A DNA stretch of 64,000 bases from Lophium mytilinum (Eukaryota). Below are positions 1 to 64,000 of the stretch, one piece after another (the first letter of the stretch is position 1; the number at the start of each line of letters is the position of its first letter). The notes under the pieces are model-generated. The model saw nothing but the letters and a program-made list of their open reading frames with translations. It made no database searches and was not told the origin of the DNA. The position numbers and the translations under genes were made by a program. Where the stretch lies: assembly GCA_010093605.1 (NCBI GenBank), contig MU004181.1, positions 1,240,001-1,304,000 of the forward strand, written 5' to 3'.

Positions 1-702
1 GGCCTCTTCCGGTTCCTCGATTTGAGTATCAGCAGCTCTCCGCAGTACGCTGAGATACTGCAGCGTATTAAGGGTGGACAGCAGTTTCTCGACATGGGAT
101 GCTGCTTTGGGCAAGACATCCGCAAGCTAGTAGGTCGGACACAGCCGTTTCTGATACACACGCTGACGGAACATGTAAAGGTCCACGATGGAGCTCCAGC
201 CGAGAATCTGTACGGTGCAGACCTCGAGATGCAGTTCATGGAACTAGGCTATGACCTTTTCCTAGACAAAGAGACCTTGAAAACCAAGTTCATTGCCAGC
301 GATATCTTTGACCCCGAGGCTGAAATTAAGCAATTGGACAATAGTATCGACATCGTCCACGCCTCGTCCTTCTTCCATCTATTCGACTGGAAGCAATCAG
401 TTCAGGCCGCCAAGCGCATCGTCGAGATTCTCAAGAAAGAACCCGGGGCGCTAGTCATCGGTCGACAGCTAGGCGGAGAAGAATCAGGAGATATAGAGTC
501 TCCCATTGACAAGAAGACGAGGTACCAGCACAACTCGGAATCTTTCAAAAAGATGTGGAAGCTCGTTGGCGACGAGACGGGCTCCAATTGGGAGGTAGAC
601 GTCACCATAAAGCTGTTTCCTCGTGGAGGAGGCCTTTTGCGTCAGTTGGAGAAGCGTCGGGATGACACCCGGGTGCTTATATGGGCGGTCAGGAGAGTAT
701 AG
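1..702 (+). CDS. SAM-dependent methyltransferase (fungal secondary-metabolism type, AusD/Trt5-like), 5' end outside the window
   Basis: Motif I FLDMGCCFGQDIRKL, then YGADL, DIVHASSFFHLF and GRQLG. In-frame 51-nt intron 130-180 (GTAGGT..CTGAC..AAG) joins IRKL|VHDGAP. The track's start at 22 is TTG, so the gene begins upstream. Confidence 0.85.
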   Translation, partial: GLFRFLDLSISSSPQYAEILQRIKGGQQFLDMGCCFGQDIRKLVGRTQPFLIHTLTEHVKVHDGAPAENLYGADLEMQFMELGYDLFLDKETLKTKFIASDIFDPEAEIKQLDNSIDIVHASSFFHLFDWKQSVQAAKRIVEILKKEPGALVIGRQLGGEESGDIESPIDKKTRYQHNSESFKKMWKLVGDETGSNWEVDVTIKLFPRGGGLLRQLEKRRDDTRVLIWAVRRV

Positions 703-1145
703 GTCTGAGATTAGTGCTTATCCATTCAACATGGTATTTCTGGCTGCTCTTTTGAGCATACTCTCTTCGGTGCTCTGTCAGTGATGGTAACGTATCTAGA
801 CCCTTATACACTCTTTGGTCACACATTTGGCCACATCAAGCTTGACACTGCTTTGCGCCTCTCGATGCACCATGCCGAATAGTCAGTAAGCTTCCTAGGC
901 CTCCTTCGAAAGTAACTAGTAGTTATGTATATGCAGACTGAACGTGTGATATGTTGCTACGACCTAGCGAAGTTTGACAACACAGACCACGTGATGGAGC
1001 AACGATTTGGTTCCGTGTATATATCTACCACGGTACGCTTTTAGAACGAGGCTTGACACAACATCTGCTCAACTAAACACGTATGCCTTTAAAGCACGAC
1101 CAACTCCTACTCTGCACTCATAGATTCTTCTAAGTTGATAAAGAA

Positions 1146-2419
1146 ATGGTGACGTCTACCACCATATTCGTAGCATTCCTCTTTGCTGGAACAGGTCTTT
1201 CGCAAGATCATGTCAGCGCACGAGGTTACAATCTTTCGAAGAACACTATAACCGGACATTTTTCCGATAACTGCAATGACCGGGAGGTCGAGTGGAAATT
1301 TGACAAGAGGGTTGCCGTACTGTGCACGCCAATTGGTAAGCCTTCTCAGAAGTAGCTTACTCAAACAATATTCCACTGCTAATGTTTTGCTATACAGATG
1401 GGCGTATGGGTAGGCACCAAGTATTTGAAAAACCCAAGCGTCTGCATATTGCCGCTCTAGAAAAAGATTGCGCTTGTAAGAAACTTCAAGGGCACGAGTA
1501 TTTCCACACCCTTCTATTATATATTAACACCCCCCAACTTTAGTAGATATACACCCCTATTATCTAATCTTTTAATTGGCTAGAACGGCTTAGACTTTTA
1601 TTTAGAGCTCTAGTGGCCGGCCGCCTAGCTTAAAGGAGGGTATTATAGAATAGCACTAGCACTACGGAAGGTAGTATAACGGCCTAAGAGCGCCTATTCT
1701 AAGCCTTAGCCTTAGCCTTAGCTTACTCCTTAGCCTTAGGCGGCGCCAGCGCGGCTTCCTTATAAGGAGCTCTAACGTTAGATAGCATTATATAAGGAGA
1801 ATAGCTAGTAGGGTGCGGCAGTAATATAGGGGGGGCTAGATTTAATATAGAGGGGCCGTAATAAGGTAAGGATTTAACTATTTTAGTATACTTATAGGTA
1901 TATAGGTATATAGGTAGTAATATAGTAGCCTATATATACTATAGGAAACGGGAAGTATATATAGTAAAATAGGTATACTATATAGCCTTACTATAACTAC
2001 AGCCTTATATATAGTCTTATATATAGCCTTATATATAGATTATATATATAGCCTTATCTACAGCCTTAATAGGCTGCTAGAAACAGTAAGAATGCGCAAT
2101 AAAATGGCAGTAATCTAAGCCCTCTAGACTAATTAGAAGATTAGATAGAAGGAGGGTGTGCATCTACTAATATCGGGGGGTGTTAATATACAATAGGAGG
2201 GTGTGGAAATACTCGTGCCCAACTTCAAACTCTCGTTTACGAAAAGCCAATTTTCTAACAATCTAAGATGCCTTTTTTAAAAACGATGAATGCAAGTACA
2301 GTACGGTGGACGGGGCCGAGTATGTCCCATTGCACCTCTACCCGGAAGATGTTGGCAAATGCCTGGCCGCGGAAGATTTGATTGGAAGTATCTCTTTGAT
2401 CTGCCATAGAGATATATAA
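1146..2419 (+). CDS. Small secreted cysteine-rich protein, 139 aa (effector-like); exons 1146-1335, 1398-1475, 2268-2419
   Basis: Hydrophobic signal-peptide-like N-terminus (MVTSTTIFVAFLFAGTGLS). Intron 1 is GTAAGC..GCTAAT..TACAG (1336-1397). Intron 2 is GTAAGA..CTAAC..AAG (1476-2267) and contains the transposon. The spliced 420 nt read open to TAA at 2417-2419 and encode 6 Cys. Confidence 0.75.
1490..2220. mobile_element. Non-autonomous DNA transposon (731 bp), ~105-bp TIRs, 8-bp TSD AACTTCAA, RIP-mutated
   Basis: Left end GGGCACGAGTATTTCCACACCCT and right end AGGGTGTGGAAATACTCGTGCCC; first 23 bp identical, similarity extends ~105 bp with mostly transition mismatches. AACTTCAA at 1482-1489 and 2221-2228. 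Interior is very TpA-rich and CpA/TpG-poor. Confidence 0.93.
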
Positions 2420-2745
2420 ATATAAATTGCCTTGAGGCACAGTCGGTTACTATCCTCGCGCGGAAGGATCCCTGATGGATGTCAATGTGAGGGAACTACA
2501 AACTTGTGAGGCACTTTTAGACCAGGTAACCTAGCAATAACTGTTCTGTAAATCAGCATGCTCTACAATGACCAACTTCTGTAACGCATAACCGCTCAAC
2601 CAATAAGCACCTTTGCCCACGCCAAGATTTCGATCTGGCCTAAACACCAAATCCCCATCACAGCTCTCAATACCGACACCCCTCTCAATAAACCCAATTG
2701 CACCGCTTTCCCCCACTTGATACCTCTCGCAATCTACTACCCACC

Positions 2746-3811
2746 ATGGACCCCTACTCCGCCGAAGGAGGTACGCACATACCTCCCGTCTACCCGATTC
2801 CACCCCTCTAACACCACCCACAGAGCTCGTAAACCTCCACAACGCCTTCCACGCCGGCCAATACACGGCCTGCACCACCTTCGATACCTCATCCTTTTCC
2901 GCCTCCAATGCCCTCCCCGCCCGCATACTCCAACTCCGCGCGCAGCTTGCCCTCGGCGAATACGACGCCGTGCTCTCCTCCGTCAAGAGCGAGCAGAATG
3001 TACCCGACCTCGCTGCTGTCGCTGCACTAGCGGCTTACGAGAAGGGAGGGAAAGAGGTTGAGGCGGTGGAGCGGGTGCGGAAGTTGGCGAGCGCGCAGGG
3101 GGATAATTTGAGCGTGCAGTTACTGGGCGGGACCGTGTTGGCGCGGGCGGGGGAGTATGAGGAGGCGCTGGCGTTGCTGGCGAGGCATCAGGGGAGCTTA
3201 GATGCGTAAGTGGACACATACTCAATTGGGGTGAAGGCGCGGAGAGGGATAGGGCTAATGGGATGCAGGGTTGCATTGATAGTGCAGATACATCTGCTAC
3301 AGAATCGGACGGATCTTGCGGCGAAGGAGGCACAGCGGGCGAGGAAATGGGCACAGGATAGTCTGCTGGTCAATCTGGCGGAGTCTTGGGTTGGGTTACG
3401 GGAGGTGAGTTCTGCTTTCGTCTGACTAGTGTGAAAGGAGCTAATTCAAAATCTTACACATAGGGCGGCGAAAAATACCAGCAAGCCTTCTACGTCTTTG
3501 AAGAGCTCGCTCAAGCTCCTGCGACTCAGGCTGTGCACTCCCTTCTCGGCCAAGCCGTCTCAGAACTCCACCTCGGCCGCCTCCCAGAAGCTGAAGCTGC
3601 ACTCCAACAAGCCGAAGCCATTGACGGCGACAACGCAGACGTGTTAGCGAACTTAATCGTACTGAATACGATTCTGGGACAGGACACTAAGGAGCTAAAG
3701 GGAAAGCTAGCGAAGGTGTCGCCGGAGCATCAGTTCTTGGAGGATCTGAAGTCGAAGAGCGAGGCATTTGAGCAGGCGAAGACGAAGTACACGCCGAAGT
3801 TTGAGGTTTGA
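2746..3811 (+). CDS. SEC28: Coatomer subunit epsilon (COPE/Sec28), 296 aa; exons 2746-2770, 2824-3205, 3269-3404, 3464-3811
   Basis: MDPYSAEGEL start, HQGSLDAVALIVQIHLLQNRTDLA, WAQDSLLVNLAESWVGLREGGEKYQQAFYVFEELAQ. Canonical introns; exon sum 891 nt. Confidence 0.93.
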
Positions 3812-4017
3812 GGCGTAGATGGGCTGGGAGGTCTGGCGTTCTGCATAGGGCTTGATAGAGCATGAGGCGTATGATGATGTGGAATTGGCATCACAGGTAC
3901 GTCGATCCGTACTTTGTATTACGGTTGATGGACGTAGGTATTCAAAAGTAGTGCCACTGAGCTCTTGGAGCTTTCAACCTCTTTTCAACAATCTGATTCA
4001 GAGTCCACGCTAAAAGT

Positions 4018-4215
4018 ATGCCAAAATCGACTTCAAATCGCACGGACTGGCTCCCATTCATACATCTCACAACATTGAAAACTACCTCTTTCTCGCTGTC
4101 TAATTTGTAGGCCACGCCAATAATATGCCCAAAACGACTCCAGATCGCACGGACTGGCTCCACTTTATACATCTCGCAACACTGTGACTTACCTCAAATC
4201 TCTGGTCTAATATAG
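4018..4215. repeat. Degenerate direct repeat, two copies, period ~108 bp
   Basis: ATCGCACGGACTGGCTCC..ATACATCTC.CAACA.TG..TACCTC occurs at ~4036-4088 and ~4144-4195, between the convergent COPE and GPX 3' ends. Confidence 0.75.
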
Positions 4216-4568
4216 CGGGTTGTACAAAATGCGTGCTAAAAGAGGGGGAGAATTGAGTGCTGAGAAGACGTGCAATTTTGAAGACCGTAAATCAGGCGCG
4301 GAAATTTTCAAGCTGGCAGGAGTTTGCGCACTCTCAGAGGAACCTCGGAAGGGCAATTTCATGAAAGGGAAGGTGTGAATGGCGGTATGATATCGAGGCC
4401 TGGGTGAATGAAATTTTGCATCGTGAGTATTCCGCAGTAAGAAGAGATGGCACTTGCAGAGTTCCAGAAGCTATCATTCATCGATAGAGAAGTGCATACG
4501 CTCGCCGTGCTCCACAGGTGTATCATAGTCATCCCCCCATCCAGGCTCTCCACCTTCCAGCACCCTCA

Positions 4569-5280
4569 TCAATCCCGTTTTCCCGTAAAAACCTTCTCCG
4601 CGAGCGCCTTCTCAATCTCCGGCCTCAGACTCTCGGGCTTGGTGGTGCTCGCCCACCTCCCCTTGACCGTGCCATCCCTGCCGATCAAGAACTTCTCGAA
4701 ATTCCACTTGATCCGCTTCATGCCCATCAGGCCCGGCTTCTCCTTCTTCATCCACTCGTACAGCGGCTCCGCCTTGTCGCCGTTGACCTCCGTCTTTCCG
4801 AGGACCGGGAAGGAGACGCCGTAGTTGACTTGGCAGAAATTGGCGATTTCGTCGTTGGTGCCCGGGTCCTGTGAGCCGAACTGGTTGCAGGGGAAGCCGA
4901 GGATGGTGAAGTCAGGGTGGGTGGTGTGGAGCTCCTAGGGAGAAAGACGAGAGGTAGTTAGTATACGACTGATAGTATTGGGGGTGGGAGATGGGGTGGG
5001 TAGGCAGGCACCTTGTAGAGCTTCTCGAGGCCCTCGAATTGGGGCGTGAAACCGCATTTTGAGGCTGTGTTAACGATGAGGACGACTTTGCCCTTGTATT
5101 GGTCCAGCGGGTATTCAGTGCCCTTCTCTGGTCGCTATGTTAGCACCGTAACCGCATATGTGAATGGTGCAAGGAGAGGTGGAAGCAAGAAGTGCTCTCG
5201 CCCCTCACCCCACCACCGGCTGCACAGGCAAACTTACTATCCTTGGGCTTGAAGTCGTAGAATGCAGTAGCGGACGCCAT
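4569..5280 (-). CDS. HYR1: Glutathione peroxidase-like peroxiredoxin (Hyr1/Gpx3), 174 aa; exons 5280-5238, 5127-5012, 4934-4569
   Basis: [31 protein letters not shown] and [10 protein letters not shown] motifs; exon sum 525 nt. The peroxidatic residue is Cys, not Sec. Confidence 0.93.
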
Positions 5281-6427
5281 TCTCGCAGTATTCGATATTC
5301 GGAAGCTTTGTGAAAGGTGGAAGTGTCGACAGCTGTGGTCTTGTAGGTGTGTGGAGTAGTGCAGTATGAACGGTGCAGGTTTGATGTAGTTGAGTGGTGA
5401 GATGGCTCCGACAGCTCCGATCCCCCTCCCGCTCTTAAGTAAAGCCCCGCGCCACATGGGAAAAAAAGGACCCTGGAGAGTCGTCTAACCGGATTGCAGG
5501 ATCACGTCGTCTGGCACGCTTTTCGCGGCGGAAACGCACGCTTCCGTTGCCCTGGAACCTCGGCGAGCGATGGCGTTTCGCGCTGGCTTGCCCGAAATGA
5601 CGTACACTAGCTGGGATCACTCTATCGGGCGCTAGGCTCTATGTATAAGCTGTGGTTCGAGGCTTCCATCCGACGCCTGGAATTTGTCAGGTTGAGAGCA
5701 CCGAGTTCCACCGAGTTTGCCGATGAAGTTGAGATAGGTAGGCTGCGGTTGGGAGATTGGTAGTATCGCGGACGAAAGTTTCCGTATCTCGGGTTGACCG
5801 ACCGCTGCTGGGAGCTGGACGAGGGGAGAAACATCTGACTGGAATTCTTGGTCAGAATGATATTCTAGATTCGAGCACCGTGGGAGCATTAGGAAGCCAG
5901 AGTTATCAGTGCGTGGTTCAAGGGAGGTACAACGATAAAGCTAAGAGCGTGTGGCATTGCAGCTTTATCAATTCAGTATCACATTTGCGATATAATGACT
6001 CGAAGCATAAATGCAAAAGCTCAATTTCTCTATGGTAATTACCATCGCACAAACTACATAAATCAAACAGTCTATATAACAAACGTAACGTCAAAACGCG
6101 AATGCTTCCTCTGACCACCACAAGCACGTCTAGTGCAGCAAGACTTCTACTCCATGGCACGACTCCTGGGCAAACCTCCTAATCTACAGCGAAACTATCA
6201 TCGGGAGAGTCCTGGGCTGGCTGTCCGGGCATCCAGGATTGAAACACAGGAGCGAATCCTTTGGCATGGGCTCAGTGGCATCATCCGGGCAGGTGAAGTA
6301 AGAAGAAAAGACATGACGGGAATCATGCAATCCGGGGAATCGGCAAAAGTCCAGGATATGCCGGCATTCCATGGCTAGTTGGTTGGATTGAGTGTGTAAT
6401 ACCTACTAATCGCGAGGTTCTTGCGCT

Positions 6428-8198
6428 TCAACCGAGCTCGTTGAGTCGAGAGGCGATCTTGCTGAGTGCGGCAAGGTCCTCGCTGACCTGGAAGTGGCTG
6501 TTCATGTCCTTGGGGCCTTGCAGGCCCTGGAGATCGAGAACGACAATCGCTCTCCTCTTCGTCCACTCGTTCATAAGATTCTTCCGCTCTTGGTTGAGGC
6601 GATTCTGCTCGGAGGCAGCTGCGGCGGCGGCCGAGGAGATCCTGGCATTAACTGTCTTCTGGCGCTTCTCCGTCATCTCATCCGCATGAGTTGGGGTCTT
6701 GCGCTTGCGGCTGCTGTTGTTACGCTTCAGGGGTGCATGGGCTGCCTGCACGGGCGGAGAGACATTCTCAGATGGAGACGTCGATCCGGTGTAATCATGC
6801 ACCCGCTTCATGTGGTCGAAGAGATTGTAGCGTCTGGGGAAGCCATGGCCAGGCACAGATCGTTCGCAGTCTTGGTAGGTGCAGAGGTGAGGCTTGGAGC
6901 CATGTCCATGCATACCGTGAGCCTCCCTTTCGTGGCGCAGAAGGCAAGCTGTGGACGAGAATCGAACGCCGACGCAAGTCTTGACCTTGCAGCGGAAGGG
7001 CCTCAAGTGTGAATCCACGTATTTGCTAAAAACAGTCAGTAATATGCTTAGAGTCTATGTGTGAGAAAGCCTACTCGTAGTTGCACTTCAGCTTCGTGGG
7101 CTTGTGGGTGCAGCCAGCTTGTCCTTCGTTGGGGCAATGGTAAAGCTCGTCCTCCTGCGGTTGTGCCTGGTAGAGTGGATGGGTGCGAGCCAATTTGCCT
7201 TCGGCTTCCTCAAGGGAAGCTTGAGCAGCCGAGCTCTGGGAAGGCGAGAAGATGTCGTCGTCGAACTCGTCGTCTTTGACTGAAGGAGCAGCAATAGAAT
7301 CATCGATGGACGCATCATTTTCAATTCTGGGACTGTTATTAGAGACACGCAATGGAAACCAGGATGACACCTACTTGTTGAAGGACGACTGCTCAGTGAA
7401 ATCACTTTCGGCAACGCTTGCTCGTTGCGGCATGCTCAAGACGCTCGACGTGGGAGACATTACGAAGCTTTGAAACATCTGATCGGTGACCGACACACGC
7501 CTCTCTGCAGAAAGTGGGGTCGAGCTTCGCATCGCATCGGCATCAGAGGTTGAGGTGGTATCAACATGTGGCCTTCGCGTACGAGGTCGAGACTGTGGAG
7601 CATTCATAGACATGCTAAAGGCATTGCTGTTGCCTTCCTGGTTTGCGTACATGAATGGAGGGTAGAAGTGCTGAGACATGCCCTCACGGCTGGATTGCTG
7701 CTGTTGGCGGAAAGGGAGAAGGCCATTCGCTTCCACGTTTCTTACCGCGAAGGGTGCAGTGAAGGAGGGAAGATCAGCCGTCGCCCATTGTTGGCCAGCA
7801 TCCATATCATTCGGCGAAGAGAAGTATTGGGGGGCAGAGGAACTGTGATGCGGACCGTAGCCCTGTCCAGCGGAGTAGTTAGCGAAATTGAAGACCTCAT
7901 TTCCCATGTCGGCTTCTCCGGCAGACGGTGGTAGCAGCATCTGGCTCATGTCGGACTGCGGTGCGTGGAATCCGCTTTGACTATCTGAACTCAGAGCAGG
8001 TGAGTACAAGCTGCCCCCGAGGTAGGAATCAAACATTTGCCCTTTGGAATCCTGTGAGCTCCTGGCTTGGTATCCTTCAGCGACTCCTGTCCCTCGCCGG
8101 TTGGCGTCTGGCTGGCTTTGATATGCACTGTCGCCCATACTGGAGACAGAAACATCATCGTCCTTTAGCATGAAGGTCTCTGGAATATGTCCGGTCAT
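6428..8198 (-). CDS. C2H2 zinc-finger transcription factor (resembles the Cos1/AslA-type fungal family), ~559 aa; exons ~8198-7375, ~7332-7075, 7025-6428
   Basis: LYHCP..CTHKPTKLKCNYDKYVDSHLRPFRC..RFSSTACLLRHEREAH..PHLC..FPRRYNLFDHMKRVH finger array, basic NLS (RKRK) and S/Q/P-rich N-terminus. Start codon and one acceptor (7333 vs 7327) are uncertain; the family name is from memory. Confidence 0.85.
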
Positions 8199-11100
8199 GT
8201 CTGCGCACTCTGAAGAGAAGAAGAAAATGTCCTTTCCGGTCACTGGGGCTCCTGAAACGGACTGGCTCCACAAGGCAACGTCTAAGGGATTGGAGAAATG
8301 AAAAGTGCCAGCAGGTGATTCGTCGAACGGAAGCTCGCTGAAGATTGGTGGTTAGTACCTGAAAGCATGTTGAGGGCGTGCCAGAAGAAATGAAAATTTG
8401 AAAATTGACAGCACGAATGACGGTTGAAGCAGGAAAGAAAACGCCATTGTTAGTATCAGCTATCAAGCCTAGGTCGGTGTTGAGCCCTTTTTTGTAATGT
8501 TAGTTTCGTAAAAAGCAAATGTGTTCGATGAGCACTAACCAAGGGAGGAGGCCGGAAGAGGTAATTTTGAGGCCATTTATGGACACTCGTCGCTTAGCAC
8601 AACGCCGGGCTGTGACGAAACAGGGATTCAAGCATCTTAGATCCATGTGGCGGAGCTCCACAGACTCGTCCGGAATCCTTTGGGCAATGTGGGTACCAGA
8701 GAGCAAATGAAATATCCAGAATGGGATCCACAAGACCGGCTACCAGCGGACAAAATCCTGGAAATCAAAGCTTACGATTTTCTGCACACTTCATTACAAA
8801 CGCGACAAGTCAGTACACGCACCCGCAAGTTCTCTTTAGAGAGAAGGCATGCATAAGCCTTGGGGTACGTACTAGGAGCTATCATCGTTCGTCCAAATTC
8901 CATTTTCCACCTAGCAGTCGGCAGGATATTGCGGACGACATCCATTCCGGGCGGTCTGAACGATGAAAGAATGTCCAGGCTGTGACTCCAGTGGCAAGCA
9001 TACAAAGGGGCTCCATGCGACTAAACGGTAAAAGAAATCCATGGCATGGTAACATCCGGGAGAACAATTGACACGGCGGCCAAATCCATTGCGCGAAAAA
9101 GATAGCTACAGATTGTTGATCCAGTCTACATACTGGCAGCGGTGAGATTGTTGTATTTGAGGCACATTCTTGTGCAACTGTGAGTTCCTGGAAGCCTACT
9201 TGGGTGAGAGAACCCAGCATGGCAATCGACGAAGACGCCCGATTCCTGGATAGGTGTATCGCTTTTATTTGTAGCAAACGGCCGCTCTTGAAGAGTGCGC
9301 GTAGACCAGACGAATACCCTCGGTCGCATTGCGACGCTGTGGCAGAGAATGCGGCGGTCATCGTTGCAAGCTGGGTTAGCTCTCAGGGCGCTCTGGAAAC
9401 TTCTGATCGAACATCCGGTGTTGGAAAGTCCACATGGGTAGTAAAATAGAAACGAAAATCAAAAGCTATCCTGGCTGAATCCTAAAGGTAGGCTGGAAAG
9501 TACTCCATTGTGGGAAAGTCCGGCAGTCCAGTCCGTGTGTCCTCGGCAGCTAAATGGCGGCAAGAAAAGCAGAGAGAAGAAAACAGGAAAATACATGCTT
9601 AACGAACAACACAGCAATCTAAAAGTTTGAAGAGTGACAATAGGAAAGCGGTGGAAAATGGACCGTCGGGCAGTACCTGCTATCATGGGCTCCTTCGTCG
9701 CGGCTGCGATTTTTCATCCTGAGCTGGTTTGCTCTTTGCTAACGGCTCAAAATTCTCAAGTGTTGGTAATAGATGCACACAGCGAAAAGCGTGTCTTTAA
9801 AGTGTAGCGCTACGTTTATCGTCGAGCGGATGTGATACGAGATGTCGATGGTGCGAGGTGGAGGAGAAGAGAGGGAGGGCGAGCGAAGGAGAGGGAAAAG
9901 TGGAAGAATCAGCCAAGGCTAGCGGGTGGCAGTGATGAGTTGTTCAATGGAAGTGGGGCCATGGCATCAGCAGCGGTGAGCAAGGCAGACCGGTTGGACG
10001 GGGACAGCCAAGTTCTTAAGTGGTGGCCTCGAGTGTGATGGGTGTGCGCGAGCCGTGCCGCCTTCGAATCACATCGGCTCAGCGCTTGACTCGCGCTGTG
10101 AGCATTCTTGCCAAGAGCGCCGATACGACACTCTTCGGCGCCATGCATGCCTCAGCCTGCCGGACAAGTCTGGCAGCTGGTGTTGCACTGCGGCTGTTGC
10201 AGGACATATCCCAGTCGAGCACACTCCACGAGGTGAAGGACATCCGGCTCGAAAAAGCCGCCTACGGGTGCTCCCTGGCCGCTTAGGACACCCGGCTGCG
10301 CCAATTTCGCGCTGTCCGCCCAGCCCGGTCGTCTTGCGAATTGCCGGGCGGACGGTTGAGCACCGGAATCGAAGTTCATATCATTCATGATATAAGGCGT
10401 CGGATTCAGACATGTGAAGAATTGATTGAAGCTTATATTATCTGGTCGTAGTCTTCCCATTCATCCGCGTTCGTCGGTAGCACGTCGCCTGCGTTCAACT
10501 CGATGATACTCGTATAGAGTGCAAATGTGCGTGTCGTCGCACAATTGTGGAAGGCTGCAAATTCGACCCGGCGTCCCATTGTTAGCCAGGATCGAAGCTT
10601 GTTTCCAGTTTCATGACAGCTTCGTAGCAAGCCCTTAGTGAGTAGGAAGGCTGCACATAATGACATAGGCGGCTGTAACGATTAGGCGCCTCTGATCAGA
10701 AAAGTTGACCTCTTACCACGGGATAGGAGCCACGACTCAACAGTGTTACACAGCGCAAAATTCCTTCGTCGAAAAAGTTGGCAGCCAATAGCTTGCACCT
10801 ATGCATACACGCTGATTAGCAACAATAGCTTCAATGTATTGCGGAAAGGTAAATAAATATTGAAGTCGAATCAGATAGGAGCGAAAGACATTCGAAAGTT
10901 TGTTTCCGCAGTAGTCCTTAGACCATCGGTTGAACTATGCTTTGAAATTTGAATCATCATAGAAGGGGGTGCAGAGAGTGACAGAGAAAAGAGGGGCTCA
11001 CTTTAACGACAGGTCCTGTGAGGAAGCCACTGTATCGTGCCATCGTCAACGAACCCTACTTAGTGATCTCCCATGAGCGGAGAATAAACCGGAGCGTGGT

Positions 11101-12738
11101 GCCAAACTCAGAATGTGAAAATAGATCAACATCGTGAGTTTCTCTGAGCTGTGATGACGAAGCAATTGCGACAGCAGCAAGTGCATGCGGCACTGCTCCG
11201 GGTAGCCAGCAGTGAACTGCTGAGAGCTGCATCTGCGCCCGGAGGGCGCCCCTAAGATCATCGAGGTTGAATCTGCCGAACACCTCCAGGTCCCGAGATC
11301 CGCAAAGTGATATTCCAGGAACCATCTCGAAGGCTAAAAGTGATAAAGGTCGGTGGCTGCAAAGAGACGAGTGTTACGCGATACGGAGCACCAGCAAGCA
11401 AAATTGCGTATACGAAGATCCCTGTTTGTTGCTGGCGCCCAAAGATCTTCGACCCGGTGCTATTGATGCCCAACGCAGAGCCGCAAGACCCGAATCACGT
11501 TCCCTCCTCGCCATTGGAACCCGGATCATCGCAGCGGCAGGTCATCAATCATCAATCGTGATACTGTATGGACACAGGGTCGTTCCATGAATCCCCGGAA
11601 TTATATGCGTGATGAGGTTGTTGTGGGAGGTGGCAGAGTGCCGCAAATTTTTCAAGGTCGATGGATTTCGAATGACTAAGTGGCCTCATCAAACAGAGCA
11701 AACATTGTCAAAACAAGCGCTAACCTAAGCGGTCCTCGGAAATTCGAGGCTCAGAATATCAACAATATAATCATCTTTAGATTGTTTTACACGGCCATCA
11801 TGATGTGGAAAAGCATGTTACAGGCGTGCTACATCTTTGGAAGACAATGGCACAAAAGGGGTACAAAAGAGCCTGATGACCCCTCAACGCGCCAACCAAT
11901 CACGTGACTAGTATCAACTCCACGATCTTCCGATACTTGTGTCAAGCACGTAAAGGTATATGGCTGTTTGCTTACTCTTGTTAGTCCCAAATCGAGTCTT
12001 TGTCATTGCGGAAAGTTCCCGTATCACAAACTTCTCTGTTCTTCGCTGAGACAGTATGTTCGTTCCCTAGAATACTGCGTTGAATGGCATGACTGTCAGT
12101 CATATCAGTGTGCTCGGCCTCAATCCTATCAGAAGCTATACGTGCCACCTGGCGTATTGAAGATTCTCGCCAGTTAGGTAACTCGCAATAAAGATAATTC
12201 TCCATGTCCTACATATCATCTACGTCATCATTGTCCGAACAATGCCTACCAGAAGCATTGTGGCATAGTCAACTGGGTCACAAATTACACACTTTCATGT
12301 TTGAGGAACGAGATAAGGCGTATCCACTTCCGTTAATCCACATAACTCTATATCAGCCCATTTCGATGGCTATGAGTGGAATAGTAAACTCTGGTAGAGG
12401 CTAGCATCCGGCGATGACCCTGACATATGTAGCTATCCCACGATCGGCGAAATCTACCCCAAAGCCCTCTGCTTGCTTACATACAGTATCACCCCACTAT
12501 CTCGGAAACATAATCACCGTTCTCTCATTGGCTTTGTCTAGGTGCTATGTCATGACTTCCGCTCACCTTCCCATATGCAGTCTTATTTTACATACGCGAT
12601 AGTCACAAGCCAACGCCTAGAATGCGGGGAACACGCTTTTGATTGGCACGATTCGTAGACCTTCCGTCACGTCAACCAAAACATTGGCTTAGAGCTCTTA
12701 TGAGATACTGCCGTGGATGAGTCCGTTTTGTCAGCCTC

Positions 12739-12747
12739 TATATATAC
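12739..12747 (+). promoter_or_regulatory. TATA-like box of the small conserved gene at 12850
   Basis: TATATATA about 105 nt upstream of CACCATG, followed by an A/C-rich leader. Confidence 0.5.
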
Positions 12748-12849
12748 TATCATACTCCCTAGACTGTCAAAACGTCCTACAGTCAACTCCAAGCCTATCA
12801 AACCTACTGCTGTATTTAAACACACAAAGACCACAAGACAACATCCACC

Positions 12850-13263
12850 ATGCCTAACAACCCCTTTCAACAAAAGTACTCCACTCAAAGCCACAAGGTC
12901 TTCGCGGAGATGCCAGCCATGCCCGAAGCTCCAGCTGCTCCCGCCGAGGCGAGAAGGTCTATGGAGGCTACGTCCTCACCACCTGGCCGTCGACGGGTAG
13001 GTTCACGCAATTCTCCATACTATTCTGTCAACTTTCACTAACACTTGCAGTCTTCCGCCACCGCCCGCTTCGCGAACCTCGAAGCGCTTAAGCACCCAAA
13101 TACTGAGGAGGCCGCCGCTCGCAGAGCGGGAATGGCGGATCACAAAATTGGTAACCCGGGAGTTATTGGGAACCTTTGGAATAGCTGGACTCGGGGATCG
13201 ACTACGGTGACAAAAGAAATGCCGGGTGCGAATGGAAAGAACTCCTCGACGTCGAGCAAGTGA
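12850..13263 (+). CDS. Small conserved fungal protein, 119 aa (often annotated conidiation-specific expression protein); exons 12850-12996, 13051-13263
   Basis: Intron GTAGGT..CTAAC..GCAG joins GRRR|SSATARFANLEALK..ARRAGMAD..GVIGNLWNSWTRG, the RRRSS..F..L..K..ARR..G.IG..W..RG pattern of this family. Confidence 0.75.
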
Positions 13264-13685
13264 TCGAGATTACGCTTTAGTTTGGAAAAGATGTGTAGCG
13301 TTTGAGGGCAGCGTTGTCTGGGATGACCTTTTACTTATTTGGATGGAGTAATGTTGCGACCGGACGGTTTAAATGTACTATTATGTACCGCAGCGACTTC
13401 GATCAGTCAACTTAAAAAAGTTACTAAACGTACCTTTGTCTCTAAATTAAGTCGTCGAGATCTGAGCACACTCTTCTATCACTGCTCGCGACGCGTTAAT
13501 GTCTTTCTGTGTACGCATTCGTGGCGCCGTCTGAAATCGCTTCTTACGGTTACCAGTACATTTGTCCGAACCGAATTTGTGAACGCCTTTCGAGGCGCGT
13601 TGCATAGTGGAAGACAGGTGTACATGGATACAGGCAAGGTATTTTAACATAATAACTCATGATTTGCTGTCGTAAAGTGTCATAC

Positions 13686-14966
13686 CTAATCGAAGGGCAC
13701 CCTCCGCAGTCCACCAACGCCTAACCGCTTTCTCATTTCCTGAGCAGCACCTACACTGCTCGGAACCTTGATCCCACAGCAGTCTCCCCAAGAGCTCGGA
13801 CTGTGCACATGCCGCATCCCATCCTTCATCACCACTACCTCTCCGCCTTCAGCTTCTTCCTCTTCCGACGGCACACCATAGTCATCTTCGGTGCTCATGC
13901 CCTCCACCGCTGGCACCAGCGAGCCAAAAAGGAAGTGCTGCATCACAGGCAACTTCTTTAGCACTTCTGCCACCAGCATCTTCCGCATGCCTCCCTCCAC
14001 CTTCTCCCAGTTCTTCGCCGCCGAGATGTCATCCAACATTGGCGAATGCCATCTCAGCCCCTCAACTGTCTTGACGCTGTTGACAAACGCAACCTGGTCT
14101 AGGTATATGTAATCCTTACTATTCTCCTCCAGTATTATAGCTTGGTGGATCGATTTGGGTCGAATGTAGGGATGATGTAGTAGCTGCGAGGAGCCGAATA
14201 GGAAAGGCAGAAACTGGTAGTCATCGAGGCCCCAGACACCATGTGAGCCAGCGGGCTCGAGGTAGTATGTCGACTGCACCGCACGCATGAGCCTTAGGTA
14301 GCGTGGGAAGACGACCAGGACAACGGCGGGGAAAGTGGCGGGAGGCAGGTGGCCCAAACGGTTCAAGCATAGCAGCCAAAGGAAGAAGTTGAGCTCGTGT
14401 CCGGAACCATAATCGATACGAGTGCGGTTGCCAAAGCTGTTAGAGAGATAGACGGAGACCTCGTTGATAGCTGTGTCATCACTAAGGCCTAAACTCTGAT
14501 GCCAGAGCGGTTGTGCGGCTTCGACTTCATCCAGGAAGACGCGAAAGGCTTTGTTGCCGAAGCGCGATCCACCTGCATCTTCTGGTGGGCAGTTTTGTAG
14601 TACGCCTTCGGCAAGGTCGAGGACGTGGAGGACACTGGTGATGGAGGACGGGAGATTTGTTTGGTCGACGGCAGAAACGGGTGTGTCGCGGACGCAGTCG
14701 GCGAGGGAGAATATGAAGGAGAGGAGTAGTGTGTATGTCGGCGAGGCTAGAAAGATCTCATGATCTTGGGGAGATAATATGCGCCTGCTCGGGCGGATGT
14801 ATTGCCAGTTCTCGAGCGACGGTGGTGGAGGGAGCGGCGGGGCTGTTGGAGGCGGGCTTGTCTGTTCGGGTTGTGCCTTTGGCTTCGAGCGAGGTATGAG
14901 ACGAGGGAGCTTCGCGGACAGGTCTGGCGGATGAGAGGATACAGAAGGTGGATCTAGAAGTGCCAT
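13686..14966 (-). CDS. RRD2: Serine/threonine-protein phosphatase 2A activator (PTPA) 2, 426 aa, single exon
   Basis: SRFGNKAFR, SFGNRTRIDYGSGHELNF, YYLEPAGSHGVWGLDDYQFLPFLFG, EVLKKLPVMQHFLFGS; C-terminal WGDCCGIKVPS..VPFD is typical of the Rrd2 paralogue. Confidence 0.93.
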   Translation of the reverse strand: MALLDPPSVSSHPPDLSAKLPRLIPRSKPKAQPEQTSPPPTAPPLPPPPSLENWQYIRPSRRILSPQDHEIFLASPTYTLLLSFIFSLADCVRDTPVSAVDQTNLPSSITSVLHVLDLAEGVLQNCPPEDAGGSRFGNKAFRVFLDEVEAAQPLWHQSLGLSDDTAINEVSVYLSNSFGNRTRIDYGSGHELNFFLWLLCLNRLGHLPPATFPAVVLVVFPRYLRLMRAVQSTYYLEPAGSHGVWGLDDYQFLPFLFGSSQLLHHPYIRPKSIHQAIILEENSKDYIYLDQVAFVNSVKTVEGLRWHSPMLDDISAAKNWEKVEGGMRKMLVAEVLKKLPVMQHFLFGSLVPAVEGMSTEDDYGVPSEEEEAEGGEVVVMKDGMRHVHSPSSWGDCCGIKVPSSVGAAQEMRKRLGVGGLRRVPFD

Positions 14967-15223
14967 GGTATATGGTGGCAAGGTTTGGTGGTTGTTTGCT
15001 ACAAGAAGCTGGAGATGGTGCTATGCACGATAAATCAATGCCCTGCATAAATTAACTCCGATCGGCCCGATTACCCGCGCCCTAGTCTCTTCACCACTCC
15101 TTTCACCTTCGTCGCCGTTCACGTGGTAGTACAAGAGGTTCGTAGCACCAAGGGGTGGGTTTGGGGTGAGTCTTTCTTCGGTTTTCCCAGCAGAGGTATG
15201 TCTCGTGTCTTGAAAGTGGTCTA

Positions 15224-15448
15224 CAGCGCCTGCGCGGGTCCGGTGAACTAGCGCAGATTTCAGCTACCAAAGTAAGCTGTAAAAGTGGTATAATCCGAAA
15301 AGTAACAGTTCGCGGTACCGTTTTTTTGGACGACTCAGCATAGCCTTGTTAAGAACCAGTCAAGAAAGTTGCTTCCTCCGTTCTAATACCATATATTCTG
15401 GCTGTGGCTTCAAATCCGCGCTAGTTCATCGGACGGGCGCAGGCGCTG
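15224..15448. mobile_element. MITE (225 bp), ~40-bp imperfect TIRs, TA target-site duplication (Tc1/mariner-like)
   Basis: TA|CAGCGCCTGCGCGGGTCCGGTGAACTAGCGCAGATTT at the left end; the right end reverse-complements to TA|CAGCGCCTGCGCCCGTCCGATGAACTAGCGCGGATTT. No ORF inside. Confidence 0.85.
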
Positions 15449-15801
15449 TATATATTAGAGATGTGTGACTTAGCTTTGGTGCGACTTCGTTCGTGTGTGG
15501 AAGGTTGGGTGAGTTTGGGGAGATAGATTTATCGCGTAGTGGTCTTAAGAATTCGGTTCGATTCTAATTATCTCATACCTCATGCACATTCATATTTGTC
15601 AAAGATGAGCGTGCAGTACGCAATCATTTAAGCTTGTGCGCATATTCCCACATACCTGCTCGAGCCACCTCAATCAAGGGGAATAGTTTCAAATCAAAAG
15701 GGAAAGTAGCTCTGATTTCAGTCTATCTGAGTGAAATCTGTGAGTACGGTCCCGAGGAGGTCTCCCAGTGAACGACAAACTATCTTGAGGATAGCGATTA
15801 A

Positions 15802-17840
15802 CTAACACGATGAAGTTGCTGTCCCATTCTCCAACAACACCACGGCTTTCCCAAGAATCGTGCCTTCTTCCTGGCCACGGTCATGCCCCGGTCGCAAAAA
15901 GTTTCTGCATTGCACCACTATCCTAGAAACATCTAACCTTTTCACATCTGCCTGATCTGCCGCCGCCAGAGTCTCTGCAGGATACGAGTACAGTGCAGGG
16001 AACAAGCACAGTCTGACTTTCCTGTGGCTCTTTTTGCTCATACCCCTGATCTCTGCTCCCTCTTTGGTCTCAGCTATCATGTTCGCTGGATTGAATGGAG
16101 TGCCTGGCTCGAACGTCTTCATCTCGTAACGGTGTGTGGTGAGTATGAGGTCGGTTTTCAGTTTGAGTGCTTTCTGGAATAGCTCTTCGCACCCCAAGTC
16201 GATACCCTCTTCGTCTTTTTGGTCCCAGGTTGCCATCCCGTCCGCCGGACTGTCCGGAGTAGTGCGAGGAAAGAAAGGCGCTAGAAGTTCTTGAAATCTG
16301 GCTGTCAACTCCGTAGTCTTGTCCACGAGGACGTGCTCTTGGAAATATTGGGCCGTGAGTAGAGACTCTGTAGCAGCGAAGTCAAGGTTTCGGACAAGGC
16401 GAGGTCCGTCTGCTTCTTGTTAGTCACGTCGTCTGAGAGTTCTAGTCTTCGATGCTAACTGATTTGATTGAAGCATTCACTAACCTTTCTGCCCGAGTAA
16501 TTTATTTCGATACATCGCTAAAAGTTCCGACTCTTGATCATCCAAATTATAGAAATCGGATTCGAAAACCCATTCGCGGAAAATTGTCGCTGTCAAAGCA
16601 CGGAGAACGTTGTGTGCTCCCACATCCTTCGCAGATTCAGTGATCTGTTCCTCGATGGGGACTGTTTCCAGCGTGATTGAAAGACTTTGTCGAAGGATAG
16701 CCGCTGTGTTTGGGTCAAGTCCTGAACCAATGAGACTCTCTGGGAAGGCGATATTGCTCCTGTGTGACCAAGCTTTTGCACGGTCTCCAATATATCCAAT
16801 GGTTTCGGCTATGCTTCGAAAAGAAATATGTGGGGTTGGTTCGAGTAGGGTGATCTTCTGGCACTCGTAGAGCTGGCGCTTCAGATGGGTTATCGTCTCT
16901 TCGTTCTCCTTGATGGCTTGTATTCGCTTAAGTTCCGGGTGTTTCATTGCGACTTTCCAGCAATCGTCTTTATCTTTTATACTTGTTTGAAAGTCCGTAA
17001 ATCCACGGGATATCCGCGAAATCTGGTTGAAAAGCTGCGTGTTCGATCTGCGGAGGAGCTCATTATGCTCTGTAAGTGCTGATAGGATCCTATTATGCTC
17101 TCTGAGCACGATTTCGCGTTCTCTGATCACACTGGCATCCTTTGTGATCCATTCTTGGAGGGTCGAAAGGAGAGCTTCGGCACTTGAGATATAACCATAC
17201 TTTTCTCGGAATTCTTTATCGAGAAGGTCGAGTGCTGAAGTCCTGACCAGTTCCTGCCTCTTGAATTTAGTGGTCTATACAAGATGTTAAAGAGTAAGGG
17301 AAGGGGACCACATACCGGCAGTCTGACTCTCTGACGACCGACTCCTTCCTCTTCGATTCTGAGGTGGAATTGGCCGCCGCCCTGCTCTAGCATGGGCGGA
17401 GCTGTAATACTCAGTCTTCGAGCACCGATCTGAAGCGGTTCTGTTCTCGGACTACTCGATTTTGATCTTGTTCTGCTCCTAAGATGCCCCTCCCTGTGAA
17501 ATAACTCAGACTTGGCTTCACGGAACGCCATTTTCTCGTCATCGTCGAAATAGTCCAGGTTAAGGCATTGTGTGCCTCTTCTGATGATGTCCAGCCTGTT
17601 GGTCCCATATTGACCCATTCTGTCCCACAATCTTTTCATCTTGTTCTCGATGGCATCGTATCTGTAGTTTTTCTGGGGCCATTTTTGCGTCAACTCTAGA
17701 ACTACTGTCTCCTTGAAGTTCAGTCCTCCCTCGTAACATCGGTCGGCCCAAGCGAGAAGGGCAGCTACTTCATGGGTAGACCATCTAACCGGTTTTCGTC
17801 GTGGAGCTCCCTTTGAGCGCCTGTGCTTCGATGTGCCCAT
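15802..17840 (-). CDS. Uncharacterised 640-aa protein: N-terminal Myb/SANT-like helical domain, central coiled coil, possible GrpE-like C-terminal domain; exons 17840-17316, 17274-16485, 16409-15802
   Basis: Three ORFs joined in frame by introns GTATGT..TAG and GTTAGT..CTAAC..CAG (1923 nt). RWSTHEVAALLAW..AIENKMKRLW resembles Myb/SANT; heptad-rich stretch around NEETITHLKRQLYE. Domain calls are by eye. Confidence 0.8.
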
Positions 17841-18225
17841 ATCGAGTTCTTCCTGGAGCTGAGAAAGGGAATGCCGTCGATACTGAGTCTCAGACCTGCG
17901 AGGTAGAATGCCAAAGTCAATTGTAAATGCTTCCTTTCGCAGCTATTTAGTCTATGCTCGCCTTGTAACACAGTACCACCCTCTCGCGGGCTGCTGCCTT
18001 TGTAACACAGCAATCAGCCCTGTCGCACAGTAACGCACAATCCCGTCTCAACAATTCATGAGCCATGGATCAGAGTCCTGGGCTTTCCTTTGATTCGCCA
18101 ATGCGTGCGGCGAGCCTTCTTGCTGCGTGACAATCGCTGGGTGCGCCGAAAAACTCAGTCGATTCTGCTCTTGTATTTGTTCCCCCGGTTCCGCTTGATA
18201 CTGCTCTTCGCCGCCAACTCCTCAA

Positions 18226-20803
18226 ATGGCTCCCCTCAGAGCTCCTCCGCGATATCCTAGCCGACACTCCACCCGCTCCATACCTCTTGCCTCAGAAGAT
18301 GTCGACATGACGGATGTCGACTCTCCACCAACGGAACCGTTGCCATCTCCAGAAAGGAAATTCTACATTGCGGTGGATTACGGCACGACCTATTCCGCGG
18401 TCTCGTTCGTCTCGTTAGAGCCAGGCGAAAACGCTGAGGCAGTCAAACCAGAAAGAATCCAAACGATTGTGAACTATCCTAAAGACCCCCGAGTTTACGG
18501 CCAGACTGCGAAGGAGGTGCCGACTGAACTCGCTTATTTGCCGCCCGCTAAACAACGGAACGATCTCGATGAAAGTGGAGAGCGATCACAACCGTGGCAA
18601 GGTAGTGTAGCGCAGAACCTTACATCGGAAGACGATGAGGACAGTGACGATGCTCCACCGTACGAAGATGACGACTCCGAAGATCATGCACCCTCTGAGA
18701 ATCTGCAGTGGGGGTACATGGTCCAGGACTCTCTTGGTCGGCCCAATGAGACGAGTCTCGCTGAGTTGAAGAAGGGGTGCTTTCGGCGCACAAAGCTGCT
18801 TCTCGATGATAGCGCGCATACCCAGCCAGCTCGCGACGAAATTTTGCGCGCAGTCCGGCATGTGAAGGGAATGAGAAGGATCAAGAAAAATGAGGAAGTG
18901 ATTATACACTTTCTTACCAACTTGTTCCGACACGTCAAGCACGAACTTGAAACGAACCATGGATACACAAACCAGTGTCCCGTCGAATTTATCCTGTGTG
19001 TGCCACCTATCTGGAGTAGTAAGGCTTCTCGGACGATGCACGATGCAATGGCGACCGCGTTGCGCAAGAGTAGGTTCATAAGCAGAGCCAGTAGAGGCGT
19101 GGACAATCTCTTCATTGTGTCTGAGCCTGAAGCTGCTGCAACGTTTATTCTTACCACATCGGAAGACAACCATAAGATCAGGGTACGTTATCGGCCTGCA
19201 TGTGTATCATCGGCGCTAATGTCTCCAGACTAACGACTCTTTCGTCCTGATCGATGCCGGTGGAGGAACGGTTGATGCGATAACCTATTCGGTCCAAGGG
19301 AGGACCCCAGATATAAGGCTCAAAAAAGAAGAAGTAATGGCTGACGGTAAGAAGAATAAACATGAGAGCTTGAAGGTAGACTGACTTGTAGGACAAGGTC
19401 GTTTGTGCGGATCCAGTTTCATCAATGAAAGATTCAAGGAACACGTCAAGGCCCGATTGGAGGACGAGGGGTACCTCGAGACTGGCAACGAAAGTATTGA
19501 TCAGATTATCGAAAGCGAGGCCGTCATGGGGAATTTTGAGCATAAGTTCAAAAGACAAATGAATTTTCGCAATAGAGCTCTCGCGAATCAGCGTTTCTAT
19601 ATTAGAGCACTGAGGCAGAACACGGGAAAGAACCTCGGTGAAGGGGCCTTTGATATCCTCCAGTAAGTTGATAAGTATCTGGGACCGCTGAGACATCTGG
19701 CTAAAGAAAGAATAGTAACGATTTTTGGAAAATATTCAAACCTTCGCTGCAGGGAGTTGCTTCCTTGATGGAATCCCAGCTAGATCTCGCGAGGGCGGCC
19801 AAGAATGGGTCGCTAGGTGTTGTTGAGGTGAGAAAAATAGAGGCACAACTGGTTTTGGTATACTGACATCTCTAAAGAAAGTTGTCCTTATCGGTGGCTT
19901 TGGGCAGTCTCAAGCACTGAGAGACCACCTCCAGAGAAAGTTGAAGGAAATAAACGGGAACCATAACTCACATGTTGAGCTTATCGCACCTTCAGTACAG
20001 TAAGCACCTTCTGTGACAAGAACGTCACCTGTAAACCTGACAGTGTCATACAGAAACGGCCCCGGAGTTGCGGTTGCGTCGGGGGCTGTCCTCCGTGCTC
20101 TTCATAAGAGGCGTGGCCCTGAACGGATTTTACGATCTAGTTACGGAATTCTCTTGAGGGAAATACATGACGAGGGCTTTCCCGGCCACAGAGAGGCGGC
20201 CACGCATCTTGATATTGATGGAGAGAACTGTGTCAATAATTCATTGGTGTGGCTCATCAAAAAGGTAGGCATCGGCCTTTCCAAAAAAGGTGCCGCCTCT
20301 TTCAGTACCTCGCTGACGCCTTGTGAACAGGGAATCACGATTTCGGGCAACCCTAAGAGTCGCCAATTTAGGCTACCGATGACCAAGATCATCAGCCTCA
20401 AGAGAGGAGAGTCTTTCGTCTGTACACAGACACTGTACGTATCGGACGTTAGTACAGAATCGCACTATCCGAAAAACCACCCAAAGAATAGAGGTAAGCA
20501 CACACCAAGAGGTATCACTCAACTGTCCCATGCTGACCACAAGAAGGAAACCACGAGACTGCGGGGAAAATCAAAGCCGACATGTCATTCCTCAAGAGAC
20601 AAAACCTGATACAACCTACTGTGCCAGATGAAGGACAAGCTGGGCGCCCGCACTACAAGGTTGAGTTCGAGATCGTGCTCGAGGTGATAGACCGGAACCT
20701 GTACTACAAGGCAGTATGGCCCGTTGGTAATGATGAAGGCGTGCTTCCCGGATCCGAGGGATGGACCAATATAGCTGCAGCATTTCCTCCAGGCGCCAAT
20801 TAA
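18226..20803 (+). CDS. Atypical Hsp70-superfamily (actin-like ATPase, HSPA12-like) protein, ~734 aa, 8 exons (18226-19182, 19229-19346, ~19398-19662, 19716-19827, 19878-19999, 20054-20264, 20331-20493, ~20547-20803)
   Basis: Phosphate-1 IAVDYGTTYS, connect-1 SEPEAAA, phosphate-2 LIDAGGGTVD, LCGSSFINERF, adenosine VVLIGGFGQS and AVASGAV motifs. All seven introns are GT-AG with consistent phases. No EEVD tail. Confidence 0.9.
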
Positions 20804-21970
20804 TAGATTAGATTGGATGTGGATAGGGATTGAGGATGGTTCAGCTTCTGTGATAATTCGCTCGTCGTAGAAGCTAGACAGTATTTTACAAGCAGCACCT
20901 AAGAAAAGCACGTAATGAGCTTGAATGAAACAATACTTTGCCTTGGCTAGAGTGCGAAAACCGTGGACGAGAAACATCGAGCTCCACGGGCCTGCTTTTT
21001 AATTTTGGCAATGAAAGGGTATGGTGGTGGCAGCTGCTTTTCACGAAGGACCAAGTAAAGGCCACCGTGTCCAAATGGAGCTTTGGCGCGGCAAGGGTAG
21101 AGTCGCGTCGCTGCTCATTTATCTAGTTAGTTACTACAGCTCTTCCTCGCTCAAATCATTAGCATTTGATTGAACACAAGTAGCTATGCTTCAATTACGC
21201 GTACCTACCATGAATTACTGCGCCGAAGGCCTCAGCTGTGGTGCTGGTGCATCTCACAGCCACGACACTCATCCTTAGGTAGCATGCCGCTACCACCAAA
21301 ATACCAAATCAGCTCTTCCCAGGTTTGACCCAGCGCCATCATGTTCAACCTTTTCGAGATTCGTGAGGCCTCTCTCATGCTTCCCATCGCATTCGTCTAT
21401 GGTCTCTACAACGTCCCAGGTTTCTTCATGCGGTAATTCCAGTACTCGAATAAGTTAGGCTTGGGCACACATTCCCGTTACAAGCTTCACACGTCTTCAA
21501 AATCCCGTATGTGGACCAGGCGCCCTGACCAAAGGCAAACCCACATGATTATACTCATTTAGAGCTACTCTGGTTTTTCAAACGCGCTGGGCACCTCACA
21601 CGGTAACGATGAAGATTCAATGGTCTTTGGACTTTGGTGCATCACGTATGGAGCAGGCATCTCAAAGGTAGTGGTGCTTCCGTTCTTTTTGTGAATAGAA
21701 CAGTTTGTCATAGCCCGAGTATATCACACAGCCCGTAAGCAAAGCAGCGTGGGGAGCTTACTGTTGGTCTGAGACGGTGAACCTCAGTATTATTGAAACT
21801 TAGTACTAGCAGATAAGTGTGCACGGATTCATGGTAAAGAAGTATAGCCTTTAGACCCAAGGAAACCATCACACGATCCTTGAAGCAGGGGGTGTAGGGG
21901 TACTGGGGTTCTGAGTTTGGTCTATCTGAATGAATTCTGTGACTACTGTCCGGAAGTTGTAGCGTCGTCG

Positions 21971-23460
21971 CTAATTTGACTTGATCCAGAGATTCGCATG
22001 CTTGAATTCTCGTATCGGGATTCTGTACGGTTGGGTCGTTGATGGCCACCAGTACCCATACGCCTTTTTCACGCTCGAACAGCTCCATTGTGGTTCCGGC
22101 GAGTAGTCAAGATCGCAGTCCATTGTGCTGGCTTGGTACTTGTCATCTCCGATGTGCTTCCATATCTTATGCTTTTCGAGAAAGACGGTCATCGGTATAG
22201 GAACTCCTCCTTGCATAATACACCAAGCGCTGATGTCGACAGTGACCGTGATCATGCCCAGCGTGCTCTTCTTACGATCTCGCATTCGAGTTGCCAAAGC
22301 TTCCATAGCTAGGACTTCAATATCCGCATGAGGCACATCTATGGGTATGATGGGATCGTGAGGCCCTATGGGGTAATGACCCCAACGGTAGATGGGTTCG
22401 AAATTCATGATCAATTCACGTAAAGCAGGCATCGTCATGATGTGGTCGAGCATGCTAATCCAGCTGGCAAAGAGCCGAAGACCTCTGTCATAGAGGGTAT
22501 CATTCTCTGTCAAGCAGAGCTGCGCATATTTTGTCATGAACTGGGGATCAACCTCGTCCAGGTACTTTTCCTCGGTTTCATCAGGTACTCGAATGAAGTA
22601 TCGGGTCCTGCCGCAGCTTGCCCAGAGGGACTCGGCGGGCCCGTCGCTTGACGAAAGAGAGATCTCAAGGCGTTTTATCAGATCGAATGGAGTCGCTGAG
22701 AGTATGTCGTGGAATTTGCGTAGAGACATGCCGGTTTCGTGAAACTCTGCATTCAGAACTTGCAGTCTACCGCCCGACCTCCTCATCTTGAAAGTGTTGC
22801 GTTTGTAGAATATCTCCTCCGCTTCGGCTTTGATTTGTTTACAAGTACGGAGGATCCCTAAGTTTTTCATTCTTTCCGTATGCTTTTGGAAGGTGTTTGG
22901 TCGTGGTAATCCGCGAATGGTAGGATGATCGGCCTTAATGCTCTTTGTACGCACCAATACGAGGGTGTAGATCTCATCGCGAATTTCTCGGGGAAGACTA
23001 AGGAATGTGGTAGGCTTGTGAGCTGAGAGCTTAGTTCCAGGAAAACTGGAGGTTAGCTTGACGGCTTCCTCGACAAGCTGTCGGAGATTTAGGTTGATAT
23101 TTTCAGGATCATTGACAGTGTTGGGGTCAAGGTAGTCCAACGTGATGTCGCGCGCTTGGGCGAAGAGGTCAAAAAGTCTTTGATGACCCTCCTTACCACC
23201 AGATGACTCCGCATTGGCTGGCTGACTTGGATGCTGGCAGGTGACGGCGCGACTAGACAGCTGTAGTAGATGAGTGCTAAAGTCTTAACAGGCCGAAGAG
23301 GTTGGCTTACCGCAGGCATTCCACCGTCTACTTCCATTGCTTCTGGCCGTGTTGTTGTGTTAGTTCCGGTGTTGGTCATGACCACGAGTCTCTGGTAGTC
23401 TTCTATACCGTGCGTCATCTTTTTACTCTTCTTGCGGGGTTGATCAGGGTGGTCGGCCAT
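21971..23460 (-). CDS. Hypothetical protein with F-box-like motif, ~479 aa; exons 23460-23311, 23260-21971
   Basis: FLSLPREIRDEIYTLVL followed by ILRTCKQIKAEAEEIFYKRNTF is the common fungal F-box-like pattern. Intron GTAAGC..TACAG is phase 0. The 3' end may be spliced differently. Confidence 0.75.
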
Positions 23461-24409
23461 GATTATGGTGGCAAGTAAGTAGTTCGAGCGGGGTGGTCAA
23501 CGAGTCGCGTAGTGTCGCGTTTACAACATGAAACTTGGGGTCGAGGAGTGTCTACAGCATCACACAGTCCGTGCACTCGTTTCAGCTGGGCGTACAAAGG
23601 TACTAAAAGCTCACATGAGCTAGTTAGGATCGCTTTCAAGTGTCGTAAACTCAAGGTCTTTTTTCGTTCTACATATGTAGGTAGAAAGGAGCAAAGAGAA
23701 AGCGACACCTACAAGATGCACGTATCGAGCGTGAATATGCACGGCCTTAAGACATGATGAAGTAGTGAGCTAAAGATTAGTCGGGCTACTCTTCTCAGAG
23801 GTGTCTAGAGAGCAGGATTGGATCAAGAATAACAGATCTTGGTGTCACAGGTTTTCGAAGATACAAGGGCGATGTCGATTTTCGAACAGTGGACATCAGA
23901 CTGCCCCTTGTCTAGTTGGCTGCTCAGCAGCCAGGCTACTCCCTGCAGCGGTGTCGAGTGGGCAATACTGGAGCAAAGCACTGGTGATATGCGTGTGCAC
24001 GACTAATGGCTTAGTACTGTATGAAGATTATATCGAGGAACTTTACACAGTGGTACCTGAGTCTGCTGTACGTCCGTTCTACTGCAAGCTCGTTAGAATG
24101 ATGAGGAGATTCTTGTCTTGATACAACAATTGGTTCTTTTGCACTATTCAGTAAATGTCTTGTGCTTAGGCACTTGATCAAGCTGTGAAAACTCTCATCA
24201 CTCTGAATACGCGATCCACAAGGGCAAGACGGCCAACCAACGCTCATGCAGAACCGAAACTAAATCTTATGACCGCAAGACAGAATGAACGACGAAACCT
24301 TTCCTCAAACGAAAGGATAAAGGAATAACACATAAAAGCAAAACCCGCTGCTTACACACCCTTCATCCTAATATGAACTGTCAAGCACGCCACTCTACTC
24401 TTCCAGAGC

Positions 24410-26641
24410 CTAGAAGATCGGTGCAGGTTTCCCATATATGCACATCTTCTGGAGCTTCGCCTTTGTAGCCATCGCGGATTCGGGATCCCCCATGTGATGA
24501 AGTTTCATGACCATGGAAATGATTTCTTGCTGATCGTCTAACCGAGTATCCTTCTGCTCATCCGCAGAAGGGCGCTTTTCCTTCTTCCACTCTGGATCCA
24601 GTCTGCGCATCTCCTTCTTGAAAGTCTGGCCATCTGCTTTCTGGGTTTTGGTGTCGACCTCACATGATGCAGTCTGTGCGATAAGAGTAGGCAGCATGAA
24701 GCGTTCTCTTTTGCGCACGAAAGGTAGGGTTGTGAGTTGTTCCCAGTCTAGCAACGCCGTGACAGCTCCGTTCTCGTCCACCAGCAAGTTCTCGTCGTTG
24801 ATGTCCCAGTGACGAAGGTAGGTGGAATTGGGCTCTAGCTTCTCGTTCTTGAACACAAGCGGGATAAGGCGGGAGATCTCGAGGCCGATCTGGATTGCAT
24901 TATCCAGATTCTTGTTGTTTTCGGAAGCGCATTGCGGTGTCGCTGGTTCTTCTTCGTCTGATGTTTGGCAATGCTCTTCCCACGTCAAGTTCTCCTCAGG
25001 TTCAACACCAAAGATGTCTGTTTCCGCCTTGACGAAATCTCGAACCTCACGGGCAAGGTATGCCACGTATTTGTGATCAGATACCAGCATGTCTAGCTCT
25101 AGGAATCTGTCTTCAGCGCAGAGGTTCTCGTGGTTATATAGGTTGCGCCAGAGGATCCTGGTAATGTTCAAATCGTTGTTGGGCGACTTTTCTTCCCTGT
25201 TGATCTCCCTCACGACCCTCTTCTTGCGCTCTTTAAGATCGTACTCTTGCTCGTATTGCCGACGCTCTTTCTCATCCACTTTTACTCTGTTATCCGTAGC
25301 TGCCATTCTGACGTTCAGCTGCCGAGCTTCCGCTCGACTAGAACCGGATAGATCCCTCATTTGGGCGGTGAGCAATGCGGACGCGTAATCTCCTGTGCTG
25401 TCGTACGGGCCCATGGATACAGAATCGTTGCATTCGGTTTGCGCTTTGAAAATGTGTTGGTCTACGACCGGTCCAAGCTTATACGTGAGATAGCCATCCT
25501 TTGTGGAGTCCCACTGTCTGTATATGCTGCCAATCTGATTGAACATAAGTCCTTCCAGCTCGTGAACCCAACCAGCAAGCCTTTTGAGAACGCATCGCAC
25601 TTTGGGGGCCTTGAGATGACGTTGTGCTGTTTTCCATTGTTCGCCGGGGGCTTTCTGCATGAAAATCCATTCGAGTCCAAGAGCATTGTTCCTCATATCT
25701 GAGTCAAAAGCATATACCTCGGGAATGGGTATGCTTGTATGCTCTCGCACGTATTCCATCGTGGCCACTTCACTCTGCGTCTTGAACCAAGGCATTACTG
25801 GCTTCGCGACTCGAAAGATGGCCTCGTGTGTGTTGCCAGCTGCGTCCTTTGACGAAGCAGTATACGCGCGGTTCCAACTACCCTCGCTCAGGTATTTGAC
25901 CTCGAACTTCTTCGTGCTAATTCCGGCCAGATGAAGATACGGACGCACGATGTTCCTGATCTTCTGGATGTCCTTCTGAGGTATAAGATCCTTCCATACA
26001 GCGCGCCAACGGTCTGACGACGACAGCACCCATGCTATCTTGGCCTTCTGGAGCACTCCAGGGTTTGACGGAGGCCCGGTATGAGAGACACATATTGGGA
26101 CACGGTTCTGCTTCACATTGGAGAGGAGAGAGGAGCTTGGAGAGCTTTGCGCTTCGGGTGAGTGTTTCAGGGCTGCCTCGATGCCATATGCGGAGGCGGG
26201 AGATGCACTAGTATTTGGTGATGATTTACGGTCCACGCTGGTCGACCCTGTAGTTACTGCACCGGTCTTAGACTCGGAGGAGGTGACTTCTTCCTCTACG
26301 CCCAACATCTCCACCTCCTTTCCATCTTTCTGGAGTGTGTGTTGCGTGGCTTGGAGGCCTTGCGTCTTTGCGTTGGAGGTGGAAGGAACGGACTGCTTTG
26401 CGCGCGATGTCGAGGCCCGTTTCCATTTGTCTATCATCGCTTTGAGGTTTCTAGCATCCCCATTGGGGTATGATCTAAGTCGAAGGGACGGCGGCGGTTC
26501 GCTGGCAGTCTGTCTGGCCTTGCGGAAGGCCTCCTGAACCATCGACTGGGGCTCTGGGGAGGTCTTTATGCGCTTTGGATTTGAACCCAGCTGCTGTTTG
26601 TTGTTGACGAAGGCGTCGAGATTGCGCTTCGTGGAAGGCAT
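24410..26641 (-). CDS. Aminoglycoside phosphotransferase (APH)/protein-kinase-like family protein, ~743 aa, copy 1
   Basis: YLSEGSWNRAY, FKTQSEVATMEYVREHTSIPIPEVYAFDS, LEWIFMQKAPG, catalytic HWDINDENLLV and LLDWEQ. Likely ATG at 26641 (MPSTKR). Confidence 0.88.
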   Translation of the reverse strand: MPSTKRNLDAFVNNKQQLGSNPKRIKTSPEPQSMVQEAFRKARQTASEPPPSLRLRSYPNGDARNLKAMIDKWKRASTSRAKQSVPSTSNAKTQGLQATQHTLQKDGKEVEMLGVEEEVTSSESKTGAVTTGSTSVDRKSSPNTSASPASAYGIEAALKHSPEAQSSPSSSLLSNVKQNRVPICVSHTGPPSNPGVLQKAKIAWVLSSSDRWRAVWKDLIPQKDIQKIRNIVRPYLHLAGISTKKFEVKYLSEGSWNRAYTASSKDAAGNTHEAIFRVAKPVMPWFKTQSEVATMEYVREHTSIPIPEVYAFDSDMRNNALGLEWIFMQKAPGEQWKTAQRHLKAPKVRCVLKRLAGWVHELEGLMFNQIGSIYRQWDSTKDGYLTYKLGPVVDQHIFKAQTECNDSVSMGPYDSTGDYASALLTAQMRDLSGSSRAEARQLNVRMAATDNRVKVDEKERRQYEQEYDLKERKKRVVREINREEKSPNNDLNITRILWRNLYNHENLCAEDRFLELDMLVSDHKYVAYLAREVRDFVKAETDIFGVEPEENLTWEEHCQTSDEEEPATPQCASENNKNLDNAIQIGLEISRLIPLVFKNEKLEPNSTYLRHWDINDENLLVDENGAVTALLDWEQLTTLPFVRKRERFMLPTLIAQTASCEVDTKTQKADGQTFKKEMRRLDPEWKKEKRPSADEQKDTRLDDQQEIISMVMKLHHMGDPESAMATKAKLQKMCIYGKPAPIF

Positions 26642-27226
26642 TTTGGAGAGGGAGAGAGAATTTAACGATGTATGTGAGTTTATTGCTTTAGTGGGCACAG
26701 GATGGGAGCACTGCGAGAGGTGGTGAGGATGCTGTTCGGTGAGTGTAAGAAGTGGGAGAATTGGTGGCTCACAACAAGCTATGTCGATTCTGGAGGTCCT
26801 GGCGCTTGGCGACGCCAAGACGCTGATTTTGGTGAATGATCCATGGGCGAGTGCCCGCTACCAAGGAACCCACCCAGGGCACCTCAGACGGTCTCATCCG
26901 GTGACCAAAGCGAATGGCTAGGAGTCGCGATACCGGCTTGGTAGCTTTAGACTTAAAATTATATGCTGATTTGAGACAGTCACAGTCAAGAAGCAGGCGC
27001 TATGATGCGCATTTGAAAGCCACCTTGCACCTTTTTTGATTTGGGTAAAAGAAACTGATGGAAGGGAGTAATATGAAAGCCTCCCAGAATCTGTTAGACA
27101 TGGAAACAGAATCCACAGCATGCTTGCCGCTCGCTGAACCTACCCAGACCACACAAACGCTCAGAAGCAGGCTGTTTAGCAGCGAAGCGGAGCAAACAAC
27201 CCACCACACTTCGTGCTCCCATCCCT

Positions 27227-29337
27227 TTAGTCGAAGCTAATAGCCTTTTCTCCCACAGGCGTGCTAAAGTACTCCACCCCGTAGAACTTACACAGCTCTT
27301 CAACATCTGCCCTCACCTCATTTGACCAACACTTCGTTCCCACACCCTCGATCAACCTCAAAAGCCGGTTCAGGTCCTCTTCTCGTCTCTGACCCGCCTC
27401 GTCAAGTCTGGTAGGCCATGCTGCATTCAACTTTCTCCTCCGAGAGCCGTAAAACCTCCTACAGTGCTGGTACCAGTTGTCGTCGGTCTCTCCGTGTCGT
27501 TCTATAACGGGCGGCATGTCATTGCCCATTACGAAGGGCTTGGTGATTAGCTGCTCCCAGTCAAGAAGCATCACTTCTTTTGTATCTTCCTTGACCATTA
27601 TGTTCCGCCCCGATATATCCCAATGATCAAGCCAGGTAGACTTGTGCGCGAGGGGCTCATGGCCGCACACCAGTGGGATAAGTATTTTCAACCGTTCAGC
27701 CATACGGTGATGGTGCTCAGCCTCGAGCTTCAGGGCGCTCTTGAAATCAGACAACGCGTCGCGCTTGTCGGTGTAGGTGGTCGCAAGCCGGATCCCGACA
27801 GCAATTTCTTGCATGACATGATCCCCGATTGCTTTGACGATGCGTGGCATCAATTTAGCGTACCCGCGTCTCAAGCACTGAAGCTCAGCAAGTCGGGTCC
27901 GGGGATCCATTTGGTCGGTGTTGAAGAGAAGGCTGTGCAATCGCTGTTTCGCCTCTGCATGTCGGCCGCGGCGTCGTCCACGGAGGAGTAGAGCAACTTC
28001 CGTCCTCTGGCTTTCAAATGCCGTTCTCTGGCCTAGGATAGTATGAATGCGTGCATCAAACCGATCGGCTAGGGCCTTCTTCTTAGCCTTCGTGGTGACG
28101 TCGTTGCCAACATCCGCCTCCTTTGCTTCAAGGAGACTAGCATACCAATCTCTCATCGAAAGGAACGGTCCGTATGTGTTGGGAAGGCCGAGACCCCTAT
28201 CGGCTGTGAACCGGGCTTGGATGACGCCGGGACCAATGCAGTAGTCGAGGTAATTGTCGGCAGTGGGGTCCCATTCTCTATAAATGCTCCCAATCATGTC
28301 AAAGGCACGGCCTTGCAGCTCATGGGTCCACTCTGCTACCTTGCGGTAAATTCCATCTTGGTCCTCTTCCGGCGAAAAATCTTCTTTGATCTGCTCGTAC
28401 TCTTGTCCCTCAGCCATCTCCATCAAGATCCATTCGAGTTGGAGGGCGTTGTCCGTGGAAGAGTCGAAAGCGAAAACCTTTGGTACTGGGACCTTGGTGT
28501 GCTCTCGGATATACGTCATCGTGGCTACCTCGCTTTGAGTCTTATACCAAGGCATTATGGGCTTCGGAATCTTGAGGACGGCGTTGTGAGTGAATCCATC
28601 CTCCGTAGACCAGACCTTGAAAGCAGCATTCCAGGTTCCCTCGTTAAGATACTCGACCTGAAAAGTATCTTTATCAATACCAGCAAGACTGACATAAGGT
28701 CCAATGGTTGTTTTCATTTTTGCGACGGAGAGCTTCTTGATGTTGAATGCCCAGGGCGCATAATGTGCCTCCCATTGCGGATCCCATTCCCATTTGATGA
28801 CCCTTTTCTGCTTCGCCGCCCATTCCCACGTCGGCTGGGTGATTGACACGCAAACTGGTATCTGATCGGGAGGGACTCGAATTGAGGTTGTTTGGAATGA
28901 CTACAAGTTGTCAGTGTTAGGCGCAGATAGTCAAAGCAAACCAGCCGATATGAACTTACGCCAGACAAGAGGCTGGATGCTGCGCTAGAAGTAGCGCTGG
29001 CGGTGCGAGAGAAGATGGATGGACCATCATATGAGACAGGCGTTTGTATCTGGCGCACGTTGGCCATTTGCACATCATCCTCGTTTCTAGAGTCGGCGTG
29101 GCCATCGCATGCGACTGGGGGATTGGAAAGTGTGTCCTGGGCCTGACCCGCGGTCTCTTTCTTGTGCGTTTCGCCGATATGTAGAATTCGCGCGGCATAC
29201 TTTCGAATAACGTCGCCTACACGCGACCTCATGCACCGCCTCGGCGTAGGTGTGTAGAAGGGAATGGCAGACATCTCGAAAGGGTGGTTTGCGGTGGCTG
29301 TGAGATCGGCTCTCTGGTGGCGCTTTGTGCTAGGCAT
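27227..29337 (-). CDS. APH/protein-kinase-like family protein, ~683 aa, copy 2; exons 29337-28960, 28900-27227
   Basis: YLNEGTWNAAF, YKTQSEVATMTYIREHTKVPVPKVFAFDS, LEWILMEMAEG, HWDISGRNIMV and LLDWEQ. Intron GTAAGT..CTAAC..TAG joins the MPSTKR exon in frame. Confidence 0.88.
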
Positions 29338-30285
29338 GACTGCGACAGGATACAAATCAGAGCGCTTAGGCTTAGAGTGTGCTTGGGGTGTGAAGGAGTC
29401 GAGGTATCTTTGTTGGTGTAGAGAAGCTGGAAAGGAACGCTCGAAGGTGGAGAGAAATGAAGCGGGTTGACGGCCTTGATGTGATGTCAAACGCCGGTGA
29501 ATCTTTTCTCCCACACCTAGCATCTAAAGGGGTGGCTATGGTGAATAAAGTCGACACTCAGCCCGCGAGGGTGTTTAGCAATCTCTAATCTAAGTACCAT
29601 GAGCAACCTCACAATGTAAGGTTCCGGACCCTCCAAATTAGGCACGCGTACTCCCAAGATATGAGAGCATGATTCAGGGCTCTTGGGGTGTAGTTTTGGG
29701 GGTCTATGCAGCTTAGTAAGATCCCCCTGGCATGTTGACCTATAGCAAACTTACAAACTCAAATTTTAGACTGTTCAAATCAGACCCTGGGTACTGGATC
29801 AATATGTCGGCCCAAACATGCTCCATCCTCCACAACTAGACGATAGTAGTACGAGAAGCTCCTTGACTTCGTCAGCGGTGTCCCTAGCAGTATAGTATAT
29901 TTCGAGGGTCATCAAGCAATCGAAACCCCTCGTCAGTAGACACCACACGAGAACCAGAATCGAAGAAAGCGGTGGTTGTACGACTTATGGACCTGAGTAG
30001 AAGAGCTGATGCGTGTAAAACGGATTGTTTCTACAAACCTATACGCTTATCATACCCACCTTGAAACCCAACATACCTATGCAGGCAGGACATATCTTGC
30101 GATGATTTTCCGGACCTTCAGATTCTAGACACACGCTCACAGGTTTGACGCTAGTGTACACGCACTGAGATACATAAAGCATGCCCACCCGCTAGTCGTT
30201 GTGACCGATGCATGCCATACTGGTTTTCCCCAAACGCCAAAATGAACGCAAAAAAGGGATAGGACCATGCTATTTTTGACATGCC

Positions 30286-32328
30286 TTAGGGCTCTCCGCC
30301 CCATTCGTCCCACTCCTCCGTCTTCCTTTGCTTGCTCGACGATCTCGATGTCCTCTTCCCCTTCGGCGGTGGTTTTAGAAAATCTTCTGGAATGTCGTTC
30401 CAATTCTTCTGACTCTCCGAGCTTTGACCTCTTCTCGCACTCAATGCTTGCTCTTCATCGCTCGAGACTTCATAGCCGTCCTCATCCTCCACATAACCGT
30501 ACTGATCCGCCTTCCTTCTATCTCGATCGAAGGTCTGGAGCTGCATGTCGCCATCAGCATACATGCCCCTCTCTCGCCCAAGAATCTGATCAGCTTTCCC
30601 TGGGCTCCGGCGACCAGACATGGGAACCATGGCAACGCCATTTGAGGTGGTGAGGTAGCGATTCTCGTGTTCGTCGTTGTTGATTCTCGGGCTTTGCCAT
30701 TCTGGTCGTCTTGAAGGACGAGTCTGAGGCGAGGGATTGTTCCCGGCCGTGTACGGGCCGTTGCCATTCCGCATCATCTCCGCCTCGGTCGGTGAGTCTA
30801 CGCCCCACCCAGCCGCGCGTTCCCTTTCTTTCTGTATCCGGGCTTGCGTCTCGCGCTCTATACGTATCTGCTCGCGGGCAGCGAGCCATTTGGGACTTGG
30901 CTCCCAAGACCACCCATCGCCGATAGTGTTACATATCGGGAAAACCCATAATAGCGGAGAGGGTCCAAAAACATGCTTGAGGTTACGACGCCAGCCAAGG
31001 TCGAAGGCGCCAGGGAGGCTGTCACTGTCCTTCTCTTCTAGATAGGCATCGTAGCGCTCAATATCGCGTTGACGCTCACGGTTTTCGTACGAGTGGGGGT
31101 TTCCGTACCCGCCATGGGAGTAGCCATTGCTCATGGAACTGGGATTCGGACTTGGAGAGCGTGACATGGATCGAGCTGGTGATGATTCGCCCTCCTCTGG
31201 TCTGGTGATACCAGGAAGCGAATTGGCGTGGATCTCGCGGAGCTGATCACTGATGCTCGGACGCCCATTCGCCTCAGGATCTAGGTAGTTCCGGTTGTTC
31301 AGCTGTTGGCGCATTTGCCGGCGCAATGGGGAGAGATAGCGTGTCTTCTCGAGACTCTCAATAGTTGTTTGCCCTTTCATAGCTAGGTAGAGATGCCACA
31401 AGGTAAAGCCTGTCATGACTAGTCCTATTATACCGGAGATAACAGCAAGGAGAACGGTATTGACGGGCATCAAAGTTTCGGTGTATTGGCTTTCGCTGAG
31501 AACCTCACTCCACACCCAGGATGCTGATGTTGCAAAGCACACCCAGCAGAAAAAGGACAGATATACAAGGAAAAGTACGAAGTGTTTATAGTTCCGAAGC
31601 CCTACGCAGGTCGCCAACCAAGGACAGTGATGGTCCATTTTCAAGACACATCGTCCACAAGTCGAGCAGTGGTGTGCGCGGTCCGGCTTCTTGGATTGGC
31701 ATTTCTTGCAGTATCTGATGTCGCCGGTTGACTTCACGGTGTATGATGTATAAGCGATGGTGTCTTGGGTCGGAAGGTGGCTGTAGCCATTGTTCAGGTT
31801 TAGAGGCGATCCTGGGTCCGTGAAGACGGCGGCCGTGTAGCTCCAGTTGAGGAGAATGTAGAGGACGACGCTGAGGGCAGAGGTGCTCTTGCCTATTGCG
31901 CAGACATTAGCTTCAGCGTTCACGGACTGATGATCGTCATGTTGGATCTAGACAAGAGAACTTAGGGGCTACCTAGGCAGGGTTCACAGCTAAGAACAGC
32001 CCAGGTACCTTCTTGAGGTTTCTCAGGCTCTTGCAGCGTGTGTTCTGGGCCTCGGTAGACGTGTCGCCGAAGGTTCTGGTGCAACATGTACTCCTGAGAG
32101 GCGCAGCGACGAAGAATGTGGTGTTTTACCTGTCCAAGCATGCCGCACAGGTTCAAAGCCTATTCCGGCAGCAACCCATACCGCCCAGGAGGTCAGGCCA
32201 TAGACGAAAGCAAGCGGGAAGTATGTAAAGACGCTCCAGCAATAGCGCTCAACGCGGCGGACGCAGCCCTTGCGTCGCATGGTAAGGGATGGCGAGGAGG
32301 GCGGAGAAGGCGAGCTCAGCGTGGCCAT
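30286..32328 (-). CDS. PFA3: DHHC palmitoyltransferase Pfa3, ~601 aa; exons 32328-32130, 31892-30286
   Basis: TYFPLAFVYGLTSWAVWV TM1, CKKCQSKKPDRAHHCSTCGRCVLKMDHHCPWLATCVGLRNYK, QTTIESLE and FDLGWRRNL. Confidence 0.92.
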
Positions 32329-33309
32329 TGGGCACGGCACCGGCTCACGCGTTGAGGGCAACAGCGAAACCGATATCCATCAATAGAGTGGGCAAAGATG
32401 CGCCGTGCAGTGGAGTTCCAACGAGCGACTGGGATCGCCACGGGGGGATGGCGGAGGGTCCACGGGTCCGTTTCAGGAAGACAAGGCGGCCGCGGCAGCA
32501 CGCAGGATAGCTGGCGGGAAAGAATGGAGAATGCCAACGCGGGCGGCCGGTGCTCGCGATACTAATGAGGCCACCTTGGGCGTGGTGGAGGTGGGTAAGG
32601 AGGTGGGCGTCAGCGGACTCGTGTGCAACTCCACACCAAGAGCACTGCGGTCGCGATGCGGAGCTAAGTCAGGGCAGTTGAAGCACGTGACGTTCAACGA
32701 CAATTATCCACCTTCCCTGCGAATACTGCACTACCGTTTGTATGATCGACCCGGCTGGCGACGACTCCACCGCCACCACTGGCCAGCAACGCCCACGCGC
32801 TCAGGGTCATGACGGAAAGCTTACTCGAGGCAGCCAAGGGGCTCAGAGCATCCATCGTGAGTCCTGCCTGCGTCCTGGTGCACCCTCGGGCCAGGGAGCG
32901 TCAGGAGACAATCCCCGACGTGTCTCGTTACAGCCAGTGGTAGACGCCGTGCCTGCAATCCCCACGGGCCTCGCAGAATTGATGAAACGGCTGTCGTGTA
33001 ACAGGCAGGTTGCTGGCCGATGAGGCCCGCAGAGGACGTACAAATTGCCATGTCCCACACAACACCCGTTTGTGGCCGACAATCTTGTCCCTGCCCGCTC
33101 ATTGCACAGACGTCGCCTGCCGTTCTTCATCTGCGCTCGTAGGAAAGCTGTGGGCCCATGACCGCAGGCTGCTACAAAGAGCAAAGACTCCTCTTTTGTT
33201 GTTTCTTCGGCCTTCTTGCTAGACCTGCTGTACCACTCACACACTGCTCCTCCATCTCCAAACTCTCTCAGCGAGCGATGCGAAATCCGACTGCGGACCA
33301 TCGCCAGCC

Positions 33310-34806
33310 ATGCTTGCTCCACGCAGAAGTCCCTCCAACCTGCTCATAGCTTTCTTTCTCCTAGCCTCGGTGCTCTTCTACTACCGCCACAGCGCCCGCG
33401 ACCTGTATACCCATCTGCCCTCGTTCGCTCGTCCTCTATCCGTTGCTGAGAATGCACCTTCAAACACCACATTAGGCTTTGGCGCCGTCGTAGTAGTGTC
33501 CAAGACTGGGTCTGACCGCCAGCCCGGCCTTCTCCAAGCCGCCAACGTCACGGGCATCGACCTCACCATCCCTTCGCAGCCCGCGTGGAGCGAAGACGAC
33601 ATCAACAAGTTCCGCGAGGGTAGGGACTCCGATATCACCGTCGGCTCTATCTACGCTTGGCTGGGCCATAACAATGCCCTTCAATGGTAATTCTTTTTGT
33701 ATTACCTCGCCCACGCAGTTCCGAGACAAACTATTCTTTCATCCATCTATACACATGGCAATGTCTCATTAATCGTTATCAGGTTTCTAAAGTCTGGTCT
33801 TGAAACAGCGCTGATCCTGGAAGATGATGTCGACTGGGACATCCAATTGCGCTCTCTGCAAGTCCCCCTGGCTGCCAATGCAGCACGCTCTATGCTATCG
33901 CCTTCGAGGTACTTGTCTAGGTTCAAAGTAGATCCTACCCAGTACTGGGGTGATACCTCCGCCTGGGACCTGCTATATCTCGGCCACTGCGGCGATTATT
34001 TCACCGCTGTTGATCACGGTGTTGGCCGCGGACATCAATACAAAGAGAACTTAACCTCGATCCCGCATAAAATCTTCAAAGACCCGTCCTTACCTGCGCG
34101 ACGAGAGCTCCACCCGTACACGGCCGCTCTATTTGATGTGTTCGAGCTCCCAGAGCAGACGCGCGCCTTCCACCGCTCCAAATTTCCGCTTTGCACCTTT
34201 GGCTACGCCATCACACGGGCCGCAGCCGAGCATCTCGTGAACGACTTGGCGCCAATCGCGAAACCAAAGACAAGTAAGAGCAAGGGTTCTCACGCCTACG
34301 ACGTGTCAATTCTCAAAGCATGCCGTAATGGCTTCGACACACCTTCTCCCACGCCTGAAAACAACCCACATCCGCACCCAGATCCCAAACTTCGCCACAA
34401 GTATGCCAGTCCCGGTCTTCGATGCTGGACACTGAATTCCGAGATTTTCCACCACATGCCCGGTGGTAGCATGATTGCACAGGTTGAAGCACAGAAGAAT
34501 CATTTTGTAGGCATTCCGCCCGTCGATCAAGTAGGAGCAGAGCAGGTGGTGCAGAGGGGGGAGACGAGCAACATTGGCTGTGGATTTTGGAGAGGCGCGT
34601 TCCGTTTTGAGGACGGTGACCAGAAAAGACTCACTTATTTACAAGAAGAAGTTGGCCGCAAGGGGAGATGTCTGAAGGAGGGCCGAGAACTGCCTAAGTC
34701 ATTGAACGAGAACAACAATGGTTCAGGAAAGGAGGGAGCGGATCATCCAAAGGAAGAGAAGAAACCCTCCGGGTCGACAGATCCAGCCGACCGGTTTACA
34801 TCTTGA
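33310..34806 (+). CDS. Glycosyltransferase family 25-like type II membrane protein, ~466 aa; exons 33310-33686, 33783-34806
   Basis: N-terminal TM anchor, N.TLGFGAVVVVS, GSIYAWLGH, ETALILEDDVDWDI, WDLLYLGHCG and PLCTFGYAIT motifs. Confidence 0.85.
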
Positions 34807-36358
34807 AACGACTGTGTTCTGCGGGGTTCATTGGGACCATCATTTGAGGCGTACATATGTTTAGCGGGGATTTCCATGGATATGGACACGGCGTTTTAGA
34901 TACGAATTTGACACCACCGCTTGGTGTTCGGGCCGCTCGAGCCTTACGGTTATTCCACATCAAAGCCAGCTAGCCTGGCGAGTCTCTACATCGGAGCTCT
35001 TATCTCATATTGGCTATATACCAATGAATACCTAGGTACCCAGTGGCCAAACCTTGGCGAATCTCAAATATATTCACTTTGTCTAAACAATCTATATGTC
35101 TTCTTCCATGCTCTCCGATATTGATGAGCCTGACGGCAGTAGTACTATCGTATGTCGGGATCAGAAAGCGGGGATCAATCTAGTCGAGACCGGCTTGCGT
35201 GCAACGTTTCAATGTCACCGATGTGCTTCTGGCGCGACCAGCGGTCATCCATGCTCTTCCCGCAGTGCTTGCCAATACTCAGCTCGTCTCTTCCAAGTGA
35301 TCACCTCATCGGCTATGAATTGTGTTGCGGGTTGCGTGGCTGCCGCATTGGGCGTAGCGTTATTTCAACCTCAAACCAGCCAGCTCGCCCGTCAACACCA
35401 GGGCCCAAGGATTTGAGACTGCAAGAGACCTTCCAGCATTGCAAAGACAAATCTCCAAGGAGCTTCTCCCTGCAATCGCCGAATTTGGTGGTAGAGGTGA
35501 GTTCTTTCTAAACCAATCCTTCACCCATATTGCTGGAACTCGACACTGACTCCCTCTAGTATTGTTTAAGGACGATTGGAAGTACATGCTAGCTCACTCA
35601 GCTGGATTACTTCCTTGTAAATGCTAGAAGCGAATACCGGTACTTGAGCGTGGTTCCTTCTATGATCGACGCCGGCGGTAGGCTAGCGCTAGCCTTCCGA
35701 TACAATGCTGCTGTTCTTGGAGAATTTGCGGACCTAAACGCCCTCAGCCTTTGACGGTTGGGCCTATCAGTCCTCTAGCTTGATGGTCACTGGTTCCACA
35801 GAGTCTTGGCTACGTATCAATGCGTTCTCTCGGAGGTAGGTGGGGCAGCCTACCGTCGGCAACGAGGACGTCTACATTGCTTCGAGTAGTCGCTCAACCA
35901 AGGCATTGTCGGCTTATGTTCCTTTATTGGGCGGCTTCTAGAAGACTTGCCAAAGACACCGAAGAGGGGTGTCGGCTGCGTGGCCACGGGGTCGTCAGCG
36001 TGCGATGGGTGCTGAAACCGGAAAGGCGCCAGGAGTGGAGAGCCATGAGGCTGGAATGGCTTTCGGTGGGCGCATGTTAGCGATCGGAAGACACCATGAA
36101 CACGAGACGGTATCTGGGGCGGCAGTGACATATGGCTGCTTCTAGAAGTGGCTTCCACGCGACTTCTAGGAGGAGGCGCGGCAATCGGATTCAAATTCGT
36201 CAATTTATCCCAACTCATACCCCTAGACGAAGCAGAACTTCCGCATCAACAGGACTACGCATCTTCTCAAGGAAACTCCATTCTTTCAGGCGAGACAATG
36301 AACCCGGCACGTGAAAGCGGTTTTCGCAGGGTGAAGATTTTGGGATGTTGTTGGGGTC

Positions 36359-36385
36359 GAACAATACTAAGAGGAACAATACTAA
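36359..36385 (+). promoter_or_regulatory. Tandem GAACAATACTAA repeat (HMG-box-type AACAAT cores) upstream of the pheromone candidate
   Basis: Exact 12-bp direct repeat at 36359-36370 and 36374-36385, ~330 nt upstream of ATG 36713. Confidence 0.5.
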
Positions 36386-36549
36386 TGGCAAATTTGCGCC
36401 ACCAAAAGCAACGCCTCGCCAATCTTCCTCGTTTCGAAGAACCAACACCAGCTTCCAGAACCGACTATCAAGATGGTTTCTTTATTCTACCTTCAAACAA
36501 GCTTCCAAGATCTACCGAGTTTCTACCAAAGCCTACACCGGGCTCTGGG

Positions 36550-36557
36550 TATAAGAA
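36550..36557 (+). promoter_or_regulatory. TATA-like box of the pheromone candidate
   Basis: TATAAGAA ~160 nt upstream of CAACATG, followed by an A/C-rich leader typical of highly expressed fungal genes. Confidence 0.5.
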
Positions 36558-36712
36558 GCTCATCGAAGTCCCCCGAGATGAACTTCCTTTCCCCACCCAC
36601 CAGAACACACAATCATTTACAGTACGAACTATCCAAACACTCAAACACACAAACCAACATCAAACTGACACAGAAACTCAGGTTTAACCAACTCACCAAC
36701 CAACCAATCAAC

Positions 36713-36763
36713 ATGTCTCAATCCGCTGGCACTACTGGAGGCTCCGGCTGCACCGTCATGTAA
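36713..36763 (+). CDS. Putative a-factor-like (CaaX lipopeptide) mating pheromone precursor, MSQSAGTTGGSGCTVM
   Basis: 16 codons ending in CaaX (CTVM) then TAA; strong start context CAACATGTCT; TATA box and A/C-rich leader; lies alone in a 3.3-kb gap between genes. Confidence 0.75.
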   Translation: MSQSAGTTGGSGCTVM

Positions 36764-38106
36764 ATTCGTTTTACATTAGACGCATGATCATCCGCGCCCA
36801 TCGGCTTCGACAATGACAACAACCCCTCAGTCGGTGACTTGGTTCCCATCCACGCCCTTCGCATGCATCTAGACGCCTCAGACCCCGGTCTGAACGCTGC
36901 CGCGGACACATGCCCTGGGTACAGCATCCGCTGCCGGACGGAACCTTGGACTGAATCGAAGCCGGATGACGACGCCCGCTACATCTGCCTCCTCCATCTC
37001 TCGCAGGGTCAGGAGCAGAGCCAGCCGCCGGAGATCGAACAACACAACCCCCAGATCCTGTCTTGAACATGTTCGACAACAACACTTCATTTCCACCAAC
37101 CCCCCCTTTCTTAGACTCCACACCACCTCAGCCAAGGACCCCGACGGTGTCAAACCCGCCGTGTGTTTCTTGGTTCGAAGGAACCCACATGCCCCGCGCG
37201 GTCTTCCTCTTTTGGGGATCTGTGCTTTTTCATACCGACATTGCCCCGACATACCTTATCTTCTCTTGGGACGCTACGAGTTACTCTTCGGCACATTCTG
37301 GACCGGGTTATTTGCGAAGGAGTTCTTCTGCTTCGTACGATTACTTTGGGACGGCGTGTGGAGATGGGGTGGAGATCTTCTTTTACCAAGCTAGCTTGGA
37401 ATTACACTCCTTTACCAATCATCCTTGATTTTTGATGCACTGTGACTATTTCTTGAAACGTGATTTCTAGCTATGCTGGTTTCCTGACACGCGAGGATCA
37501 GACAAGCCCTGATTCGTTCTGAGATCTTCTCTGTGAGAGTGAAACACTGCAAAGGGGCATTGTGCCTTTGTCCGAGAGATTCGCCGTTAGTATTGTTCTT
37601 GAGCGTCACGTGGCCTGGCCTTTGTTAGCTTCGTAGCTCTCTGGAGAAGTTGTAGATATGCCGGAAATACCTTTCCTCTGCGTTCTAATCAAGAATGTCA
37701 TCCGACACAAAGCTGTGTGCGACAGACATCAATGCACAGACATCCATCAGCAATCTCCAAAGACACGCTTGAAAAGGCAGCATATGCACATCGCCAACGG
37801 ACAAACAGTAATCTATACCACATTTTGGAATTACGGAGTAACACACCCTAACCGAGCCTCGATTGAAATTCGAAAATCTTTTGTTACACGCTGCCATGCA
37901 AGACAAAAGAGCCCAAATGAAGCCTCTTTTTCGAAAAGACCAATACGGAGAGGGGCAAAACCAAGCATACTAAAAAACAGAGGTAGAAAGTGTGGAGGCT
38001 GGGCGATGAACAAGTGTCATTGTACAAGATAGCTCGCTTTCCCCTACTGGCCGGCCCCTACTTACGCAGCCCACATAGCAAATGCTCCGCAAAAGTATCA
38101 TCTCGC

Positions 38107-39859
38107 TTATAGCATCAGCTCTAGAGGGTTCTCGATGGCCTTCTTCAGCTCCCTCATAAACTCTCCGCCAACCGCGCCGTCAACGACCTTGTGGTCGAAG
38201 CTGCTGGTGATGATGATCTGATCGTCCCACTCGACACCAACGGTACCGTCTTCTGTCTCCTCGCCGGGCACAGCAACCTTCTTTGTGGTACCGATGGCGA
38301 CGATGGTGGACTGAGGAGGGTTGATGATAGCGGTAAATCGATCAATGGCAGAGTTCATTCCCATGTTGGAGATGGTAATGGTTCCACCCTGGTACTCTTC
38401 TGGCTTGAGCTTCCCGTCGCGAGCACGCTTGCCGAGATCCTTGATCTGCGCTGAGATGGATTGCAGACCTAGAGAGCCGACGTTCGAGACGATGGGCGTC
38501 ATGAGGCCGATAGGAGTGGCAACGGCAACCGAGACATCGACGACGTTATTTTGGCGAATAACTACCTGGCCGTCGACTTCACGCCAAGAGGAGTTGGCTG
38601 CGGGAACCTTGCGACCGGCGATGGCCACTGCTTTGACGAGGAAGTCGTTGACAGAGAGCTTGTACTTTCCGTCCGAAGCGGCGTTGAGAGCTTCTCGGAG
38701 CTTGAGGAGCTTCGAGACGGAGATTGTAGAGGCGACAAAGTAATGCGGGTTCTTGTTAAAGCTCTCGGTGAGTCGGTTGGCAATGGTCTTGCGCATGCTC
38801 GTCGCGGGAATGTCTTCGTAGGTGGGAGGGCCGGTCGTGGCGCCACCTGTGGGAGGAGCTCCGCTCGTGGACTTGTACTTCTCGACATCCGACTTGGTGA
38901 TCTTGCCGCCAGGGCCGGAACCCTTGAGGCTTGCAAGAGGAACACCTTTCTCCAGCGCGAGCTTCTTGACAGCAGGGGAGTAGGGAGATCCGCGATCTAA
39001 CGACGTCTCGAGTCTGCCGCCAGTTGACGTTGATTCCTCTGGTTCTGGAGCGGGTGACGATGACTTTGGTGTTGCGGCGGTATCAGAGGTGTCCGAGGGA
39101 GGCTCGCTGGATTCAGAGGCTTCTTCCTTTGGCGCAGAGGATGGGGAGGCTTTATCTCCGCCGGCGTCCTCGGCAGAGAAGGAGTCGAAAGCAGAGACGT
39201 CCTCGCCTTCCTCAACCATAACGGCGATAGGCTGGTATTCAGTTAGTGATAGGTTCAATTGATAGCACGTGGCTTAGATCCTGTGTCCCAGACCGCTGCC
39301 AGAACGGAAGTGCTGTTGAGCAGCGTTGGAGGTACTCACACTTCCAACTGCAACGTCCTTCTCACCAGAATCTTTGAGGATCTTGGCGATGGTGCCCTCC
39401 TCTTGATACTCGAAGTCCATTTGCGCCTTGTCCGTCTCAATCTCCACCAAGACATCGCCAGGAGCTATGTTGTCGCCAACTTTCTTCTGCCATGTGCCAA
39501 TATTTCCTGCAGTCATAGTCGGGGAGAGTGCTGGCATGGTGACGACGGTATGGGCGGGAAACGCTGCCAGAGAGCTCAATTAGCTTCGACGTCTTGTTGA
39601 TCACATTGAATCCAGCACTGGAGCCTTCTTGGCTTACACTTGGAGGCATAATATCGCGACAGAGCTGAAAGCGCAGGAGTTCGTCGTCTAGCGTGCACAA
39701 ATGTCAGCGAAGCTTCAACACCAGGACATGAGCGGAAATTAGGGCTGCGTACGCGACGAATTCCTGGCACCTCGACGCGCTGGAGCCTCCTCTTAGAGCA
39801 ATTGCGCCTCGTAGACTTAATTGCCCGGAGGCGCGTGATAGGATGGTGGTCGCGGACAT
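38107..39859 (-). CDS. LAT1: Dihydrolipoamide acetyltransferase, pyruvate dehydrogenase E2, mitochondrial, 495 aa; exons 39859-39771, 39687-39638, 39563-39340, 39231-38107
   Basis: R/S-rich presequence, lipoyl domain [27 protein letters not shown]3-binding [13 protein letters not shown] and catalytic [10 protein letters not shown]. Confidence 0.96.
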
Positions 39860-40587
39860 TGTGACGGGGATGCCGCTGGGGGGCGCGGGAGGAGATGGGA
39901 GGGCGACAAGAGCGACAGACGACGGGCGGAGGGAGAGGGAATGGGGCTCTTTAACGGCAGACGCCTCCCAGAGATGGCAGAGATGGAGTAGAGGGAATGG
40001 GAGTGGGAGTTGGTGTTGTCGGTCCGCTCAACAATCAGAAAAGTGTCGAGCGAGCTCGGGCATCGGGGTTTTGATGGGGATGCGGCCGCAGAAAGCCACC
40101 TGGACACGGGAACCCGACCTGCAGCCAATATCTATTCACTATGCTACCGCGCCCCGAGACAGCGCCGGGCGAGGTGACCGGATCGCTAGGAAGCGTGAAT
40201 GCCTTTCGTCTGATGTGATTGCTATATAGCTTATAGAGCCGCCGCGAGCTTCCTGCAGCTGTTCGTAGGGGGTGAAAGCTCTCGTGAAGGCTCGCTCGGA
40301 CCAGCACTGTGGCTGTGTGGTCCTTCGTAGCTGATTTCTGGCGCGCGCTGAGTAAGGTGAGGCTGAAATAATAGCAATCCCAAGACGTTACCACTTTGAT
40401 ACACTGCTGTACAGCGAGGAAGACGCCGCTTCATCTGCCATTATTCCCCTTTGCCTAGTCTCGCGTCTGACCTGTAGGCCCCAGACATCCTCGATCCCAC
40501 CTTTCCCCCTCGAAATGCTGCTCTGAAGCCCCTGCCAGGCATCAAAGAAGCTCCATCCAGCATACGCGGCACCCTGAATAGACCACC

Positions 40588-43500
40588 ATGGCCGACGTCG
40601 ACTCCCCGGTCGTCGCCATGGAAAATGCTCAAAACGGCCACGCCGGCGAGCATGCTACTCCAACAGATGAGGAGAAGCGCATTGATTACCACGGAGCACC
40701 CTCCACCGTTGAATCAGTCGAGGGAGCGCTGTCACAAGCAGAGGACTCCATGTCCTCAAAGGAACTCCCGGATCTTCCCACGCCTTCAGTTGAGACACCC
40801 ACGCTCAACCTCCCCAATGGACAGGAAACTCCACGCACTGCCGACTTCTTTGACCATCGGATGCACGCAGATGCTCGCTCACGGACCGACTCCCAGTCCA
40901 CTGCCGCGACCACCGCTACCAGGCCCTCGACCCGCAGCTCTTTGGTATTCGTAGTGACGGCGTTGGAGACAATCGCTGCGTCCAAAGATGCACGGAAAAA
41001 CAAGAAGCTCGGCGACTCGACCGCCCAGGCGTTGGCGGCAATCAAGAGCGAGGGCGACCCTTCACACATCAACCCCGAAATCCTCTTCGAACCTCTCCAG
41101 CTCGCCTCCGAAGCGCATACTGTCGCCGTGTCTATCACCGCCCTCGACTGTATTGGAAAGCTAATTAGCTACTCCTACTTCTCCGTCCCTGCCGATCCAC
41201 AGGCCCACTCCTCCGAGGCTCCTCCTTTGATCGAAAGGGCTATAGACACAATATGCGACTGTTTTCAGGGGGAGGCGACGCACCCAGACGTACAGCTACA
41301 GATCGTAAAGTCTTTGCTCGCAGCCATCTTGAATGACAAGATTGTCGTGCATGGGGCAGGCCTCCTGAAGGCCGTGCGGCTTACCTACAATATATTCTTG
41401 CTGTCAAAATCCAGCGCAAATCAGCAGGTTGCGCAAGGAGCGCTCACTCAGATGGTGGGAACTGTTTTTGAAAGAGTTAAGGGCAGACTATCAGCTAAAG
41501 AGGCTCGAGTAAATGTCTCACAGGTATCTCTGGACAATAGCAAGGGCGGATCAGATGATAACGTGCGGGAAGAGGTCGAAGGAAGTACGTCCGGCGTAGA
41601 TGAATCTGAAGTCGCTGCCGAAGAAGACGAAGATGAAGAAGAGACCCCCGAAGCTTCCGAGTCTGGAACGCACGAACCCAGCGACAAGCCTGTGGAGAAG
41701 CACACCGGCCCAAAGATTACCTTACAGAGCTTCGAGAATAACATGAGCTTCAATGACGACCGCATCCATGACAATGCGCCCACCCTTGTCACTAGAATCA
41801 AGGGGCGAGCAACACCCAGATCCATATCTGGGCAAGATGCATCCCCGAACCCTCAGCATGACGGCGAAGGCTCCGACGACGAGGAAGAAGACGAAATCTT
41901 CATCCGGGATGCATACCTCGTGTTCCGTGCCATGTGCAGACTCAGCACTAAATCGCTTCAGGTAGAACACGCCGTGGATATCAAGTCTCAAGGAATGCGC
42001 TCGAAGCTGCTCTCGCTCCACATAATCCACACCATTCTGCACAACAACATAGTCGTCTTTATATCACCCTATGCCACCATACGGAGTAGTAGCAGCGATG
42101 AGCCGACGACCTTTGTGCAAGCCATCAAGCAGTATCTATGCTTAAGTCTGAGCCGGAATGGTGCCAGTTCAGTGAACCGGGTGTTCGAAGTCAGCTGTGA
42201 GATATTCTGGCTGATGCTAAAATACTTGCGAGTTATGCTGAAGAAAGAAATTGAGGTGTTCTTGAAAGAGATCTACCTAGCGATTCTCGAGCGACGAACG
42301 GCAGCAGTCTTTCAGAAGCAGTACATCTTAATTGTTCTGGGAAGGTTAGCGGCAGACCCAAGGGCGCTGGTCGAGATATATCTCAATTACGACTGCGATC
42401 GAACGGCCCTGGACAACATGTACCAAAGAATCGTAGAACATCTTTCTAGGATATCTAGCACTCCTGTTGCAATCACGCCGATGCAACAACAAGCCTACCA
42501 AGATCACCATAGCAAGCAGTCAAATCTGTCGGATTGGCAAGCTCGGGGCACACTTCCACCGGCACTCTCCACAGCGTCAATGCATTCACCCCACGAAGTT
42601 GACCAAGGATATCCTCCAGAATACGCTATGAAGCAAGAATCACTCGAAGCTTTGGTCGAGATTCTCCGCTCTCTTGTCAATTGGTCTCAGCAGGGCGTCG
42701 CAGAAGCTACTGCGGCGCTTCGAGAGTCCGAGTCAAGGGCATCCGTTGATGACTTCCGGGATTCGATAGATAATCGAACCACAGTAGACTCGCCGCACCC
42801 CGGATTCGACTCAGGAACAGCAACGCCGCTAGCTGAAGATGACCCAAATCAATTGGAGAAAGCGAAGCAGCGAAAGACGGCTTTGACGAACGCTGTGAGG
42901 CTCTTCAACTTCAAGCCTAAGCGAGGCATGAAAGCGCTTCTGAAAGATGGTTTCATTAGGTCCGACAAGCCAGAAGACGTTGCTCGCTTTCTACTCGACA
43001 ACGACACCATTGACAAGGCATCACTCGGCGAGTTTCTCGGCGAGGGTGATGCAGCAAATATCGCCATCATGCACGCATTTGTAGACTGCATGGACTTTGC
43101 GAAAACGAGATTCGTGGACGCTTTGAGGCGTTTCCTCCAGAGTTTCCGTCTTCCTGGAGAAGCCCAAAAGATTGATCGTTTCATGCTCAAATTTGCTGAG
43201 CGGTACATCACTGGAAATCCTAATGCCTTTGCTAACGCTGATACCGCATACGTACTTGCCTACTCTGTCATTTTGTTGAATACCGATCAGCATAGCACAA
43301 AAATGAAAGGCCGTCGCATGACACCCGAGGACTTCATCAAGAACAACCGCGGTATCAACGACAATGCCGACCTTCCTGAGGAATATCTTCTCGGGATTTA
43401 CGATGAAATCGCACACAACGAGATCGTGTTATACACTGAAAGAGCCGCCGCGGCAAATCAGGGCATCATAGTTCAGCCTACTGTTGGAATTGCTGCAAAT

Positions 43501-46500
43501 ATCGGGCAGGCATTGGCGACAGTAGGGCGGGATCTACAGCGAGAGGCTTATGTGCAAGCATCAGAAGAGATGGCGAACAAGACTGAACAGCTTTACAAGT
43601 CGTTACTAAGAGCTCAAAGGCGGACAGCAACGAAAATGCCTGTATCGAAGTTCATTCCCGCGTCTTCTTTCAAACATGTCGGCCCTATGTTTGAAGTGAC
43701 ATGGATGCCATTCCTCACAGCACTCTCAGGTCAAGCACAAGAGGGCCACAACATTGAAATTGTTAGACTGTGTATGGAAGGGCTGAAACTCGCCATCCGC
43801 GTTGCTTGTATTTTCGATCTCGAAACACCTCGTCAATCCTTCGTTGCTTCGCTAGCAAGATTCACAAACCTCTACAACCTGAGCGAGATGAAGGCTAAGA
43901 ACGTCGAGGCCTTGAAAGTGCTTCTCGAAGTCGCGCACAACGAAGGGAACAATCTGAAAGAATCATGGCGAGATATTCTAACTTGTGTGTCACAGCTTGA
44001 TCGCTTCCAACTCATCTCGACTGGGGTGGATGAGAGGGCAGTCCCAGATGTGCTGAAGGCGCACATGCAACCCCCAACAGCTCGGAAGTCCCTCACAGTG
44101 CCAAATCGGCGCAGAGCTGCGCCTCATAATAGCAATATTCATTATCAGGCTGATATTGCGGAGGAGAGCCGCTCCACCGACATGATACGAGCTGTCGATC
44201 GAATATTCACAAACACTGCCAATCTCTCCGGGGAGGCTATCGTGGACTTCGTGAAAGCATTAACGCAGGTCAGCTGGCAGGAGATCGAGTCGTCCGGCCA
44301 GAGCGAGTCACCACGTACCTACAGCTTACAGAAGCTGGTCGAAATCAGCGGGTACAACATGACTCGTGTCCGATTCGAGTGGACGAATATTTGGCAAATC
44401 CTTGGGGCTCACTTCAATGATGTTGGATGTCATACCAACACTAACGTAGTTTTCTTTGCCCTAAATTCGCTGCGACAACTATCCATGCGCTTCATGGAGA
44501 TCGAAGAACTTCCCGGTTTTAAATTCCAGAAGGATTTCCTTAAACCGTTTGAGCACATCATCAGCAACACCACCGTCGTCCAGGTTAAAGACATGGTCCT
44601 TCGTTGTTTGATCCAGATGATACAGGCTCGCGGTGAAAATATCCGGTCTGGTTGGAGAACTATGTTTGGCGTCTTCACTGTTGCTGCCAGGGAACCATAC
44701 GGTTAGTCTCAAACCTCGAACTGCAATGTTACAGATCTAACCAAACGTAGAGGGTATCGTTAGCCTCGCTTTCGAGAACATCACTCAAGTGTATAATACC
44801 AGGTTTGGCGTTGTCATCTCGCAAGGTGCGTTTGCAGACTTGATTGTCTGCTTAACGGAGTTCTCGAAGAACTACAAGTTCCAAAAGAAATCGCTACAGG
44901 CCATTGAATTACTGAAGGCGTCAGTCCCGAAGATGTTGCGGACTCCAGAATGCCCTCTCTCGGTCAGAGCTGGCTTCGTCAAGGACAGCGAACAAGGGTC
45001 TTCTATTCCTAAACAGCCTACCCGTCAAACCCAGGAGGAGCAATTTTGGTTCCCAGTTCTTTTCGCCTTTCACGACGTGCTAATGACCGGCGAGGATCTC
45101 GAAGTTCGGTCTCGGTCTTTGAACTACCTCTTTGAAACGCTCATCGCTTACGGTCGTGACTTTCCGCAAGACTTCTGGGATATGCTCTGGCGTCAGCTTC
45201 TGTACCCAATCTTCATGGTATTGAAGTCGAAATCCGAGATGAACAAGGTCCTGAACCACGAAGAGTTGTCAGTCTGGCTATCTACAACCATGATCCAGGC
45301 TCTGCGAAACATGATCAAACTCTTCACACATTTCTTCGAGTCTCTCGAGTATATGTTAGATCGGTTCCTTGATCTACTTGCGCTATGCATATGTCAGGAA
45401 AATGACACCCTGGCAAGGATTGGCAGTAACTGCCTGCAGCAGCTAATACTACAGAATGTACAGAAATTCCAACCGGAGCATTGGCACAAGATTGTCAATG
45501 CGTTTGTGGAGTTGTTCAATAGGACGGAAGCCACTGCCCTTTTCTCAGCAGCTACAGCATCGTCATATACACCGACTTCCTCAACGCCTTCTTACGGCTA
45601 TCGCAGCGCGTCACATCCCAAGACGCCAACGACTGAGGCAAATATCACGGACCTGCCCCTTTCTCAGACTCCGACTGAAGAGTTGCAAGACAATGCTCTC
45701 GGCATCAATGGTCTCCCCATCCCGCGTCGATCCTCAGCCGTTACGTCGGAAGAGTCGAGCACCACGCCTTCGGACACCCGTATGCCGTCGCCCCTCCCCA
45801 AACGGCAAACGGCAGAGCTAGAAGACTACCGACCAGACGATCAGAACCTCCAGCAAGCCCCGGTAGTTGTAACTGCTGCACGCCGGCGCTTCTTCAATCA
45901 AATCATTACTAAATGCGTTCTCCAGCTTCTCATGATCGAAACTGTGCAGGAGCTGTTCACCAACGACGCCGTCTACGAGAAAATCCCGTCAGGCGAACTC
46001 CTCCGCCTCATGGCAGTGCTCAAGAAATCGTATCAGTTCGCCAAACGCTTTAATGCGGACCGCGACCTTCGCACGCGCCTCTTCCGCGAGGGCTTTATGA
46101 AGCAGCCGCCAAATCTGCTCAAGCAAGAATCCGGCTCGGCGTCCGTATACGTCAGCATCCTCTTCCGCATGTACCACGACACGTCGACGGAGCGGGCGGC
46201 GTCGCGCGCCGAGACGGAGGCTGCGCTCGTGCCGCTGTGCGAAGACATTGTCGCCAGCTACATTGAGCTCGACGAGGAGACGCAGCAGCGGAATATTGTC
46301 ACGTGGCGGCCTGTTGTGGTCACTGTACTAGACGGATACACCGGATTCCCGGAGCAGGAATTCGAGAAGCATGTCGAGGTGTTTGCACCGCTGGTCGTCG
46401 GGCTGTTGGGGACGGAGATGGTGGGAGATGTGCAGCGGGTGGTGCAGGCGCTAGTGATGCGCATCTTCGAGGCGAAGCTAGGAATCCCACGTGTGCCGCT

Positions 46501-46591
46501 TATGACGCCTGTCGTGAGAAGTCCTCGAGGAAGTTTCAGTGGTGGGATAGGAGTCATGGGACAGCAGAGAAGGGGGAGCAGGGGGAGGTAG
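40588..46591 (+). CDS. SEC7: ARF guanine-nucleotide exchange factor Sec7 (BIG-type), ~1984 aa; exons 40588-44701, 44751-46591
   Basis: DCB/HUS (YLNYDCD), Sec7 domain FRLPGEAQKIDRFM and AYSVILLNTDQH, HDS domains (FKFQKDFLKPF, ENDTLARIG); one intron GTTAGT..CTAAC..TAG. Confidence 0.97.
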
Positions 46592-46864
46592 TAGGTTGCT
46601 ATGATTAGTTGAGCGAAATGTTCGGAAGCATTGGGGATCTGTAGGTTATTATTTGGTACTTGGTCTAGCCTCCGCTACGCGAGGTACCCATGGGCGTGTC
46701 AGGTGTTGGAGGATAGTTCTTAAATGTGTGCCGCTGCATGCTTTGTAGAGTAGTTTTAGCCGTAGTCGAATTTGAGAAAAGCGTCGCATCGCTTTGACAG
46801 ATGAGTTTTGTGATGCCTGAGCATGAAGGCATTCGGCGATCTTTCGGGTGATAGCGTGTCAACG

Positions 46865-46873
46865 TCCGCGGAG
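46865..46873. promoter_or_regulatory. NirA/NIT4-type nitrate-induction site
   Basis: TCCGCGGAG matches CCDCGGAG (reverse of CTCCGHGG) and the TCCGCGGA palindrome, ~1.05 kb upstream of the niaD ATG, with GATA motifs nearby (e.g. ~46849). Confidence 0.6.
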
Positions 46874-47925
46874 AAGTTCTCTCCAAAAACAACCATGAAA
46901 CTCAAGATCCCACAAGCTGATTCATGCAGCGGTGGACCGAGTGTCAAGCCATGAACATGCAAGCAGTCGTATCAAGCAGAAATAGGCTCTTAGCGAGAGA
47001 TGGGAGGGTAGTCCCTCGATGGAGCAGGTCCTCAAGGCGCAATGTATTGGAACTCACCGAGGTAGGCAGGTATCTAATGGCACCAGGAACATCACTTTAA
47101 ACGAAATAAAGGGAGACAATGTATCATGCAGTAAGGCTATCGCACTTGAGATGATCTTCATCTGCACAGTTCCTTCCATGTCCCACGTCTTGTGATATTT
47201 TGTCAATGGGCATTATCTCTTTCTCTCTATTTAATATATTCGCCGAAGTGTTCAACGGCATCTTATATCGTATTGGCTAGAGCATTGGCCGTAGACTCTC
47301 ATTCAGCTGGATTACACCACGGCTCAGGGATGGAGAAATAGCAAAAGCTAAATGTGTGTTTTGAGGCGGCTCGGCGCGGCTTCTGACGCTAGCTCAAATC
47401 GCATTAGGTGGCAGAGATAAGGGTGGTGCATAGCGGCGAAGGAGATGTTTGTCCGACGTCTCTTTTTCCTCGCACCCATCGCAGGTGGCACATCGGCAGC
47501 GATGTGGTCTCTCTCGCACCGATCCCAATCGCCCAATTGCGCCTATCCCGACTACTTCTTTGTGCAGCCTCTGCCGCCGTCAGCCTGCATCGGGGCCTAG
47601 CCCCCAGATACACCCGCTGTGCATCAGCTTTCTCCGGGCTCAGTGGCTTGTAGTCACAATTATGACGAATGACGAAGCCCACAAGAAGTGATGCACCCCG
47701 GAACTGTGTTTCGTTTCGTATTAACTGCTTGAGCTAAGACCTGTCAACCACGCCTGCACCTTTGAGCGTGGGTTGACCGCATCGGTTGTCAATCACCCTA
47801 TTTTCTGCTCTTCTTCTCGCCTGAGTCTTTTTTCTGATTCTTTCCTACTCGCGGTCAGAGATACCCTGCTTCTAGTTCTGTGTTCGCTTGGAGCTTTTGC
47901 TGGCGTTTTCTTGGCATTTGACATC

Positions 47926-50766
47926 ATGGGTATCACGATCGATGAGGAAGAGCACACTGCCACACCACGTTTGGAAGGCGAATTGCCTCCGACACCCCCT
48001 GAAACAGTTGTCGACGGGGAGGAGCGTAAAGAAACCGAATACCCCAAGGATTTGGTTTCATTTCCCCTGCCACCTACCAGCAACCCTCCAACAAGTGTAC
48101 TTGATGTCGATAAGAAAACGCCAGATGCACATGTTCCCAGGGATCCACGGCTGATTCGACTGACTGGAGTACATCCCTTCAATGTAGAGGCACCATTATC
48201 TGCCCTATATAACGAAGGGTTTCTGACCACGCCCGAGTTGTTTTATGTCCGCAACCATGGCCCCGTGCCGCTCGTGAAGGATGAAGATATTCCGACTTGG
48301 GAGTTCACGGTAGAAGGGTGAGCATCGAAGCCTACCTATATAACTGGATCATGTGCTGATTGTAGATCAGGCTGGTGGAGAACCCTATCACCATTTCTTT
48401 GAAGGAGCTCATAGAAGAATACGAGCAATTGACCGCGCCGATCACTCTTGTTTGCGCAGGCAACAGGAGAAAGGAGCAGAACGTAGTCCGGAAAACGAAA
48501 GGCTTCTCATGGGGTGCGGCGGGTGTTTCCACAGCGCTTTGGACAGGCGTTCTCATGTCAGAGGTCATCAAACGAGCTAAGCCAATCCGAAGAGCAAGAT
48601 ATGTGTGCATGGAAGGCGCAGATAAGTTAGTGAGTCGATACTTTCGCCTGCATTGACAGTTTTACTAATCGTCCTAGCCAAACGGCTACTACGGCACTTC
48701 GGTGAAGCTGAATTGGGTAATGGACCCCAATCGCGGAATCATGCTCGCGCATAAGATGAATGGCGATATGCTCCGCCCCGATCATGGCAAGCCGCTGCGA
48801 GCTGTGATACCTGGCCAGATCGGTGGCCGAAGCGTGAAGTGGTTAAAGAGACTCATTCTCACAGACCAGCCAAGTGATAACTGGTATCATATTTACGACA
48901 ACCGAGTGCTACCGTTAGTTTTTGCAGCCCCTGTCCATTGCGTTTGCTAATGGAGACAGTACAATGGTATCCCCAGAAGAATCAACCAGCAATCCATCAT
49001 GGTGGAAAGACGATCGATACGCCATCTACGGTTTGAGCACGAATTCTGCAATTGCGTATCCTGCACATGAGGAGCAGCTGTGCATTGTAGGAGCACCACA
49101 AAAGTACCGCGTGAAAGGCTACGCATACGGTGGTGATGGGCGGAGGGTAACGCGAGTAGAGGTGTCCATTGACAAGGGTAAATCTTGGAGGTTATCTAAC
49201 ATCGATTACGCGGAGGACAGGTATCGAGAGGTCGAACAAACACTCTATGGTGGTTCTCTAGACGTGCCTTGGCGCGAGGCAAGCTTCTGCTGGTGTTTTT
49301 GGGCCATTGATATTCCAGTCGAGGAGTTGAAAAGTGCGAAGGATATCTTGGTGAGGGCGATGGATGAGAGCATGAACATCCAACCGAGAGACCTTTACTG
49401 GTCTGTTCTCGGGATGATGAACAATCCTTGGTATCGCATCACTATAAGTCATGAAAATGATTACCTGAGGTTCGAACACCCTACCCAACCAGCACTTATG
49501 CCCGGTGGGTGGATGGAAAGGGTTAAAAAGTCCGGTGGAAATCTCATGAATGGGTATTGGGGCGAGAGGATAGACGGAGCAGAGCCAGAGGCGCCAGTCG
49601 AGGAACAGGCTTCTCAAATCAAAATGACGAAGGACGATGTCAACCAGGAGATCACAATCGATGAGTTAAGGAAACACGACACGGAAGAAAGCCCATGGTT
49701 TGTGGTAAACGGAGAGGTGTACGATGGGACCGCATTTCTCAAAGGGCACCCAGGAGGTGCTCAAAGCATCATCTCTGCTGCCGGGCTCGACAGTACAGAT
49801 GAGTTCATGGCTATTCGTAAGTGCGATCATCCGAATTTGAGCCTACAAGACTAACAATACCAAGACAGCGAAACGGCAAAAGCTATGATGCCAGCGTATC
49901 ACGTTGGCTCCTTAGACGAAGTCTCACGCCGCGTGCTCAGCGAAGGCGAAGTCCAGCCGGATGCTTCAAATGAGCCTCGACCTGTCTTCCTTAATAGTCG
50001 TAGCTGGACGAAGGCAATCCTTCACTCCAAGACAAATGTGTCATGGGACACTCGCATCTTCTCCTTCAAACTCGAACACGACGAACAACCCCTCGGCCTC
50101 CCAACCGGCCAGCACCTGATGATCCGCCTCCGGGATCCCGTGACGCGAGAAGCAATCATCCGCAGCTACACCCCTATCTCGGAAGCAACCAAAAAGGGAT
50201 ACGCCGATGTACTAGTCAAGGTCTACTTAGATACTAAAGAGCGGGAAGGCGGCAAAATGACTAAAGCGATGGACGCGCTCCCAATTGGACACTTCATCGA
50301 CTTCAAGGGCCCCATCGGCAAATTCGAGTATATCGGTCGCGGTGTCTGCGCCATCAACGCGGTTAAGCGGACCGTCAAGCGCCTCATCATGATCTGTGGC
50401 GGATCTGGTATCACCCCTATCTTCCAGGTCTTCCGAGCGGTCATGCAAGATAAGGAGGATCCCACCACTTGCATTGTGCTGAATGGGAACCGCCTCGTTG
50501 AGGATATCCTCTGCAGGGAGGATCTCGACGTCTTTGCGAGGGACAATGTCGACAGGTGCAAGTTACTGTACACGCTTACGCAGGGCCCAGGTGATTGGAC
50601 GGGTCTCAGGGGGAGGATTGGAGCGCCGTTGTTGAAGGAGCACTGTGTGAAAGGGGCAGCGGGCGATACGATGGTGCTGATCTGTGGACCAGAGGCATTA
50701 GAGAAAAGTGTGCATTCTGCGTTGAATGAGCAAGGTTGGCCGGACTCGGATCTATTGTTTTTTTGA
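47926..50766 (+). CDS. niaD: Assimilatory nitrate reductase, 881 aa; exons 47926-48317, 48371-48629, 48678-48913, 48960-49816, 49865-50766
   Basis: Moco domain (RLTGVHPFN, FYVRNHG, TLVCAGNRRKEQN), cytochrome b5 HPGG, FAD/NAD(P)H domain (RSYTPIS, GGSGITP, CGP); exon sum 2646 nt. Confidence 0.97.
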
Positions 50767-51571
50767 TTTTAATCGGGTGTCTCCCAAGCATGATCATGGC
50801 ATTAGCTTTAAGGCATGGAGTTCGGGGATGAAAGGTTCATCTTCTGTCATTTTGTACTTGTAAATAGGCATGAATACAGCCGTATTGCGAAATTTCATGA
50901 AGTTGTCCACACGACACCATCACGTGTTGCAGAACTATGATATCCAACCTCCAAATCTACCAACATGATACCCCCTCACCCTCACACATCCCGTCTAGCC
51001 CCAATTTCAACACCATTATCATTATTCCTTCCCAAAGCGGCAAACCGGAGATCATCTCCGCTTATCGTCCCGCCGCCTTGGCATCGCCCAAACACCAACG
51101 CCAACACGCTCCCCTTATCAGGATCGCCCTCTAGCATCAAACATCCCCGGAGATGTCATTAACACGCAGCAGCATCCAGCCCTTCCCCGGCGTGCATCGC
51201 GGTGGCGTAGTGGGGGGAGGGCACAGGGGCATTCAGTAGCCCGCGGGGCCGGAGATGCTGCACAGGACGCGATGATGCAGTGTCTTTTTTTCACAATCCC
51301 AACGCGTGTGGTTGGCTGGACAGGTACTTGCGGGCTAATCACGCGAGGTTCTCTTGTGAGCTGTTGAGCGCTTAGTCCGCTCTCTTCTTTTCTTGAATTT
51401 CAATCTGTTGTTTCTTGAGCTTTTGGGGTTGTGCTGTGATATCCTGAGGTCGTGAAAAGCGCCTTTGAGGGACTTTGAACGTGAAGGAGGTTGAAGAGCT
51501 TATCCCAGCTATTCTGGTTGTTTTCCTAGGAGAAAAGGCCAAAGGTGCTGGTTTTGGCCTCGAAAGCGACA

Positions 51572-54500
51572 ATGTCGAATAGCGAGTGGAATGATGCGGA
51601 GGCCAACAAGCTGCCGGAAACGGTGAAGAGTCTGGAGGCCAATGGGGAGATACCTAAGGATACGAAGAGGAAGCGGGTTGTGGTTGTTGGGCTGGGGATG
51701 GTGGGCATTGCGTTCATGTGAGTTCTTCGAGGAGCATTGGCATCTGTGGAAATATCGGTCGGTTGCTAATGCGAAATGTTAAATAGCGAGAAGCTCATGA
51801 AATACGATGTCAAGCGCCGCGAGTACGATGTCATTGTCATCGGAGAGGAAGCGCATCTAGCGTATAACCGAGTGGGCTTGACGAGCTTCTTCCAGCATCG
51901 ACAAGTTGAGAATTTGTACCTGAATCCGAAAGAATGGGTATGCTGCAACTCCGATAGCTCGAATTGCCTCGGGGTGTCTTGCTAATTCTCAATCTCTATA
52001 AAGTACTCATCTATGCCTGAAGGCTCGCTGAACTACCACCTCAACACCATCGTTACCGAGATCGTGCAGGACGAGAAGGTCGTCAAGACCTCCGCCGGGG
52101 ACACCGTTCCTTATGATATCCTTGTGCTAGCTACAGGCTCCGACGCCTTGCTCCCTCGTCATACCCCTGGCCATGATGCCAAAGGCGTTTTCGTATACCG
52201 CACTATTGAGGACTTGCAAAAACTTATCGAGTATTCAGCGACAAGAAGGGGAACAACGGGCGCGGTTGTGGGTGGCGGCTTGCTCGGTCTAGAAGCCGCA
52301 AAAGCTATGATGGACTTGGAGGACTTCGGTCAGGTTAAGCTAATCGAGCGTAATCGATGGGTTCTGTCACGGCAGCTGGATGGCGATGCTGGAGGCATGG
52401 TTGTGGAGCAAGTTCAAGCACTGGGGCTTGATGTCCTGCTCAGCAAGCGGGTTGGCAAGATTTTGACCGACGAGGATAACTCCGTTTCAGGCGTGGTCTT
52501 TGAGGACGGTGAGAAGATGGACTGCTCATGTGTGTGCTTTGCAGTAAGAACGCAGGCCCCTTCGCTATACGAGAGATACTGATATCTGCAGATCGGCATC
52601 AAGGCCCGAGACGAGCTTGCACGCAAAGCAGGCATCAAATGCGCAGATAGGGGCGGCGGTATAGTCGTCAAGCCTGATCTCTGTACTTCCGTTCCAGACA
52701 TCTACGCTATTGGAGAATGCGCAAGCTGGGAGAATCAGACATTCGGCCTGATAGCTCCTGGTGTCGAGATGGCGGATGTCCTTGCCTTCAACCTTACTCA
52801 AGCAAAAGCACATGTCCCTCGAAAATTCAAGCGCCCGGATCTCAGCACGAAGCTGAAGCTTCTGGGAGTCGAAGTTGCGAGTTTTGGAGACTTCTTTGCT
52901 GACCGCGACGGGCCGAAGCAGTTGCCGGTACGTGTTGCAAAGAAGGAGGGCGTTACTGAAAGCAGGACGAGTATCAAGAAATTGACAGACGGTCCGGCGC
53001 CCCCGCCTGTGAAGGCCTTGACGTACAAGGATCCATTCCAGCAGATCTACAAGAAATATCTCTTCACGATGGACGGCAAATACTTGCTGGGTGGTATGAT
53101 GATTGGAGACACCAAAGACTACGTCAAACTGGTACCCATGGTCAAGAATCAAAAGCCGTTGGAGATTCCACCAAGCGAGCTCATCATTGGCGCTTCGAAG
53201 GGCGATGACGATGGCGATGATCTGTGAGTTGTCTTTTCCGTTTGCAGCTATATCAAACTAATGCGGCTTCACAGTGATGACGATACTCAGATCTGCTCTT
53301 GTCATAATGTTTCCAAAGGCGACGTCGTCAAGTCTGTCAAGGATGGCACCTGCAAGAGTATAGGCGACGTCAAGTCTTGCACGAAGGCTGGCACTGGATG
53401 TGGAGGCTGCATGCCTCTCGTGCAAACGATCTTCAACAAGACTATGACATCGATGGGCCAGGAAGTCAAGAATCACCTCTGCCCGCATTTCGAATACTCC
53501 CGCGCTGATCTTTTCAACATCATCTACGTCAAGAAGCTCCAAGAATTCCAAGACGTCATGAAAGAATGCGGCAAGGATCCAACATCCACTGGATGTGAAG
53601 CATGCAAACCGACCATTGGATCTATCGTCTCTTCATTGTTCAACAAACATCTTCTAGACGAGTCTCGACGTGGTCTGCAAGATACAAACGATAGATTCTT
53701 GGCTAATATACAACGTAACGGCACATTCTCCGTCATTCCTCGTGTCGCTGGCGGCGAAATCACCCCGGAAAAGCTCATCATCATCGGCACTGTCGCTAAG
53801 AAGTATGGTCTTTACACCAAGATCACTGGAGGCCAGCGCATCGATATGTTTGGCGCCAAGAAGCAAGACCTGATCTCCATCTGGACTGAACTGGTTGAGG
53901 GCGGCATGGAGAGCGGCCATGCCTATGCTAAATCCCTTCGCACGGTCAAAAGCTGTGTGGGCACAACGTGGTGTCGTTTTGGCATTGGTGACAGTGTCGG
54001 TATGGCGGTTCGACTGGAAGAGCGTTACAAGTCCATCCGCGGCCCTCACAAGTTCAAAGGCGGTGTTTCCGGCTGCGTGCGCGAATGTGCCGAAGCTCAG
54101 AACAAGGACTTCGGACTCATCGCAACAGAGAAGGGCTTCAACATCTTCGTCGGCGGGAACGGCGGCGCGAAACCGCGGCATTCAGAGCTCTTAGCGAAGG
54201 ACGTAGCCCCCGACGATATCATCCCTATCCTAGACCGCTATCTCTCTTTCTACATCCGCACAGCTGACAAGCTACAGCGCACCGCGCGGTGGATCGAGAA
54301 CCTTCCCGGCGGGATCAAGTACCTCCAAGAAGTAATACTCGAAGACAAACTCGGCATCTGCGCAGACCTCGAGCAGCAAATGGTTGACCTAGTCGGCTCC
54401 TACTTTTGCGAATGGACCGAAGTCATCAAAAACCCCGCCCGCCGCGCGCTCTTCTCCCAATTCGCAAACACGTCCGACAACATCGTCGACACCATCGAGC

Positions 54501-55156
54501 CCACCGTCGAGCGCGGCCAAGCGCGGCCCTCGTACTGGCCCCAAGACTCCGTGAAAGAAGACTTCCGCGGCACCAAGTGGACCGAACTCGCCTGGCAGCC
54601 CATCGTGCTAGCCGCGGAGTTCAAAGACACGCCGACTGGCGACTCGAAGGCTGTCAAGCGCGGCGACACCCAGCTCGCTGTCTTCAAGGTCCGCGGGACG
54701 TATTACTGCACGCAGCAGATGTGTCCGCACAAGCGCGCCTTCGTGCTCTCCGATGGCCTTATTGGCGACGACCGAGAGAAGAACAAGCTGTGGGTCAGCT
54801 GCCCGTATCACAAGCGCAACTACGAGCTTGGTGGCGCGGACGCGGGGAAGTGCGGGAACGACGACGAGGTCAATATCGCGACGTTCCCGGTTGAGGAACG
54901 CGAGGATGGGTGGGTGTATGTGAAGCTGCCGCCGGTGGAGGAGCTGGACGGCGTGCTGGGGACGGAGAAGTGGCGGATTAAAAAGAGCGAGACGGATGAT
55001 CCCTATGTCGAGTTAGATAAGAAGCTGAAGACGGTGGAGATGAAGGGGAGGAAGAGCACGAAAGCGAGCCATTTGGAGAGTGGGAAGGGGCAGGAGGGCG
55101 CCGCGGCCGCGATTTTGGCGGGAGGTGAGAGAGGTGCTGGGGGGTTGGATTGGTGA
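51572..55156 (+). CDS. niiA: Nitrite reductase [NAD(P)H], ~1116 aa; exons 51572-51717, 51787-51937, 52004-52543, 52592-53223, 53275-55156
   Basis: VVVGLGMVG and [10 protein letters not shown] dinucleotide folds, BFD-like CSCHNV..GTGCGGC, siroheme/4Fe-4[18 protein letters not shown]-terminal Rieske CPHK..CPYH; exon sum 3351 nt. Confidence 0.97.
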
Positions 55157-55886
55157 GATGTTGGGTTTGGAGGATTGAAAATGATGTTGGCATTTACATG
55201 GGATTTGCGTGGAGATACTGCGAAAGATGCGATGCCATTCCGTAGAAAACAGTTTCTCCGTATCATAAAATTGTACATACATGCATACTTGAGGTTCTTC
55301 ATCAATCTTGAGAACCCATAGATGGGTCATTGAAGTTTGATCCGAGTCCTAAAAGACTTATCGACCCCCCCTCTTCCCTCCCACGGGCAGTTGCAGGCCA
55401 GTGTACACCATCCCAGGAGAAGCGTCGAACGTGCATCACTTTCTATCGTTGATACATGTCTAGAGTGTGTACACCCGCTTGCTGCCGTCTGAGGTGGCAT
55501 ATCGAGCTTACCGCGCACTCTGAATAACGAGCTACAGATCTCTACAAGTGCATCGAGAGGAGTCAAGTCGTAGCGCATAAGAGTCAAAATATATCACGAT
55601 AGAGATAGGAACTAGAGAAAGATCTCGTTTATTTGCTATCTGCCCACACACAAGCGAAAGCTATTCCCCAAGCCGAAAATCACGTATCGTACCTGTGAGT
55701 ACGACACGACAATAGTAGTGTGTGAAGCTTCCCAAATAGCAGTCCTAGCCATCAAGGACAAGTAGAAAAGAAAGAGGAACCTAGGCTCCCATGTTTGCTG
55801 CTGATCGGATGAGACGTCGCCGCTGGAGTATTTGAATGAAGCAGCACGGGATGATAGAACACACAGCATCGTCTGAGGAGAGCGAT

Positions 55887-56897
55887 TTACTCCTCCGTCT
55901 TGAAGGCCACAGCCGAGTCAACGCGCTCGCGCTCGCGATCAGGTTCTTCGTCGTCCTCGGAGGTACCAGCGGCGGGGGTAGCGGCAGGACCAGCGTCATC
56001 GGCAGAGGCAGACGCAGACGCAGCCTTAGCAGCAACGGTGTCGGCAGCCTTCTTATAGTACTTCTGGAGAGCGGCAGTCTACTTCGATTAGCTTTATTCC
56101 TGTCGCAGGTTGGTGTGATGCAGAGGTAGACTTACCGTGTACTTCTGTTCCGCAACACCTTCAGCCTCCTCCATGATCGCCTTGATGCGAACCCACTTCT
56201 CCTGCTCGAACTGCTCATGGGCCTTGTTGTACGAGTTGACTAGGAGCTCCAGGTGCTCCTCGCTGATCTGGGTGAGGTTTGCCTTGAGACGGGCGTACCT
56301 ATTGGGCAGGGTCGACTTTCCGCCTGGCGGAGCGCCCGTGGCGTTGGCCCACATGATGGCGATGTCGGCCCATCCCTTGCCTTCGTCGCGCATAGAGATG
56401 AGCAAGCGGTCCTCGGTAGTGAGCTCATCCATAGTCGTCGCGATCTTCTTGACCTGGCGCGCAGAAGATTAGCCTCGAAGCAGTGTCGGGAAGCCATAGG
56501 TAGTGGCCGCAGCGGGTCTACTTACGTTCTTGCGGCCGGTTGGAGTACCGTCTTCCTGCTTCACCTTCTTGGAAGCACTAGTTAGACCATCTGTAGCTGC
56601 GCGCTTGCCGCTGGACTTCGGCGTCTTCAGCGTCTTCGCGGCCTTGGGAGTCTTGGGGGTCTTTGGGGTCTTGGGGGTCTTGGGGATCTTGGAGCGAACC
56701 TCGGGCTTGTTGGGTGTCTCAGGCTGAGCGGGGACATCGTCTGCATCCTTGCCGCCCTGGAGATTGTCAGTAATGGTTGGATGTCTTGAGGTGCGCACAT
56801 GAGCACCCACCATCTCGGCCTCGATCTGCTTGGAAGCAGCGACTCCATCGTCCGAGGAGTTGTCGGTGGGCGGAGTTGACATCTTGACGTCAGACAT
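55887..56897 (-). CDS. Uncharacterised basic nuclear-type protein with Myb-like domain, 275 aa; exons 56897-56811, 56756-56526, 56453-56136, 56078-55887
   Basis: EDRLLISMRDEGKGWADIA..KSTLPNRYARLK and a second repeat (EQEKWVRIK..ALQKYYKK). Three canonical phase-0 introns; PKT repeats. Confidence 0.82.
56644..56691 (-). repeat. Coding 9-bp tandem repeat (PKT)n
   Basis: TTGGG(G/A)GTC-like units on + encode KIPKTPKTPKTPKTPKA. Confidence 0.8.
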
Positions 56898-57531
56898 TCT
56901 CAGTTCTGAGTTCGGGGGGGTTGAAAGCTTGGGTAGGGGTGGAGAAGAAGCTGAGTATGTGTGCGAGGTGTTGGGAGCGAGAAGTGTGATGTAGCAGAGA
57001 TGTAGGAGGCGGGGAAAGGTGGGCTTAAGAAGAGATCTGAGCTAGCGGGGCTGGGAGGAGTGAAGGGAAGAGTGAAGTGAGTAGCCGAGATCGCCATGTG
57101 AGATCTCACAATGGCTGCTTCTCCTATTGTGAGAAGCTTACAATCGGCGAGTGGTGATCCTTGTCGGCCAATCAGAAGGCCCCTGCTTTTCCTATGCGAG
57201 TACAATAGTAAAACAATAGATGAGAACGCAGCTGCCTAGAGACCTTCCATAGAACTCTCAGGGAGCTTCGGGGCACCGTGAGAGTGTCTCTTTAGTCGGC
57301 AAATGGCGCGTCCTTTGGTGGTCTAGCGAGACAATTGTGGGCTAGTCAAAACAATGAGCTTTACTGTCATCTATAACACCCTAAGCAGAGGCAGTAGACG
57401 CGTGCAGAGATCCATCCCTAGTTCACCAATGAAGTTCAGGCAGTGATCCAGGCTCTCGCCATCTGCACTCCTCAAGTCGAGCCACAAGCCCGGGACAGGT
57501 CGCGGCGCTCGTAGCGAAAACGTGGAGGAGC

Positions 57532-57561
57532 CGACCAGCGCGACCAGCGCGACCAGCGCGA
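57532..57561. repeat. 9-bp tandem repeat (CGACCAGCG)x3, intergenic
   Basis: CGACCAGCG CGACCAGCG CGACCAGCG CGA read directly. Confidence 0.8.
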
Positions 57562-59735
57562 AGGCTTACAGCCTCCCATACTGTTAGCGTAAAATCGTTT
57601 CGTCCCTCCCTCGCCTGGATTGCGCTCCTTAGCCTGTCCCATCTGAGATCGGAAACCGTTAAGGGTCAAGTCGCCTCCGAGGGCGTTTCCGATGGCAGCG
57701 TTTGCCATTATGGCCTTTAGAGCCAAGCTGACAGGTGAAGTGTAGTGAGATCTATGTGCTCCTCCGCCATGGTTTCCGTTCTTTGGCTTGCTCCATAAGA
57801 GTTGAGGGTATGCCGTTCCAGGCTACTACTGCCATGATCTGGGCGGCGTTTACAGTTCACGGCCAGCACAGATCATCTGAGAGGAAGCCATTCTTTTGGG
57901 TCCTGTAAAACAGGCGAGAGCTCGGGTGCTATTTTCCCGTCTTGCCTATTTGAGATCAGTCCTAGTTTCTCTAGCACCAAATTTCTGGCGTATCTCCATA
58001 CTTTCCAATCAAAAGCCCCCTTAAGACACTCTTCACCTCCTTCTATCTTGCTCTTATCGAAAAAGACATCCCGAAAAGAGCTTCCAAGTTACTGGAAGGT
58101 TGCAGACGGATTCCATACCTCGTTTTGGGATTGGTTTTGAGACTCTCAGACGCTACTGTGATTTCCCAACTTGCTCACTCATGAATCTTAGTCCCTTGAA
58201 AGAGAAAAGCGACAGATGTGAGTTATAAGAAGCTTTTCAAAGTCGTTTTGCTTGACTAGAGTATGTTGAAGTTGACACCGGAAAAAAGATAGTATCGTCG
58301 ATTAAAGATAGTGGAAAGCTCAAAAAGAAAGAGTGCCAACAGTAGTACTGTTAAATGAGGATCAAAAGAGTAAATTAGTGGGCAATTAAGTCAACGTGAG
58401 CACTTGTTAAAGTACGTGTGCAGCAGATCAGTCGAAATGGCCACGTTGTGATTGCTACCTATGGTCAAACGAGTATTGCGCGTGAGGGCGTGAGGACGTC
58501 TACCACTTGCGCTCTATTTCACTCGTAATAAATGGGATACATCACCCTGCTATGGCCACGATACTGTCGAATTGCATGAGGAGGTCAGTGGAGAGTTGAT
58601 GGTGAAAAGGTGAGGTTGAATCAAAATTTTGGCTTTCTCTGCTCGGAACTCGGAGCGGGATCGGATTTACACAGCTCCGAACTCTGTTCTACTCTACCTC
58701 CTTTAAACCACCTCCCTATCACACTCTTTCACCAGTTGACAAAACCCTGCAAGATGGGGCGTCCCTAGGATCTTCTTGAATAGTATGGTGATTGAGCCAT
58801 CAGTCAAGCCAGATAGAATACGCCCCACATCACCTGGTGTGACTGCATCGCCATCTGAAACAACAACATGGAGACTATCTAGATGAGCAGCTTCGTCGAC
58901 TCCGACGCTCGGCTCACGTGTTCGGCCTAGGGCTGACCAAGAGTAGGACGAAGTACTAGAGTGCTGTTGCGTGGACCCGTTGGTTCGCTTTCCTCAGTCA
59001 CATCCCAAGCATGGCACATGCCCGTTCGCTTGCGCGGTCTATTTGGGCCCCTTTGTCCAACCTGCGATCTGTAAAAGCAGTTAGTTTGCTCATTCGATAC
59101 AGAGATCGGGTCATAGCCTACGACACTCGCAATCATCCAGCACAGCCTGACAGTCTCGTGGTTCTGGCATCTTTGCTTCGTGGCGAGGCTCAGACAGGAC
59201 CCGGCCAAGACAGTTCATACCCTCAGCGCATCAAGATCTGCGTGACCAGACCACCTAAGATGCAGATCTGAGGCTGAAGTATGGCAAGGCTAGTTCCTGC
59301 TAGCGGAATCTATTCGGCTGGGTCGAGCCCAAATGCAGCCTCCCGATGTAGCATTACTATGGGGTATACTTTCGAAGTAGCGGTGAAATCAGCCGTAGGC
59401 CTTGAGGAGCTCCCCGGATTGGAGACAAATAAGCGTTGCTAACGCTTGAATGATTTACCAATGTGGCAGCGGAATAGTAAGTACGTTGTTTGCTCTGTCA
59501 AGCGACAGAACGTGTCGAGTGGGCTGAGCACCGGGCCCTGCCTATCAAGAACGACGCAGCAAACATACCATTGTGCTACCGCGCAACACATAATCGCGTC
59601 GTACTGATGAGATTGTCATTGCCCAGGTCATCGGGGCGGTTGTATTAAAGGACTGCTCTTGGATATTCTTGTCGGCTCAGCGCACGCAACGAGCCACACT
59701 ACTTCCACTTCAAAAATCTCCTTTTCTCTCAAAGC

Positions 59736-60707
59736 ATGAATCTTATGCCGAACATTGCAATGGGCATGGGCCATGGCCGGTATCCCTCCATAATAATCGA
59801 TACGTCTGAAGGCTACATTCCTGTCGATGGAAAAGCGATGGAGCTCATGCTCCCAAAGTTCGCGAATGATGCAAAAAGACGGGGTCTACACATGGATGTC
59901 TTCCAGATGACTGACCGTGTCCAACGAAGCCAACGAGGTGCCGATCCGGAAAGCCTTCTCTATGCCATCATCACTGTCGTCGACATGCTCTCGAAGCGAC
60001 TTGGTGTTGAAGCCTCGAAAGTCAGTTTGCTCAACCAGCTACAGGACTCAATGCAAATCGACATTCAACGAATGCCAACATATAGCCGTGGCGTATCGCG
60101 CTTTCCACAATGCCTCACTCTCTTCAACTCGTTGGCAAGTGTTGCGCATTACTCGCGTTCACAACCTATGAGCTCTATTCTGAGCACCTTCTTCCTTCAA
60201 AAAGGAGCCATCATCGCACGAAGGGAGAATCCGAAAAATATCATCAGGTGGTGGTTGGCGATTCGAAAACTTTACCTCGAGCAAGAGGACAAGGCGATGT
60301 GTTTCCGGGAGATCTTGAAAGGGAAACCCAGCATCATGACCCATGCTCGACGCAGGCTGGCCCGCGATCAGCGCCTTCTGAACGAGTTTCTCGGCGACAT
60401 GGTGAATGCGGCCAATCTACGGCCCGGATTTCCACGCCGTGGCATTCTACCACCGCCACGGGTATCACCACCACCACCACGAATGGGGTTTCAACCCGGG
60501 TTCTTTGATGGTTTCCGAGGCTTCCCCGGGCCAATGAATGAAGATGACGGTCCTCTGACTCCTGGGTGGTTTGAAGAATACGACGATGAATTTCCAGACA
60601 TGATGGACGATGAGTTCGTCCCGCGAGGCATGGACGGCAGTCTTGAGGATAGGGTCGCCAGCCTTGAGGTACAGATTAATGGCCTCAACCAGCTAATTAT
60701 GGGTTGA
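59736..60707 (+). CDS. Hypothetical protein, 323 aa, single exon
   Basis: Long ATG-initiated ORF with TATTAAA and a pyrimidine-rich leader upstream. Helical N-terminal part, P/G/F/R-rich then acidic low-complexity region, short C-terminal heptad. No family recognised. Confidence 0.65.
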   Translation: MNLMPNIAMGMGHGRYPSIIIDTSEGYIPVDGKAMELMLPKFANDAKRRGLHMDVFQMTDRVQRSQRGADPESLLYAIITVVDMLSKRLGVEASKVSLLNQLQDSMQIDIQRMPTYSRGVSRFPQCLTLFNSLASVAHYSRSQPMSSILSTFFLQKGAIIARRENPKNIIRWWLAIRKLYLEQEDKAMCFREILKGKPSIMTHARRRLARDQRLLNEFLGDMVNAANLRPGFPRRGILPPPRVSPPPPRMGFQPGFFDGFRGFPGPMNEDDGPLTPGWFEEYDDEFPDMMDDEFVPRGMDGSLEDRVASLEVQINGLNQLIMG

Positions 60708-61323
60708 TCGCCAACTGAACGGACCTCCTGCCTACGAGAGGATACTCAAACATTGTCAGCATATTTGAGCGCATTATCTGTATTTCCGCGACGATTTCCA
60801 ACAGCAGCAGCTTCATTCAGTTTTGAACAATCCATCCTAGAGCCGAACATGTAACGGAGTCCATTTCCTGTACCACCAAGCGTCCTTGTCTTTTCCTATC
60901 CCGTATGAAACGCATGAAGCATGCTCAGGGTTTGGTTGGGGCGAAGCGGTTCAGAAGGGTAGCTTGTACAACACAGGGCGGGCTCATGATTTCTGTATAT
61001 AGACCAACAAGGGTCTGCACTTGAGTTTCCGAAAACAAGTAATGAGAAAAAAAAGTAGACGGAAAGCTTAATAAGACTTTGATTGCAAAATAAATAGTGG
61101 CTCATCATATTCAGAGAGGCTGTTACTCGTGGAGCACTCACATCAACTTCCCAAGCATCAAATGCTCTAGGACGATATGAGGCCCACGGAAGAATTCAAG
61201 GTAAGATGGTCGCATTGAAATATTTCATGAACTCATGGCTCGTATAGAGGTATAAAACCCGAACGCACCAACTTCTCATACCCCATCAGATAATTCTCTC
61301 GTAAGCCCAAGGCATATTCCAGC

Positions 61324-62903
61324 CTACTGCGGGGCCCTCTCAACATCCTCGCCCCTAATCGAGCCACTCTGCACAATCTTCTGAATCTCAGCACGGTCCT
61401 TCTTCACCGCCTCATTCATATCCTCATCATGCGAAACTTCAAAATTGCGGTTCCGGAACTCCGGCCCCAAGATCGTCAACACGATAGTGTACGCGTACAC
61501 GCAGCCCATAAAGATACAGATGACCTTGCCGTACGCGTACCGGGGAATCTCCTTCTTGCCCGCGATCTTCGGCGGCAGCGGGAAGCGCTCACCAATCGTT
61601 GCCTCGATGGTGCTGGAAGCGGATGAAACGAGGTTTCCGAGCTGGTACGAGGTTCCAACGACAAAGGTGCGGAACGAGCCTGGTGACATCTCCATGAGAT
61701 GGATGGGGATGACGCCCCACGCGCCCTGCACGCAGAACTGCTCGAAGAAGGCCGGGGCGATGATTTTGGTGTCGGTGACGAAGCAGTAGGGGTACAGCAG
61801 CGCGCCGCCGACAATGGAGATGAAGACGATGCTGAAGCGGCGGCCGAAGATCTGAGAGCAGTACCCGATCACGGTGCCGCCGCTCATGGCGCCCAGGTTG
61901 GCGACGACCTGGGTGACGGTGACGGCGTTGGGGCTGAAGTCGTATTGGTTCGTGAGCATGGTTGGGTAGAGATCTTGGGAGCCATGAGACTGGTTTGATT
62001 AGTTAGTGAGTTGAAACTATCAGCCTTCCGAAGATCGAAACTTACCATGAAGTTGAATCCAGCCATCAGTAAGACCATGTAGATCAGTATGAGCCAGTGC
62101 TTCTTCAGGGCGACTTTGCCTTCGGCAATGAAGGTGTGCGCGACGTTGTGGCCTGCTTTTCGGACCCTTTCACGCTCTTGGAAGGCCTGTGTCTCGGGAA
62201 GCAAGAGACGGAAGATGATGAGCAGAACTGGAGGTCCCGCACCGAACCAGAACAGCGGGCGCCATTCGTGGCCGACGGTGTCCACGAAGGCTCTCGAGAA
62301 AACAGTCGCGAGCAAATATCCAAACGCGTAGCCCTGTTGCAGCATACCGGAGATGATACCTCGAGCAGCCGGCGGGCAATCTTCTAGGGCCGTAGCAGCA
62401 ACGTTCCCGTACAGTCCACCCATGGCAATCCCAAAGAGCGCGCGCACGCCCAAGAATTGGTGGTAGGTGTTGCAGAATCCGGTACTCATCTCCAGGATAA
62501 TGAAAAGGACATTGTTGACAATGAAGGGCCACTTGCGTCCAAATCGATCAGCGGCAATTCCGAAGGTGATAGCACCGACGGATCGCAGCATCAGTACGAG
62601 GGTGATGCCCCACGTGATGTCCTTTTTGCTGACATCAAAGGTCTCGGCGAGGTTTTCGACGGTCAAAGAGACAGTGAAGAAATCGAAGGCGTCCCAGGAC
62701 CATGCAAAGAAAGAGATCAGGAAAAACATCCATTGCTGCTTGTTGAGAAGGGCGAGCAGCTTGAAGGGATTCTCAGCCTTGTCGAGGGTGGGCATGAGGG
62801 TGGAAAAGCGGGTGGCTGCATAGCGGCCGGCGCTCATTTTCGGGGTTTCAGGTTCACCGGAGCCCAGATGGGCATTGTACTCGGTCTCATTTTTCTCGTC
62901 CAT
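61324..62903 (-). CDS. JEN1: MFS carboxylic-acid transporter (Jen1/sialate:H+ symporter family), 507 aa; exons 62903-62046, 61989-61324
   Basis: WDAFDFFTV, ADRFGRKWPF, SGMLQQGYAFGYLLA, spliced signature NFMSHGSQDLYPT and QGAWGVIPIHLME. TATATAAA on the minus strand at ~62974-62981. Confidence 0.93.
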
Positions 62904-64000
62904 GATGGCTGCTGTCGAAGGTCTGCTGTCGAGGCTTGGAGGTAGAGTCGGAAAATAGGTGATCCGGTCTGGATTTATATAGGCACGCTTTGGGCGAACC
63001 ACGGTTGCCGAACAATAGTGAATGCAGTCAGAAAACACCGACGGCGTTAGGGATGTGCTCAAGCCACGGGTCGAGCGTTCTCGAGCTCTGCCGTGTCAAC
63101 GAGTATTTCCCGGGGAATTCAGGTAGCGCCACCTAGTGAGGATGCAGAAAGTCAGGCTGGCTGCACTGTTGGTGTGTCTCGCTGTCCGAGGCCGGGAGGA
63201 GTTGGCTTCTTTATGGTGCGCTGATCGTTCCATCCCTTGTGTTTGGTGGCATTCCATGGTCCATCCAAGCAGTACGATGACTGACGCCCAGCGCCGTCCC
63301 CGCCAACCCCGCAGGCGGGTGCATGCATTCACCCAATCATTCGGCCCGACCATCGCCACGGCCGGCTCGGTATGCCTAGAAACAGTTTGGTGGGCCGATA
63401 AGCGTTGCTCCACACGGGGAGCCGGTGTGGCACGCGCGCATAGAAGACTCTCCCGGGGTTCCAAGCACGGCTAAGCTGCACACCAACGGGTCAATACTTG
63501 CAGGCTCGTCTTGGCAGCCTTGCTTGATACACCAAGATATTTGAAGTGTACACTACCTACGAGATGGAGATGCTCATGAGTCAAGTCAGGATAAATCTAA
63601 TGAGTATTCAACCTCCTTTGCAGAACTGAAATGGTGCTTCACACATCGTGTTACCGTATATGATCATACGAATAAACCTGGGGATCGTGAAGGATGGAGG
63701 ATTGTGGAGAGTGGGGAGAGTGGTGTTGCGCAACATCCTTGTTCAGTCAGAAATGGCTCACTGCAGAGAGCCTACGGGGGCTAGCAAGGGACGACGATGA
63801 TCTTCTGCCGAGGTTTGCTCCAAGCGCCGTTCAACCTGCATTTCAAAGTGCTGTACTAGAGCTATTGTGGTGGCTTCATCGTCTCGACGACTGGGTGCCC
63901 AGACCCAGGACTTCAATCCTTCTGTGTGACTGGCAGCCCGCTCTCCAGCGCCATGTAACGTCGACTGCAAGGCAGGCATGCCCGGCACTTGGGTTTCATA

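Follow-up and report, generated by a model that had tools for sequence, protein, structure and literature searches.

A transcribed 16-codon CaaX reading frame is a credible candidate for an a-factor-class pheromone gene in the Dothideomycete Lophium mytilinum

The a-factor precursors encoded by MFA1 and MFA2 of yeast are 36–38 aa long and carry an N-terminal extension that is removed in two steps, the mature a-factor being a peptide of 12 residues. In Sordariomycetes, the a-type pheromone gene is placed between cyanase and EBP2, and a long 3′UTR is reported for mfa-1, mf2-1, MF1-1, ppg2 and hpp1 in the consulted part of the source (PMC3068285). The a-factors of Fusarium graminearum (QKPGYPLSCTVM; excerpt of PMC9769807) and F. 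oxysporum (ANGQTPGYPLSCTVM; excerpt of PMC11077750) both end in CTVM. The excerpt of PMC11077750 also describes VdPpg2 of Verticillium dahliae, a precursor of 66 aa with five undecapeptide repeats, for which the synthetic unit was NGGGHSGCAIM.

According to the consulted sections of Wilson et al. 2023 (PMC10569646), no a-factor gene of a filamentous ascomycete was available from outside the Sordariomycetes before the Leotiomycete candidate, and earlier attempts in other classes had failed. The putative Leotiomycete a-factors described in those sections (Botrytis cinerea BCIN_13g03330 family) are 45–64 aa long and have S/T-rich N-termini; most of them end in CTVM and 87 contain GY. The corresponding gene is usually unannotated, is well expressed in vegetative material and can be detected by tBLASTn across the Leotiomycetes (PMC10569646). 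One Ste6-type gene per genome has been reported in all Dothideomycetes examined (PMC6071951). No report of an a-class or CaaX pheromone from this class was found among about 8.1 million PMC papers and 0.36 million preprints.

We analyzed a 64-kb stretch of L. mytilinum DNA (the window, to which all positions refer), in which an earlier note, made from the letters alone, had proposed a 16-codon ORF as the a-class pheromone gene of the species. This ORF is located at 36713..36763 on the + strand, with the ATG at 36713 and a TAA stop codon at 36761-36763, and translates as MSQSAGTTGGSGCTVM. Re-reading of the sequence bore out the description of the ORF, of its start context (CAACATGTC, with CAAC at −4..−1) and of an A/C-rich leader; the motif TATAAGAA, placed by the note ~160 nt upstream, was located at 36550..36557 (+), 163 nt before the ATG, and resembles a TATA box. 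The CaaX box, Cys13-Thr-Val-Met (36749..36760, +), directly precedes the stop codon; farnesylation, removal of aaX and carboxymethylation are predicted to take place there. The box is of the Pezizomycotina a-factor type (X = Met; CVVM, CVIM, CTVM, CIVM). The peptide is rich in Gly, Ser, Thr, Ala and Gln and has no hydrophobic stretch, and hence no secretion signal peptide (16 residues, judged by inspection). It is also unusually short, as the note had stated: with 16 codons it falls below all of the a-factor precursors compared (35–109 aa in Colletotrichum, 45–64 in Leotiomycetes, 48 for hpp1 and 66 for VdPpg2). Judged by its transcript, its layout and the analogy with described genes, the ORF is probably a real, unusually short micro-gene through which a Dothideomycete encodes the precursor of an a-factor-class lipopeptide pheromone.

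The presence of a transcript over the ORF, one of the checks named in the note, was confirmed. Within the stretch 35500-38200, RNA contigs from data set X4 (a moss metatranscriptome) cover only 36700-37354, those from X5 only 36643-37381, and those from X8 (a leaf-litter metatranscriptome) 36682-37371 together with the end of the neighboring LAT1 gene. Around the ORF, the contigs of the three data sets thus span only ~36643/36700 to 37354/37381 and the flanks are silent; the lack of X4, X5 or X8 cover at 35500-36640 and 37411-37956 argues against DNA carry-over. A further contig, from X3, matches the window at 100% identity but skips positions 36622-36681, joining 36621 to 36682. The skipped segment is a 60-nt 5′UTR intron (36622..36681, +) that begins with GTACGA, contains a CTGAC branch site and ends with AG, and this GT..AG splicing assigns the mRNA to the + strand. 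A spliced X8 contig, derived from a diverged relative, uses the same acceptor and carries a 26-nt loose end of exon 1 before 36682, reaching to about 36596. Exon 1, part of the 5′UTR, was therefore placed at 36596..36621 (+), its end being exact and its start uncertain. Exon 2 opens with the A/C-rich leader of 31 nt (36682..36712, +), which contains no ATG and ends in CAAC, and the ORF is followed by a 3′UTR of ~620 nt (36764..37381, +; contig ends at 37354, 37371, 37371 and 37381). The transcript is thus a discrete, spliced + strand mRNA of ~0.7 kb, in which the 16-codon ORF starts at the 5′-most AUG, given removal of the intron and a start near 36596. Twenty further runs, among them many metatranscriptomes from soil, litter or water, contain 0.12–0.25 of the sampled words; the evidence on expression and habitat is drawn from the other data sets.

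It is this RNA, and not the ORF by itself, that supports the candidate. The window contains 1002 ATG-initiated ORFs of 10–45 codons on both strands, only one of which, the 16-codon ORF, has a broad farnesyl-type CaaX end. In 300 block shuffles, the mean was 1.09 such ORFs, with at least one in 180 of the 300, so that chance accounts for roughly one broad CaaX ORF per window and the observed one, taken alone, does not exceed this expectation. The narrower ending C[VIT][VI]M, a pattern picked after CTVM had been seen, occurs once against a shuffle mean of 0.013 (at least one in 3/300 shuffles), random short ORFs in the shuffles ending in this way at 1.3e-5 per ORF. The codon adaptation of the 16-codon ORF (0.835) is higher than that of all 11 reference genes in the window and lies in the top 2.6% of 608 short ORFs window-wide, but it is equalled by 9.9% of the 48-nt frames along the transcript and by 5.9% of random sequences of local composition. 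Codon adaptation is thus weak support for coding, since the signal fades under local-composition controls. Both the expected frequency of broad CaaX ORFs and this fading would fit a different reading, in which a non-coding RNA, or an RNA acting via conserved blocks, is produced and bears the CaaX ORF at its 5′ end by coincidence; the rarity of C[VIT][VI]M ends among random short ORFs, and the fact that the ORF bearing this end also uses the first AUG in a good start context, speak against such a coincidence.

The pattern of conservation bears on the same question. The X3 contig and record 5 of X8 (36694-36811) agree fully with the window over the 16-codon ORF, and none of the listed differences in X4 and X5 falls within it, although the relatives showing an identical ORF are only about 1–3% diverged; for the 51-nt ORF alone, the probability of no change is 0.18. 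The ORF lies within a conserved block of 171 nt (block A, 36643..36813, +), which comprises the 3′ part of the intron, the leader, the ORF and 50 nt past the stop codon, and which is unchanged in X5. If 24 changes fell uniformly over 739 nt, block A would stay unchanged with a probability of 0.0018, for boundaries chosen post hoc. Among the listed differences, all of the 19 substitutions and 5 indels of X5 and the 7 substitutions of X4 are located at or after 36814. Since the leader, the intron and the post-stop sequence are also kept, the constraint on block A is not coding-specific. A second block of 145 nt (block B, 36921..37065, +), in the 3′UTR and thus outside the ORF, is unchanged in X4 and X5 and is conserved equally to block A (P = 0.0053, boundaries again chosen post hoc). 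Conservation that reaches beyond the ORF, and that is as strong in block B, would be expected of a functional RNA. However, no Rfam match was found in 35000-38500 at E values up to 1, shuffled sequences fold as well as block A (z = +0.33) and block B (z = +0.99), and known a-type pheromone genes have the same layout in the consulted sources. We therefore consider a non-coding RNA with a coincidental CaaX ORF unlikely.

The differences among the relatives also bear on the possibility that the true product is encoded by a 67-codon ORF at 36863-37066 or by an antisense ORF at 36771-37070, with the 16-codon ORF as an upstream ORF. The ~620-nt stretch following the 16-codon ORF was taken to be non-coding because the relatives carry indels of 1–2 nt there, from 37066 onward. 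The frame-shifting indels begin exactly at 37066-37067, where the 67-codon ORF ends, two deletions inside this ORF (57 nt and 9 nt) keep the frame, and the windows of highest codon adaptation in the transcript fall in its frame. Against this, among the 9 listed substitutions in the 67-codon ORF 6 change an amino acid, 1 removes the stop codon and 2 are silent, and the ORF starts only at the fifth ATG of the mRNA model. Its language-model recognition score is 1160 (91 of 100 proteins of known families reach 2300), with a best look-alike at 0.77, and phmmer searches of 1.84 billion proteins returned only 2 matches, both translated tandem repeats. Of 14 changes in the antisense ORF, 8 are non-synonymous, and its second codon is hit by the deletions at 37066/37067. 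Five tested ORFs that lie on the transcript or antisense to it (36473-37428) gave no Pfam family, and neither did the neighboring ORF at 37658-38032. The 67-codon ORF was rejected as the product of the mRNA on the basis of its substitutions, the lack of a Pfam match, the low recognition score and the tandem-repeat nature of its only matches, and a product encoded by either of the two ORFs appears very improbable.

A longer precursor with the same C-terminus has also to be weighed. An in-frame ATG is present upstream of the splice donor (36578..36580, +); translation from it would give 61 codons from the unspliced and 41 from the spliced sequence, and thus a conventional N-terminal extension. 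The frame is open from 36578 through the splice junction, G at −3 provides an acceptable start context, and the resulting length would fit classical a-factor precursors. However, an open frame across 25 A/C-rich codons is expected by chance, and the only spliced contig that reaches exon 1 stops at ~36596, 26 nt before the donor. Moreover, the ATG at 36578 probably lies outside the mRNA, because it is only 21 nt past the TATA-like box, which itself lies ~46 nt before the furthest 5′ extent of the spliced RNA. The longer precursor is accordingly a rather improbable alternative to the 16-codon micro-gene. A protein search with the 61-residue in-frame extension found no protein sharing three 5-residue words (proteins of 30–107 aa; the database excludes those shorter than 30 aa). 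A metagenome scan with a wobble-degenerate pattern of the last 8 codons and the stop codon identified two loci, which were dismissed as chance matches: both are on GC-rich contigs of prokaryotic appearance (by eye), and in both the match finishes in TGG and extends over the beginning of a gene on the opposite strand.

The ORF is situated between a GT25-like gene, ending at 34806, and LAT1, with its stop codon at 38107. The label of the former comes only from language-model look-alike clusters named GT25 (0.94), Pfam giving no match, and LAT1 contains the Pfam domains 2-oxoacid_dh, E3_binding and Biotin_lipoyl. LAT1 also assigns the window to the Dothideomycetes. The earlier note had described this 3.3-kb interval as otherwise gene-free, which did not hold, as an RNA-derived contig reveals in it an intron at 35498-35559 (+), additional to that of the candidate mRNA, and another at 37614-37669 (−), which represent two other spliced transcripts. 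The upstream spliced gene was placed at 35358-35629, its first exon or exons excepted. The flanking genes differ from the cyanase and EBP2 flanks of the Sordariomycete genes. Cyanase and EBP2 domains were absent among the 32 scanned of the 77 window ORFs of at least 130 aa, and cross-class synteny with these two genes is not expected.

The promoter region contains a tandem pair of an exact 12-mer, GAACAATACTAA (36359..36385, +; copies at 36359-36370 and 36374-36385), which is a candidate cis element, and a third, inverted copy is found ~200 nt past the 3′ end of the mRNA (37587..37598, −). With up to one mismatch, GAACAATACTAA has three matches in the 64 kb, all beside the 16-codon gene, compared to a shuffle mean of 0.17 and to none of 100 shuffles reaching three. 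Its AACAAT core is HMG-box-like. The Ste12-type site TGAAACA occurs 9 times in the window, compared to 8.98 expected, and is absent from the promoter of the 16-codon ORF.

The layout and the peptide may be compared with those of described a-factor genes. As in Neurospora crassa mfa-1, Sordaria ppg2, Magnaporthe MF1-1 and Cryphonectria mf2-1, so far as the consulted descriptions go, a tiny 5′-proximal CaaX ORF is found in an mRNA that consists mostly of 3′UTR; MFM and MFP of Podospora are described as intron-less, whereas the Lophium candidate has a 5′UTR intron. With the Fusarium a-factor (ppg2), as it appears in the excerpts, the ORF shares CTVM directly before the stop codon, a short precursor of non-secretory type and a Ser residue next to, or close to, the Cys on its N-terminal side. 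In the same excerpts, the precursors of Fusarium and Verticillium contain repeats (h-type), whereas the Lophium ORF encodes a single copy in 16 codons. A GY motif is reported for Sordariomycetes, the Fusarium peptides carry a GY(P) aromatic motif, and no alignment-level homology with the Fusarium peptides is demonstrable. In the Lophium peptide, a Gly-Tyr or other aromatic motif, which other studies use as a criterion, is absent ahead of the Cys, where the residues are GGSG. The hydrophobic N-terminus used as an a-factor criterion in Ceratocystidaceae is likewise absent, MSQSAG being hydrophilic.

A precedent for such a composition is VdPpg2, which in the consulted text is also Gly-rich, has ...SGC followed by aaM and contains no aromatic residue. 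This indicates that the GY motif is not universal and that a Gly-rich peptide without an aromatic residue is compatible with a working a-type pheromone. VdPpg2 differs from the Lophium ORF in that it has internal CaaX-like motifs, is repetitive and four times longer, and belongs to the Sordariomycetes. The a-class pheromone reading put forward in the earlier note is thus supported in part: the transcript, the gene layout, CTVM and the Gly/Ser precedent stand in favor, and the absence of the GY motif and of a hydrophobic N-terminus stands against.

With the BCIN_13g03330 family, as represented in the consulted sections, the Lophium ORF shares CTVM and S/T richness but not length or GY. The same sections report that the Leotiomycete CTVM candidate is expressed irrespective of mating type, and the authors of PMC10569646 are doubtful that it acts in mating. 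This would fit a further reading of the Lophium locus, in which translation and prenylation of the ORF yield a product that is no mating signal but an autocrine or quorum-type signal, or a membrane-anchored micropeptide expressed in either mating type. Pheromone signaling outside mating has been cited for F. oxysporum in the excerpted literature, and the contigs of the transcript come from metatranscriptomes of moss and leaf litter, i.e., from vegetative environmental material. We regard a role unconnected with mating as quite unlikely.

If the 16-codon ORF encodes an a-factor-class precursor, a maturation like that of the MFA1/2, mfa-1 and ppg2 products may be proposed. In the cytosol, the peptide would be farnesylated on Cys13, as directed by CTVM; TVM would be clipped by an Rce1/Ste24-type protease, and the new C-terminal Cys would be carboxymethylated by a Ste14-type enzyme. 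The lipopeptide would then be exported through a Ste6-type ABC transporter and sensed by the Ste3-class receptor of the partner. CaaX farnesylation, aaX cleavage, methylation and ABC export would be common to this scheme and to MFA1/MFA2 of S. cerevisiae. In contrast to the yeast precursor with its N-terminal extension, the Lophium precursor would have essentially none: loss of Met and aaX would leave 12 residues, the length of mature yeast a-factor, and N-terminal proteolysis may thus be unnecessary.

The 16-codon ORF is, in summary, a credible candidate for a lipopeptide pheromone gene of a kind for which the searched literature held no report from Dothideomycetes. It is possible, as a tentative extension of this reading, that it represents the first a-class pheromone gene of the class and encodes an essentially leaderless a-factor precursor, shorter than any other known. 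If so, the product would be a 12-residue Gly/Ser/Thr-rich farnesyl-cysteine methyl ester that needs no Ste24/Axl1-type N-terminal cleavage, and the 45–64 aa candidates described elsewhere may partly be over-extended through the 5′UTR and intron, just as the unspliced reading comprises 61 codons here. Numerous crop pathogens belong to the Dothideomycetes, as do numerous species presumed to be asexual. For this class, the peptide together with the layout of its gene (TATA box, 5′UTR intron, first-AUG micro-ORF and long 3′UTR) provides a search image, and the candidate peptide can be directly synthesized as a ligand with which to assay Ste3-class receptors and to probe for cryptic sexuality.

The 16-codon ORF at positions 36713-36763 of the plus strand, a candidate a-factor-class mating pheromone precursor, runs ATG TCT CAA TCC GCT GGC ACT ACT GGA GGC TCC GGC TGC ACC GTC ATG TAA and has the predicted translation MSQSAGTTGGSGCTVM*, with a CaaX ending, just as the earlier note had read it. 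The CAAC start context (positions -4 to -1 of the ATG), the A/C-rich leader and a TATA box, TATAAGAA, located on the same strand at 36550-36557, 163 nt before the ATG (previously put at ∼160 nt), were likewise found. Counting both strands, the window contains 1002 ORFs that start with ATG and are 10-45 codons long, and one of them has a broad farnesyl-type CaaX end. Block shuffles yielded a mean of 1.09 such ORFs, with at least one in 180 of 300 shuffles; by itself, the candidate ORF is no more than expected by chance. The pattern C[VIT][VI]M, which describes the ending of published Pezizomycotina a-factors and was fixed after CTVM was seen, was found once, compared to a shuffle mean of 0.013 (at least one in 3 of 300 shuffles; 1.3e-5 per ORF). 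When scaled to the 44-46 million contig letters of the likely source runs, this predicts roughly nine chance occurrences genome-wide, and therefore independent evidence was needed.

According to the run index, 24 sequencing runs from 19 studies match part of region 36300-37500, and 10 of these are recorded as RNA. Contigs of four runs (X3, X4, X5 and X8) were aligned over 35500-38200; all are contigs, so depth was not used. A transcript over the ORF had been proposed as a check, and contigs from all four runs cover 36713-36763, with splicing upstream of it in X3 and X8. Run X3 (presumed RNA) provided one 10,755-nt contig with zero differing letters relative to the window, which omits 36622-36681 (60 nt, GT..AG) and 37614-37669 (56 nt, CT..AC, i.e. 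GT..AG on the minus strand); its loose end at 35558 matches a third intron, 35498-35559. Since DNA would keep the introns, this contig is RNA-derived. The 5'UTR intron at 36622-36681 has the form of a regular fungal intron (GTACGA ... CTGAC ... AG), and its GT..AG borders place the transcript on the plus strand. X8 also includes a contig of a diverged relative, with 16 letters differing over 204 nt, whose match begins exactly at 36682 and is preceded by 26 unmatched letters resembling the end of exon 1, and thus the same acceptor is used in this relative.

The cover in the remaining runs was restricted to 36700-37354 in X4 (moss metatranscriptome), 36643-37381 in X5 (presumed RNA), and 36682-37371 plus a separate LAT1 end from 37957 in X8 (leaf-litter metatranscriptome). 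As a control against DNA carry-over, the stretches 35500-36640 and 37411-37956 were inspected and had no cover in these three runs. The contig ends, at 37354, 37371, 37371 and 37381 (three studies), are a weak hint of the mRNA 3' end. The index alone gives twenty further runs, among them metatranscriptomes of soil, litter, freshwater and groundwater and runs from several differently named organisms, in which 12-25% of the words sampled from 36300-37500 occur. This share is about the size of block A (36643-36813), and a widely shared 5' block is only a lead.

The mRNA model starts near 36596, the most 5' point observed, which lies 46 nt past the TATA box; in the spliced model the candidate ORF begins at the first ATG, nucleotide 58 of about 745. 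The locus produces a discrete mRNA that is spliced, and its first AUG begins the 16-codon ORF with the CTVM end. If transcription began upstream of 36578, the ATG located there would open a 41-codon precursor identical at its C-terminus; however, this start is disfavoured by the TATA box position and by the extent of exon 1, 26 nt. It seems quite improbable, and is a variant of the pheromone reading, already contained in the probability of the latter.

Downstream of the candidate ORF, the listed differences in X4, X5 and X8 include 1- or 2-nt deletions at 37066, 37067, 37079, 37082, 37084, 37100, 37141, 37148, 37206 and 37259, and a 3-nt deletion at 37162 is among those listed in relatives. 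This part of the mRNA behaves as non-coding, and none of five ORFs on or antisense to the transcript contains a Pfam family. The mRNA product could instead be a 67-codon ORF at 36863-37066, at whose stop the frame-breaking indels of the relatives begin exactly, whose two internal deletions keep the frame, and in which the transcript's codon adaptation reaches its highest window values. However, among its nine listed substitutions six change a residue, one destroys the stop and only two are silent. It is opened by the fifth ATG of the model, has a recognition score of 1160 (2300 is reached by 91 of 100 known-family proteins) with the best look-alike at 0.77, and matched only two of 1.84 billion representatives, both translated tandem repeats. 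The case against was judged stronger than the case for, and we consider this product very unlikely.

All 19 substitutions and all five listed indels of X5, and all seven listed substitutions of X4, lie at or after 36814; across the ORF, X3 and one X8 record (36694-36811) show no difference from the window. The contig totals of 21 (X5) and 8 (X4) differing letters exceed the listed ones by two and one, respectively, as differences at contig ends are unlisted, and in the X4 contig, which begins at 36700, one in the first ORF codons is possible. If the 24 changes were spread evenly across X5 (739 nt), the probability of no change would be 0.0018 for block A, 0.059 for leader plus ORF, and 0.18 for the ORF alone. 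Block B (36921-37065, 145 nt), within the 3'UTR, is also unchanged in X4 and X5 (P = 0.0053) between two variable flanks, with frame-breaking indels starting directly after it at 37066-37067; it contains no convincing ORF and may be a functional 3'UTR element. The transcript is thus most conserved where the candidate ORF lies, with the constraint at the nucleotide level and the relatives very close. A non-coding RNA in which the ORF is coincidental is an unlikely alternative to be set against these data. Neither block A (z = +0.33) nor block B (z = +0.99) folds better than shuffles, and an Rfam search of the locus gave no match. The codon adaptation of the ORF, 0.835 versus 0.717-0.827 in 11 reference genes of the window, lies in the top 2.6% of 608 short ORFs; values as high occur in 9.9% of 48-nt frames on this C-rich transcript and in 5.9% of random sequences of local composition, which gives weak support for coding.

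The flanking genes are those named in the earlier note. LAT1 (minus strand, stop at 38107) carries 2-oxoacid_dh (E 5.6e-72), E3_binding and Biotin_lipoyl domains, while the plus-strand gene ending at 34806 matched no Pfam family, its GT25 label coming only from language-model look-alike clusters (0.94). The best named relatives of the 370-residue LAT1 ORF are all Dothideomycetes: Zopfia rhizophila (82%), Lophiostoma macrostomum (80%), Clohesyomyces aquaticus (78%), and Lophiotrema nucula and Lindgomyces ingoldianus (77%); other Dothideomycete orders gave 72-75%, and no match exceeded 82%, so the species itself is absent from the annotated proteins. The placement in this class depends on LAT1 as a single protein. 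The gap between the two genes had been described as gene-free, which did not hold: X3 revealed other spliced transcripts there. A plus-strand transcript at 35358-35629, in which 35497 is joined to 35560, has a protein-like frame across the junction and a stop at 35627-35629; neither its start codon nor an exon further upstream was identified, and ORF 35096-35413 had no Pfam match. The minus-strand intron at 37614-37669 (56 nt, GTATTT ... GCTAAC ... CAG), located between the 3' end of the candidate mRNA and the LAT1 stop, belongs either to a long spliced LAT1 3'UTR or to a separate convergent non-coding transcript, and no ORF of note crosses it.

Repeats were also observed in this gap. Three exact copies of the 12-mer GAACAATACTAA are present in the window (36359-36370 and 36374-36385, plus; 37587-37598, minus), all flanking the candidate gene: a tandem pair ∼340 nt before the ATG and an inverted copy ∼200 nt past the mRNA end (shuffle mean 0.17 with up to one mismatch). 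Its core AACAAT presumably resembles an HMG-box site, and TACTAA an intron branch site. Copies of a 15-mer, whose core CTTCTAGAAG is palindromic, lie upstream of the gene at 35930-35944, 36134-36148 and 36158-36172. Within the window, the exact 11-mer GCTTCTAGAAG is found only at 35934 and 36138 (five matches versus 1.47 expected on both strands with one mismatch), and we take this repeat to be heat-shock-element-like. Further away, at 47725-55156 and 61324-63095, lies a nitrate-assimilation neighbourhood with nitrate reductase pieces (Mo-co dimerisation, cytochrome b5 and FAD/NAD-binding domains), a nitrite reductase (Pyr_redox_2, NIR_SIR, BFD-like and Rieske domains) and a minus-strand MFS/sugar-type transporter.

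Several features of known a-factor genes were compared with the candidate. The hpp1 cDNA is described as 591 nt long, with an 82-nt 5'UTR, a 144-nt ORF and a 347-nt 3'UTR; the same source reports long 3'UTRs in mfa-1, mf2-1, MF1-1 and ppg2 and mentions extra 3'UTR ORFs (Schmoll et al. 2010, PMC3068285). CTVM is an established a-factor CaaX, as it is present in the F. graminearum synthetic a-factor, QKPGYPLSCTVM (PMC9769807), and that of F. oxysporum, ANGQTPGYPLSCTVM (PMC11077750). The V. dahliae Ppg2 unit NGGGHSGCAIM, tested for chemotropism (PMC11077750), is a precedent for a Gly-rich ...SGC-aaM peptide without an aromatic residue. By their published description rather than by sequence, Leotiomycete candidates are 45-64 aa long, mostly end in CTVM and have an S/T-rich N-terminus, with GY in 87; their authors state that a-factor genes had never before been found outside Sordariomycetes (Wilson et al. 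2023, PMC10569646). The Sordariomycete gene is reported between cyanase and EBP2 (PMC8661429); neither domain was present among 32 scanned ORFs of the 77 in the window of at least 130 aa. In contrast to the Ceratocystidaceae criteria as described (PMC13037118), the candidate peptide lacks a hydrophobic N-terminus. A scan of metagenome contigs with the wobble-degenerate last eight codons plus stop returned only two loci, both chance, which end in TGG on GC-rich contigs that look prokaryotic by eye. In a database without 16-residue proteins, no protein of 30-107 residues shared three 5-residue words with the 61-residue in-frame extension.

The weighing considered the joint probability of the whole observation, i.e. 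a C[VIT][VI]M micro-ORF opened by the first AUG of an mRNA that is discrete, spliced, conserved and otherwise non-coding and was recovered from three RNA data sets. On the chance side stands 1.3e-5 per ORF multiplied by the few transcripts of this kind in a window; on the other, one or two true genes expected per genome, roughly 1e-3 per window. A true gene is favoured, and the ORF probably encodes an a-class pheromone precursor, a judgement tempered by the lack of peptide-level evidence, the closeness of the relatives, the missing GY and the uncertain mating role of the Leotiomycete genes. A prenylated peptide with another role is a rather improbable reading, and other readings, including the 67-codon ORF, share the small remainder.

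The a-factor pathway is established in yeast and Neurospora, and Met at the X position directs farnesylation. By analogy, the Met at X would lead farnesyltransferase to modify Cys13, TVM would be removed and the Cys carboxyl group methylated. As 12 residues would be left after loss of the initiator Met and aaX, N-terminal processing may be unneeded. The lipopeptide would then be exported by a Ste6-type ABC transporter, encoded by one gene per genome in every Dothideomycete analysed in the published survey (PMC6071951), and sensed by a Ste3-class receptor. In the open-access literature, we found no report of an a-class or CaaX pheromone in Dothideomycete taxa. Genes of this kind are already known; what would be new is the occurrence of one in the class Dothideomycetes and its minimal, leaderless form.
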